Positions 1-32,065 of a DNA stretch of 32,065 nucleotides are shown piece after piece. Each line of letters opens with the position of its first letter. Position 1 is the stretch's first letter. Source of the DNA: a virus (taxonomy: Duplodnaviria > Caudoviricetes); IMG/VR virus record IMGVR_UViG_3300012940_000070, positions 1 to 32,065 of that record, one strand, 5' to 3'. A program made the translations under genes and the position numbers. The notes below the pieces were generated by a model. The model ran no database searches and was not told the DNA's origin. It saw nothing but the letters and a program-made list of their open reading frames with translations.

Positions 1-63
1 ACCAGAAGAGAAATTGGGATTTGCCGGTTTTACCGCCGGTGCGGTCAGGGGCGTATCAGCCAT
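1..63 (-). CDS. serC: Phosphoserine aminotransferase, 5' end (host gene, continues beyond window)
   Basis: Reverse strand from ATG at 63 reads MADTPLTAPAVKPANPNFSSG; the KPANPNFSSG motif is the typical N-terminus of alphaproteobacterial SerC; GGGAGG RBS upstream. Confidence 0.85.
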   Translation of the reverse strand, partial: MADTPLTAPAVKPANPNFSSG

Positions 64-112
64 GAGCGACCCTCCCAGGTCGAAAGTCTCACGTTAGGGT
101 GAGATGTCCTGA
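64..112 (-). ncRNA. serC leader cis-regulatory RNA
   Basis: Minus strand has hairpin TCTCAC-cctaac-GTGAGA then CGACCT-GGGA-GGGTCG, which sequesters the serC RBS; matches the described architecture of the alphaproteobacterial serC leader. Confidence 0.7.
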
Positions 113-117
113 GGCGG

Positions 118-146
118 GAGATACGGCAAGTCCTGGAAAAGCGCAA
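118..146 (-). promoter_or_regulatory. Putative serC sigma70 promoter
   Basis: TTGCGC-N17-TATCTC on the minus strand just upstream of the leader. Confidence 0.45.
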
Positions 147-200
147 GTAGCAAAGCGATGTTGGTGACATCGATGTGCGACATGTCGCAGGTTCATGCAG

Positions 201-215
201 GAACGGGTCAGGAAC
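201..215. promoter_or_regulatory. Alphaproteobacterial LexA (SOS) box
   Basis: GAAC-gggtcag-GAAC (GAAC-N7-GAAC). Confidence 0.5.
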
Positions 216-251
216 CCATCAGCGTTTGTGGCACATAACTGACACAGCCTT

Positions 252-266
252 GTTCTCTTTCTGTTC
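252..266. promoter_or_regulatory. Alphaproteobacterial LexA (SOS) box
   Basis: GTTC-tctttct-GTTC (GTTC-N7-GTTC) about 30 bp upstream of ORF 299. Confidence 0.7.
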
Positions 267-298
267 ACGAAATATGAATCACCTCCTCACAGGAGGCA

Positions 299-670
299 AT
301 GATGGAGCTAGACAAGCGAGGTTTTGTCCGCCTCAACACCCTGCGCGACTATTTAGAGCGCGGGCATACCATCTCCGCCCATTGCACGCGAACGTCGCCG
401 GTATGCACCCATTGGAGGGTGCTGGACCTCAATATGCTGGCGCAGCGTTTGGGCTGGGAGTTCGAGCCGGTGCGCGATCGCGAGTTGCTTCTACGCAGAC
501 TGGTATGTGAAAAATGCGGGCACCGGGGCGCTTCGTTCATCATGGGAGTTCTGAACGCACCCACAGTCGGCGCCGCTCACCACTATCCACCCAGCATAGG
601 CACAACTGATCAGCCATCCCCCCTCTACCCAAAGAAGCGCCGGAGCCGAAAACGGCCGCCAAGCGTTTGA
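299..670 (+). CDS. Hypothetical Zn-binding protein, probably SOS-regulated
   Basis: GGAGG RBS; HC-x6-CxH ... CxxC motifs; basic C-terminal tail. Confidence 0.75.
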   Translation: MMELDKRGFVRLNTLRDYLERGHTISAHCTRTSPVCTHWRVLDLNMLAQRLGWEFEPVRDRELLLRRLVCEKCGHRGASFIMGVLNAPTVGAAHHYPPSIGTTDQPSPLYPKKRRSRKRPPSV

Positions 671-686
671 CCGTTGGAGGTGGCAC

Positions 687-944
687 ATGACCGACCGGCT
701 ACTGATCCTGAACGACGAGGAGGAGGCATTCCTACGCTGGGCGCTGAACGTGTGGGAGGATACTTTCCGTGGCGTTCTGGACGACCATGTTGTCGAAGCC
801 CGTCATCGCCACGATGCCATCTTCCGCCAGCTAGATGGCGCCTACACCGAAGAGCAGAAAGACCAGATGCTTAATGTGGCGGCTGAACTGGCATTGCCGA
901 CCACGTTCAAGAGGCCGGCACATTCGCCGCCCTGGGCATCGTGA
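687..944 (+). CDS. Hypothetical protein
   Basis: GGAGG RBS at 676-680; 85 aa helical, natural-looking composition. Confidence 0.65.
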   Translation: MTDRLLILNDEEEAFLRWALNVWEDTFRGVLDDHVVEARHRHDAIFRQLDGAYTEEQKDQMLNVAAELALPTTFKRPAHSPPWAS

Positions 945-1004
945 TTTCTCACAATGGACCGCGCCGGGGAAGCGCGGGAAGCTGATGGGAAATGGAGTTG
1001 CGGA

Positions 1005-1232
1005 ATGTCTGACGAACCGTTGATCGCGCCTTCGCTGCAAAAGCTGCTTTTGGCCGAGCGAAACCTGCTCACCGTGTTGACGACGATCCAGCGGGAATTG
1101 GCGGCGTTTGGGGTCCCCTCCTTGAAGATTGAGGGCCGCTCGCTATTAGAGCTATTTGAAGGTCAAACGGGACCCGGTTTATCTGCCAGCGCTGACCGCA
1201 ATGCTCGAAGGAAACCGAGAGGGATCCATTGA
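1005..1232 (+). CDS. Hypothetical protein
   Basis: GGAG upstream of ATG 1005 (MSDEPLIAPSLQKLL...). Confidence 0.4.
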   Translation: MSDEPLIAPSLQKLLLAERNLLTVLTTIQRELAAFGVPSLKIEGRSLLELFEGQTGPGLSASADRNARRKPRGIH

Positions 1233-1288
1233 CCCGAAAGGGTAGCCAGTCCTTCACGGGCTGGCTGCAGATCGGGCAGACTACCGCC

Positions 1289-1696
1289 CTACTCTGCCGA
1301 GGCGCGGGCAATGGCTGGCGCCCTGCCAAGATCGAACACCGCGGCCTTGGACTGGCTTTCGAGGCGTTGAAGGATTTCCTTTACGACCTTGAGGTCGCCA
1401 GACTGCTGGGAAACCGCATCGCGAAGTTGGTCAAGAGAGCGCGCCACAGTCACCCCTGAGGCTTCCGCGGCCGTCAGGCGGTAATCCATGGTGTCAATCT
1501 TGCGCACCTGGCTTTCCAACGCTTCTACGCGCGTCTCAACGTACTTCGCTCGCTCGAAGAACTGACCATAGCCGATGGCTATCGCGGCCAGGGTGATGAT
1601 GAAGCCCCCAACACTAACGATCGTATTCAGGTTCCAGCGGAACCCGTCTTTCTGCGCTTGGGGAAGGTGCATAGCACTGTGCTCTTCTTCTGCCAC
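1289..1696 (-). CDS. Lysis-cassette membrane protein (one TM plus coiled coil)
   Basis: Hydrophobic helix TIVSVGGFIITLAAIAIGYG followed by heptad-like region; last gene of the lysis cluster. Confidence 0.75.
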   Translation of the reverse strand: MAEEEHSAMHLPQAQKDGFRWNLNTIVSVGGFIITLAAIAIGYGQFFERAKYVETRVEALESQVRKIDTMDYRLTAAEASGVTVARSLDQLRDAVSQQSGDLKVVKEILQRLESQSKAAVFDLGRAPAIARASAE

Positions 1697-1711
1697 GAGT
1701 AGGTCTTTCGA

Positions 1712-2002
1712 TCAGGGCTTGAAGGTGTGGGGCTTGCCGGTCTGGGCCTCAGCGGCGGCAACTGCCTCCTCCGGACTAGCGAAGGTGGGCAGCTCCCGTG
1801 ATGGAGTCCGAACGTTCGGCACCAGCCAGACCAGCAGCGCGCCGATACCGCCGAGAACTGCGGTGGCCGTTGCTTCGTCAAGGCCAAGATCGATACCGAC
1901 ATAGACGCGGACAAACGCGACCACGGCCATGGCGACCGCGACCCAAAACTTGAGGGCGCGCAGCGGGCCGAACATGGAGAGGAGATTCAGAATGGCAGAC
2001 AT
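1712..2002 (-). CDS. Putative holin
   Basis: 96 aa, two TM segments, charged C-terminus, directly after endolysin; GGAGG RBS. Confidence 0.65.
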   Translation of the reverse strand: MSAILNLLSMFGPLRALKFWVAVAMAVVAFVRVYVGIDLGLDEATATAVLGGIGALLVWLVPNVRTPSRELPTFASPEEAVAAAEAQTGKPHTFKP

Positions 2003-2011
2003 TGGCGCCTC

Positions 2012-2680
2012 CTAATGCGCGACGAAGAAAGCGGCCGCAAAAGCGACAGCGACGAGGACGATGATGAAGGCGAGGACTTGGCCCTTGCCAATTGCCGGCT
2101 TGTCCGCGGCAGGCGGCGGGGTGGCCGCTGATGGCTTCGGAGCGACGTGTGCATCCTTCGCCTTGTCGAGGACCGCCTCAACGCTCTCGGGCGATGTGAG
2201 CGCCTTGTTGAGGCCGTCGCCGGCATAGTAGCTCTGACCCCGCTTTACCGCCCTGTTGGCGCCCTGGGTATCGGCCAGCACGGGCAGCGAAGCCCATTCC
2301 TGCGCGAGGGCCTTTCCGAACGCCTCCCGGCTCATGAAGCCCGCGACGAAGTTGGACCATCCGCGGCGCTTGAGGAGTTCGTAGCCAAGCCGGTCTTGGA
2401 AATCAGGTGAGAACGTTTCCTTGCCCGAAAGGCCGAGCGCCTTTTTCAGATCCTTGAGCGTGGCGTTCATGAACTGGTAGCGACCAGCAGCGGAGGACCT
2501 ATGAGCCTTCGTCCAGCTCGGGCCGGCGGCGATCACCTCATCCAGCGTCATGGACGTGAGCGGTTTGGCCAGCTTGCCCTGGTTGTTGCCGTAGATGGTG
2601 CCATAGCCCTTCGGGGCTTCAATGGCTCCGATGAAGTCGAGCAGAAGCATCGCGCCAGGTGGCACGTTTGGATTGGCCAT
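2012..2680 (-). CDS. Endolysin, lambda R-like lysozyme/transglycosylase fold with C-terminal TM helix
   Basis: LLDFIGAIE, SSAAGRYQF, FSPDFQD, LAQEWASLP motifs; Pro/Ala linker and hydrophobic C-terminus; GGAGG RBS. Confidence 0.88.
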   Translation of the reverse strand: MANPNVPPGAMLLLDFIGAIEAPKGYGTIYGNNQGKLAKPLTSMTLDEVIAAGPSWTKAHRSSAAGRYQFMNATLKDLKKALGLSGKETFSPDFQDRLGYELLKRRGWSNFVAGFMSREAFGKALAQEWASLPVLADTQGANRAVKRGQSYYAGDGLNKALTSPESVEAVLDKAKDAHVAPKPSAATPPPAADKPAIGKGQVLAFIIVLVAVAFAAAFFVAH

Positions 2681-2702
2681 TACGGCCTCCTCTCTATCGA
2701 TG

Positions 2703-2733
2703 AAAAAGAAAACGGCCCCGCGTCAGCGAGGCC
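2703..2733 (-). terminator. Rho-independent terminator upstream of the lysis cassette
   Basis: GGCCTCGC-tgac-GCGGGGCC followed by GTTTTCTTTTT on the minus strand. Confidence 0.7.
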
Positions 2734-2788
2734 TTAGATCGTGATTTATCCCAATGGTCGTCATCTTCGGCGGCGGGCTATCGTACGG

Positions 2789-2886
2789 TGGCGCCAAGCC
2801 CAACGTGCCCCCGCGCGAGGCGCCAATAGGTGGGCCGGGACGCTCTCGAACCACCTCCAGCCCCGGCCCACCTCAAACCTTCCTTT
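2789..2886 (+). ncRNA. Candidate two-hairpin small RNA with C-rich loops
   Basis: Stems TGGCGCC/GGCGCCA (2789-2825) and perfect 12-bp AGGTGGGCCGGG/CCCGGCCCACCT (2828-2873) with CCACCTCCA in the loop; intergenic. Confidence 0.35.
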
Positions 2887-2896
2887 GCGGCTGACG

Positions 2897-3289
2897 CTAG
2901 GCCTCGGCCGCCAGGAGTTCCTTAGCTCGCGCGGCTCCAAGAGCGCCGGTGACCGCCGCCATCAAACTGTCGAACAACGGATCATCGCTGACGAAGTATT
3001 CCACTGCCCCGTAGAGCTGCCGAAGCTTCGCGGAGGTTTCTGACGAGGCCAGGATGAATTCGAGTGTGGCCGCCTCGGCGTCCGAAAGGCGACGGACAAA
3101 GGTCGATTTGTAGAGCCGGCAGGTCGCCGGCGGATCGACCCAGTTGTCGATGATAGCCCTTACTTCACCGCGCTGTTCATCCGAGGGGGCATCGATGTAG
3201 TGCACATCGGTCACCCCTTCGTCGTTCGCTGACAGGCCATATATCGGTACGATTGCGTTGACTGCTTTGGTCAGAGCTTCGAGATCCAT
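2897..3289 (-). CDS. Putative tail fibre assembly/chaperone protein
   Basis: 130 aa acidic ORF immediately after the tail fibre gene. Confidence 0.6.
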   Translation of the reverse strand: MDLEALTKAVNAIVPIYGLSANDEGVTDVHYIDAPSDEQRGEVRAIIDNWVDPPATCRLYKSTFVRRLSDAEAATLEFILASSETSAKLRQLYGAVEYFVSDDPLFDSLMAAVTGALGAARAKELLAAEA

Positions 3290-3292
3290 CGC

Positions 3293-4414
3293 TTACCCCA
3301 TCACACTGCCTGAAATGACAAAACCGGAAGCCGATGCCGGAATGCTAAAGGTCCCGGTGGTTGTCCAAACCGACGGATACATGAAGAACCTCCCCTCGTC
3401 GGCGGGCAGCTCTTCCGAGCCAGTCTGAATGATGCGGGTGTTGGCTGCGGGCGCCTGACCTGCGGCACTTGCAACGTTCACGCCGCCAGCGGCGCCGACC
3501 TTCTGATAGAAAACATTGAAGAAGATGCCGCCGCCGACGGCGCTATGCTGCCCCGGCGCAACGTAAGACATGTCAACCGCGTCAAGCCCGAACGATAGCC
3601 ATTGCAGCCGGAGAGTCGGGCTGCTTAGCTCCACCGGAGACGTGGAAGTCGTCGAAGCATTGGTGGTCGATGCTGCCCGGAGGCGCTTGACGCGACGGTT
3701 GAACCAGGAAATCACGTACCGCCTGGTGTCATCGTCCACAAAGACGGGCCCCGTGTCGGGAGACACCATTCCGACCAGGGTCCGCGTGTTGTCGCCGCTC
3801 TTGATTTCGACGCCCACGTTTCCTGCAAGTGTGGACGTTGCATGGCCGGTGGTCGACGCCTCCAATGCCATCGTTCCGCTGTTCATATAGGCGTACACGT
3901 AGTAGTTCGTTCCGGCCGTGAGGCCCGATACCGCAAGGCTAACGCCGGTGCTCGGTATGGTCTCAATATTGCCGTTGATCGCGATCTTGTCGCCGCCGAA
4001 TGGCGTCAACGCGCAACTGGTGGAACTGACCAAATCGAAGCGGCATTGCCCCACCTTTGCTAGGTCGCTAAAGAGCGCAACGGTACCGCTGGCGTTCGGG
4101 ATCTTGAGGGTGCGCGTGGTGGAAGCGGCAATCTGAGACGCATCGAAGATGAATAGCTTCGATGCGTCGATGCTATCCGAGATTCGAAGGTTGGTCCCCT
4201 TCACCGAAGTCGTTCCGTCGAACAGGCTATCAATCGCGCCTTGTTTTGAGCTTCCTCCCGTGCCGCCGAGATTGACCGGCCACGCGGTGTTGAGCGTCAA
4301 AGCGATATCTTCAAGCGGAGTATTGTGCTGCGCGGCCGTGATAATCGTTCCAGGTATGGCCAGATAGATCGGCGGCAGCGAGTACGTATAGGTCGGGGGG
4401 CCCCCACGCGGCAT
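3293..4414 (-). CDS. Tail fibre / receptor-binding protein
   Basis: True start ATG 4414 (MPRGGPPTYTYSLP) with AGGAG RBS; Thr/Ser/Gly-rich beta-type sequence; PVNLGGTG motif; position after ejection genes. Confidence 0.8.
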   Translation of the reverse strand: MPRGGPPTYTYSLPPIYLAIPGTIITAAQHNTPLEDIALTLNTAWPVNLGGTGGSSKQGAIDSLFDGTTSVKGTNLRISDSIDASKLFIFDASQIAASTTRTLKIPNASGTVALFSDLAKVGQCRFDLVSSTSCALTPFGGDKIAINGNIETIPSTGVSLAVSGLTAGTNYYVYAYMNSGTMALEASTTGHATSTLAGNVGVEIKSGDNTRTLVGMVSPDTGPVFVDDDTRRYVISWFNRRVKRLRAASTTNASTTSTSPVELSSPTLRLQWLSFGLDAVDMSYVAPGQHSAVGGGIFFNVFYQKVGAAGGVNVASAAGQAPAANTRIIQTGSEELPADEGRFFMYPSVWTTTGTFSIPASASGFVISGSVMG

Positions 4415-4425
4415 AATGATATCTC

Positions 4426-5439
4426 CTAAACGAGCGAACGCGGCGTGCTTCCGCTTGATGATGTCGAGCGGTTGGACGATGGCGCGGATTTGTAGAGAGT
4501 GGCGCCGCCAGCGAGAGCGCGGCCGATAGCATCTTGTGTCATCGTGCCACCGAGAGCCGCATGGTTGGCGCGATAGACATCCATGTTTTGCCCCTCGTGA
4601 TATGTGTCTTCGAAGGCGCGAGAGCTCTCTGAACCGCGCCCCGAGTCGGGGCGCATGAGCGACATTAGCGAGGTGCCATTGCGATTGACGGCTGTTACTG
4701 GTGTTCCGCCAGCCACAATCCCTGGCACCGCCCGCGGCGCCTGCGGGATGTTCATCCCCATCAGCATCTTGCCAATGGCGGTGCGGCCCTGCAGGGAGCC
4801 CATGGCCTGCATGAGGCTCATCCCTGGATTGGCGCTTTCCATTTGCTTGATCGCGGGGGCCGCCTGCAGCTTGGCGTAGTCCACGGCGCCCAAGAGGCCA
4901 CCCGACAATCCGCCCCAAAGCGATCCCATCACACCGGGCGGCTTCTGACTGCTGGTAGCGGAGCCAATGGCACCAAGTGCAGGATTGTCCAGGTTGGATT
5001 GGTAGGCGCTGAGGAACGATCGATTACCGATCCCCTGCTCTATCCCGCCTGGAAGCGATGTCCACTGGTTGCGAAGCGATGATGGCACGCGGGATAGGTC
5101 GCCCGCCTCCAAGTCGTCCTGCAGGCTGCGTCCGGTGTCGCGTCGATACTCGTCTTTGGCTATCGCCCAGGCGACCGCATCTTGCGAAGCTGGCGTAAAA
5201 TCGGTGACACCGGCACGGGGAGCATAGTCGCCCCATGTGGATGCAAGTATCTGGTACTTGCCGGCCGCGCTCGATTTCTTCCCCGCGTTGGGACCGCTAG
5301 CAATGGTCACGTACTGACGGGGATGGTCGCTGAAATCGGTAATCCGATCCCCGCCATAGATCACATCATATGCGCCCTTGCTCTCGGGCCCGGCAATGGT
5401 GTCGAGGAGTGCGCGGGCTACCGCTGGCAATTCGGCCAT
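4426..5439 (-). CDS. Virion-associated peptidoglycan hydrolase (lambda R-like lysozyme domain) / ejection protein
   Basis: ALLDTIAGPES, YDVIYGG, SDHPR, SSAAGKYQ, NQWTSLPG motifs followed by Gly/Ala/Met-rich tail. Confidence 0.85.
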   Translation of the reverse strand: MAELPAVARALLDTIAGPESKGAYDVIYGGDRITDFSDHPRQYVTIASGPNAGKKSSAAGKYQILASTWGDYAPRAGVTDFTPASQDAVAWAIAKDEYRRDTGRSLQDDLEAGDLSRVPSSLRNQWTSLPGGIEQGIGNRSFLSAYQSNLDNPALGAIGSATSSQKPPGVMGSLWGGLSGGLLGAVDYAKLQAAPAIKQMESANPGMSLMQAMGSLQGRTAIGKMLMGMNIPQAPRAVPGIVAGGTPVTAVNRNGTSLMSLMRPDSGRGSESSRAFEDTYHEGQNMDVYRANHAALGGTMTQDAIGRALAGGATLYKSAPSSNRSTSSSGSTPRSLV

Positions 5440-5453
5440 GTTATATCGTCCTC

Positions 5454-5780
5454 ATGAAATCACTTATTGTCGGTGGCATCGCACTGGTGTTGTCCTCGCC
5501 AGTGGCGGCCCAGGACGGGGACTTCGTGAGGTCGATGTGCATGTCCGAGAGTAAGGAACAGGTAGCTCTCTGCGTCGGGTATACGACTGGATTGGCTCAA
5601 TCGCTGCTTCTCACAAACAGAGTCAAAAGCCTTCTGGGTAATTTCTGCCCCGGAGACTTCCAGCCAAAGAATGCTGGCGCCTTGGTGCTGGAATGGCTTG
5701 ATGCTCATCCTGACCGGCGCAACCAAGATATTGCTGGAACGATGCTAATGGCACTTAAGGACAAGTTCCCTTGCCTATGA
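5454..5780 (+). CDS. Rap1a/Tai-family secreted immunity-like protein
   Basis: Signal peptide; C...CxGYxxG...CP...WLxxHP...AL...FPC pattern; antisense to the late operon. Confidence 0.75.
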   Translation: MKSLIVGGIALVLSSPVAAQDGDFVRSMCMSESKEQVALCVGYTTGLAQSLLLTNRVKSLLGNFCPGDFQPKNAGALVLEWLDAHPDRRNQDIAGTMLMALKDKFPCL

Positions 5781-6148
5781 AGCAGATCGACCTCGATCCA
5801 AAAGGCTACAGGAACTCCGCCCCTATTCCGGCAGTCGGCTGGTGGTTCTTCGGTTCGCTCGCCGTGTGCATTGCGGCAATGATTGCCTTCTGGGCGACGA
5901 GCTACGATAACCTTGCGATGCTCGCTATGTTCCTTGGAGCGCTGAACCTGGGGAAGTCATACGCACGGTGGGCGGACCCGAGCGGGAGCATTTTCCTCCC
6001 AGACGGACTGGGCCGCCTTGGTGGCTTCTTTCTCGCGATCACGTTCGGGCTCATGGTTTCCATCATCGTGCAGGCCATTTTTGGCGAGCCTCTTTGGAAC
6101 CTAATCCACTGGGTAAACACCCAATTCAGTCAAGCGCCAGCATTCTAG
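5777..6148 (+). CDS. Multi-pass membrane protein, possible superinfection exclusion factor
   Basis: ATGA coupling to the Rap1a-like gene; about three hydrophobic helices. Confidence 0.65.
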   Translation: MKQIDLDPKGYRNSAPIPAVGWWFFGSLAVCIAAMIAFWATSYDNLAMLAMFLGALNLGKSYARWADPSGSIFLPDGLGRLGGFFLAITFGLMVSIIVQAIFGEPLWNLIHWVNTQFSQAPAF

Positions 6149-7631
6149 AAATAGCGGCAGGGACCTTCGGCGCCTGTGATCCTTCCGCGGCGACGAGAGC
6201 CTGAGCCACCCTAGAAATGGTTGGGTTAGCTGCAAGAGATGCGCCACCATTGCGACCTAGCGCCGCCGCTAGGCGTGCGTTGTTCATCGTCATTGCCGTT
6301 GCGGCCTGCCTCGATGCGAGCCCGGTGCCCATCGCGCCAAGGCCGGCTATTGTGCCGACACCCGGGCCGCCCACAGCGTTGCCGACTGCAAATGGGACAC
6401 CAAACCCAGCACCCATGCTGACGACGCCAGTCGGGGCTAGCTTGCCGACATAACGAAGCGCATTCTCAATAGGGCCGCCACGTGCCACTTGCCGGATTGC
6501 GTCGATCTCGGCATCCGAGAATCCCTTTAGTTGCCCTTTGATTATCTGGCGATCGAGGTTGCGGAACTCAGTGCGCAACGCATTTTCAAAGCCGGAGCCG
6601 GAAAACTGCCCGGCCCTCGAACCGGCCAATTCAATGGCCTGCTCGATGAGTTCTCCCCTCTTGGCCTGAGCATAGAGACCACGAGCCGCCGCCAGTTCCG
6701 GGCCAGACTGCGCGAGGAAGTCATCGAACTTATCGATCATTATGGAGGCGATGCGCGATTGATCTGGATTGGTTGGGTCTTTTGCTGCCGCTGCCAGAAT
6801 GCGCCGCATGGTCTGGGCGTTATCCACTGTCATTCCATTGGCGCCAGATTCCTGCAACCGCTTAAGGGCCGCGGTGGCACCCGGATGCAATGTCTGGTCG
6901 ATACCTTCGGAAATCGCCGTGGCGGCGATGTCGTCGGCCACTTGTTTCACAGAGGACTGCGGGAACACATATCCCTTGGCCTTGGCCGCTTCATAGAGCT
7001 GGCCGGCCTGCGCCTTGAGTTCTTCAACGGTCGGGACAGCGCTTTGAGCAGACTTATTCGCGAGGGCTCCGGCAGCCCCGCCCATCACGCCTCCGGTAAG
7101 CCCACCAATGCCAGCACCCCACGCCGCCTGGTTAATTCTGTCCGGGGTGTCCTTTCCGTTCCCGAGGCCATGCAGCGCCCCATACGCGGCGCCTTCCAAG
7201 ACCCCTCGCCCGCCCATGGACAGAACAGTCGGCGCCGCGCCCTTCATAAGCGTAAGCCCGGCGCCAGAAAGCCCGAGCCCCGTGCCGATGCCGCCCGCGA
7301 TTTGCCCAACAGTTGCAGCCGTAGGATCTGCGGCTTGCGTGGCCTGGTCATAGCCGCGGCTCTTTTCAAGCGCTTGGTTGTAGGAGCGCCCGGGGTCGAA
7401 GCCTTTGCCCTGAAATGCGTCAATGGCCATTTCGATAGGCGTCATCATCCCAGCATTGATCTCGTCGCCGAAACCAAAGGTCATGCCCTGCATGGCACCA
7501 GTCTGGGCTGCCGCCATGGAATTGTTGAGGGCAGAGGGAAGCGAGCCGGAGCCACCAGCTACCGCCTTAGCCTTGGCCATCTTGGCCATTGCCTCTGCTT
7601 CGGCCCGCTTCTGCTCAATGGTTATTTCCAT
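6126..7631 (-). CDS. Putative DNA ejection (injection) protein
   Basis: Start MEITIEQ at 7631; QGMTFGFGDE motif; Gly/Ala-rich hydrophobic stretches typical of podovirus internal proteins. Confidence 0.75.
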   Translation of the reverse strand: MEITIEQKRAEAEAMAKMAKAKAVAGGSGSLPSALNNSMAAAQTGAMQGMTFGFGDEINAGMMTPIEMAIDAFQGKGFDPGRSYNQALEKSRGYDQATQAADPTAATVGQIAGGIGTGLGLSGAGLTLMKGAAPTVLSMGGRGVLEGAAYGALHGLGNGKDTPDRINQAAWGAGIGGLTGGVMGGAAGALANKSAQSAVPTVEELKAQAGQLYEAAKAKGYVFPQSSVKQVADDIAATAISEGIDQTLHPGATAALKRLQESGANGMTVDNAQTMRRILAAAAKDPTNPDQSRIASIMIDKFDDFLAQSGPELAAARGLYAQAKRGELIEQAIELAGSRAGQFSGSGFENALRTEFRNLDRQIIKGQLKGFSDAEIDAIRQVARGGPIENALRYVGKLAPTGVVSMGAGFGVPFAVGNAVGGPGVGTIAGLGAMGTGLASRQAATAMTMNNARLAAALGRNGGASLAANPTISRVAQALVAAEGSQAPKVPAAISRMLALD

Positions 7632-8917
7632 AGTGCGCGCTGCTCCGGGGTCATGAATTCCCACAGCTCGGGTTTCCCACCCCAGCCTTGTGGAGGCGCA
7701 GGGGCGGCCCATATGGCACTGTCTTCGGGGGCGTCTTTTTGCTTCCGCGTCGCCTCAAAGATGCGATCGCCAGCCTCCGGCCCGTTGACAATACGCAAGA
7801 GGGTTCGCTCGTAGTTGTCCAACTGCCTGCGGAAGTCTTCGGGTTTCGAGTTGGGGTCAATTGCGCCCGAGGCCGCGGCGAGCATGGCCCCTTCCTTTTC
7901 AGTCACGCTACCCAATGCACCGCCCGTTGGGCTTGCTTGACGCATCGCATTGAGGTTCTCGATGGTCGCATTTGCCGTCAGCACGCCAACCTGACGGCGC
8001 AGTTCGGCTGCATCGCTTTCAGAAAGATTGGAAGCGAGACCGCCAGCCAAACCGGTAGTGAAGGGCTTGTTTGCGATGTCACGGGCCAAGGCAGCAGCAT
8101 TCGTGATAGTGTCAGTTGCAATGGCGTTGCTATCTGCGCCCGCATTTGCCTTTGCGGCAGCGGCGGCCGCTTCCATTGCTGCTGGTGAGCCAGGAATAGC
8201 AGCGGCAGTCGGGAGCCCCGTGGCAGGATCGATTTTTGGTTTCCCGGTCGTGGGATCGAGTACATAGCCAAAATCGGTGCTGAGTTTGCCAAGGCCAGGT
8301 GCCCCGTCCCCAACCGTCACGTTCACGCCGCCACCGCCGACCTCATAGACGCGATTGTCCGGCCCCACTTGCCACGCCTTGTTTGGGTCAAGTCGATTGG
8401 CGGCCGCCTCCTCGGGGCTAAGCAACTTGAACCCCGGCTCGGCCTTTCCGAACTGGCCAAGCGTCTCAAAGCTGCCGGAGGTCTTGTCGGTGCGGATCAG
8501 GGAACCATCGGGAGCAAACGTGAACCCAAATTCTGGCGCCGCGGACTGATTGCGTTTGATCTGCTCCCCGATAAGCATCGAGGCAAGCTGCTGCTGGGCA
8601 TCGGAGGCCCACGGGTTGCCGAGCACGGACGAAAGATCGCCCATTGAGGCGTCGGAGCCGCCGGAAAGGATGCGGCCAAGTTCTGCATTGGCTTTGTCTC
8701 GGCCGCTGGCTGCGTCTTCCTGCGCCTTGCGGTACTGGAGGCCCCCAACAAGCGTATTGGCGAGCTGCGCAAGACCCTGCATCGGAGAACGGATATCTTG
8801 GACCCCCATATTCCCCTTGAGAAGGGCTTCGGCCATCAGGCGCCGCCTCTCTAGGTCTTGCGGAGTGTAAGAGCCGCTATCGTTTGGACCCACGATTTGT
8901 GGAAGCTGAAAGACCAT
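7622..8917 (-). CDS. Putative DNA ejection protein
   Basis: 431 aa; ERRRLMAEAL N-terminus, GALGSVTEKE motif; position in ejection cluster. Confidence 0.72.
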   Translation of the reverse strand: MVFQLPQIVGPNDSGSYTPQDLERRRLMAEALLKGNMGVQDIRSPMQGLAQLANTLVGGLQYRKAQEDAASGRDKANAELGRILSGGSDASMGDLSSVLGNPWASDAQQQLASMLIGEQIKRNQSAAPEFGFTFAPDGSLIRTDKTSGSFETLGQFGKAEPGFKLLSPEEAAANRLDPNKAWQVGPDNRVYEVGGGGVNVTVGDGAPGLGKLSTDFGYVLDPTTGKPKIDPATGLPTAAAIPGSPAAMEAAAAAAKANAGADSNAIATDTITNAAALARDIANKPFTTGLAGGLASNLSESDAAELRRQVGVLTANATIENLNAMRQASPTGGALGSVTEKEGAMLAAASGAIDPNSKPEDFRRQLDNYERTLLRIVNGPEAGDRIFEATRKQKDAPEDSAIWAAPAPPQGWGGKPELWEFMTPEQRALWK

Positions 8918-9871
8918 CTATGCCGCTCCTGCCGCCATGGGATAATTTACGGCTTTGAACCCGCTTGGGGTTGTTGCGACGGCCCACGGCCTCTTCTTCT
9001 CGACCTCCTGCGCCATCATACCGAGATGCATCATGGGCGATCCCTTGTATCGGAAGGTCTTTACAGGGATGCCGTCGGCAGTCTCTCCCACTTTGTGAAT
9101 ATCAGTCTTCAGGCGTTCGTCGGACATCATCCAGCCACCAAGCGCTGCCGACCCTAGCCCGAATAGGCCCGACATTCCGGCGTTGTAGGACGAAAGTTGG
9201 TTCTGATAATTCTGGTTCACGAGCCCGGCGACATCCGTCGCGGCCACTCCGCTTTGCGGGGTCGACGCATATTGCGGCTGCTGCACCTGTGTGCCGGAGG
9301 CTAGCCCCAGGATTTCGTTGATTGGCTGATTGCGCTCGGTCAGAGCTTCGTTGACTGCCTGCTGTCGCCCGGTGAGCAGGAGCTGGTTATAGGCATCGTT
9401 CTCGCCTTCCGAGACCGCGCGCATGGCATTGTTATAGGCTTCCGAACCGGGACGAACGCCGCGATTGAACAAATCCTGTTCAGTGGAAGCCCGGCGCTGA
9501 TCGAGCTGTGGTTGCAAACGCTTGTTGCCCAATTCCATCAAACGCGCTTCGGTGGCGTCGTTGTTCAGGCTGAACGGTTGCGAAAGAAGCTGGCCAAGCC
9601 GCTGGGATTGCGCGATGCCAGTATCAGCAAGGTTGCCCTGTATCTGGCTCGTCTTGCTGTAGAGCGATTGCTGTTCCGGGCTAAGGGTCTGGGTCGCAGT
9701 GAACCGGGGGGTTCCGTCTGACCAGGTGCCGTTCTGCGAATAGGTCAGGTTGCCATAGGGCGTGACCTGGTTGATGGCGTTTAGGCCAGTCTGCGCGACA
9801 GCGGTCTCCTTATTGGAGGCCGACTGCGCGGATGCCGTCTTGTAGGGATCTGGTGCTGATGGGGCCTGCAA
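8918..9871 (-). CDS. Putative ejection protein with C-terminal peptidase S74-like (intramolecular chaperone) domain
   Basis: Likely TTG start at 9871 with AGGAG RBS (APSAPDPY); C-terminal SDERLKTDI...GMMAQEV...VNY. Confidence 0.78.
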   Translation of the reverse strand: MQAPSAPDPYKTASAQSASNKETAVAQTGLNAINQVTPYGNLTYSQNGTWSDGTPRFTATQTLSPEQQSLYSKTSQIQGNLADTGIAQSQRLGQLLSQPFSLNNDATEARLMELGNKRLQPQLDQRRASTEQDLFNRGVRPGSEAYNNAMRAVSEGENDAYNQLLLTGRQQAVNEALTERNQPINEILGLASGTQVQQPQYASTPQSGVAATDVAGLVNQNYQNQLSSYNAGMSGLFGLGSAALGGWMMSDERLKTDIHKVGETADGIPVKTFRYKGSPMMHLGMMAQEVEKKRPWAVATTPSGFKAVNYPMAAGAA

Positions 9872-9872
9872 T

Positions 9873-10295
9873 TCACTTGCTCCTGAGCCACTTGCCTGCG
9901 TCCTCACGGAACAGCGCAAAGACCAGAGCGTCATCGTCCCTGGTGGGGCCGAAATATCGCTTCTGGGTCATTTCGAAGGTGAAACCTGCTTTCGGGAGAA
10001 GACGTCTCACAAGCTTGTTTGAGCGCCGCGTCTTTGCCGTTACGCGCGACACCTCAAGCTGCACGAAACAATATCGCGCCAACTCTCGGAGCATATCGGG
10101 CCCCAGGCTTCGTGCGCCCGCATATGTCCATTCGATATTGCCGCCGCGGTAGTAATCGTTGAAAACAGACGCCCCGACCAAGTCTCCTCTGGCATCCAGG
10201 ACGCCGATGGCCGAAAGGGGTTGGACGAACTGCACACCAAGCTGCTCTGCCGCCCATGCGGCGACAGCTTCATCCTGGCCGCCAACCAACATCAT
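9873..10295 (-). CDS. GNAT-fold protein of the podovirus tail/ejection region
   Basis: RVTAKTRRSN..VRRLL.KAGFTFE resembles the GNAT C-terminal motifs; conserved position between tail and ejection genes. Confidence 0.7.
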   Translation of the reverse strand: MMLVGGQDEAVAAWAAEQLGVQFVQPLSAIGVLDARGDLVGASVFNDYYRGGNIEWTYAGARSLGPDMLRELARYCFVQLEVSRVTAKTRRSNKLVRRLLPKAGFTFEMTQKRYFGPTRDDDALVFALFREDAGKWLRSK

Positions 10296-11902
10296 CCGAT
10301 AATGCCGCCGCGGTCATAGACAACATCGAAGCTGTTGACCTTGAGCGCCTGATAGGTGCGCGCGTTTTCACTCCATGGAACCTCAACGGTCATGCGGATG
10401 GATGCGCAGTAGCCCATCCCGGTAACACCGTTCCAATCCTGTCGCGTGGTTTCGCCGGGCCATGACGCCTGATTCCAAATCGAGCTGTCCCACACCGCAA
10501 TGGTCTCCCCGCTATTGAAGCTGATGGGATACACGAGCGCATTGGTCCCAAAATCGATATTGAGCCCCATCTGCGGAATGGTGGACAGGTTCACATCGAC
10601 GGTGATGGATGGTCTTACCGTGTTCCAGCGCTTAATCTGGCCTCGAGCGTTGTAGTAGTTGAAGGCACAGCGCATATCCGCCGTGAGTGTCTGGTTCTCG
10701 TCGCCCGCGGCCTCGTCAGCGAGCCTCACGACGCCATCATTCCCACCGAAGTAGGCGCGGTCCTGCCAGATCTCCCAAGCATTGGCATTCTGCCCCGTGA
10801 AGCGTGCCCAGGCGCCGGTTATGGTGTTCATGACAAATTGGTCTTGGACGGAGTTTTCCCCCAAAGGGACATTGAGAATGGCCATCGTGTTGCGCGGATA
10901 GCTGCTCAGCTCCCAACCGAACAGATCCTTGTAACGCTGAGCTGCGTCCGTCATGACGGGCCGGATATTGGCGGTCAGGGCTGCACGCGCCAGCGCGGCA
11001 CGGTCATAGGTCATCACCTGCGATAGTGGGAGGACGCCGTCTATCGAGATGATGCCGAGGTCGGCCCCTATCTTGCAGAGGCAGCGTCGACCGATTGGAG
11101 AACCGATGTCCGCTGTACCCCGATAGGAAATCCCGCTAGCCTGGGTTGGGTCCGTGATCAGGAAAATGGCAACATCACCATAGGACGAAACGAACGCTAT
11201 GAACTCGTTCGGCCCATCGATCGTGTCCGTAGACCAAGTCCCAATCGCCTGCAGGTAGCCGCCTTTGCGGAAATATGCGCCAACGTCAAAGACAGTCCCG
11301 GCTCCCTGGATGCTGTCGAGAGGGAGGTAAACAGCCTTCGAGGAGTCCCGAATGACCGTCCACAAACGGGATCGGTACTGCTCAACATATATCATGTCTG
11401 CGGCAGCGAACCCGGTCCCCGTGATAGCTGCCGTGGTCAAGGTCGAGCCGTCCCAGAACTGTGGCGAATCCTGACCGTTGCACATCCAGAGGTAGGAACC
11501 GCCGGTCGTGTTGAAGTTCGTGAACTGCCAACGATTGTTCGAGTATCCAGCGCCTATCGATGCAGCGCCCCCACCCGTGATATCGAAAATCTCGCCGGCG
11601 GAGGCAGCGAAAAGCTGGTCCTGTGCCTTGAGTTCGGACTGGTACCCCATCAAGGTCTCAACCGGCGATCCGGTGCCGGTATCTGCGTAGATCACGTGGC
11701 CACGCCGAAGTTCAACATAGCCAGGCTGCGGGAACCAATTGATGAGAGCAATTGCATTCTGCGGCGGCATGTTGGCGATGGGCGAGTTCGCATCCCATCC
11801 ACCCGTAGGTGACGGTATCGTTGCGCCATCCGACACGACTGCCGCAGACTGACGCTTTGCCGCGCCAGTGTACTGGCCGCGCTTGTTTGCAGTGAGGCGC
11901 AT
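10292..11902 (-). CDS. Tail hub/nozzle protein (P22 gp10 / T7 gp12-like)
   Basis: True start MRLTANK at 11902; 536 aa beta-rich; PTGGW, NWFP motifs; follows the adaptor gene. Confidence 0.75.
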   Translation of the reverse strand: MRLTANKRGQYTGAAKRQSAAVVSDGATIPSPTGGWDANSPIANMPPQNAIALINWFPQPGYVELRRGHVIYADTGTGSPVETLMGYQSELKAQDQLFAASAGEIFDITGGGAASIGAGYSNNRWQFTNFNTTGGSYLWMCNGQDSPQFWDGSTLTTAAITGTGFAAADMIYVEQYRSRLWTVIRDSSKAVYLPLDSIQGAGTVFDVGAYFRKGGYLQAIGTWSTDTIDGPNEFIAFVSSYGDVAIFLITDPTQASGISYRGTADIGSPIGRRCLCKIGADLGIISIDGVLPLSQVMTYDRAALARAALTANIRPVMTDAAQRYKDLFGWELSSYPRNTMAILNVPLGENSVQDQFVMNTITGAWARFTGQNANAWEIWQDRAYFGGNDGVVRLADEAAGDENQTLTADMRCAFNYYNARGQIKRWNTVRPSITVDVNLSTIPQMGLNIDFGTNALVYPISFNSGETIAVWDSSIWNQASWPGETTRQDWNGVTGMGYCASIRMTVEVPWSENARTYQALKVNSFDVVYDRGGIIG

Positions 11903-11907
11903 TTGGC

Positions 11908-12858
11908 TCAGACCGGATTGCCGGGACCAGGGAAGGCGCCATCCTGGATGTTCTGCGGGCCCAGCAGCCAATAGGTGTCGCGGCGTTTGGAGAGGCTGAG
12001 ATCTGGCGCCCCGCCATCCCGGGCAGCAAGGCGGGCAATATAGTCGAGGGCTTCGGCCTGCATGGCCCCATACTCGAAGCCCTTGATCTGCCACAGCCGC
12101 CACTTGGCATCGAGAATGATGGCCTGTGCGTCGATCACCGGATAGTCGGTATTGACCGTCATCCGTTCCTTGCGCACGCCGTCAGCGTCTGACGCCCAGA
12201 ACTTGGAATTGTACTCGAAGACCAGCGTCGCCGGATACGAACCCGAGGCAGTCGGCGGAGGCCACAGCCTCCAACTGAACGGGTCGGCACCGACCTGACG
12301 CCAGCGCTTGCGGGGGCCCACTGAAACGATGCCGGATCGCTGCCACTGGTCCCCCTGCGGCGACATCGGGCCCACGAGTTCCCAGTGATTGGTGCGGTCC
12401 CACATCGTACGGTTGGCAAACCATTTGAACTCGGGCGGCACTGCATAGGTGTCGCGTGCAAAGATCAGATCAACCGCAATGCCACTTTGGGTCGCAAACT
12501 GATCGACCTCGACGGTTGTCGCATCGATGACCCTCAGGACGCGCGTCGACTGCTGCAACCCGTTCCCTGATACCGCGAACTGATCTGCAACAATGCCGGA
12601 GGTGTCGGGGATATTGGATATAATCCCTGATCCCGCTATGACATCGCCGGTCGCAATGACTGGAATGCCGATTTCCACAATGTGCTGATCCTGCGACACC
12701 ACCCACGGGTGGGCCTGGTAGATTTCATCGCCCGATCGGTTGATGAGGGCGGCGAGCTGTCGGCCGCCGGGCGAGGCGTCGTCTGCAACGTCCGAAACGA
12801 AGGGCAGCCCAAGCTCGTTCGTTACCGCCTGGGCGATCTGGAGGAAGGTGAGAGCCAT
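11908..12858 (-). CDS. Head-tail adaptor (tail tubular protein A-like)
   Basis: TFLQIAQAVTNELGL N-terminus, TMWDRT and KWRL..KGFEY motifs; position. Confidence 0.72.
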   Translation of the reverse strand: MALTFLQIAQAVTNELGLPFVSDVADDASPGGRQLAALINRSGDEIYQAHPWVVSQDQHIVEIGIPVIATGDVIAGSGIISNIPDTSGIVADQFAVSGNGLQQSTRVLRVIDATTVEVDQFATQSGIAVDLIFARDTYAVPPEFKWFANRTMWDRTNHWELVGPMSPQGDQWQRSGIVSVGPRKRWRQVGADPFSWRLWPPPTASGSYPATLVFEYNSKFWASDADGVRKERMTVNTDYPVIDAQAIILDAKWRLWQIKGFEYGAMQAEALDYIARLAARDGGAPDLSLSKRRDTYWLLGPQNIQDGAFPGPGNPV

Positions 12859-12875
12859 GGAACTGCCCTGTGTGC

Positions 12876-13250
12876 TTAGGCGGAGAGGAACGAAACCCAG
12901 CGATCGGCAGCCACGCGAATGAAGATGCGTGCAAGGTTCTGCGCCAGTGTCACCGCGGCGTCCTGGGCGGACGCGTTGATGGATCCGCCAGTATGCGGAT
13001 AGATATTTGCCGCCGTCGCCGCGACATTTCGAACGATGTAGACTGACATCAGTTCGGCATTGGCCGGGAGGCGCAATCCAGTCTGTGACGCCGCAGTTGT
13101 CAGCGCTACATTGGTCACGCTGCCATTGAGAGGCGTCGCAGTTCCAGTCGTTGTGCCAGCGGCGGTGACCGCCGTTGCATCACTATATCCAAGGCGGACG
13201 GCCTGCTCCTGCTGGAGACCGACGCCCATGAGGTCTGTGGCAAGAGCCAT
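12876..13250 (-). CDS. Virion structural protein (possible head fibre/decoration)
   Basis: Ala/Thr-rich; NIYPHTGGSIN motif; head-tail region. Confidence 0.65.
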   Translation of the reverse strand: MALATDLMGVGLQQEQAVRLGYSDATAVTAAGTTTGTATPLNGSVTNVALTTAASQTGLRLPANAELMSVYIVRNVAATAANIYPHTGGSINASAQDAAVTLAQNLARIFIRVAADRWVSFLSA

Positions 13251-13256
13251 TTGGCC

Positions 13257-13862
13257 TTACTCCTGTTCAGGGTCTGTTTCGGATTTGCCCCGACCGCGTT
13301 TAGCCAGGGCGGCTTCAAGAGCTTTCATGCGCTCTTCCATCTCCATATTGCGGAGCTGGGCTTCTTCGAGCTGGCGTTCCAGATGATGGAAGCCTTTGCC
13401 CTTCTCGACACCCTCAAGGTATTTCGCCGCCCGCTCCTTCCACGTGGTCAGATACGGGATTTTCGCGCCGGCACTGTCCGGGACCTCGGCAAGAGCCTCG
13501 ATGGTGTAGACGTAGAAGCCCTTGAGGTTTTCAACGACCTCGGGCTGCGTCGGAAACAGCACCGCAAGCGGCGTGCCGCTTTGAAGCTGTTCATTGCCGT
13601 TGCTGAACGCTTCCCAGGCGCGCCGGAAACGCGCCTTGTGAAGATCGTTCACCGGTTCCTTGAAGGTGTCCTTCTCGCCAATCTGGCGGATTTCGACCAT
13701 AGGAATGGTCCGGTAGACGGGCTTGTTCTGCTGCGCGGATTCGAAGGGGTCCGGCACGATCTCGTTGATGAAGCGAGCGTACACCTGATTTTCTTTGCCG
13801 CCGGTCCACGCGGCGCTGTCGCCCGTGAACTCGTTCTGCATGTCGAAGGCAGGGAACTGCAT
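13257..13862 (-). CDS. Conserved phage protein
   Basis: GGAG RBS; GTPL and TIEALAEV motifs; coiled-coil C-terminus. Confidence 0.75.
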   Translation of the reverse strand: MQFPAFDMQNEFTGDSAAWTGGKENQVYARFINEIVPDPFESAQQNKPVYRTIPMVEIRQIGEKDTFKEPVNDLHKARFRRAWEAFSNGNEQLQSGTPLAVLFPTQPEVVENLKGFYVYTIEALAEVPDSAGAKIPYLTTWKERAAKYLEGVEKGKGFHHLERQLEEAQLRNMEMEERMKALEAALAKRGRGKSETDPEQE

Positions 13863-13881
13863 GAATGCTCTCCAAATGGGG

Positions 13882-13905
13882 GAAGGGCAGAGCCGGAGCC
13901 CCGCC
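13882..13905 (-). terminator. Hairpin after the capsid and decoration genes (possible terminator/stabiliser)
   Basis: GC-rich AGGGCGGGGC-tccg-GCTCTGCCCT stem on the minus strand; weak U tract. Confidence 0.4.
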
Positions 13906-13913
13906 CTGCTAGG

Positions 13914-14429
13914 TTACGCGTTGGTGCTGCCGTAGACCGGCCAATTGAGCAACGCCGGGGCCGAGCCCGCCGCGCCGCCATTGGCCGTTGTCAGAACGAC
14001 ACCGACAATGTTCTTGGTGCCGGTGCCAACGGCATCATCGAGTTCGCCTGCCGTGGTGGTCGTGGCGAGCTGGACATTGGCGGCTGCCGATGCCGAGACA
14101 CGAAGGCTGGTCGGGCCGAAAATCTGGGCCCATCCATAGTTGCCCTGCGCGGCCGCGTTCTGAGCAACGCCGAAGCGATCGCCAAGCGCGCCTACTGCGT
14201 TTGCTGCCATCACCGCGGTGTAGGCCTCGTCAATAAAGAGGCCATAGTTCGCAGCGGTGGCGCCACCGGCTCCATAGAGGACGTACACGAACGCAGTCCC
14301 GCTGGAGCCGAACATAATGGTGCCAAGCGCAAATGCCGGCTGATCGCCGTAGTTGCGGTCGCCTGGCGTCGGGGGGACGAAGACCTGAGTGAAGTCGACG
14401 CCCGAGCCGTAGAGAGTGCCGAAAGCCAT
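13914..14429 (-). CDS. Capsid decoration/cement protein
   Basis: Follows the major capsid gene; Ala/Gly/Thr-rich with YGWAQI.G motif; AGGAG RBS. Confidence 0.7.
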   Translation of the reverse strand: MAFGTLYGSGVDFTQVFVPPTPGDRNYGDQPAFALGTIMFGSSGTAFVYVLYGAGGATAANYGLFIDEAYTAVMAANAVGALGDRFGVAQNAAAQGNYGWAQIFGPTSLRVSASAAANVQLATTTTAGELDDAVGTGTKNIVGVVLTTANGGAAGSAPALLNWPVYGSTNA

Positions 14430-14441
14430 TTCCGCTCTCCT

Positions 14442-15440
14442 TTAGGACGGGTAGTGGACCGCCTGGAGGCGGCGGTTGCCGATAGTCATGTTGCCAGCCC
14501 ACCCGATGAGCTTGACCACGGCGTCCTGGTTGATGGAGTACCGATCCGGGTTGAGCGGCACGAAGTTGCGGTCACGGTGCGGCCGGTACCAGACGTATTT
14601 GGAGTTGAGGAACCAGGTGAAACCGGTCGGAGGTCCGCCAACCGGAACCGGGTCAGTCGAATACCCCTGGAAACCTCCGCCGAGCACGACGGGCGAACCC
14701 ATGTAGTCGAGGGTCTGGAAGCCAGCAGACGCCATTTCAGCGCTGGTGATGCGCTGGAGAGGCTGGAGGCTTTCGTTGTAGAGGCGCCAATTGGTGTTGT
14801 CGGCAACGAGCAGGTCAGGGCGATCCGTGTTGCGGATGAGCTGAACCCAGATCGTATCCCAGTACCGGCGGATGTTGGCGGATGTCGTGGCGGCGCCGCC
14901 ATTGGTCACGGAGCCGAACGAGATATTCCGCCAGAACTGCCAGGTGTTGCCATCGATGCCGCCGACCGAGTTGGTCGGGACGGATGCGATGAGCTGCTGG
15001 AGGCCGTTGATTTCCTTGGGCTGGGAGCCGTTGGAATACATCGACTGCTCGATGAGGGCCATCAGCGTATCTTCCGCGTTCTGGACGCGGCCGGTGATGA
15101 GCTCGATCTGACGCTCGACGCCGGAGTTCTGGAGTTCCTCAAGGCCCGAGATGGTCACGGCCGCGGCGGCCTGACGGATCGGGAACTCGGCGGCGCTGAA
15201 AATCTGGCTGGGCGAGACGTTGATCTGCTCGTAGCCGGAATAGAACATCGCCGTGGAGTTCTGGGCGTACTGGAGTTCCTGCCAGATGTTGGTACCGCCG
15301 TCGAATGGTTTGGCGGTCCCTCGCTTGCTCATGCGATTGAGCAGGGCAAGGTTGCGGGTGATATTGTCCTGCGCCTTCTTCGAGCGGTTCTCGATTGTGG
15401 TCGCGACAATATCCCCAATCGATGGATTGGGAGTTGCCAT
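14442..15440 (-). CDS. Major capsid protein
   Basis: 332 aa after scaffold; ATTIENRSK..DNI, FYSGYE, INGLQ, WAGNMT motifs; strong codon bias. Confidence 0.9.
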   Translation of the reverse strand: MATPNPSIGDIVATTIENRSKKAQDNITRNLALLNRMSKRGTAKPFDGGTNIWQELQYAQNSTAMFYSGYEQINVSPSQIFSAAEFPIRQAAAAVTISGLEELQNSGVERQIELITGRVQNAEDTLMALIEQSMYSNGSQPKEINGLQQLIASVPTNSVGGIDGNTWQFWRNISFGSVTNGGAATTSANIRRYWDTIWVQLIRNTDRPDLLVADNTNWRLYNESLQPLQRITSAEMASAGFQTLDYMGSPVVLGGGFQGYSTDPVPVGGPPTGFTWFLNSKYVWYRPHRDRNFVPLNPDRYSINQDAVVKLIGWAGNMTIGNRRLQAVHYPS

Positions 15441-15468
15441 GTTTGGAGTCCTTTAGGGTGAGTGCCGC

Positions 15469-16503
15469 CTAGACGGAGACGCCGTGTGCGCGGAAGGCGG
15501 CGCGGGTCGCGTCTTCCACGGTCTCGTAATCCTGCTTGGCCACGACAGGGGCGCCGGAGGGCGACCCGCTTGCAGAGATCGCACCACGCCGGGCGCGTTC
15601 TGCGGTCTCTCGTTCCTTTGCCTTCCGTGCTGCCTCGGCCGTTTGACCGGCGATGAGCTGCGTACGGATTTCAGGAGTAGCCCAGATAGCCTTGTCGTAT
15701 GCGTCCTGCATGCTGGTCGCCTGCCCCGTGGAGAGCAGATGACCCATGAAGGGACGCACAGCCTCGAAATGCTCATGGCCCGGCTCGCTGGCAAACGCGG
15801 AGATCGTCTGCTGAAGCTCGCCTTCTTCGCGGCTGTTGATGTGGCCTTCCAGTTGCGCGATGCGCTGATAAAGCTGGTTTACGGCGGAGTCCGGTCTAGG
15901 TTGTGGCTGTTGACTTGGGGGTTTTGAAAGATCAACGTTGTATGCTTGTGCTAGCCACCGGATTGCGTTTTCGGGGTCGCGCTCAAGGAAGTCGTTGGCT
16001 GCGATGAGCTTTTGAAGGCCCTCCCGCTCGTCAACGCCCGCCCTCTGCGCTGCCGCGCGAACCGGGGTGAGCATTTCGTCATACTGACGCCTCTCTTCGG
16101 ACCACTTCTGCGCACCCGAGGACATCTCGCCTTCTCGCTTGGACACCGCCTGTTGAAGGGCTGGAGAAAGCTTTGACCACTCGGCTTTCGCTTCGGCCGA
16201 CCAACTCGTTGGAGGCTGGAGAGCGTTTGAAAGCTCTGCCGGTTGCTCACTGGTTGGGCCCGCGTCGGAAACTGGTGTCGCGGACTCGCCAGGGTCGGCG
16301 CTCTCCGCTTTCGCGAACTGTCCTCGCTCATTGCGGGCGCGATCCTGGGTAGGAGGCGCATCGACCGCTTCGGCGGAGGCCTGCTCGGCAGTAATATCTT
16401 CACTTGCGCCCTTAAGCTGCTCAATGGCAGCCAGCACGTCGGCGCGCACGTCATCGTTGCCGGAGAGCGTTTCCGCTCCCGGTTGAACTTCCGTATCGGG
16501 CAT
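15469..16503 (-). CDS. Capsid scaffolding protein
   Basis: Acidic N-terminus, RARNERGQF, PPTSWS, AYDKAIW motifs; immediately upstream of capsid gene. Confidence 0.82.
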   Translation of the reverse strand: MPDTEVQPGAETLSGNDDVRADVLAAIEQLKGASEDITAEQASAEAVDAPPTQDRARNERGQFAKAESADPGESATPVSDAGPTSEQPAELSNALQPPTSWSAEAKAEWSKLSPALQQAVSKREGEMSSGAQKWSEERRQYDEMLTPVRAAAQRAGVDEREGLQKLIAANDFLERDPENAIRWLAQAYNVDLSKPPSQQPQPRPDSAVNQLYQRIAQLEGHINSREEGELQQTISAFASEPGHEHFEAVRPFMGHLLSTGQATSMQDAYDKAIWATPEIRTQLIAGQTAEAARKAKERETAERARRGAISASGSPSGAPVVAKQDYETVEDATRAAFRAHGVSV

Positions 16504-16520
16504 TGAGGGTTCCTTTAGGG

Positions 16521-16877
16521 TTAGTTCCAGCCTTCTGAGGCTGTCGATTGCTGCCCGGGCTTGTAGCCTTCTCTGAGCATGGAAACTGACTTGGCCACGT
16601 CATCCTTGGTGACCTTGTCGAAGGTGCGGTTGTCCTTCTGCACCTCGTTGCCAACCTCTTCGGCGCCGGCTGCCTTGGTCGCGGCGCGGAACGCAGCCTT
16701 GCTGTCGTAGTGGTTGTTGTCGTGCGGATGCCAGAGGTCATCTAGCCCGTCACGATCGACAAACGGGGCCGCGAGGCTGGATCGCGCGGGCGGCGGTTCG
16801 CGGTGGTTGTCAGGCCACGCGGCGATATCGTGGAACTCGCCGCAATATTTGCACTGACGGTAGATATGCCGGCTCAT
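16521..16877 (-). CDS. Conserved phage protein
   Basis: CxxC N-terminus, YDSKAAFRAATKAAGAEEVGNE motif; ATGA coupling. Confidence 0.7.
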   Translation of the reverse strand: MSRHIYRQCKYCGEFHDIAAWPDNHREPPPARSSLAAPFVDRDGLDDLWHPHDNNHYDSKAAFRAATKAAGAEEVGNEVQKDNRTFDKVTKDDVAKSVSMLREGYKPGQQSTASEGWN

Positions 16878-17164
16878 TCGAAACGCTCCGCCAGCTTCGT
16901 TTGCTGCGTGAACGCCAGATCCGCAGACGTCAGCGGTTCACCGCGCTTGGCCAGTCTCTCCGGGAACACCTCATCCCAAAGACCGGGCGTGAAATGCTCC
17001 TTAAGTGGCTCCACCGCATGGCGCATGCAGCGCATGGTTTCTTCGCGGATCGCCTTGGGCGCTTTGTCCCAGGCAGGATAATCTTCGGGGCGTCCACCGA
17101 CGCGGAAATAACCTTGCCGGAAGGCTTCCCAATAGGCGGCGCAAACGGCATCGAGAGCGGTCAC
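16874..17164 (-). CDS. Hypothetical protein
   Basis: GTGA coupling to the portal stop, fills the gap exactly. Confidence 0.6.
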   Translation of the reverse strand: MTALDAVCAAYWEAFRQGYFRVGGRPEDYPAWDKAPKAIREETMRCMRHAVEPLKEHFTPGLWDEVFPERLAKRGEPLTSADLAFTQQTKLAERFE

Positions 17165-19536
17165 GTCGCTGCTCCCGTCAGCTTTGCCATCGCCTGCTTC
17201 TGCGTCGCCTCCACTTTGGCGTTCATAGTCTGGCGATTCAGAATATGGTCTTCGCGAGCGGCCTCGCGATCCATCGCATGCTGTTCCCGCTGCGCCTCAA
17301 GCTGCATTCCGGCCGCCTGCGTTTCCAACTGCGTTTTAACGACCAGCGAGCGCTCTTGTATCGCCAGCTTCTCTTTCTCCAGTTCGAGCTTTTGCGCATC
17401 GACCTGCATTTGCGCCTGCATCTTCTCCAATTCCATCTGGTTCTTGGCCTGCGCCATCTGGAGGTCCATTCTCTTGCCTTCCATCTCCATCTGGAACCTC
17501 TGCTGATCGCGCTGCGTGTCGGCCTGCTGCTTTGCCATTTCGGCTTGGGCCTTTATCTGCTCAGGGTTCGGCTGAGGGTTTTGCGCCTGCTGTTCCAGCC
17601 GCTCGGTAACCTTCGTCAACGCCTCTTCGAGCTTGGCCTCCATCGATCGGCCCACCCGGAACCGGCGATAGGCAAACATCATCAGGTCACCAAGCGTCTC
17701 AACCAATTCCGGAGCCGCGGCGGCGACAGGGGCAATGGCATTGATGCCCTGCATCGTACCGGTGAAGAGCTCTACGGCGCTTGCCTTGTCCGCTTCAGCA
17801 TCGGCCATAATGGTGCTGTCGGTCTCGATATCGACACGGAACCCGCGCAGTTTGTCCGAGCGCAGGATGCGAAGCGCCTGGGAGAACTCTTCCATGGCCT
17901 TCGCCTGGGCCTGTTGTGCGGCCTGCTGCTGGCCCTGCCGGAACGCCTGCATTGCCTGCTGCTGGAGGATCTGCACTTGCATGTGGTCGATCTGCTGGCC
18001 GTCTGGCCCCTGCTGCGGAACTTGTGGCGGGGGCGGAACTTGCTCCACAGCGCGCCGGATCGCGTCCTGCACGATTTGCTCGTAGCCTGACATCTGCATC
18101 AGGCTTTCCTCGGAGAACATCTCCGCGATAATCTCCGCCTGAATACGCAGGATGTCCCGGCAGAAGCGGGCAACGTCCTCCTGCCGCGACTGGAGCCGCA
18201 AGGACGCAAACTGCCCTTTAATACGTTGCTCCGTTGCGGTCTTTGCCGGTCCCGACGATTGGCCGCGAACGATATCACTCATGCCCGTGATTTCGTTGAG
18301 GTCATTCTTGACCTGTGCCCGCGCTTCATAGAGGCGGATCAGCACCTCAATGATTTCCTGCATGGGCACAAGAGCTATCGCTCCGGGCATGCCCCCCTTC
18401 TCAGCGAAGGCCGCCCACTGATCGACCGGGATCAGTTTGTTGTCCATTCCCTCCTGCAGCAACCGGGCGAGAGAAGGGTAGGAACTGTCGTAGACGCCAT
18501 TAGCTCGCACAGCGGTGGTGAGTTTGGCAATACGGTCGGTGAGGTCATCGACCTCCATCGCCTGGTCTTGATATTCGACATAATCCGGCACTGGAACGAG
18601 CGTATCGTTGGTCTGCGTCGTGAACAGTGGTTCTGGGCAGGGCCAGAACGTTTCAAGCTCAAGTTCCGGGTGCGGCACCTGCTGGACAACCACGCCAGGC
18701 GTCCCGGGCGCAATGAAGTAGACGGTTTGGTCCGGCTTGTTCCAGATTTCCCAGATTTCCGCCTTCCTGAAATTGGAAGGCATTGCATCGGTATATCTGC
18801 CGAGGTCATCGCGGAGGCGATCAGGCGCATAGTCGAGCTTGATACGCTTCGCCTGCTCCATGTCGCCGTTGTAGAACTTCTCCGCAACCTCAGATCGCGT
18901 CATCCAGCAGCGCTTTGCCACCCACGGCACTTCGTTCCAGCAGCGCGCCGGGCCCCAACGGAAATCGGCATAGAACACATAGTCGATGCATGCCTTTTCG
19001 TAGGCCAGCTTCTCGTAAATCTCGCCATCGCCGTTTTCTTCGACCTCGCGCGCCGTGCGCTCCTGCCGATCGATATGGGCGTTCTCAGCCGCCTCCTCGG
19101 CCGCTTCAAACTGCGGCTCGTAGCGCGCCCATACCTGCCCCATGCCCGGCAGCAGGTAATCCAGAACCGCTTTCGAGGTGGACCGATGGTAGTGGCCAAC
19201 CTCCATCTGAAAGGTCAGAACGCGCTCTAGGATCATCGAGGCAGTGCGCGCCGCGGGATCGCGGTCCATGAAACGTCGTTCAACGATCGGCTTCGGCATT
19301 TTGCCGTAAACCGCCGGCATGAGCGTCTGCACGTTGGACCAGAGGATGTTCAGGCGCCGTTTGGACACATCGGCGTACTGCCGAACGTCTCGGTACCGCT
19401 TGACGATCTTCTCTGACTGGTCGAGCCAGTTCCGGTATGCCTCATCCTTCGCGGCGTAGTCGAGCGCATCTTTCCAGCGCTTGAAAACCTCCTGCTCTTG
19501 GTCAGGAGGCGGCGCGAAGGCAACATCCGTCGCCAT
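17161..19536 (-). CDS. Portal protein
   Basis: 791 aa after terminase; NILWSNVQTL.PAVY, EITGMSDIVRG, TATEQRIK, FRVDIETDST motifs; long Gln-rich C-terminal coiled coil. Confidence 0.9.
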   Translation of the reverse strand: MATDVAFAPPPDQEQEVFKRWKDALDYAAKDEAYRNWLDQSEKIVKRYRDVRQYADVSKRRLNILWSNVQTLMPAVYGKMPKPIVERRFMDRDPAARTASMILERVLTFQMEVGHYHRSTSKAVLDYLLPGMGQVWARYEPQFEAAEEAAENAHIDRQERTAREVEENGDGEIYEKLAYEKACIDYVFYADFRWGPARCWNEVPWVAKRCWMTRSEVAEKFYNGDMEQAKRIKLDYAPDRLRDDLGRYTDAMPSNFRKAEIWEIWNKPDQTVYFIAPGTPGVVVQQVPHPELELETFWPCPEPLFTTQTNDTLVPVPDYVEYQDQAMEVDDLTDRIAKLTTAVRANGVYDSSYPSLARLLQEGMDNKLIPVDQWAAFAEKGGMPGAIALVPMQEIIEVLIRLYEARAQVKNDLNEITGMSDIVRGQSSGPAKTATEQRIKGQFASLRLQSRQEDVARFCRDILRIQAEIIAEMFSEESLMQMSGYEQIVQDAIRRAVEQVPPPPQVPQQGPDGQQIDHMQVQILQQQAMQAFRQGQQQAAQQAQAKAMEEFSQALRILRSDKLRGFRVDIETDSTIMADAEADKASAVELFTGTMQGINAIAPVAAAAPELVETLGDLMMFAYRRFRVGRSMEAKLEEALTKVTERLEQQAQNPQPNPEQIKAQAEMAKQQADTQRDQQRFQMEMEGKRMDLQMAQAKNQMELEKMQAQMQVDAQKLELEKEKLAIQERSLVVKTQLETQAAGMQLEAQREQHAMDREAAREDHILNRQTMNAKVEATQKQAMAKLTGAAT

Positions 19537-19538
19537 GC

Positions 19539-19841
19539 TTACTGACCGTCACCGCTGGTGAAGTAAACTGTAGCTGTCGCGGTGGACGTAATGCCCGCGA
19601 CGTAGATGCCACCGACCGATTGCGCCGGCATCGTGAAAATCTCGGTTGCGCCCGAGAGGACCGGCATATCGTTGACGGTCGCGACAACCGCTGCGTCCCC
19701 GAACTTGATAAACACTGTCTGTCCGCCAGCGGGATTGACGACGCGCACCTGGCTCCCAAGCTTCGGTGGTAGCGCGACGCGCGAAGACGTTCCCGAGGCC
19801 GACAGCGTGACTGTCGGGCCCGGAGTAAACGGGTTGAGCAT
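19539..19841 (-). CDS. Small beta-rich virion protein
   Basis: 100 aa between terminase and portal; VYFTSGDG C-terminus. Confidence 0.65.
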   Translation of the reverse strand: MLNPFTPGPTVTLSASGTSSRVALPPKLGSQVRVVNPAGGQTVFIKFGDAAVVATVNDMPVLSGATEIFTMPAQSVGGIYVAGITSTATATVYFTSGDGQ

Positions 19842-19910
19842 TTATCAGCCCCTTGAGGAAAGAGTTTCTATCCACACTGCCGGCAGATCGGCATTCTGCA
19901 GAATGCTGTT

Positions 19911-21281
19911 CTAAATCCGGCTCGTGCTCGGCCCAGCGCCGCGCATCGACCACATGTCATCCAGGGTCATTGAACTGCCCGGTCCAACTTCGATATGCCG
20001 CGGCAGTTCTTCCGGCGTCGGCGCCTTCATGTCCTGCATGCGCTGGCTGCCGTAAGCGAAGGAGTCGCCGGGATGAGATGCCCAATTATGCTTGGGCTCG
20101 CGAGAGAAGACGTTATTGTCCTCGTTCCACTCGTATTCCCAGGCCATGAGGCCGTCTAAGCCGTCTTCGCAGCGCTCCTTGTGGAACTCGCAGCGATCGA
20201 TGATCTCGCGTGCCGCGCTCACCTGGTCTGACTTCTTGGACGCCCCGTTGACGCTGATCTTGGTGGCGCCGAACTTTCCGATCAGGCGCTCAACGGACGA
20301 ATGCTTGGTCGTGAACGTCTTGGCCTTAGCATCCGGCGGGAGGTGGATTTTCCCAAGGCGGTTGATCGGGATTCCCCATTCCTGGAGCTTTTCGACCAGC
20401 TCCGGCGCCCAATCATCGGCGTCCATGCCCGAAGCGCCAACATAGCCAAGAAGCGAATAGCCACCGATTTTCCGCTGCCAACACCACCATGCGGCAGTGT
20501 CATGGAAACCAATGTCTGAACTCAGCTCGACATCAGGGCCGCTCGGGTCGAATACGACATTGCTGTTGATGCGGCCTTCCCGCTCAGCCTTGTTGACCCA
20601 TTTTGCAAGGATCGCGCCTTGCGATGCACCATATGCACCGCCCCAGACGTGTTCCGCCTTGTCGGCATCAGCGGCGTAGTCATCAAGCATATCCTGGTAG
20701 AGCGGTGTGGCCTTGAACCAGGGGTTGTCCTGCCAATTAATCTGAACCGAAATGCTGTCGGCCGGCGGCCGTTTCCGAAAGAACACATCGACCGGGTCTG
20801 TCTTGTAACGCGGGTTCCAGGAGAACCAGAGTTCCGACCCCAGCTTGCGGAGCGTTGGTCGCAGCATGTCAAGCGACGCTTGCGAGAAGGTCTGCGCCTC
20901 CTCCACCCAAGCTATGTCGAAGCCTTCGAGCGACTTGATGTTTGCCGCGTTGTAGGACTGCATGCCCTTGAAGACGATTAGTGATCCTTCCGCGGGCGTC
21001 CCAGGGCGCCCCCGTATCTCCGTTTCCAGGATTTCGAGAACGCTATCCAGTCCATGCGCAAGGATCTTGTCAACGATGAGCTGGCGGACGGAATCCTTGA
21101 TGGAGTTCTGTACCTCGCGGATGCACACGACGCGCACCGCACTTGTGGCCGCGCGAACGGCTATCTGCTCGGCGAAGAAATGAGACTTGGCTCCCCCTCG
21201 GCCACCATAAGCGCCCTTGTACCGTCTGGGCTGAAGCAGAGGCTTTAGCTTGCGCGGGACCTCAATCCTTAGTGTCGACAA
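19911..21281 (-). CDS. terL: Terminase large subunit (PBSX/XtmB-like)
   Basis: Walker A GGRGGAKS, CIREVQNSI, Walker B WVEEAQ, LRPTLRK, SWNP, nuclease motif SHPGDSFAY. Confidence 0.95.
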   Translation of the reverse strand: MSTLRIEVPRKLKPLLQPRRYKGAYGGRGGAKSHFFAEQIAVRAATSAVRVVCIREVQNSIKDSVRQLIVDKILAHGLDSVLEILETEIRGRPGTPAEGSLIVFKGMQSYNAANIKSLEGFDIAWVEEAQTFSQASLDMLRPTLRKLGSELWFSWNPRYKTDPVDVFFRKRPPADSISVQINWQDNPWFKATPLYQDMLDDYAADADKAEHVWGGAYGASQGAILAKWVNKAEREGRINSNVVFDPSGPDVELSSDIGFHDTAAWWCWQRKIGGYSLLGYVGASGMDADDWAPELVEKLQEWGIPINRLGKIHLPPDAKAKTFTTKHSSVERLIGKFGATKISVNGASKKSDQVSAAREIIDRCEFHKERCEDGLDGLMAWEYEWNEDNNVFSREPKHNWASHPGDSFAYGSQRMQDMKAPTPEELPRHIEVGPGSSMTLDDMWSMRGAGPSTSRI

Positions 21282-21543
21282 TCACGTGCTCGACCCTCTG
21301 GAGGAAATTGACAGGGTCGCTCTCGTTATCGCCAATGAGCGCTTGCACCGGTTTCCCCCACCCCCGATCGAGAATGGCTGATGCAGCGGCTACTTTTGCC
21401 GCGGCGGGAGACTTTACGCTCTCCATTACCTGTACCAACGTAGCGATGGCGTTCTCAGTCTGGGATTGAGCTAGGTCACGAACGCGCACATCGGCCTTCG
21501 GGCGACCGCCTGGGTTCCCGCTTTTACCCTTCTCGAATGGCAT
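21262..21543 (-). CDS. terS: Terminase small subunit (DUF5681-like)
   Basis: FEKGKSGNPGGRPK and ILDRGWGKP motifs; overlaps the terL start. Confidence 0.85.
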   Translation of the reverse strand: MPFEKGKSGNPGGRPKADVRVRDLAQSQTENAIATLVQVMESVKSPAAAKVAAASAILDRGWGKPVQALIGDNESDPVNFLQRVEHVIVDTKD

Positions 21544-21602
21544 TGCTTGGGCCTTGTTCTGAATGACGGCGTGCGTCTTTCATCTACCCACCCTTTGGAT
21601 GG

Positions 21603-21830
21603 TTAGAAGGGGCGGCGGATTTCGCCTGGTTCGATCTCAGCCGCAATGGCCTCTGCGAGCACGCGCCAATCAGCTTTCGACAGCGTGATCTCTTCCGTAC
21701 CCTGGCTGAGATTCGGATAAGGCTTGCCGCGCACGATGACACGCACGGCGCCATCCTCCACCCTGGAGATATTGATGTAGGGCGGGTCTATCCCGGCTGG
21801 CGTGAAGGCGTGGATTAGTTTCGTGTTCAT
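21603..21830 (-). CDS. Hypothetical protein
   Basis: GGAG RBS before ATG 21830; PPYINIS motif. Confidence 0.6.
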   Translation of the reverse strand: MNTKLIHAFTPAGIDPPYINISRVEDGAVRVIVRGKPYPNLSQGTEEITLSKADWRVLAEAIAAEIEPGEIRRPF

Positions 21831-21845
21831 GCATCTCTCCACTGG

Positions 21846-22136
21846 TTAGGCTGCGCGGCGACCGGCAGAACGTGATTTGCGCCAATTGCGGTGAGCGCGT
21901 TCGCCAGCGCGGCGGTTCTTGTGGGCCGTGGGCACGGTGAAGCCGCGCGAGCGGTCAGACGTGCGGCGCGACGGCAGAACACGTTCCTGCACTGCCTGCG
22001 GCGTTGCCTGCTTGGTTTCAGCGCTCGACTGCGTGACAGCTGCCTGCTTGGCGATTGCTGGCAGCGGCGGGATTGCGGTAAGGGCAGACGTAAGCGAAGC
22101 CACAAGGCTGAGAACAGCCAGTCGCGTATTGCGCAT
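21846..22136 (-). CDS. Hypothetical protein (signal-like N-terminus, Arg-rich C-terminus)
   Basis: AGGAG RBS before ATG 22136. Confidence 0.55.
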   Translation of the reverse strand: MRNTRLAVLSLVASLTSALTAIPPLPAIAKQAAVTQSSAETKQATPQAVQERVLPSRRTSDRSRGFTVPTAHKNRRAGERAHRNWRKSRSAGRRAA

Positions 22137-22178
22137 CAATGTCTCCTGGGGGGAAGCGGCTCAATTTTGAGCCGGTGC

Positions 22179-22526
22179 CTAGAGGCGCCGTTCGATACGG
22201 CTGAGAGCTTCGTGGCCGCGAGTGACGGTGTTCATGAGATTGTCGGCCTGGACGCGAAGAACGCCAAGCACGCCCGATGCCGCTTCGCCATCGGCGGCAT
22301 AGCCTGCCGTCTCCGGCACGGCGCCAACGAGCGTGTCAGCCAGGCGCTCAAGGCGAGCCACCAAGTCGTTCACCTGGGACATCGCGCGCTGAACAACTTC
22401 AGCATCGCTCGGCTTGTTCTTACCGATGGGGCTATCAGTAAGGCCGAGAATGGCAGCGCTCTTCTGCTGGCCCTCCTGCCCCCAAGTGTAGAGAGGGTCC
22501 GGGGTGGGGTTCTGGTTCACGTACAT
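22179..22526 (-). CDS. Hypothetical coiled-coil protein
   Basis: AAGGAG RBS before ATG 22526. Confidence 0.65.
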   Translation of the reverse strand: MYVNQNPTPDPLYTWGQEGQQKSAAILGLTDSPIGKNKPSDAEVVQRAMSQVNDLVARLERLADTLVGAVPETAGYAADGEAASGVLGVLRVQADNLMNTVTRGHEALSRIERRL

Positions 22527-22550
22527 GTCGGCTCCTTGTGGGATGAAATG

Positions 22551-22578
22551 CAAAAGGCCCACCCTGCGGGTGAGCCTT
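22551..22578 (-). terminator. Second terminator of the late leader
   Basis: AAGGCTCACCC-gca-GGGTGGGCCTT then TTG on the minus strand. Confidence 0.55.
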
Positions 22579-22596
22579 GGAATGGGATCGAAGCGG

Positions 22597-22625
22597 AAAA
22601 CAAAAAGGCCCGCCGAAGCGAGCCT
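22597..22625 (-). terminator. Terminator after the late regulator (tR'-like)
   Basis: AGGCTCGC-ttcg-GCGGGCCT followed by TTTTGTTTT on the minus strand. Confidence 0.8.
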
Positions 22626-23202
22626 ATCCCCCTGACGGACTTGTCAGGACCTTACGTTTCTCATCATTCGTGATTTGTTCTACCCCGTCAAGAGTCGGAT
22701 CGATCCGAAAGATGTTCATCAACAGGTCCAAGCCGCGCTTGGCTGGCGCAATGGCTGCATACTCCCCGCGGCACAGCGCGCGAGTGGCGTCATAGACATT
22801 GCGGCCGCCCTCGACCTTCAAAGCCTCATCCGTGGCGATGAACCGTGATTTGAAGGTGATGAGCTTGTCGTCATCCCAGCGCTCGGCGTCTTCTGTGCCG
22901 CCGATGCGGTCCAGGATGTGGGACGGAACCGTGCGGCGGACGCACAGCACCTTCCAGTCGTAGACCGCCAGCATTGAGCCGAAGGAAAGCCCCGCCTGAT
23001 ACTGCGCCGGAGTGATGTCTCCAAGGAAGTGGCGCCTGCCAAGCTCCCCGCTCAGCCGAGGATCGCCAGCGATCTCACGAAGCAGATCGCGGACCTTTGC
23101 CCACTTCGCTGCCCCGCTGTCAAAATCGCGGCGGTACTCCGCTGCCTTGATGCGCCCCGCCCTATCGCGAGAAACGTTTGAACGCCTAGTACGTCCTGCC
23201 AT
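22624..23202 (-). CDS. Putative late transcription regulator (Q-analog by position)
   Basis: Last early gene before promoter/terminators and packaging genes; basic N-terminus, ITPAQYQAG and GLDLL motifs. Confidence 0.6.
   Translation of the reverse strand: MAGRTRRSNVSRDRAGRIKAAEYRRDFDSGAAKWAKVRDLLREIAGDPRLSGELGRRHFLGDITPAQYQAGLSFGSMLAVYDWKVLCVRRTVPSHILDRIGGTEDAERWDDDKLITFKSRFIATDEALKVEGGRNVYDATRALCRGEYAAIAPAKRGLDLLMNIFRIDPTLDGVEQITNDEKRKVLTSPSGG
22663..22691 (-). promoter_or_regulatory. Putative late promoter overlapped by a LexA-like box
   Basis: TTGACG-N17-AATGAT; GAAC-aaatcac-GAAT at 22666-22680. Confidence 0.45.
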
Positions 23203-23205
23203 GCC

Positions 23206-23312
23206 AAAAATCCCCGTTGTTGCTCACAACGCGGACCTTGCCGACACATGGCCGGGGCAGAGATAGGTAGAACGGGTAAGGTGAGAATCGCTGATTTGCC
23301 GGTGGAAGGCAA
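23206..23312 (-). promoter_or_regulatory. Promoter and attenuator-like leader of the late regulator
   Basis: TTGCCT-N17-GATTCT (23312-23284); hairpin CCGCGTTGT-gagca-ACAACGGGG plus ATTTTT covers the RBS. Confidence 0.5.
23228..23276 (-). repeat. Copy A of a ~50-nt inverted repeat (partner 27175-27224)
   Basis: 43 identities in 52 hand-aligned columns, including a 20/21 core. Confidence 0.85.
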
Positions 23313-23329
23313 GAAAGGCGGGGAGTTAT

Positions 23330-23491
23330 TCACCACCACGCTACGAAAATACCAATCGTGAACCCGATCCCAGTTAGGCACCCGACCGCCATAACCATCT
23401 TCATCGCTATGGCTTGCATGACCACGGCGCGGCGCATTCCCATAATGCGTTCCGGAGGCAGGCTGAAGAAGTTGTGGGGATCAACGCTCAT
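23330..23491 (-). CDS. Small membrane protein
   Basis: ATG 23491 coupled (ATGA) to the upstream ORF; C-terminal TM. Confidence 0.5.
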   Translation of the reverse strand: MSVDPHNFFSLPPERIMGMRRAVVMQAIAMKMVMAVGCLTGIGFTIGIFVAWW

Positions 23492-23694
23492 CTGGTCTTC
23501 CCTTCTTGCTGGAGAGCTGAGCGGGCGATCCGGAACAGGACCGCTGGCATTAAAATGATGAACAACACCCAGTTCCATGGATACCACAACACTAACGCAG
23601 GGCGTGGTGATAGCCTTCTGGTTCCAGCGTAGAGGGCAAGCGGATGATCATCCCGCAGTAGAGAACCAAACCGACCAAAACGATATACCCTCAT
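23488..23694 (-). CDS. Small membrane protein
   Basis: AGGAAGG upstream; one hydrophobic helix. Confidence 0.5.
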   Translation of the reverse strand: MRVYRFGRFGSLLRDDHPLALYAGTRRLSPRPALVLWYPWNWVLFIILMPAVLFRIARSALQQEGKTR

Positions 23695-23737
23695 CTCACC
23701 CTTCCTTTCATCTCCAACTGCGAAAGACTGTGGTTGG

Positions 23738-24505
23738 TCACTGATGTTGCCTCATGATCGCTCTTCCTATCGCCTCTGGGATTTGAGGGATCACTGCGTT
23801 TCCGCACGCTTTAAGTCTGTCCACCCAGTTGGGAGGCCGGTCATCCATTCCGCGAAGCAAGGGTTGAGGAAAACGATCATCTCCACCAAAGGCAGAATGC
23901 GCGATGTCGAGCAGATGCGGCGCGCCACCCGGCCACCCTTGTCCAACCGCGCCAAGGTCGATGCCTTCGAGCAATCCTTCCATTCGCTGGCCGGCAGGGT
24001 AGGCAACAATCCATATTCTCTGCCGCGGCTGGGGGGCTCCAACGGCGGCGCCTGGTATAACCTTCCACTCCGCATCATACCCGATCGCGGCAAGGTCCCT
24101 GAGAACCCGCTCAAGTCCTGAGCGGAGAAGATCCCTGACGTTCTCGATGACCGCGTAGGATGGCCTGATTTCATCGATGAGGCGTAGATACTCCCCCCAT
24201 AGGCCGCTTCTGGCTCCGTCGAGCCCAGACCTGCTACCGTGGACGTTAGCGGCGATGCTGACATCCTGGCATGGGAACCCTCCACAGATGGCATCGACTG
24301 CAATTCCATCGGCAGCAAGTCGAGCTGCATTGAGTTCTCGGATGTCATGGTAGCAAGGCACCTCTGGCCAGTGTTTGTTGAGAACGCGGCGCGGGAATTC
24401 TTCGATCTCACAGAAAGCAACGGTCTTGAAGCCGCCACTCCGTTCCAGCCCGAGGCTGAAACCGCCAATACCGCTGAAGAGGTCGAGCAAACTTAGCTTG
24501 GTCAT
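23738..24505 (-). CDS. DNA (cytosine-5) methyltransferase, alpha chain
   Basis: Motif I DLFSGIGG, IV GGFPCQ, VI ENV, VIII PQPRQRIWIVA, X DRLKACGNAV; very short variable region. Confidence 0.92.
   Translation of the reverse strand: MTKLSLLDLFSGIGGFSLGLERSGGFKTVAFCEIEEFPRRVLNKHWPEVPCYHDIRELNAARLAADGIAVDAICGGFPCQDVSIAANVHGSRSGLDGARSGLWGEYLRLIDEIRPSYAVIENVRDLLRSGLERVLRDLAAIGYDAEWKVIPGAAVGAPQPRQRIWIVAYPAGQRMEGLLEGIDLGAVGQGWPGGAPHLLDIAHSAFGGDDRFPQPLLRGMDDRPPNWVDRLKACGNAVIPQIPEAIGRAIMRQHQ
23791..24348 (-). CDS. Overlapping alternate-frame ORF, putative beta chain of the C5 methyltransferase (start uncertain)
   Basis: Open frame inside the MTase with TLPRSGMMRSG, LLPTLPAS and LNPCFAEWMTGLPTGWTD motifs. 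Confidence 0.65.
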   Translation of the reverse strand: MTSENSMQLDLLPMELQSMPSVEGSHARMSASPLTSTVAGLGSTEPEAAYGGSIYASSMKSGHPTRSSRTSGIFSAQDLSGFSGTLPRSGMMRSGRLYQAPPLEPPSRGREYGLLPTLPASEWKDCSKASTLARLDKGGRVARRICSTSRILPLVEMIVFLNPCFAEWMTGLPTGWTDLKRAETQ

Positions 24506-25056
24506 GCTGCCGCCTCTCCCTCACGGTCGCCAACGGAGTAGCCGAGGCGTTCGCGCATGGCGTCCTCGTCGTTGTAGTCAACGAAGCGGGCATTCGCCTT
24601 CACCAGGCGGTCGTGCTTGCGCTTGGCTGCCGCGGCGTCTTCCGTCCGATGCTGCTCGGCGAAGTTGTTTACGAGGCCATTGACCATGGCTTTGACGCGG
24701 GCGCGGCTTTCGGGGGTCTTCTCGACATCGGGCGGCGGCAGCCGGGGATGCAGCGCCTTCTCTCGGGCCAGGCGGTCTGTGCGCCGTTCCATCGCTCGTC
24801 TGGTCGCGCTGGCCACAACTGGCGCAGGCGGAACGTAGGACGGGTTATGGCCTGGAACGGAACCGCTCAGGAGGTCCGCAATCCCAGCCTCGACATCCTG
24901 CGCCTCGTAGATCGAAACCGCCTCGAAGTAGACCTTAGCCTTGGCCAACCGCTCCCTCGCCAGGTCGCCGGGATCGGAGGAATGGTCACCCTGCTGATAG
25001 GTCCGGAATAGCCGGTCGAAGGCGTCCGCGATCCTCGTGTTCCTGTCCTGGGTCAT
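24502..25056 (-). CDS. Replication-associated protein (possible helicase loader by position)
   Basis: Follows the initiator; helical with YVPPAP motif; AGGA RBS. Confidence 0.6.
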   Translation of the reverse strand: MTQDRNTRIADAFDRLFRTYQQGDHSSDPGDLARERLAKAKVYFEAVSIYEAQDVEAGIADLLSGSVPGHNPSYVPPAPVVASATRRAMERRTDRLAREKALHPRLPPPDVEKTPESRARVKAMVNGLVNNFAEQHRTEDAAAAKRKHDRLVKANARFVDYNDEDAMRERLGYSVGDREGEAAA

Positions 25057-25765
25057 CCTGTGATTTCCTTGCGATGAAGGCGAAAACGTCTGCTTGGGAG
25101 GGAGCGCGTTGCGGAGGCGAACCTCGAGCGAAGCGCGACCGGTCGGCCAGCGCCTTGCGGCACCAGGTCATCCAGGTAAGGCCCCAGTCGAGCTTCACGC
25201 CCTTCTGGCCGGGCTGAGCTGGCCACCACTCGCGGAACTTCTGGGCTTCTAGATCGATGTCGGTTTGGGAAAGGCCGATTGATCTGGCGAACTCGACGTC
25301 CGGCTCCCAATCGGCTGGAAGCCTTGACCCGCGCTTTTTGGAAGAACCGTTAGGTTCTTCTTTTCTCACTTGTTGGTCTGGTATGATCTGCTTCGGATCG
25401 GCTGTAGCTTTTGCTACTGGAGCCTTTTGCAACTTCAAAGACTTAGCAGCGCCACCTTTTGCCCCAGCGGCGGCACGTTTTGCGCGCAATGCCCCTGCTT
25501 TTCCGAGCTCTGCGGTGATGCGCTTGTGCGTGATCTGCCCGTCTGCGACCTCGAAAAAGGCAGAGAGATCAGCCCAGATCGGACGCCACTTCTTGACCGA
25601 GACGCCGGCAATTCTGGCGAGCTTGCCTTCGTCAGATGGTAATCCACCACCGGCACTCCAAAGCCGCATTAGCAGCATGAAATAGGCGCCATGCTGCTCT
25701 AGCGTGAGATAGCCAGTGTCGCGCAGGTAGTCGCCTACATAGAGTGGGAGGTATGGTTCGCTCAC
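24986..25765 (-). CDS. Replication initiator, DUF1376/YdaU family with DnaT-like C-terminus
   Basis: PLYVGDYLRDT..L...HGAY..LL..LW...LP.D; RGSRLPADW; KLDW..TW..W. Confidence 0.85.
   Translation of the reverse strand: MSEPYLPLYVGDYLRDTGYLTLEQHGAYFMLLMRLWSAGGGLPSDEGKLARIAGVSVKKWRPIWADLSAFFEVADGQITHKRITAELGKAGALRAKRAAAGAKGGAAKSLKLQKAPVAKATADPKQIIPDQQVRKEEPNGSSKKRGSRLPADWEPDVEFARSIGLSQTDIDLEAQKFREWWPAQPGQKGVKLDWGLTWMTWCRKALADRSRFARGSPPQRAPSQADVFAFIARKSQDDPGQEHEDRGRLRPAIPDLSAG
25341..25483. other. Candidate replication origin inside the initiator gene
   Basis: CTTTTGC at 25408, 25424, 25456 and GTTTTGC at 25477; inverted repeat GAAGAACC/GGTTCTTC at 25341-25360; locally AT-richer. Confidence 0.4.
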
Positions 25766-26250
25766 TGTATGGCCCCCATAAACTCATCGGCTGTCAAAGC
25801 GCCTTTGAGGGCATTGCAGGTGGCACACGCAACGCAGAGGTTTTCGAGCTCGTGCCTGCCCCCGCGCGACCAAGGAAAGACGTGGTCGATCTGGAAAGGG
25901 CCTTCTTCGGTGCCGCAGTAGGTACACCTGTGGCCGTCGCGCTGATAGACAGCAGAGCGAAGGCGGCGAGGGATCGCGCGCTTACGGTCCAGCCCTTGAA
26001 CTCGCTCAAATGAGGCGTATCCGCTCGCGTCCACATCAAAGAGCGATAGGAGCCTGTCCCTACTCTCTTCCCACTGCTCAGGCGACAGGCGGGCGTACCG
26101 CTGAATAAGCCGCTCGTCATCGGGGAGGCCGCCGTCCTTCCAGTATCGCATGATGAGCAGCAGATACGCGCCATGCTCGCTCGCGGTCAGGTGCCCCGTG
26201 TCGGCCATGTAGTCATCGATGGAGAGGGGCATCCAGGCGCGGTTGCTCAT
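25762..26250 (-). CDS. DUF1376 N-domain fused to HNH endonuclease
   Basis: WMPL..DDY.ADT.HL...EHGAY N-terminus; RDGHRCTYCG...DHVFP.SRGG...NL..AC..CN..KG. Confidence 0.88.
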   Translation of the reverse strand: MSNRAWMPLSIDDYMADTGHLTASEHGAYLLLIMRYWKDGGLPDDERLIQRYARLSPEQWEESRDRLLSLFDVDASGYASFERVQGLDRKRAIPRRLRSAVYQRDGHRCTYCGTEEGPFQIDHVFPWSRGGRHELENLCVACATCNALKGALTADEFMGAIQ

Positions 26251-26558
26251 GACTGCACCCACACCATCCGGCGCCCGGCTCTACCGCTGCCCCCGTCGAT
26301 GCGAAGCCCGACCGACTGCAACTTTGGCCGGAGCCGGGCGATGAGCCCGTTCACTGAGCTTTCCGCAGTATCAGGGCCGCCGTTGGGGTCATCGGCATAG
26401 ACTGAGTTCACAATGTCTGCAGTCTGGACCCAAGCGCCGAAATGCCTCGCGAAGTAATCGAAGATGCGCCGCTCGGTCGGCGTCACCGCGATATATTCAA
26501 CCAACACTCGTGGATTCAGATCACGGCTCGTCGCGCCGCAGCATGGGCATGTGGTCAT
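26247..26558 (-). CDS. Winged-helix DNA-binding protein (OmpR C-terminal-like) with CPCC motif
   Basis: TPTERRIF...VY.DDPNGGP...V...IARLR.KL. Confidence 0.75.
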   Translation of the reverse strand: MTTCPCCGATSRDLNPRVLVEYIAVTPTERRIFDYFARHFGAWVQTADIVNSVYADDPNGGPDTAESSVNGLIARLRPKLQSVGLRIDGGSGRAGRRMVWVQS

Positions 26559-26977
26559 GACGCCACCCCAGCGCGCAGTCGTTCTTCGTGCCGCCTAATC
26601 GCATGGATGACCGTTGTGTGGTCCCGACCACCAAGCCGGTGACCGATCTGGCTGGTGGTTAGCTGCGTCTCCCGGCGCATGCGCCAAGCCGCCTCCTGCC
26701 GGGCGACATAGGCCGGCTTGTCGCGCCGATGGCTCTGGATATCGATGACCGAGACGCCGTGCTTAAGTGCCACCTGTTCGAGAATGGCCTTGTAGTGCGG
26801 ATCCGGCATTTTCCTTACCGGCGTTGAAGCAAGGAACAGGAAGTCCCTCACTCGTATCTTCCGCGGCTTGGGTAGAAGGATTGGCGTCTTGGGGGCCGCG
26901 CTTGGCCTTCCGTTGAGCCTCTGGCGGACTGCAGCGTAGTGAGCAGCTTGCCCAGCAGCGGTCGAAAGATCGATCAT
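26555..26977 (-). CDS. DnaA C-terminal HTH domain protein
   Basis: ARQEA...QIG..LGGRDHTTVIHAIR is the DnaA domain IV signature. Confidence 0.88.
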   Translation of the reverse strand: MIDLSTAAGQAAHYAAVRQRLNGRPSAAPKTPILLPKPRKIRVRDFLFLASTPVRKMPDPHYKAILEQVALKHGVSVIDIQSHRRDKPAYVARQEAAWRMRRETQLTTSQIGHRLGGRDHTTVIHAIRRHEERLRAGVAS

Positions 26978-27135
26978 TGCTTGCCCTCCCTCCGCTCGCG
27001 CTCAAGATTGGCGTGGAGTGCAATTGACCGCTTGATGCGCAAGCGCTCCTGGGGCCCGTGCTTGTCGCGAACCGCCTTCGGCAACTTGATGTTCTCGGGA
27101 CGAAATCCCTTATGCCCCGCCAATGCGTTGCCCAT
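26974..27135 (-). CDS. Small basic hypothetical protein (53 aa, not in ORF track)
   Basis: GAGGG RBS; MGNALAGHKGF...; ATGA coupling to the DnaA-HTH gene. Confidence 0.5.
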   Translation of the reverse strand: MGNALAGHKGFRPENIKLPKAVRDKHGPQERLRIKRSIALHANLERERREGKQ

Positions 27136-27174
27136 GGTCTACCCTCTGTGGTTTTCCGACCGGAGATAGAAAGG

Positions 27175-27224
27175 CCCGTTCTGCCTATCTCTGCCGCCGG
27201 TACGATGTGCGGCTAGGCCGCGTT
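27175..27224 (+). repeat. Copy B of the ~50-nt inverted repeat (partner 23228-23276)
   Basis: CCCGTTCTGCCTATCTCTGCC...ATGTGCGGCTAGGCCGCGTT matches the reverse complement of copy A; intergenic. Confidence 0.85.
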
Positions 27225-27232
27225 AATTTCAG

Positions 27233-27685
27233 TCAGTCTCGATTTCCCGAGCTGCGGCGCGAAGCGCTTCCGTTCGATCGATTTCCATCTGAGCCTTGGC
27301 GCCATGACGCTCCGCCGCCTGTCGCCATCGTGTCGCTAGCCAACGCCGCCATGACAAAGGCAAGCTGTGCTTCAAGCTCAGCAACACGCTTCGCCAAGGC
27401 CCGATCTGCTTCCTCACGGGCTTTCTCCTCTTCTGCGCCGATAAGCGATTTGATCGCTTCAACCTCTTGCTGGCGAGGCGAAAGAGATTCCTCGCCGTCC
27501 CAATAGGATCGGACGCGCCGTACTTTCATGTTCAGCAGCGAGGCGATTTTCGCCTTGCGCCATTCGTGGTTCATCGTTGGCCAGCGCTTCACGGCATAAG
27601 CGCGAAGGTCCTCAGCAAGAGCAGCGGTCACGTCGCGCTCCTTTTTGGCAAACTTTGACAACTGGTTGGCATCCCTTCGGTGCAT
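27233..27685 (-). CDS. Putative regulatory protein (CII-like position; HTH-like plus coiled coil)
   Basis: IASLLNMKVRRVRSYW followed by RVAELEAQL. Confidence 0.6.
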   Translation of the reverse strand: MHRRDANQLSKFAKKERDVTAALAEDLRAYAVKRWPTMNHEWRKAKIASLLNMKVRRVRSYWDGEESLSPRQQEVEAIKSLIGAEEEKAREEADRALAKRVAELEAQLAFVMAALASDTMATGGGASWRQGSDGNRSNGSASRRSSGNRD

Positions 27686-27729
27686 GGTTGCTCTCGAAGG
27701 AAGCGACCTAGCTTGGAAAGGAACGAGAC

Positions 27730-28017
27730 ATGGCTGAACTGCTCGGGAAGGCTTTGGCGAGCGTGTTTGAGCAGTTGGCCGAGGAATGCCGCGCCAGGGC
27801 TTTGGAAACCGAGGCGCGCCTGGAAAAAGAAACGGCGGGGCGCAAACCTGCGCTCAACGCCGAGTTGCCGCGTCACACCCGGAGGGAGGAAAACCGGGAG
27901 CCGTACCGTGTCGCGGGGGAACTGAAACTCGTCTGGACGGACATGAGGCAGGCAGCGGAAACTACGCGCAAGAGTCCCCGGCGCGCCGCTGCCTCCCTGA
28001 TGCTCGTTACGCGTTAG
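27730..28017 (+). CDS. Hypothetical protein, antisense to the early operon
   Basis: AAGGA RBS before ATG; lies in a gap of the minus-strand gene chain. Confidence 0.35.
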   Translation: MAELLGKALASVFEQLAEECRARALETEARLEKETAGRKPALNAELPRHTRREENREPYRVAGELKLVWTDMRQAAETTRKSPRRAAASLMLVTR

Positions 28018-28022
28018 GACCA

Positions 28023-28112
28023 TCAGAACCCTCCGATGGCCCAAAGAATGGCGGCGATGCCAGCCGTGCCGAGAAGGCCATAGGCAAGCGAAATCACCAA
28101 ACGATCGCTCAT
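28023..28112 (-). CDS. Membrane micro-peptide (29 aa)
   Basis: MSDRLVISLAYGLLGTAGIAAILWAIGGF; ATGA coupling. Confidence 0.5.
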   Translation of the reverse strand: MSDRLVISLAYGLLGTAGIAAILWAIGGF

Positions 28113-28210
28113 GGCAGCCATCCGACAAACTGGAGCCATAGGACGAGCGGGCCACCAGCTACGGCAACGACAAGCAGCAGGGCGCCAATCAATGCATTCT
28201 CGCGCGTCAT
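28109..28210 (-). CDS. Membrane micro-peptide (33 aa)
   Basis: MTRENALIGALLLVVAVAGGPLVLWLQFVGWLP; GAGGTG RBS, ATGA coupling on both sides. Confidence 0.55.
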   Translation of the reverse strand: MTRENALIGALLLVVAVAGGPLVLWLQFVGWLP

Positions 28211-29073
28211 GCGCTCACCTCGTTCTTGGAGTTCCACTCTCTTTCGCAGGTGAAGCAGCGCTTCGTTCGGCTGCCAGCGCATGCATCCAAGTTCTTGCAA
28301 CCGGGCATGCGCTCGAGGCCGCTGGAACTGCGGGGAGCAGAGTTGTTGAGGGGAGCAGCGGGAGTGGGCTGGGGGTTGCTGCTCCCCTCACCTGCCAGCG
28401 AGATTTGGGGGCTCGTGCTGGCGGGATAGGAATTGGTGAGGACAGGCGCTGCTCCACCGGCGGCTTCAACATCACGCCCGTCCTCTGCGGAGGCCTTTTC
28501 AGGTTCCGCGCTCTGAACAGCCGTTTCCGGCTGAATGGGGTGCTGGCCTTCGTCGCCCTCCGTGCCAGCGAAAGAGACGCCAAGGGCCATTGTGGCGTCG
28601 CCCTGCGACTGCTTAGCCGTTTCCGGCTGGGGTTCGTGAACTTGGTGGGGTTCGGCCTCGCCACGGGACACCGCGAGCGCTTCCGCCATGCCCTCGATGA
28701 TTTGCGCTCCAGCAGAGGTGGTGACATCTTCGCCAGTTTCCGGGTCGAAACCCGCAGGAACGCTGGAGTTATGGATGGTGGTCTCGGCGGCAGGAAAATT
28801 TTGTTCGTTCATATTCGCCAAGCCGAGCAGCCCGGCGTAGGTCGTAGCGTAGTCAGCCTTGTCGAGGATTTTGCGGACGCGCTTGCCGTCTCCGGCTTCG
28901 TCGCGTTCGTCCTGAACCTGGGCTTTGATAAGGGCCTTGAGCGCAGACCAGTCGCCACCCTGAGCGGTCACAACCTCGCGGAGCGCGGCAATCTGGTCGG
29001 CATCGTCAAGCTGGCGCTCGATAATGGGGCGCGCTTCGGCAACGATCTGCTTGAGGGCGTGAGAGGAAAGCAT
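28207..29073 (-). CDS. Divergent GapR/DUF2312-like N-domain, disordered linker and C-terminal 4-Cys cluster
   Basis: L..IV...IIE...D.I...G.D...LK.LI...Y..LLG pattern; FDPETGE; C-x4-C-x7-CxxC. Confidence 0.65.
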   Translation of the reverse strand: MLSSHALKQIVAEARPIIERQLDDADQIAALREVVTAQGGDWSALKALIKAQVQDERDEAGDGKRVRKILDKADYATTYAGLLGLANMNEQNFPAAETTIHNSSVPAGFDPETGEDVTTSAGAQIIEGMAEALAVSRGEAEPHQVHEPQPETAKQSQGDATMALGVSFAGTEGDEGQHPIQPETAVQSAEPEKASAEDGRDVEAAGGAAPVLTNSYPASTSPQISLAGEGSSNPQPTPAAPLNNSAPRSSSGLERMPGCKNLDACAGSRTKRCFTCEREWNSKNEVSA

Positions 29074-29535
29074 CTAGGCCGCCCTCACAACGAAAGCAGG
29101 CCCATCAGTTCTAACCTGTTCAATTCTCGCGAGCGTTTCGTCGTTGAGGTTAAACCACTCTCCAGATCGCCTGTGGTCGGCGAAGCACGCGTGGTACCAG
29201 CCTTCAAGTGCGAAGATCCCCGGAAAGCTAAGAAGAAGCTCAGCCGGCTCACCAACGATGGAGGACAGCGTTTTCATCCGTTGACCAACGCAACCGCTGA
29301 TGCCGATCTTGAGGAGCCCTGCCCCACGAAAGGCGACAAAATAGACCGACAAATCGCGCTCGGCTTGCTCGGCCGCCCGGACCTTCAATCCAAGCAGCGT
29401 CTTATCCACTCCGGCCTCAACTGCTTCCGCATAAACTTCGCGGATGTCGGCCTTGATCGCCCTCTCCTCTTCCTTGAGGCGAAGGATGCGATCAACGAAC
29501 GAGGCGATCTGGTCTTCGGCTACGCTCTCGGTCAT
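29074..29535 (-). CDS. GapR/DUF2312 N-domain fused to GIY-YIG (T5orf172-like) nuclease domain
   Basis: VAEDQIASFVDRILRLKEEERAIKADIREVYAEA...G.D then VYFV...KIGIS...R..L...E...H..F...R..GEWF. Confidence 0.82.
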   Translation of the reverse strand: MTESVAEDQIASFVDRILRLKEEERAIKADIREVYAEAVEAGVDKTLLGLKVRAAEQAERDLSVYFVAFRGAGLLKIGISGCVGQRMKTLSSIVGEPAELLLSFPGIFALEGWYHACFADHRRSGEWFNLNDETLARIEQVRTDGPAFVVRAA

Positions 29536-29717
29536 GCTGCGGCCTCGGTCTTGGCGGCCGCCAACATTCCCATAAGCTTACGAGCTGGTCCGGACGGGCG
29601 GCTCTTCCGGGTTTCCCAGTTCGATACCGTCCCCTGGTCAACTCCAAAGCGCCCAGCGAACTCTGCCTGCGTTTCACCCAGATGCTCGCGAAGAGCTTTG
29701 ACATCGATCTCGGACAT
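29532..29717 (-). CDS. cro: Cro-like XRE HTH repressor
   Basis: LREHLGETQAEFAGRFGVDQGTVSNWE; divergent from cI. Confidence 0.88.
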   Translation of the reverse strand: MSEIDVKALREHLGETQAEFAGRFGVDQGTVSNWETRKSRPSGPARKLMGMLAAAKTEAAA

Positions 29718-29723
29718 TGCATG

Positions 29724-29752
29724 ATTATGGGAAACTCATAACTCAATGTCAA
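29724..29752 (-). promoter_or_regulatory. PR-like early promoter (leaderless cro mRNA)
   Basis: TTGACA-N17-CATAAT; predicted +1 falls at the cro ATG. Confidence 0.75.
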
Positions 29753-29786
29753 TGAGTTTCTCATAATGATTTCTGGCAAACTCATA
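29726..29786. promoter_or_regulatory. Three OR-like operators
   Basis: TATGGGAAACTCATA (29726), AATGAGTTTCTCATA (29751), TCTGGCAAACTCATA (29772); consensus TATGAG-N3-CTCATA. Confidence 0.8.
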
Positions 29787-29789
29787 GTC

Positions 29790-30461
29790 ATGAGCGAATT
29801 GTCAGATCGTCTTATGAAGGCGCGTATTTACGCTGGGTTCTTAACGGTCCAGGAGGCCGTTGACGCCCTTGGTGTGAAATACCCCACCTACGCAGGGCAT
29901 GAGAACGGCGCTTCTGGATTCAAGGCGCCAACCGGCGAAGTCTACGCCAAGAAGTTCAAGGTCAATTTCGATTGGCTAATGACTGGGCGCGGCCCAATGG
30001 TTCCGGATGGCGAAAGAACCGTCCCAATCGTCGGCTACGCTGGCGCAGGGCCAGACGGATCGGTACTATACGCCGAAGGGGACGGGAATTTTGGAGAAAC
30101 GATCGCCCCAATAGACGCGCCAGATACAACGGAAGCGCTGGAGGTAAGGGGGAACTCCATGCATGGCCTGGCGAATGATGGATGGCTGCTCTTCTACGAT
30201 GACAAAACAGCTCCGGCATCCGAGCACATGGGGGAGCCGTGTGTTTGCTGGTTGTCAGATGGTCGTGTGCTTGTGAAGATTCCTCAGCCCACAAGAGATC
30301 CAGGGCTGTTCCATCTTGAAAGCGTGAATGCCCCGACCATGAGAGATATTCCGGTCGACGCGATGGCGTTGATTACTGATATCAAGACCCGCGCTGCAGC
30401 AAAGCGTTACATCCGCCGGCATCCCAATATCCCCATTGCCGACGTCGTGGTGTCTCGATGA
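29790..30461 (+). CDS. cI: CI repressor (XRE HTH plus S24 peptidase)
   Basis: HTH ending DWLMTGRG; VPIVGYAGAG cleavage region, catalytic VRGNSM and LVK. Confidence 0.92.
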   Translation: MSELSDRLMKARIYAGFLTVQEAVDALGVKYPTYAGHENGASGFKAPTGEVYAKKFKVNFDWLMTGRGPMVPDGERTVPIVGYAGAGPDGSVLYAEGDGNFGETIAPIDAPDTTEALEVRGNSMHGLANDGWLLFYDDKTAPASEHMGEPCVCWLSDGRVLVKIPQPTRDPGLFHLESVNAPTMRDIPVDAMALITDIKTRAAAKRYIRRHPNIPIADVVVSR

Positions 30462-30571
30462 CCACTCCCACCAAGCTCATCGTCCTCGTTGCTTTCCTCC
30501 GCGACGAAGAAGGCGAACTACACCCAGCAGAGATCCTGTTTCAGGATGGCGAAACGCCGGAGATGGAGTGA
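30458..30571 (+). CDS. 37-aa ORF, possibly an internally deleted remnant
   Basis: ATGA coupling to cI; MTTPTKLIVLVAFLRDEEGELHPAEILFQDGETPEME. Confidence 0.4.
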   Translation: MTTPTKLIVLVAFLRDEEGELHPAEILFQDGETPEME

Positions 30572-30577
30572 AGAGGT

Positions 30578-30961
30578 TTGGAAGCTTTTTGGCAAACGCT
30601 GCTGCCCGGCCTAATAATAATCTCAGTCGCTGGGGCCGCCTTTCTCGCCTACCATGACCCCAGGATATTCCTAAGCATCTCCCAGCGCCTTGCGGTGCTA
30701 TTAATGGGCTCCGCCATGTTCGTTATGCTTGGTTTCGCCGTATATCAATTTGGCTGGTATAGCGGGATCAACGGCGCTAGAGATTTGACCGAGGGGCTCA
30801 TTAACGAGCCCACGCTTGACATTAACACACCGATATTGATTTCCGCCTGCCTCTTCGCTGGCGCGATATATGTGTTCTTCTTGAACTTCATATCGCAGGC
30901 GCGCGCTAGCCACGTAACCGGAAGCGAGCCACGCGGCCCCGATGACGGTCCAAAACCCTAG
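30578..30961 (+). CDS. Three-TM membrane protein co-transcribed with cI
   Basis: GAGG RBS before TTG; three hydrophobic helices; AT-richer DNA. Confidence 0.65.
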   Translation: MEAFWQTLLPGLIIISVAGAAFLAYHDPRIFLSISQRLAVLLMGSAMFVMLGFAVYQFGWYSGINGARDLTEGLINEPTLDINTPILISACLFAGAIYVFFLNFISQARASHVTGSEPRGPDDGPKP

Positions 30962-30981
30962 GCCAGGCAGCTTCATCATTT

Positions 30982-31008
30982 AACCCCGCTTCGGCGGGGT
31001 TTTGTTTT
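30982..31008 (+). terminator. Terminator of the cI operon
   Basis: AACCCCGC-ttcg-GCGGGGTT followed by TTTGTTTT. Confidence 0.85.
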
Positions 31009-31091
31009 GCCCGCCCTCTTTCAAGCATCACTGCGGTGACAGCCTGTTGTAGCAGGTCGATTCGCTGGCCGCCATCCTCACCGCCACATTT

Positions 31092-31142
31092 TATGACTTT
31101 CTCATAATTTCTGTTGACATCAGATTATGAGTTTCTCATACT
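31092..31142 (+). promoter_or_regulatory. PL-like promoter with two OL-like operators
   Basis: TTGACA(31114)-N17-CATACT; TATGACTTTCTCATA (31092) and TATGAGTTTCTCATA (31126). Confidence 0.82.
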
Positions 31143-31169
31143 CATTCCATCAAACTGATGGAGCCGCAA

Positions 31170-31556
31170 ATGGATGCCGTTGAAAGAGCAATCGCCGCGA
31201 TAGAGGCCAAGGGCCGCGAAGATGCGATCCGGATCGCTGCAGACAAGGCGCGCGAAATCACGCTCACCGTCGATCTCACCTTTCGTGGCGATGTCCTCAA
31301 GGTCGAAGTGCGCGGCATCCCGCCCTTCGCTGCGGTGCGCTCCTTTGGTCCCCTGACCGGCACTCCTGGTTGGACCGTTCTCGGCCGCAAGTACACCTTT
31401 GATGGCCTTGAGCACACCTACACAAGGGCATGGGACAGGCACGGCGAGCGCTTCGCTGGCCTGCCGCTGCTCCGGGCCCACGAGGCTTCTGCGCTCGCGG
31501 ACAAGCTCAACGCGGCACATGCCGCCCTTCCCCTCGAACATGATGAGGCCGCATGA
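31170..31556 (+). CDS. Hypothetical early protein
   Basis: GGAG RBS before ATG 31170; first gene after PL. Confidence 0.65.
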   Translation: MDAVERAIAAIEAKGREDAIRIAADKAREITLTVDLTFRGDVLKVEVRGIPPFAAVRSFGPLTGTPGWTVLGRKYTFDGLEHTYTRAWDRHGERFAGLPLLRAHEASALADKLNAAHAALPLEHDEAA

Positions 31557-32065
31557 TGGCTAAGAAGACCAAGACCACCGATGTCCAAACCGGACCCGTC
31601 ATCGCCTACAAGGGCTTTGACAAAAATCTGGTCTGCAACCCTAGCGGAACGCCGTTCCAGTTCGAGCTTGGCAAGACATATTCGGTAGATGGCGAGGTTC
31701 GTGCGTGCCGTAACGGCTTTCACGCCTGCGAGCACCCCACATCGGTACTGCAGTACTATCCAGCGATCGACGGTACTCGGTACTGCCAGGTCGAATTGTC
31801 AGGCGACCTAGACGTTGATGGCGACAAAACCGCCGCACGCACTATCAAGGTCGTTCGCGAGCTCTCGTTGACCGAACTAATCAACGAGGCTGTCGCATTC
31901 ACGGTCGCGCGCGCCAAAATCGAGGAAGGCGCCACCGCATCTGGCACTCGGGGCGCGGCCACCGCATCTGGCTATCAGGGCGCGGCCACCGCATCTGGCG
32001 ATCAGGGCGCGGCCACCGCATCTGGCTATCAGGGCGCGGCCACCGCATCTGGCTATCAGGGCGCG
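31553..32065 (+). CDS. Phage early protein (AYKGFD...GFHAC domain) with 9-aa repeats, truncated by window
   Basis: MAKKTK...IAYKGFDKNLVC...FQFELGKTY...CRNGFHACEHP...YYP then (GAATASGYQ)n; ATGA coupling. Confidence 0.82.
   Translation, partial: MMAKKTKTTDVQTGPVIAYKGFDKNLVCNPSGTPFQFELGKTYSVDGEVRACRNGFHACEHPTSVLQYYPAIDGTRYCQVELSGDLDVDGDKTAARTIKVVRELSLTELINEAVAFTVARAKIEEGATASGTRGAATASGYQGAATASGDQGAATASGYQGAATASGYQGA
31931..32065 (+). repeat. 27-bp in-frame tandem repeat, at least 5 units
   Basis: GCCACCGCATCTGGC-N6-GGCGCG at 31931, 31958, 31985, 32012, 32039. Confidence 0.95.

Follow-up and report, generated by a model that had tools for sequence, protein, structure and literature searches.

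The C4 RNA of phage P1 is a small phage RNA that pairs with an early transcript and shuts off the antirepressor. The CI RNA of P4 pairs with sites in the early transcript, shutting off the replication genes in the lysogen; according to the excerpted text of PMC4825925, it is processed from the transcript that it controls and pairs with the flanking seqA and seqC. In IS10, pairing between RNA-OUT and RNA-IN starts from a loop and a 5' tail (excerpt of PMC4737173), and a STAR targets a linear stretch found upstream of an intrinsic terminator, along with the hairpin's 5' half (excerpt of PMC5648800).

The window analysed here, a stretch of 32,065 nucleotides (positions 1 to 32,065 of the virus record IMGVR_UViG_3300012940_000070, Caudoviricetes), carries two intergenic segments, A (minus strand, 23276–23228) and B (plus strand, 27175–27224), which are inverted copies of each other. 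The initial annotation had reported such copies of ~50 nt at a distance of 3.9 kb, with 43/52 columns identical; coordinates and sequences were confirmed as written, and the hand count was reproduced, BLAST moving one gap and arriving at 44/52 identities (E 1.6e-4), the top inverted match of the window against itself. In a duplex scan that covered both strands in 2548 windows of 70 nt, with the surroundings of A left out, B was the best partner for the first 52 nt of the leader that contains A (−78.3 kcal/mol; runner-up non-overlapping window −56.7 kcal/mol, mean −32.1, sd 6.0), and no second leader-complementary site was found among these 2548 windows of the stretch. Nor was a second leader target found in three whole relatives, by a search of low sensitivity that also missed B in two of them. 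The complementarity is not full: the duplex holds 42–45 identities in 49–52 columns and is interrupted, with longest helices of 10–13 bp.

Segment A (23228–23276) represents positions +2 to +50 of a nearly invariant 72-nt leader on the minus strand, which lies between a conserved predicted promoter, P_A (23284–23312; −35 TTGCCT at 23312–23307, N17, −10 GATTCT at 23289–23284, +1 near 23277), and a terminator-like hairpin with five U (23206–23239), whose 3' arm serves as the late gene's RBS (GGGGA). The segment comprises a small hairpin and the 5' arm of the terminator, and the unpaired 5' tail of the leader runs from +1 to +22. Promoter and hairpin with U-run, as annotated at the outset, are present at 23312–23284 and 23239–23206, and the start of A at the predicted +1 was borne out, the conserved block beginning at −1/+1 and the match to B at +2. 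The consensus scan (sigma-70) lists the leader terminator and omits P_A, so that the support for this promoter is comparative: the pattern TTG-N17/18-(GATTCT or CAGAAT) recurs in 7/7 variants and in three unrelated upstream contexts. No repressor operator was found near P_A, the operator repeats in the window being confined to 29727, 29752, 31093 and 31127. Activation of P_A by GcrA is doubtful, as GcrA-activated sites are rare at −10 (excerpt of PMC4647560); an alphaproteobacterial SOS box and an RNase P-type substrate, both considered at A and B, were unsupported on inspection by eye.

According to folding predictions, the leader tail is unpaired (0.74–0.99) during and after synthesis, and the terminator reaches a pair probability of 0.99 in 6/7 leaders; in the L095 allele its formation is not predicted (0.15), whether B is present or not. 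The hairpin likely holds the putative late regulator off by covering its RBS. This regulator, a 192-aa ORF (22624–23202, minus strand), owes its assigned role to its position; matches in Pfam, PHROG and NCBIfam are absent. The ORF is distantly matched by the L012 family (hhalign E 0.001, probability 21%), its single-sequence model is unusable (pLDDT 42), and the model of a relative's late protein gave only structure matches of Z about 4, sigma region 4 chains included, none of them significant. In L002, the same leader stands ahead of a NusG-like gene (PF02357 E 4.6e-5; UpxY E 4e-4, far under cut-off). The 192-aa ORF contains at its 3' end a predicted late promoter (22663–22691, minus strand), which is followed by an intrinsic terminator (22606–22625, minus strand) in a pR'/tR'-like layout; a hairpin similar to this terminator is found in L001, L002, L003, L012 and L088.

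Segment B belongs to the early operon, its minus strand (27175–27224) being where the early RNA complements leader +2 to +50. The predicted source of this RNA is a P_R-like promoter, TTGACA-17-CATAAT (29724–29752, minus strand; 11/12 consensus), which overlaps the repressor operators and is flanked by genes for a CI-like repressor (29766–30461, plus strand; PHROG 4 E 1e-21) with a weak S24 peptidase domain (PF00717 E 1.4e-4, under cut-off) and for a cro-like HTH protein, the first of the operon (29532–29717, minus strand; HTH_3 E 9e-8). Directly upstream of B, in the cII position, lies a 150-aa ORF (27233–27685, minus strand) that matches only phrog_26665 (unknown function); in L012 and L087 this place is taken by other sequence. 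On the minus strand, B is predicted to fold into hairpin 1 (27209–27221), with five base pairs, invariant in 7/7 variants and a complement of the leader terminator's 5' arm, and hairpin 2 (27159–27201), an irregular stem with an invariant 7-nt loop, AGAACGG, at 27182–27176. This loop is predicted to be unpaired (0.93–1.0) and matches leader +3 to +9, likewise predicted unpaired; the 3' arm of hairpin 2 varies and holds an anti-SD for a 53-aa small ORF (26974–27135, minus strand), which heads a chain of overlapping replication-region genes reaching 23738, with the domains DnaA_C, DUF1376, HNH and C5-methylase.

The reading we favour, with moderate confidence and from sequence and folding models, is that A is a leader with an RBS-covering terminator and B an early-RNA hairpin that pairs with it, switching the late regulator on. 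Since P_A lacks a repressor operator, the terminated leader RNA would be made in the lysogen. Its unpaired 5' end, CCGUUCU, would dock in the 7-nt loop of B, and the docked pair would zip to an interrupted duplex of 42–45 bp over the terminator's 5' arm. If the leader is nascent or has been read through, this duplex would prevent termination and/or free the RBS. The terminated leader RNA may titrate low levels of B and, by releasing the anti-SD arm of B, would probably dampen the small ORF at the head of the coupled replication genes. Upon induction or infection, P_R RNA would come to exceed the leader pool, and the late regulator would be switched on after a threshold delay.

The initial annotation had suggested that early RNA opens the hairpin and activates the late regulator. 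In cofolding, A and B reach −31 to −37 kcal/mol, the terminator pair probability falls from 0.99 to 0.01–0.18 in 6/7 pairs, and the cost of opening the late RBS is reduced in 7/7, here from 14.7 to 3.8 kcal/mol, so that predicted loss of the terminator and release of the RBS both speak for the suggestion, which stays a prediction. Activation of the late gene is thus a strong predicted effect (about 11 kcal/mol of RBS opening here), and repression of the early operon is predicted to be weaker. For the latter, also suggested early on in the form of a leader acting as antisense on the early operon, cofolding raised the opening cost of the small-ORF RBS in 7/7, a modest effect of 2.0 kcal/mol here.

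That repression is all there is, the leader serving, in the manner of P4 CI or P1 C4, as an immunity-type antisense RNA that opens B so that its anti-SD closes the small-ORF RBS, with polarity on the replication genes and the late gene controlled otherwise, appears unlikely. Such one-way action would fit the uniform direction of the cost, the covariation of anti-SD and SD of the small ORF, the position of this ORF at the head of the overlap chain, its stop overlapping the next start, and a P_A free of a repressor operator. The effect is small, however (0.8–4.9 kcal/mol), helices of at most 10–13 bp would suit protection from cleavage rather than destruction, and the invariance in 7/7 of the 20-nt 5' block of B, which complements the terminator arm and is dispensable for opening hairpin 2, would be left unexplained.

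Against the favoured reading stand a terminator with only five U and a mixed polarity of the transitions, and only about a second would be available for trans capture of the 72-nt nascent leader, as estimated from general elongation rates. A and B are both on the minus strand downstream of P_R, on one predicted transcript, which the initial annotation had overlooked, and pairing in cis is therefore possible. B might pair with nascent A 3–4 kb downstream on the P_R transcript, such that only P_R polymerases read the late gene and the P_A RNA is a by-product or decoy. Such a tether would relieve the shortage of time, the consensus scan lists just two terminator-like sites on the minus strand between P_R and A (25704 and the leader's own), and the leader terminator is predicted to form in the read-through context too. 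We nevertheless regard cis antitermination as quite unlikely, for the complementarity does not extend past the predicted +1 of P_A, suggesting a free 5' end as the partner; the toehold is less open in 3/7 variants (0.28–0.44 vs 0.98) once 120 nt of upstream RNA are included; and spacing as well as intervening genes vary freely.

The complementarity of A and B that was to be sought in homologues is present in 4/4 related records long enough for both, at spacings of 3898, 3688, 2801 and 2975 nt and in identical orientation. The gene behind the conserved leader comes from two families that are very distantly related or from a third that is unrelated, and the sequence ahead of the conserved B is of three different kinds; it follows that both elements are conserved independently of their neighbours. 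The conserved block of B begins at the last base complementary to A. Across four loci, the A-complementary blocks of B vary in 2/41 columns, as compared with 78/450 in the neighbouring CDS (Fisher p 0.044, for related sequences and for blocks that were selected after viewing and exclude the variable middle), and the other arm of B varies in 8/10 columns with its stem preserved. The loop AGAACGG is closed by GGC/GCC in 7/7, and 2/16 stem pairs are changed on both sides. A occurs in three alleles only, with three variable leader columns, of which +43 is bulged in the duplex and the other two lie outside it; an additional variant at +29, from a single contig of depth 6, gives a G-U pair in the sense duplex. 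No two-sided compensatory A/B change was seen among seven variants, as is understood from the scant variation of A.

This lack of compensation, the narrow clade and the close relationship of its members would suit an inverted duplication that survives as a neutral remnant, or a protein-binding DNA site that was duplicated, each copy being conserved for a local role, and the intramolecular structure of each copy could explain part of the conservation. We consider this very unlikely. The loop and linker bases that stay unpaired when B folds by itself do not vary whereas its paired 3' arm does, the boundaries fall at +1 and the terminator arm, and a gapped, non-palindromic match of 50 bp is unlike an operator. 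Inversion of 23277–27174 is likewise unlikely, and to recombination sites acting there we attach next to no credence: inverted-repeat geometry and a tyrosine recombinase in each relative are as such a site would have them, but the single tyrosine recombinase, within 3 kb of the record's start, is placed as an integrase would be, a serine resolvase/invertase domain (PF00239) occurs in 0/3 relatives (88–98% complete), the orientation is the same in 4/4 records, and the arms differ by indels that repeated inversion would homogenise. No inversion joint was found in DNA contigs, which drop rare forms.

The initial annotation had cautioned that the transition mismatches give G-U pairs only for plus-strand RNAs, which is correct for this window. 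Three or four transition positions are G-U only on the plus strand, one of them fixed in 7/7, and two are G-U for the mRNA-sense pair. Plus-strand duplexes are stronger by 0.8–13 kcal/mol in 7/7, and the positions resemble lambda oop and paQ (excerpt of PMC12197685); the real molecules might then be plus-strand antisense RNAs, OOP-like at B and aQ-like at A, their similarity reflecting a shared target or mutual pairing. Against this highly improbable alternative, the sigma-70 scan (which can miss activator-dependent promoters) shows no plus-strand promoter-like site upstream of A or B, the would-be promoter sequences differ among relatives (unrelated late genes, two small-ORF types), and the leader hairpins rely on three G-U pairs in the sense RNA, as against none in a plus-strand RNA. 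RNAalifold on B gave no strand preference (−18.6 vs −18.4). Taken together, conservation, boundaries at the predicted +1 and the terminator arm, the loop-to-tail match and folding support pairing of the minus-strand early RNA with the leader.

A search for analogues covered 60 late-gene loci, of which four were too short; the 56 screened comprised four with the pair, two with A but less than 2 kb of upstream sequence, and 50 with neither, that is, without the leader and without any inverted match over 42, where shuffles went up to 46. From its absence in 50/50 other screened loci with these late-gene families, the pair is young or narrow. In a G-U-aware scan of 40 loci the four clade loci ranked top (z −4.5 to −5.0); on inspection, L031, L041, L032 and L052 (z −3.8 to −4.3) were rejected as analogues. 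A 20-nt match in L014 (Streptosporangium, GTDB scan) was dropped as chance, and a metagenome match, L091, because its context is missing. L097 and L098 are the window itself, and L086, L089, L090, L092, L093 and L096 duplicate other included sequences. A covariance model detected no diverged B copy in 73 sources, INPHARED phages and PLSDB plasmids gave no match to A, B or a 184-aa neighbour, and Rfam (including C4, c4-2 and c4-a1b1) no hit at A or B of the window at E≤1, nor any at gathering score in seven related loci. From the Atlas came viral clusters without names and a lead to DUF6456 that stayed below threshold.

To our knowledge, late-gene timing in alphaproteobacterial temperate phages without a recognisable N is poorly described. 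In a further reading, less likely than not, the locus can be seen as a protein-free lysis–lysogeny timer, in which the early-mRNA hairpin would be a natural STAR antiterminating the leader of the late regulator and the terminated leader would, by way of the same duplex, shut the replication genes, taking the part of lambda's N-to-Q relay in front of unrelated late regulators. The mutual RNA toggle originally proposed stays a prediction, given that two-sided compensation was not seen and the 192-aa gene has no family. If B activates the leader, one mRNA's intergenic hairpin would license another transcript, a natural counterpart of the engineered STAR. The two parts are short, 72 and about 80 nt, and would offer a small model in which to study threshold control through the mutual titration of RNAs, and the leader, standing before unrelated regulators, may be a portable genetic part.

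As in the P4 CI and P1 C4 systems, a small phage RNA, here a predicted one, is complementary to an early transcript ahead of replication genes; unlike P4 CI, it has its own distant predicted promoter, is the leader of another gene, and has a single target 2.8–3.9 kb away. Gifsy-1 IsrK (excerpt of PMC4825925) likewise is a terminated short prophage RNA with a read-through isoform, pairing in trans to open an RBS upstream in a cascade to a Q-like antiterminator; there IsrK turns on the long isoform of itself, at a remove of two steps from AntQ, and here a separate early RNA is predicted to act directly at the regulator's leader. The predicted reuse of a terminated leader in trans is shared with rnTrpL of an alphaproteobacterium (PMC6614838) and StxS of a lambdoid prophage (PMC7547250), whose targets are not stated, in the excerpts of these sources, to feed back on the source attenuator. 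Lambda OOP and aQ occupy the same two map positions, the cII–replication junction and the 5' end of Q; according to the excerpt of PMC12197685 they are cis-encoded from opposite-strand promoters, each with its own target, whereas here the two positions complement each other. The geometry of initiation, the 7-nt loop of B against leader +3 to +9, would be that of IS10, which differs in being cis-encoded, fully complementary and repressing translation (excerpt of PMC4737173); here the loci lie 3–4 kb apart and activation is predicted. The closest likeness in layout is to the STAR, in that folding predicts for the leader an unstructured stretch upstream of its intrinsic terminator, and B complements this linear stretch along with the hairpin's 5' half, with predicted removal of the hairpin in 6/7 pairs. 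Unlike the synthetic STAR, the system is natural, the activator is a structured segment within a long early mRNA, the duplex is imperfect, the hairpin also hides an RBS, and the leader may act back on its activator. If pairing activates, as is predicted, the arrangement would be the natural form of a type of RNA switch met chiefly in synthetic biology.

The two inverted segments lie where the initial annotation had placed them, A at 23228–23276 (minus strand; +2 to +50 of the leader that precedes a 192-aa open reading frame in the late-regulator position) and B at 27175–27224, and self-BLAST recovers their relationship as the top inverted match of the window (44/52 identities, E 1.6e-4). When the first 52 nt of the leader were paired with each of 2548 sequence windows from both strands, B came out on top at −78.3 kcal/mol, the runner-up non-overlapping window reaching −56.7 kcal/mol (mean −32.1, sd 6.0). 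The match is not due to chance. Scans of viral contigs and metagenomes yielded, after removal of duplicates, seven distinct A contexts and seven distinct B sequences, those of the window included; L014 and L091 were dropped as chance matches. Both segments occur in 4/4 records long enough to hold them, spaced by 3898, 3688, 2801 and 2975 nt and separated by differing genes. Inversion between A and B is highly improbable, as no invertase domain is present in 3/3 relatives. The pair was not found in 50/50 other screened loci of the same late-gene families, no further case emerged from a G-U-aware scan of 40 loci or from a covariance model over 73 sources, and among the accessible data it is restricted to a narrow clade. 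In L041 (~6300–6335 and 7965–7992), the sequence ahead of the late gene has a G-U-rich complement of ~25 bp, 1.7 kb upstream, which would cover the RBS (z −4.0), a single case that may be chance. In L017 (7871–8000), the late gene belongs to the L012 family and has a promoter-like site of its own; its RBS is buried in a hairpin that differs in sequence and for which no partner was found within 8 kb. A 16-nt motif upstream of the late gene is common to L032 (6331), L043 (7960), L048 (7632) and L049 (3630), with no complement within the same locus.

The 32-kb virus record is that of a lambdoid temperate phage, with a CI-like repressor gene at 29766–30461 (plus strand) and, on the minus strand, a cro-like gene and early operon followed by terminase, portal and capsid genes; an integrase-like gene is present in three close relatives. 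The best named homologues of a 184-aa neighbouring protein come from Paradevosia and Devosia. GANTC is depleted (29 observed vs 76 expected) and a host-type serC leader occupies the left end (62–114, minus strand), which together are consistent with an alphaproteobacterial host; the serC leader also suggests a prophage boundary adjoining serC. At the opposite end a 27-bp tandem repeat (31931–32065), probably coding, runs off the contig. A pair of adjoining DUF1376 genes occupies 24986–26262 (minus strand), with an HNH domain joined to the first of them; the arrangement recurs in L012 and L085.

A promoter of the leader, P_A, with its +1 near 23277 is supported by the retention of TTG-N17/18-(GATTCT or CAGAAT) in three unrelated contexts, although the upstream sequence of the relatives differs. 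Conservation of the leader begins at −1, and the only variable columns are +43, +62 and +73. Since repressor-type operators are confined to the two early promoters, the lysogen probably transcribes from P_A. The 72-nt leader is predicted to leave its first 22 nt unpaired as a tail and then to form a small hairpin and, just before a run of five U, a terminator-like stem, the 3' arm of this stem being the GGGGA RBS of the late gene. That gene encodes the window-type protein in the window and L095, a NusG-like protein in L002 (PF02357, E 4.6e-5) and a family of 193–196 aa in L003, L012, L013 and L088. In profile searches the window's protein had no family match; it matches the L012 family distantly (E 0.001), of which a modelled member (pLDDT 79) resembled no solved fold significantly. 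In the window and five relatives, the late gene is followed by a promoter and then a conserved intrinsic terminator, the order of lambda pR'/tR'; owing to this layout and to the NusG-like gene of L002, a late-regulator role is likely.

Several smaller features surround P_A. Its −10 region contains a GANTC site (23285–23289, minus strand) despite the 2.6-fold depletion, which recurs in two forms in 7/7 variants (window, L002, L003, L012, L013, L088, L095). In the window the site conforms to the GcrA motif YGAKTCK, although sites of this kind are rare at −10 (PMC4647560). P_A may respond to CcrM methylation, and through it to DNA replication. TTG-N12-AAATCA, with only three matches in the window, is common to P_A (23312–23292) and the late promoter (22691–22671, both minus strand), and this spacer motif recurs in both promoters of most relatives, whatever the regulator family. 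GTGAATA stands 14–15 nt 5' of the −35 element in 6/7 variants and two unrelated contexts (window 23330–23324, minus strand; L002, L003, L013, L088, L095); in at least some of these, the ORF upstream has its stop codon within the motif.

On the mRNA strand B is predicted to form two hairpins, one of 5 bp and the other long and irregular. The loop AGAACGG, closed by GGC/GCC in 7/7 variants, is the exact complement of leader +3 to +9, both sides being predicted unpaired. The match ends at the predicted 5' end of A, the last base pairing with A is the start of the conserved block of B, and three different upstream sequences precede it. Variable columns number 2/41 at the A-complementary positions, 78/450 in the adjoining CDS and 8/10 in the 3' arm of B (four loci); the p values of 0.044 and 3e-6 are optimistic, because the blocks were picked post hoc, the variable middle of 7–10 nt was excluded and the sequences are related. 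The stem is preserved despite changes in its 3' arm, with 2/16 pairs altered on both sides, and the opposite strand folds about equally well. The 53-aa ORF 3' of B has a stop overlapping the next start and heads a chain with six more overlapping genes. Two unrelated small ORFs behind B share their first ten bases (27135–27126, minus strand), which may mark a boundary of recombination or belong to an additional RNA element.

Seven pairs were cofolded (the window's leader served as partner for the B sequences of L085 and L087, the leader of L095 for that of L094), giving −31 to −37 kcal/mol and duplexes of 42–45 bp, with longest helices of 10–13 bp and four interruptions common to all seven. The proposed opening of the hairpin was reproduced in silico: the terminator pair probability drops from 0.99 to 0.01–0.18 in 6/7, and the late RBS becomes cheaper to open in 7/7 (14.7 to 3.8 kcal/mol in the window). 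The effect envisaged on the early operon amounted to only 0.8–4.9 kcal/mol (window 2.0), the small-ORF RBS being costlier to open in 7/7 because the released arm of B pairs with the SD. In the L095 leader (4689–4761) the terminator pair is already at 0.15 without pairing, since in its predicted fold the 5' tail is engaged with the RBS; the +43 change is predicted to replace the terminator by this fold, making the natural allele a test of transcriptional versus translational control. As the U-run is short, control may be mainly translational.

On balance we lean towards a mechanism in which the leader would hold the late regulator off, early RNA would switch it on by loop-to-tail pairing and displacement of the terminator arm, and a standing pool of terminated leader would set a threshold and probably dampen leaky expression of the replication genes. 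Against this, a nascent leader would be open to capture for only ~1 s by our own estimate, a limit that equilibrium folding does not cover. Activation is ranked above one-way repression of the early operon by the leader, which we regard as unlikely, mainly because the 20-nt block of B facing the terminator arm is invariant. The mutual RNA toggle of the initial annotation, in a protein-free form, is possible, albeit doubtful. Since A and B also share one transcript from the predicted early promoter P_R, intramolecular pairing over 3–4 kb is a real rival, though a slightly more unlikely one than repression: complementarity does not extend beyond +1, and in 3/7 variants upstream RNA, when present, makes the tail less open.

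The comparison across relatives upheld the pair itself, but no compensatory change between A and B was seen, A being too invariant to provide this classic proof. That A and B are a neutral remnant or a DNA site has a small probability. The earlier caveat on G-U polarity holds: three or four transitions give G-U only for plus-strand RNAs against two for the sense pair (minus-strand mRNA B with leader), and plus-strand duplexes are 0.8–13 kcal/mol stronger. Several adverse bases are paired within B's own hairpin, however, and the promoter scan found no plus-strand promoter. Plus-strand RNAs are a still less probable choice as the real partners. A/B is real and conserved, its structural elements fit together, and it is a candidate for a natural attenuator that RNA activates, perhaps with an arm for feedback.

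Parallels may be drawn with T-box leaders and HK022 put, and P1 C4 RNA resembles the reverse direction, in which the leader would act on early RNA. Rfam gave no match for A or B at E ≤ 1 in the window, nor any at gathering score in seven related loci. No phage with this arrangement was found in searches of open-access literature; older subscription papers could hold one. A/B belongs to none of the known systems compared. The reverse direction also resembles P4 CI (PMC4825925). C4 families are catalogued in PMC2864571, and terminated leaders are reused in trans in IsrK (PMC4825925), rnTrpL (PMC6614838) and StxS (PMC7547250). Unlike P4 CI and P1 C4, the A/B system is not processed between flanking targets; its positions echo those of lambda OOP and aQ (PMC12197685), but in contrast to that type it is not cis-encoded.
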